Below, piece after piece: positions 1 to 9,515 of a DNA stretch of 9,515 nucleotides. Each line of letters starts with the position of its first letter. Positions within the stretch are counted from its first letter, which is position 1. The stretch is taken from NCBI RefSeq assembly GCF_006345805.1, contig NW_021827951.1:1-9515 (forward strand), read 5' to 3'. The position numbers and the translations under genes are program-made. The notes below the pieces were generated by a model. That model saw nothing but the letters and a program-made list of their open reading frames with translations. It was not told the DNA's origin and did not search any database. Source of the DNA: Octopus sinensis. Taxonomy: Eukaryota.

Positions 1-950
1 TTCGTGTTGTTGCTATTTTCGTTGTTTGGTTTTCTATATTGAATATTGTTGATAACAACCGTAAGTTTAACACTTTATATTTGTTTTATAGAAAAAGGTA
101 TTGTGTTGTTGATTGATACAATAGATAGACTAAAGTACACTATGTACGTATGTGTCTAACTTATTTCCAAATATCTTCACTTCCCTTCACTAAACATGTC
201 TAATCACCTCTCCAGCATCAGCAGAATGCCATTGTTATCTTTTGTCTTTATTTCAATGAAATCTTTGAGGAAGAATTTATTCAAAAACAAAACATAAAAT
301 AATACCCCACCCCTACCAAAATAATGCATGATATACATCAAATCAGAAAGCGAGTGATTACGTCACATCCTGTTCCGGTACGTATACACATTGTATTGAA
401 ATGGATTGATCTTGCTCATACGTCAGTCATGATAGAATTGTGAACTAAGAAATAAAGTCACACTTCGCTTACATGCTACAACAGCATGAAATAAACAAAC
501 TTTTGTATCCTTATTCCTTTAACTATTGAACTCCGTTCTCATTTCTGTAGTTCATTAACGTCACTTTGATTTAAATTTAATTATTCAAATACATATGAAT
601 CCAATGATAATTCCTCCGACAAATTTTCTCTTTCTATTTGTAACAGGATTTCGTTTACATACATAGGGAAAGATTACAAATACTTACTCCTCATCCGGAT
701 GTCTATCTGTTCATGCTTATAACAAAAGGAATATTTAGGAAAATAGATTGCGTGTCTTGTACAGAAAAATTTCAATATCGAAAGAACAAAAAGAATATTT
801 TATTTCGTTATTCAATATATTTATTTATTTTTGCAGAAACCAAAAATGTCACTAATAGAACGATCACCTGGCAAGCAACAGGTGTGGGATTCATTATTCA
901 AAGAGAAATCTGTTCTTTCCTATTAAGCTAGCACTTCAGACCACATGTAG

Positions 951-1051
951 GTATGTGTTTGTGTTTGTGCTATTGTGTTTGTGTTTGTTCCACCTTCCCA
1001 CTGATTAAGAACCGTTGTCGGTTTGTGGATGTTCCCTTAACATAGCAGTTC
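951..1051 (+). mobile_element. Degenerate internal fragment of an older SINE (GT-rich linker plus ...GTTCCCTTAACATAGCAGTTC)
   Basis: Resembles from memory the TGTGTTTGTCCCCC...ACGTCCCCGTAACTTAGCGGTTC segment of a common octopus SINE. No Pol III boxes are visible in this fragment and the match is recalled, not aligned. Confidence 0.4.
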
Positions 1052-1084
1052 ATTTAACCAGTTATTATTGCTAACATGTTGGAT

Positions 1085-1310
1085 AGCAGCGAGCTGGCAG
1101 TATCGCTAGCGCACCGGACGAAACGCTTAGCGGTATTTCGTCTGTCTTCACATTCTGAGTTCAAATTCCGCCGAGATCGATTTTGCCTTTCATCATTTCA
1201 GGGTCGAAAAATTAAGTACCAGTGAAACACTGGGGTCGATGTAATCGACTATACCCCTCCCTCAAAATCTCAGGCCGTGGGTCTATAGTAAAAAGGATAA
1301 TAATAATAAC
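1085..1310 (+). mobile_element. tRNA-derived SINE, copy 1 of a tandem trio
   Basis: Head AGCAGCGAGCTGGCAG (A-box-like TGGCAGTATCG), B-box-like GAGTTCAAATTCC at 1157-1169, body AAGTACCAGTGAAACACTGGGGTCGATGTAATCGACT and a (TAA)n tail at ~1298-1310. Colinear with the copy starting at 1317. Confidence 0.85.
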
Positions 1311-1316
1311 TATTAA

Positions 1317-1580
1317 GGCGGTGAGCTGGCAGAACTGTTAGCATGCTGGGCAAAATGCTTAGCAGCATTTCATCTATCTTTACGTTCTGAGTTCAAATTC
1401 CGAGAAGGTTCGCTTTGCTTTTCATCCTGCCAGGGTCGATAAAATAAGTACCAGTGAAACACTCGGGTCGATGTTATCTACTTGTCCTCTCCCGCAAAGC
1501 ATCAGACCTTGTGTCTTTACTAGAACTGATTATTATTATTATTATTATTATTTTATTATTATTATTATTATCATCATCAT
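1317..1580 (+). mobile_element. tRNA-derived SINE, copy 2, with (TTA)n/(TCA)n tail
   Basis: Head GGCGGTGAGCTGGCAG, B-box-like GAGTTCAAATTCC at 1389-1401, AAGTACCAGTGAAACACTCGGGTCGATG, and a (TTA)n tail at ~1529-1570 changing to TCA. Aligns by eye along its length to 1085-1310. Confidence 0.85.
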
Positions 1581-1587
1581 ATCTTCA

Positions 1588-1786
1588 GGCGGCGTAGTGG
1601 CAGGCTCCTTAGCACGTTAGGTGCAATACTTAACTTAGTAAGTTCGTCCGTCTTTGCGTTTTGAGATCAACTTCGTATTTCGTCTTTTCGTAGCCGATAA
1701 CATAAACACACGTTGAGCGCTGGGGTCGATGTAATCGACTTAACTCCTTCGTGAACTTGCTAGCCTTCTTCCAAATTTTGAAACCG
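1588..1786 (+). mobile_element. Degenerate, internally deleted third SINE copy with a different 3' end
   Basis: Head GGCGGCGTAGTGGCAG, TTCGTCCGTCTTTGCGTTTTGAGATCAA (cf. TTCGTCTGTCTTCACATTCTGAGTTCAA in copy 1), and CTGGGGTCGATGTAATCGACT at 1720-1740 identical to copy 1. Ends ...CCAAATTTTGAAACC. Confidence 0.7.
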
Positions 1787-1800
1787 TCATTAGTAATTTG

Positions 1801-1900
1801 TTTGAAAACAAGTACTGAGAGCAATTCGTTCAAATAACTTTCTTTGAACGCCGTGCCCCAGTATGGCCGCTGTCTAGTGACTGTTACAAATAAGATATAA
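1801..1900 (+). mobile_element. 3' fragment of an older SINE (...GCCGTGCCCCAGTATGGCCGCTGTCTAGTGACTG...)
   Basis: Resembles from memory the GGCGGTGCCCCAGCATGGCCGCAGTC..TGACTGAAAC 3' end of a common octopus SINE. GC-rich patch in AT-rich context; not aligned. Confidence 0.45.
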
Positions 1901-2010
1901 GGTTTAAACAACAAATAGAACATTCCTCATAATAGATCTGGTCTTGTGTTTCTGACCTGTAGTTAGACACTAGTGCCCAAACCAGTTCTACGGCTGGAGC
2001 TCTTATGCTT

Positions 2011-2325
2011 TTGTTGTTTGTTCCTTCTCGAGCCATGCCTGGCTCATGATGAGGCCGGTTTTCCGGTTACATTGGCGTATAGGTTGTCCACCTGAACTGG
2101 GACGGGACGCCGGTCCGTCGCAGGTCAGCGGCTAGGGACAGGAGGAAAAAGTGTGAGGAAGTAGTGGTGAAAGAGTCAGCAGAATTTCGCCATTACCTTC
2201 TGCCGGAGCCGCGTGAAGCTTAGGCGTTTCGCTCTTAAACACACACATCACCTTGTCTGAGATTCGAACCCACGATCCCTCGACCGCGAGTCCGTTGTTG
2301 TAACCACTAGGCCATCTGCATCCAC
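2011..2325 (-). mobile_element. Full-length tRNA(Arg)-like SINE
   Basis: The minus strand begins GTGGATGCAGATGGCCTAGTGGTT (A box TGGCCTAGTGG), has an anticodon-arm-like GGACTCGCGGTC (TCG) and a B box GGTTCGAATCT. A GC-rich body follows, ending in an ACAAACAACAA tail at 2011-2021. Confidence 0.85.
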
Positions 2326-2645
2326 TAGTAGTATTATAACTACCAATAAAACCATGACAACAACAACAATAACGACAACAGCAGCGAATTTCTTTTTAAA
2401 CGAGAACTCAGCCGCGGAATGATGAGTACGACTGAGTTTATGTGACTAAATATATTTGAATAATTTATTGATTAACAACCTAATTAAAATTGCTATCGTA
2501 CGTTGATGATTTGTGCAATGTAATTATAGTTAACTAAGAAGGATTCCCCTGCCATGAATATAATAAAAGAAATAGAAGAAAAATTAAACAAAAGAAGGTG
2601 AGAATGAATGGGGCGAAACGAAAGATGTAAGAAAAGAATACAGGA

Positions 2646-3300
2646 AGTGTGTGTGTGCATGTGTGTGCGTATGTGTGTGTGTGTGTGCGTGTGTGTGTAC
2701 GTGTGTATGTACGTGTGTGTATGTGTGTTTGTGTATGCGTGTGTGTGTATTGCACGTAAATCAGCGTGTGGTTGTGTACATGTGTGTAGTTGTGAATTTT
2801 TTTGTCTGCATGTGTTTGTTTGTTTGTCTGTATGTAGGTATGTGTTGTTGTGTGTGTGTTTGTGTGTGTGTGTGTAACCGCCGAGTAAGTGGGTTGCGTG
2901 GCTTTGTATGGAAAGTGTGTAGTCGTCTGGATATATATTTGTGTGTATGCGTGTGTGCGAATGTGTGTGCGCGCGTATGTGTATGCGTGTGTGTGAATGT
3001 GTGTGTATGTGTTTGTGTGTGTGTGTGTGTATCTTGAGAATAAGTGTGTTGTGTGGTTATGTATGAAAGTGTGTAGACGCCTAGGTATGTGTGTGTATGT
3101 GAATGTGTGTTTGTCTATGTGGAAGCATGTGTGTGAATGTGTGTATGTGTGTGTGTGTGTGTATCTTCCGAGTGAGTGTCTTGTGTGGTCTTGTATGAAA
3201 GTGAGGGTTGTCTAACTATAGGTATGTGTGTGTGTGTGTGTGCGTGTGTGTGAATGTGTGTGTGTGTTGTGCATGCGTGTGTGCTTGTAGGTGTGTGCAG
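2646..3300. repeat. Imperfect (GT)n microsatellite tract with embedded ~60 bp higher-order repeat cores
   Basis: GT dinucleotide runs directly visible, interrupted by related cores at ~2746, 2874, 3029 and 3161. Confidence 0.95.
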
Positions 3301-3359
3301 CAGAAAGAACAAAACACAACTGTGTCGAAAAGACGGAGCAAAAACAATTAAAAGAGAAA

Positions 3360-3495
3360 TATATGACGGTGATGGCGTTGATGATGATGATGATAGCATC
3401 GACGACGGCAATGATAATGACAACGAAGAGGATGGCGATGAACGATGAGAACGAGGAGGATGAGGGTGAGAAGGTGAGTCATGTTGATGAATGAA
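3360..3495. repeat. Degenerate (GAT/GAC)n trinucleotide repeat
   Basis: GATGATGATGAT, GACGACG, GATAATGAC and GAGGAGGATGAG runs. Confidence 0.8.
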
Positions 3496-3516
3496 CAAAC
3501 AAAAAGATAGGAAAGA

Positions 3517-3616
3517 ATGGAAGGCGCGAAAGGAAGAAGGAGAAGGAGAAAGAGTAGTAGAAGAAGAAGAAGAAGAAGAAGAAGAAGAAGAAGAAGAAGA
3601 AGCAGAAGACGAAGAT
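3517..3616. repeat. (GAA)n polypurine tract including perfect (GAA)14 at 3560-3601
   Basis: Directly visible. Confidence 0.95.
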
Positions 3617-3642
3617 GGATAATAATAATATTAATAATAATG

Positions 3643-3704
<62 letters not shown>

Positions 3705-3826
3705 GATAATAATAATAATAATAATAAAATAATAATAATAATAATAATAATAACAATAACAAAATAATAATAATAAAATATAATAATAATAAATAATAAT
3801 AAAATATAATAATAATAATAATAATA
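3617..3826. repeat. (TAA)n/(TGA)n trinucleotide microsatellite
   Basis: Directly visible long AAT run with GAT and AAC variants. Confidence 0.95.
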
Positions 3827-4051
3827 GGAAGGAGAAGGAAAAGAGAAGTGGGAAGCGGAAAAAAGAGTGAGGAGGAGGAGGAAGAGCAGAAGGAGGCGGT
3901 GGAGAAGATGAATGAAAAAGGAAGAGAAAAAATAAGAGGAGGAAGAAGAAAATTAGGAAGAAAGGAAGATGAATGAAAGGAAGAAGAGGAAGTAAGAGGT
4001 TAAGAAGAAGGAGAAGAAGAAGAAGAAGTAGAAGAACAAAAAGAGGAAGGA

Positions 4052-4097
<46 letters not shown>

Positions 4098-4335
4098 GAG
4101 AAGCAGGAGAAGCAGGAGGAGAATGAGGAGAAGCAGGAGGAGAAGGAGGTGAAGAAGGAGAAGAAGAAGAAGAAGAAGGAGAAGAAGAGAAGGATAAGTA
4201 GGAGAAGAAGAAGAGGAGGAAAAAAGGGAGAAGGAGGAGAAGAAGAAGAAGAAAGAGGTGGAGCAAGGAGAAGAACAACAACAAGAGGAAGAACAAGAAC
4301 AAGAATAACAAGAACAAGAAGGAAAGGAGAGAGCA
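3827..4335. repeat. (GAA/GGA)n polypurine low-complexity tract grading into (GAA/CAA)
   Basis: Almost entirely A/G on the + strand; CAA variants appear from ~4270. Confidence 0.95.
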
Positions 4336-4534
4336 AGAAGTTGAAGAATGAAACGAACATAGGTAGAGAATGTCAACTGAAATAGTTTGATTAATTTAAA
4401 CATTTTCGAAATTGATCAAGGAGAAAATTAGGAATCAAGAAATTAAAAATAAACAAAAACAACAACGAAAACAATAACAACAAAATAACAAACCAATAAA
4501 AATAAAAAAACTGAAAGGGAATAAACAATAGGAG

Positions 4535-4572
4535 CAGCAGCAGCAGCAGCAACAACAACAACAACAACGACG
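4535..4572. repeat. Compound (CAG)5(CAA)6(CGA)n microsatellite
   Basis: CAG x5 at 4535-4549, CAA x6 at 4550-4567, then CGA. Confidence 0.9.
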
Positions 4573-4619
4573 AGAAGAAAGAATAAGGGAAAAACAAAAG
4601 AAATTCCATCTTTGTATGT

Positions 4620-4837
4620 TTGTGTTATATATACACATACATAGATACATACATAATACGTACATATATGCATATATATATATATATATACACTCATAAA
4701 ACGTTTATATATATATATATATATATATACATACATATATCTACGTATATATAGACGCATAATATATGTATAAATATACGCATATATATATACATACATA
4801 TACCTTTATATGTGTGTGTGTATATATGTATATATAC

Positions 4838-4879
<42 letters not shown>

Positions 4880-5030
4880 ATATATGCATGCATCTATCTC
4901 TCTCTCTTACCTCTCTCTCTTTCTCACGGATATATATATATATATTATATATTACAAATATATACAAATAGATACAAATAATATATATTATATATATATA
5001 CATACACACACACAAACGTGCGTGTGTGCA
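4620..5030. repeat. Imperfect (TA)n tract with (CA), (GT) and (CT) islands; perfect (AT)18 at 4841-4876
   Basis: Directly visible. Confidence 0.95.
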
Positions 5031-5721
5031 TATATGAATGGAAGTATATACGTACAGATGGATCTATTTGAACTTTTACAGTAAGCGGGACACAATTCAA
5101 GTTTATTGTAGGAAACGAATTGGAAGTCAATGACACTGAAGAAACATTTAAGGAAAGAGAAGAAGCGAGGAAGAACTATATTAGCGAAAGAGGCAGTTTA
5201 TAACGAGCGATTTATTTTGAGTGTTCTTGTTGCTGGTAGACTTCGTATTTATCTAAATATTTAGGTCGAACACCGAATATTAAAGTGACTACCTTTAATT
5301 CCGAGACGTTTAATATAGATTTTTCTCTATGGTACTTTTATTGTGTGAGGAATTAGTTATGGATATGTGAATCGAATATATTAAACATTCATTAAAATGG
5401 GAAATGGTTAGTACTACCAAACTTTATAAAATAGAGGAAGAAAGCTGCAATTTCTGCCGAGAGGAATTATACCAAATATTTACTCCGCAAAATAAATTAG
5501 TTAACAATAGACTAGAAAGAAGTTTAATTGCTTACACAAACGTTTTCTTTTTTTAGAAATTTAAATAATAGAATGCATTAATTAATACAATCACAATAAA
5601 CGTCTTTTCTCTAAACATAGCTATAATAACGATAATAATAAAGTAGCATATAAAGAATAGAAGAACAGAATTCGATTTATAAGATTATATATATAATATA
5701 ACCAAAAAAGCACTTTACAGC

Positions 5722-5755
5722 AATAATAATAATAATATAATAATAATAATAATAA
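5722..5755. repeat. (AAT)n microsatellite
   Basis: AATAATAATAATAATATAATAATAATAATAATAA. Confidence 0.85.
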
Positions 5756-6176
5756 GTTAGAACAATAAAAACACTGCCTACTTCTTTTAATTACCACGTG
5801 GTTCTTACTATCTAGTAATTATCCACTACTACTATTAATAATTTTTACAAATACTCAAATAAAATAATTAACTCTGCAATCCATCAAAAAGCCATGTGAC
5901 TCTATTGTATGTAGAATCAATAAAAAGTCAAACAAAGAATGGTATTCTATAAATAACCACTCTGCAGCTAGTCAAGCTTAAGAAACACTGATGCTGCTGG
6001 ATTTTCCCCTAACAATCAGGTGAAGAAAGCAGCTCATGGTTTACTATTATTACTAAGCGTAATTCTAACTAATAGTGGAGGTAAATTCCCAGTTGAACAA
6101 TGGCAGAATTATATACCCTGAATAGATCGTACTAATAATGTTTTTCCTTCGGGTTCGAAGATGACCATTGACATCA

Positions 6177-6233
6177 TTTAGTGGTACTAATGATCGTACT
6201 AATACTTTGGTGGTACTAATGATCGTACTAATA
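6177..6233 (+). repeat. 29 bp tandem repeat, 2 copies (left arm of palindrome)
   Basis: TTTAGTGGTACTAATGATCGTACTAATA (6177-6204) followed by CTTTGGTGGTACTAATGATCGTACTAATA (6205-6233). Confidence 0.95.
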
Positions 6234-6751
6234 ATGCATAAATCGTTGCGTATAAATATGCGTATAAATATCCGAAACACGTGTCGGATGATTATTATGA
6301 ATAAAGTAAATGGAAATAATCATAAAGTTTGAATGGTCAAATTAATCATTCCTTTTATTCTCAATATTATACATCACACTCTAAGTTGCCTAGGAATAAA
6401 ATGTAACATCGGATGAGAACTAATGGAAGTTTACCAGGAAAACAGAAAACGCAGCATCTGAAGGAACCAGTTTTGGCATTTTACTCAGAGAAATTCGGTA
6501 TCTGAGTAAAATGCCAAAACGGTTCCTTCAGATGCTGCGTTTTCTGTTTTCCTGGTAAACTTCCATTAGTTCTCATCCGATGTTACATTTTATTCTAGGC
6601 ACTTAGAGTGTGATGTATAATATTGAAATAAGAGGAATGATTAATTGACCATTCAAACTTTATGATTATTTCCATTTACTTTATTCATAATAATCATCCG
6701 ACACGTGTTTCGGATATTTATACGCATATTTATACGCAACGATTTATGCAT

Positions 6752-6837
6752 TATTAGTACGATCATTAGTACCACCAAAGTATTAGTACGATCATTAGTA
6801 CCACCAAAGTATTAGTACGATCATTAGTACCACCAAA
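6752..6837 (-). repeat. 29 bp tandem repeat, 3 copies (right arm of palindrome)
   Basis: TATTAGTACGATCATTAGTACCACCAAAG at 6752-6780 and 6781-6809, plus 28 of 29 nt at 6810-6837. Confidence 0.95.
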
Positions 6838-7049
6838 TGATGTCAATGGTCATCTTCGAACCCGAAGGAAAAACATTATTAGTACGATCTATTCAGGGTA
6901 TATAATTGACTCTAAATAGTGTGTTTGTTATGGTATTTGCAAAGGGAGGTCATCCCTCCCTCGTCAACTTAAGTGATACGCACGGACTGCAGTTTCTAGG
7001 TATTGACCTGTCGTCGGCGTACGACAATCACCGGTTTTCGATGCAGGAA

Positions 7050-7086
7050 AGATAGATAGCTGGCTAGCTAGCTAGATAGATAGATA
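7050..7086. repeat. Degenerate (GATA/GCTA)n tetranucleotide repeat
   Basis: AGATAGATAGCTGGCTAGCTAGCTAGATAGATAGATA. Confidence 0.8.
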
Positions 7087-7344
7087 AAAGTTAGATACGT
7101 TTCAACCTTATCTATATGAGTGGGTGGGAAAGCATAAGAAGGGAACTCAACACATTTATATGAATCAAAACAGTTTCATTCAAAGTTCGTGCCACAAGCT
7201 TGTATGTCCGTATACATGCATAAACGCACCAACTCCTCACTCCCTACTTTATTCTCCATCAGAGAAGTGCTTTCCCACCTAAGTCCTCACACTTACCTCG
7301 TCCCGATTTTTTCCTCCTCCCTTGCATATTTTTCTATCTCATTT

Positions 7345-7672
7345 CATTTATGCTGACCATGGGATTGCATCTAGGAAGTTACCCTCCCAGGCACAAGTTC
7401 GGGCAAAGTTGTTTATGGAAGACCAGCAGTCGCCCATGCATACCGGCCTCCCCTCTCCACGCCACCAGTGTTATCCAAGGGAAAGGCAAAAAGGGGCTGA
7501 TACAGCTTGGTACCTGTGACGTTGCAACTCATTTCTACAGCTGAGTGAACTGGAGCAACGTGAAAAAAAGTGTCTTGCTCAAGAACACAACTCGCAGCCC
7601 GGTCCGGGATTCGAACTCACAACCTCACGACCGTAAGCTCGACGCTCTAACCACTGAGCCATGCACCTTCAC
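7345..7672 (-). mobile_element. tRNA-derived CORE-type SINE
   Basis: The minus strand begins GTGAAGGTGCATGGCTCAGTGGTTAGAGC (A box TGGCTCAGTGG) and has a B box AGTTCGAATCC. Then comes GTTGTGTTCTTGAGCAAGACACTT...CAGTTCACTCAGCTGTAGAAATGAG (+7528-7591), resembling the MIR/CORE domain (GTGACCTTGGGCAAGTCACTT...CAGTTTCCTCATCTGTAAAATGG). The 3' boundary is approximate. Confidence 0.8.
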
Positions 7673-7708
7673 ACACACACACACCACACACACACACCAC
7701 ACACACAC

Positions 7709-7760
<52 letters not shown>

Positions 7761-7770
7761 TATATATATA
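7671..7770. repeat. Compound (CA)n-(TA)n microsatellite abutting the SINE head
   Basis: Directly visible. Confidence 0.95.
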
Positions 7771-8467
7771 AGGACAGATATTAGTCTCATATCATGGCTT
7801 CGTGGAATCTAATGGAGTTCGGTCAATACAGTTTTCAACCAGCACTGAAAATGGCTATATCCAGTTTAGAATAAAATAACTGGACATAATAGACGTAATG
7901 TATGCGTGTGTCTATGTGTATGTGTGTTAACAGACAGTTGTTTATTTTTATCTATGGCTGGTGTATATTTTATGTATGTTCATTTTCGTTTTGTGCTGAG
8001 TTATTTGTATTGCTTCCACCAGAAACCCCCAATTTATTATCATAGGATGACGTTCTGTAGAATATAATTTCATTATCTGGTATTGTTCTTCTATCTGGTT
8101 TCATTATATAGCTATATGGTGTGCATTGAAATTGCACCTTATTATAAGTGTCTGCTAAGCTGATAGAAAAGTGGTGTAATTTTATGTGATATATTATAGA
8201 GAATGCTGCAGTGGCAGTTGAGAAGTTTACAACTTTCACTTTCACTATTGGATTCAGAAATAACATTTGTCATTAATAGATTGTTCTAGGATTTACAAGC
8301 TTTTGGTCTGTTATTGAAATACATTGAGATTCATATACGTCTATGGAAGCATTGAAACAACACTTTCACAAGCATAAAATCTTATCAACAAACACACTAT
8401 TTAGAAAAGTATGTAGGTACCCCTCCACAAACGAAGCACTTTTTTTCTTTTATAATTCTTCAGGAAA

Positions 8468-8667
8468 TACGAAGGCGTACTGAAAATTTTCTGGCTTTTG
8501 GGCTTTGGGTAAAAATAAAATACACGAGGATCGGTTAATTATGATTTTACTCAATATTTCGCAGATTGACATTTATTGAAGCGGTTGTTCCGTTGTTCTA
8601 AGCCCTGTAAAAGAACTCGGAAGGTTTGTTCTTCCGAGTTCCAGGAACTTTTCAGAAACCTCTCGTA
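8468..8667. mobile_element. Tc1/mariner-like MITE (~196 bp) with TA target-site duplication
   Basis: Left TA|CGAAGGCGTACTGAAAATTTTCTGG (8468-8494) vs reverse complement of the right end TA|CGAGAGGTTTCTGAAAAGTTCCTGG (8641-8667): 20/27 identical. A minus-strand frame QGLEQRNNRFNKCQSAKY* loosely resembles the mariner transposase C-terminal G-I-x-K-L-x-x-R-W-x-K-C pattern. Confidence 0.75.
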
Positions 8668-8957
8668 TAACTGTCACTGATCAGCAGTGGGTATTCTAAA
8701 GATCTTATCCGCCAATCAAAACATATACTTAACGACAAATAAAAGGCATTGATGATATGAGGTATTGCACCTATTAAAAACACTATAAATTCGCTCAAAA
8801 TGAGCAGGTTGTGAACCAAATGCATATTAACTACAAAGAGATAGAAACGTTGCTGGATGATCTACACGTCAAGTACTAAGTATACTGCAGTGAGCTCTAA
8901 ACCAATTATGTGTATTATAACAGGCCTTGTTTATTGCTTTCTCTCTCAAAATGGCAA

Positions 8958-9085
8958 AGTGTGTGTATGCGTGTATGTGATTATACGTATTGTAAATGTG
9001 CTTCTAAACATGTGTTCGTATGTGCATTGAATACGTGTGTGTGTGTGTGTGTGTGTGTAAGTGTGTGTGTGTGTGCGTGCGTGTT
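8958..9085. repeat. Imperfect (GT)n microsatellite
   Basis: Directly visible; purest at ~9035-9082. Confidence 0.9.
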
Positions 9086-9465
9086 ATGCAAATAAAATAT
9101 AATATGAAACGAGGTAAGTCAACAACAAAAACAAACGGAGCGTATTAGGTTTACGCTCAGGAAATCGGAAAAAAAAATAGAAGCAAAAGTCTTTTACGTT
9201 TCGTGTAAACATTCTTGTGAAAGACACAAAAGAATAGACAAAGAGAGAAGAAACCAAAAAACAAAAAAAAAATAGAAAAGAAGAGAAAACTGATAAAAGA
9301 GCGCACGTGTTCAGGCATGTTGGTAGAGTAGGGAGGGGTGAAATGAGAGACAAAACATATATATAAGGAAATGAAAGTTAGTAAAGTTAGTGAAGTCATG
9401 GCGGATTGGTGTGACAAAGATCAACAACAGAGCACAGTAAGATCCAAGACTGATCATAAATAAAC

Positions 9466-9515
<50 letters not shown>
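9466..9515. repeat. Perfect (ATCT)n tetranucleotide repeat running off the window edge
   Basis: 12.5 perfect ATCT units. Confidence 0.97.

Follow-up and report, generated by a model that had tools for sequence, protein, structure and literature searches.

The Tc4 element of C. elegans reportedly consists of two long, near-identical inverted arms on either side of a very short unique centre, and its transposase is said to come from a variant copy. [quoted passage not shown] 1991, cited in PMC11071193). Consensus sequences of Tc4 have been deposited for no groups other than nematodes and arthropods, to which elements from tardigrades are to be added (PMC11071193). Among the foldback elements of Drosophila, the tandem repeat within the TIR of Tetris has a 37-bp stretch in common with the terminal domain, and the TIR tandem repeats of Galileo contain additional transposase-binding sites (PMC4079207). 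Foldback structures are considered to have originated independently in different superfamilies (Marzo et al. 2008, cited in PMC4079207).

Of the octopus papers that a literature search listed, none contains the word 'foldback'. The repeats of O. vulgaris include 238 TIR families, among them 49 of unclassified TIR type and 65 of MITE type; recently active TIR transposons are abundant in this genome, the 49 unclassified families being listed with its recently active repeats, and its recently active elements include piggyBac families (PMC13282606). The 9.5-kb stretch of DNA analysed here, referred to as the window, contains a long palindrome of foldback shape.

The window and its palindrome

The window is repeat-rich, non-coding DNA of eukaryotic type, and microsatellites fill much of the region 2640-5010. 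Dense microsatellites are located at 2640-3300, 3500-4400, 3620-3830, 4610-5010, 7050-7097, 7670-7770, 9030-9080, and 9465-9515. They comprise (GT)n with higher-order units of about 130-155 nt, (GAA/GAG)n, (AAT)n, (AT)n/(ATAC)n, (AGAT)n, (AC)n-(AT)n, and (TATC)n, and produce strong local GC and AT skews. Two adjacent copies of a SINE, 75% identical to each other, are present at 1086-1315 and 1318-1547 (+), followed by a partial copy at about 1660-1745. We take this repeat to be an octopus SINE. It matches four places at 72-88% in a 24.3-kb O. vulgaris locus around rhodopsin (OX597836.1), which had been found via a rhodopsin query and was used for comparison; the window therefore comes from an octopod or from another cephalopod with this SINE family. 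In addition, tRNA-derived SINE-like heads with the B-box-like sequences GGTTCGAATCC and GATTCGAACCC were detected at about 7340-7670 (-) and about 2230-2330 (-). These heads gave neither a tRNA call with ARAGORN nor a match in the 24.3-kb O. vulgaris locus, and they probably represent a second SINE family.

Positions 6107-6907 form a near-perfect palindrome of 801 nt with a GC content of 32.7%. An earlier, sequence-only reading had placed its arms at 6107-6489 and 6501-6907 around a loop of 11 nt, and these coordinates are exact. In the repeat finder, the arms appeared as collinear inverted blocks tiling 6107-6907. The left arm (6107-6489, +) measures 383 nt in the alignment; the right arm (6501-6907, -) measures 407 nt and corresponds to the left arm in reverse-complement form plus one 29-nt unit. 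The unpaired loop GAAATTCGGTA (6490-6500), to which, as to the whole palindrome, no strand is assigned, includes an AATT at 6492-6495. When 6090-6495 is aligned globally with the reverse complement of 6496-6925, no break occurs between the outer AATT and the turn CTCAGA/TCTGAG. Folded as single-stranded DNA, 6107-6907 yields one hairpin of -430.5 kcal/mol, compared to -69.8 +/- 5.7 kcal/mol for dinucleotide shuffles (z = -63). The terminal 26-mer occurs in the window solely at the two ends of the palindrome, with 0 occurrences expected.

The symmetry ends at AATT (6107-6110 and 6904-6907), and the flanks outside of it are neither complementary to each other nor direct repeats, their local alignment score being 14 against a shuffle mean of 14.9. 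A longer duplication of the flanks was rejected on this value at shuffle level. The abrupt stop at AATT on both sides, which had been noticed before, is correctly positioned, but this tetranucleotide is self-complementary and may represent a palindromic target-site duplication (TSD) rather than a part of the arm. The absence of a coding middle was confirmed as well, since no frame in 6107-6907 contains a protein domain, and the palindrome as a whole has no coding capacity. The palindrome is far beyond chance, and its structure is real, bounded and non-coding.

From the outside to the inside, the arms are composed as follows. The outer AATT (6107-6110, partner 6904-6907; no strand) is either a candidate self-complementary TSD of 4 bp or belongs to the inverted repeat as its final 4 nt. 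TATATA (6110-6115, partner 6899-6904; no strand) would be an alternative TSD of 6, 4 or 2 bp if the repeat proper extends from CCCTG (6116) to CAGGG (6898). The terminal domain CCCTGAATA-GATCGTACTAATAATG (6116-6140, +; mirror 6874-6898) contains the first copy of the 16-mer GATCGTACTAATAATG, starting at 6125. A 36-nt spacer with the small internal hairpin CTTCGGGTTCGAAG (6147-6160, +; mirror 6854-6867) is followed by a tandem array of the 29-nt unit TTTRGTGGTACTAATGATCGTACTAATAC, each unit of which carries two GTACTAAT motifs. TRF detected 2.0 copies of this unit in the left arm (6177-6233, +) and 3.0 perfect copies in the right arm (6752-6837, -). A second exact copy of the 16-mer (6221-6236) closes the array, and this reiteration within the tandem array matches the layout of Tetris and Galileo. 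Further inside, a 12-nt sequence, TGCGTATAAATA, is repeated twice in tandem (6247-6270, +; mirror 6715-6738), next to the imperfect palindrome CCGAAACACGTGTCGG around CACGTG (6272-6287, +; mirror 6698-6713). The innermost 200-230 nt or so of each arm, up to the loop, are unique sequence.

The motif GTACTAAT is present five times in the left arm and seven times in the right, with one uniform orientation towards the end. All of these copies are confined to the outer 130-160 nt or so, the first one being located 22 nt from the boundary, and the motif is absent from the rest of the 9.5-kb window, for which our arithmetic gives an expectation of about 0.3. The sequence-only reading had referred to foldback elements with arms made of internal tandem repeats. 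Such arrays are indeed found, and in unequal copy number, but they account for only about 82 of the 383 nt on the left and about 111 of the 407 nt on the right, which is approximately 20-27% per arm. As a side observation, the motif GATCGTACTAATAAT (6125-6139 and repeats) shares a 15-nt identity with the 18-bp att core ACCGATCGTACTAATAAT found in Psychrobacillus phage Perkons (PMC13245101), the sole match when sequence strings were looked for in the literature. No further similarity to phages was detected, and this match is almost certainly due to chance.

Apart from the 29-nt unit, the arms differ by two transitions (A/G at 6180 and T/C at 6354) and five single-base insertions/deletions (6339-41, 6360, 6386-7, 6393-4, and 6469). 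All five of the latter (6339-6469 compared to 6520-6650) shorten the right arm, and three of them are located in short homopolymers. Of the seven small differences, six fall into the inner 151 nt of an arm measuring 383 nt (binomial P = 0.017), in its non-repetitive part (6335-6489, +), a distribution in keeping with constraint on the functional outer ends or with their homogenisation. With two substitutions over approximately 383 nt, the divergence is 0.5%. In the calibration applied to O. vulgaris repeats, a JC distance of 0.09 equals 25 My (PMC13282606). On this scale, the arms would have separated roughly 0.7 My ago, assuming that they were identical at birth and that no gene conversion has occurred. 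The ratio of insertions/deletions to substitutions, 5:2, is atypical for natural divergence, and the single-nucleotide differences in length may reflect consensus or polishing errors, or slippage, rather than ordinary divergence.

Target site, coding capacity and copies

Direct repeats of 2-11 bp were searched at every boundary from 6103 to 6118. Even with one mismatch tolerated, none of 7-11 bp was detected at any of these boundaries. The candidates for a TSD are all self-complementary: AATT if the repeat starts with ATATACCCTG, TATATA, TATA or TA if it starts with CCCTG, and AT. Being self-complementary, they are indistinguishable from an extension of the palindrome, and one copy cannot decide between the two. 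A similar difficulty was encountered with ATon of Aedes, whose self-complementary sites were mis-called until many copies and empty sites had been aligned (PMC3422177).

Several superfamilies could be judged by their target sites and termini. The TSD of 8-10 bp made by FB and Tetris, which are related to Mutator, is missing; long inverted repeats, also characteristic of these elements, do form the bulk of the palindrome (383 + 407 of 801 nt). Likewise, no TSD of 7-8 bp as in Galileo and the P superfamily is present. The termini of hAT elements follow the consensus YARNG...CNYTR. CCCTG and CAGGG are opposite in orientation to such ends, and the 8-bp TSD of hAT is absent. A likeness to piggyBac is given by the CCC...GGG ends that result if the repeat proper starts at 6116, and CCCTGAATAGAT presumably resembles a piggyBac terminus of the CCCTAGAAAGAT type. 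Unlike in piggyBac, however, the defining TTAA duplication is missing at both ends, and it is TATA that adjoins CCC and GGG (6116/6898). Neither CTNA nor TNAG flanks the palindrome, as a CTNAG target of the Tc4 type would demand. A TA duplication of the Tc1/mariner kind is compatible at several registers, the ends being situated in (TA)n. To our knowledge, AATT is the insertion target of no described superfamily. Being 801 nt long, lacking a Pfam domain in any ORF and consisting of inverted repeats over the full length, the element is short, non-coding and equipped with TIRs, as are MITEs. The lack of a 7-11 bp TSD argues against the superfamilies to which most described foldback elements belong. 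The testable criteria thus place the element outside FB/Mutator, P, hAT, and piggyBac, while Tc1/mariner and superfamilies with a 4-bp TSD remain compatible.

None of the ORFs in the window contains a Pfam domain above the cut-off. No protein match was obtained with a 71-aa ORF running outwards across the left terminus or with the concatenated reading frames of SINE and palindrome, and look-ups of exact products had no entry. A stop-free frame at 644-928 (+) showed a weak match below the cut-off to the first beta-propeller of RSE1/DDB1/CPSF1 (E = 0.003, 17 compared to 26.9 bits), which is probably noise but could be the remnant of an exon. In Rfam, no family reached its gathering score, the best being mir-8517 at the centre of the palindrome with 33.4 of 70 bits, and ARAGORN predicted no tRNA genes in the window.

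Within the 9.5-kb window, blastn and a scan allowing three mismatches revealed neither a further copy nor a solo end or a terminus related to it. An exact match of 19 nt, CTAAATAGTGTGTTTGTT-, exists between 6911-6929 (+), just to the right of the palindrome, and 8387-8405 (-), 1.5 kb downstream. With E = 1e-4 for a search inside the window, the match is limited to these 19 nt. The 24.3-kb O. vulgaris locus (OX597836.1) contains neither a copy of the palindrome or its motifs nor a comparable near-perfect palindrome, and no sequence matching the palindrome is included in the supplementary data on O. vulgaris repeats (PMC13282606). Searches with the terminal 25-mer in viral and prokaryotic genome contigs, with a 24-mer of the tandem unit in metagenome and prokaryotic genome contigs, and with a gapped double-motif pattern in viral contigs all yielded 0 matches, and distant blastn of one arm against phages and plasmids gave none. 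Since a control pattern from the SINE also had 0 matches in viral and metagenome contigs, these two collections contain no detectable host DNA, and the absence of the element there is uninformative with respect to its copy number.

Origin of the palindrome

On balance, it appears somewhat more likely than not that the palindrome is one inserted copy of a non-autonomous, foldback-type cut-and-paste DNA transposon with very long TIRs. This reading is preferred because of sharp ends between unique flanks and because the motif cluster lies at these ends, the 16-mer is reiterated, the subrepeats are unequal in number, and the outer parts of the arms are spared from small differences. The abundance of recently active TIR transposons in the host was also counted in its favour. 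The single visible copy, the lack of an unambiguous TSD and of a known autonomous partner, and the excess of insertions/deletions were counted against it. A recently active non-autonomous DNA transposon had already been suggested by the sequence-only reading, and the bounded, non-coding structure, the near-identical arms and the subterminal architecture are in line with this suggestion; one visible copy and no TSD of 7-11 bp speak against it. Subterminal repeats and their unequal number in the two arms are typical of the architecture of foldback or long-TIR non-autonomous transposons.

According to the proposed plan, each arm would begin with a short terminal domain (..ATATACCCTGAATA + GATCGTACTAATAATG), continue with a cluster of GTACTAAT and GATCGTACTAATA in the same orientation, partly amplified as the 29-nt tandem array, and end in unique sequence. 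The repeated motifs are putative binding sites for a transposase encoded elsewhere, by which the element may have been mobilised in trans. The palindrome over the whole length would have been generated when one end was copied back on itself, and not by a simple internal deletion; this could have come about through template switching at the CTCAGA/TCTGAG turn, while a gap was being repaired or during replication. Insertion would have taken place into an AT-rich, self-complementary target, of which AATT or a short (TA)n may have been duplicated.

A different origin, less likely but a serious alternative, would be a one-off local inverted duplication that is not mobile. A nascent strand would have turned back in the course of replication or of the repair of a break, copied about 390 nt of a resident left arm and returned to the template via AATT microhomology, leaving 6496-6907 as the inserted copy. 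That one copy is visible in the window, that a conventional TSD is absent and that the arms are very young would be consistent with such an event, and the AATT of the outer ends (6107, 6904) recurs in the loop (6492-6495), which a switch back by microhomology would predict. Inverted duplications arising by template switching or fold-back priming also resemble the palindrome in their short spacer and in the possible AATT microhomology between the turn and the outer junction. However, the occurrence of AATT in an AT-rich loop of 11 nt is weak evidence, with a probability that we estimate at about 0.1-0.15, and five filler bases (CGGTA) are needed. Inverted duplications of this kind are single-locus events without a reason to end just outside a cluster of subterminal motifs. 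The position of the boundary about 20 nt outside the dense motif cluster is left unexplained by the duplication, and so is the sparing of the outer 230 nt by small differences (P = 0.017). An artefact of assembly or sequencing, be it a foldback chimeric long read or mis-polishing, is very improbable. The small differences do look like errors of a long-read consensus, as five of the seven are single-nucleotide insertions/deletions, three in short homopolymers, with one arm shortened throughout. Polishing errors would account for these differences but not for the palindrome, and a chimera would run on as the reverse complement of the incoming flank, whereas both flanks are unique, so that two precise switches would be needed. 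The clean difference of one 29-nt unit suggests two separately assembled arms. We know of no adapter that the loop GAAATTCGGTA resembles.

A hairpin-RNA gene, in which about 390 bp of perfect dsRNA would feed Dicer (endo-siRNA) or ADAR, is improbable as well, and it would be compatible with an origin from a transposon. The single uninterrupted hairpin of the fold and the weak scores resembling miRNA precursors at the centre (mir-8517, 33 bits compared to a gathering score of 70) point in this direction, and hairpins derived from MITEs are known to give rise to small-RNA genes (PMC1784062, PMC3495686). Against this stands the absence of an Rfam family at threshold, and the same fold is expected from any long palindrome. 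Three other candidates were rejected: the junction of terminal hairpins of a parvovirus or densovirus, as there is no Y- or T-shaped centre and no viral coding sequence nearby; two head-to-head SINE insertions, as the arms have no similarity to the SINEs of the window; and a prokaryotic or phage origin, as the window is eukaryotic DNA rich in SSRs and SINEs.

Returning to the transposon copy preferred here, its most far-reaching version would make the palindrome the first recognised member of a cephalopod foldback family that duplicates AATT, is mobilised in trans via GTACTAAT and produces hairpin transcripts of about 390 bp feeding siRNA or ADAR pathways; to this combination we attach very little probability. 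If a family exists, the mobilome of cephalopods, which is poorly curated, would gain a non-autonomous element of the foldback type, and the GTACTAAT sites would offer a handle on the transposase. Near-perfect palindromes with short spacers are hotspots of breakage and rearrangement and potential sources of long dsRNA, which makes them somewhat interesting in a lineage whose ADAR editing is extensive. If the palindrome is a single local duplication, it would merely be an anecdote on palindrome formation.

Relation to described elements

The elements commonly grouped as MITEs or palindromic non-autonomous TIR elements, such as Made1 (hsa-mir-548) and ATon of Aedes, are similar to the palindrome in being small, AT-rich, non-coding and able to form hairpins. 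MITEs are defined by high copy number. They differ in that their TIRs are usually 10-30 nt long, whereas here the whole element is inverted repeat, and with 801 nt the palindrome is at their upper size limit. As with ATon, the TSD is difficult to assign where the insertion site is self-complementary (PMC3422177).

More features are in common with the foldback elements of Drosophila, that is, FB, the Mutator-like Tetris and Galileo of the P superfamily. In these elements, too, long inverted arms open with a terminal domain, a portion of which is repeated in the tandem subrepeats behind it, the number of subrepeats is unequal between the arms, many copies are non-coding, and the middle is short (PMC4079207). 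In contrast to them, tandem repeats constitute a minority of the arm in the palindrome, a TSD of 7-10 bp is missing, and the middle comprises only 11 nt. Tc4 resembles the palindrome in folding back over nearly its whole length around a tiny centre; its own palindromic target is duplicated only in part, so that bases of the target look like a continuation of the inverted repeat. The insertion site of Tc4 is CTNAG, however, with TNA as the duplicated part (PMC11071193), and the palindrome has no CTNA or TNAG flanks.

In its architecture, the palindrome is nearest to Tc4 with respect to the whole-length fold-back and to the Drosophila foldback group with respect to the subrepeats of the arms. 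Given the presumed independent origins of foldback structures, a new lineage of such a shape would add a member and not a new kind. The palindrome is most likely a young copy of a foldback-like non-autonomous transposon in an octopus-type genome, a putatively mobile element of a known kind.
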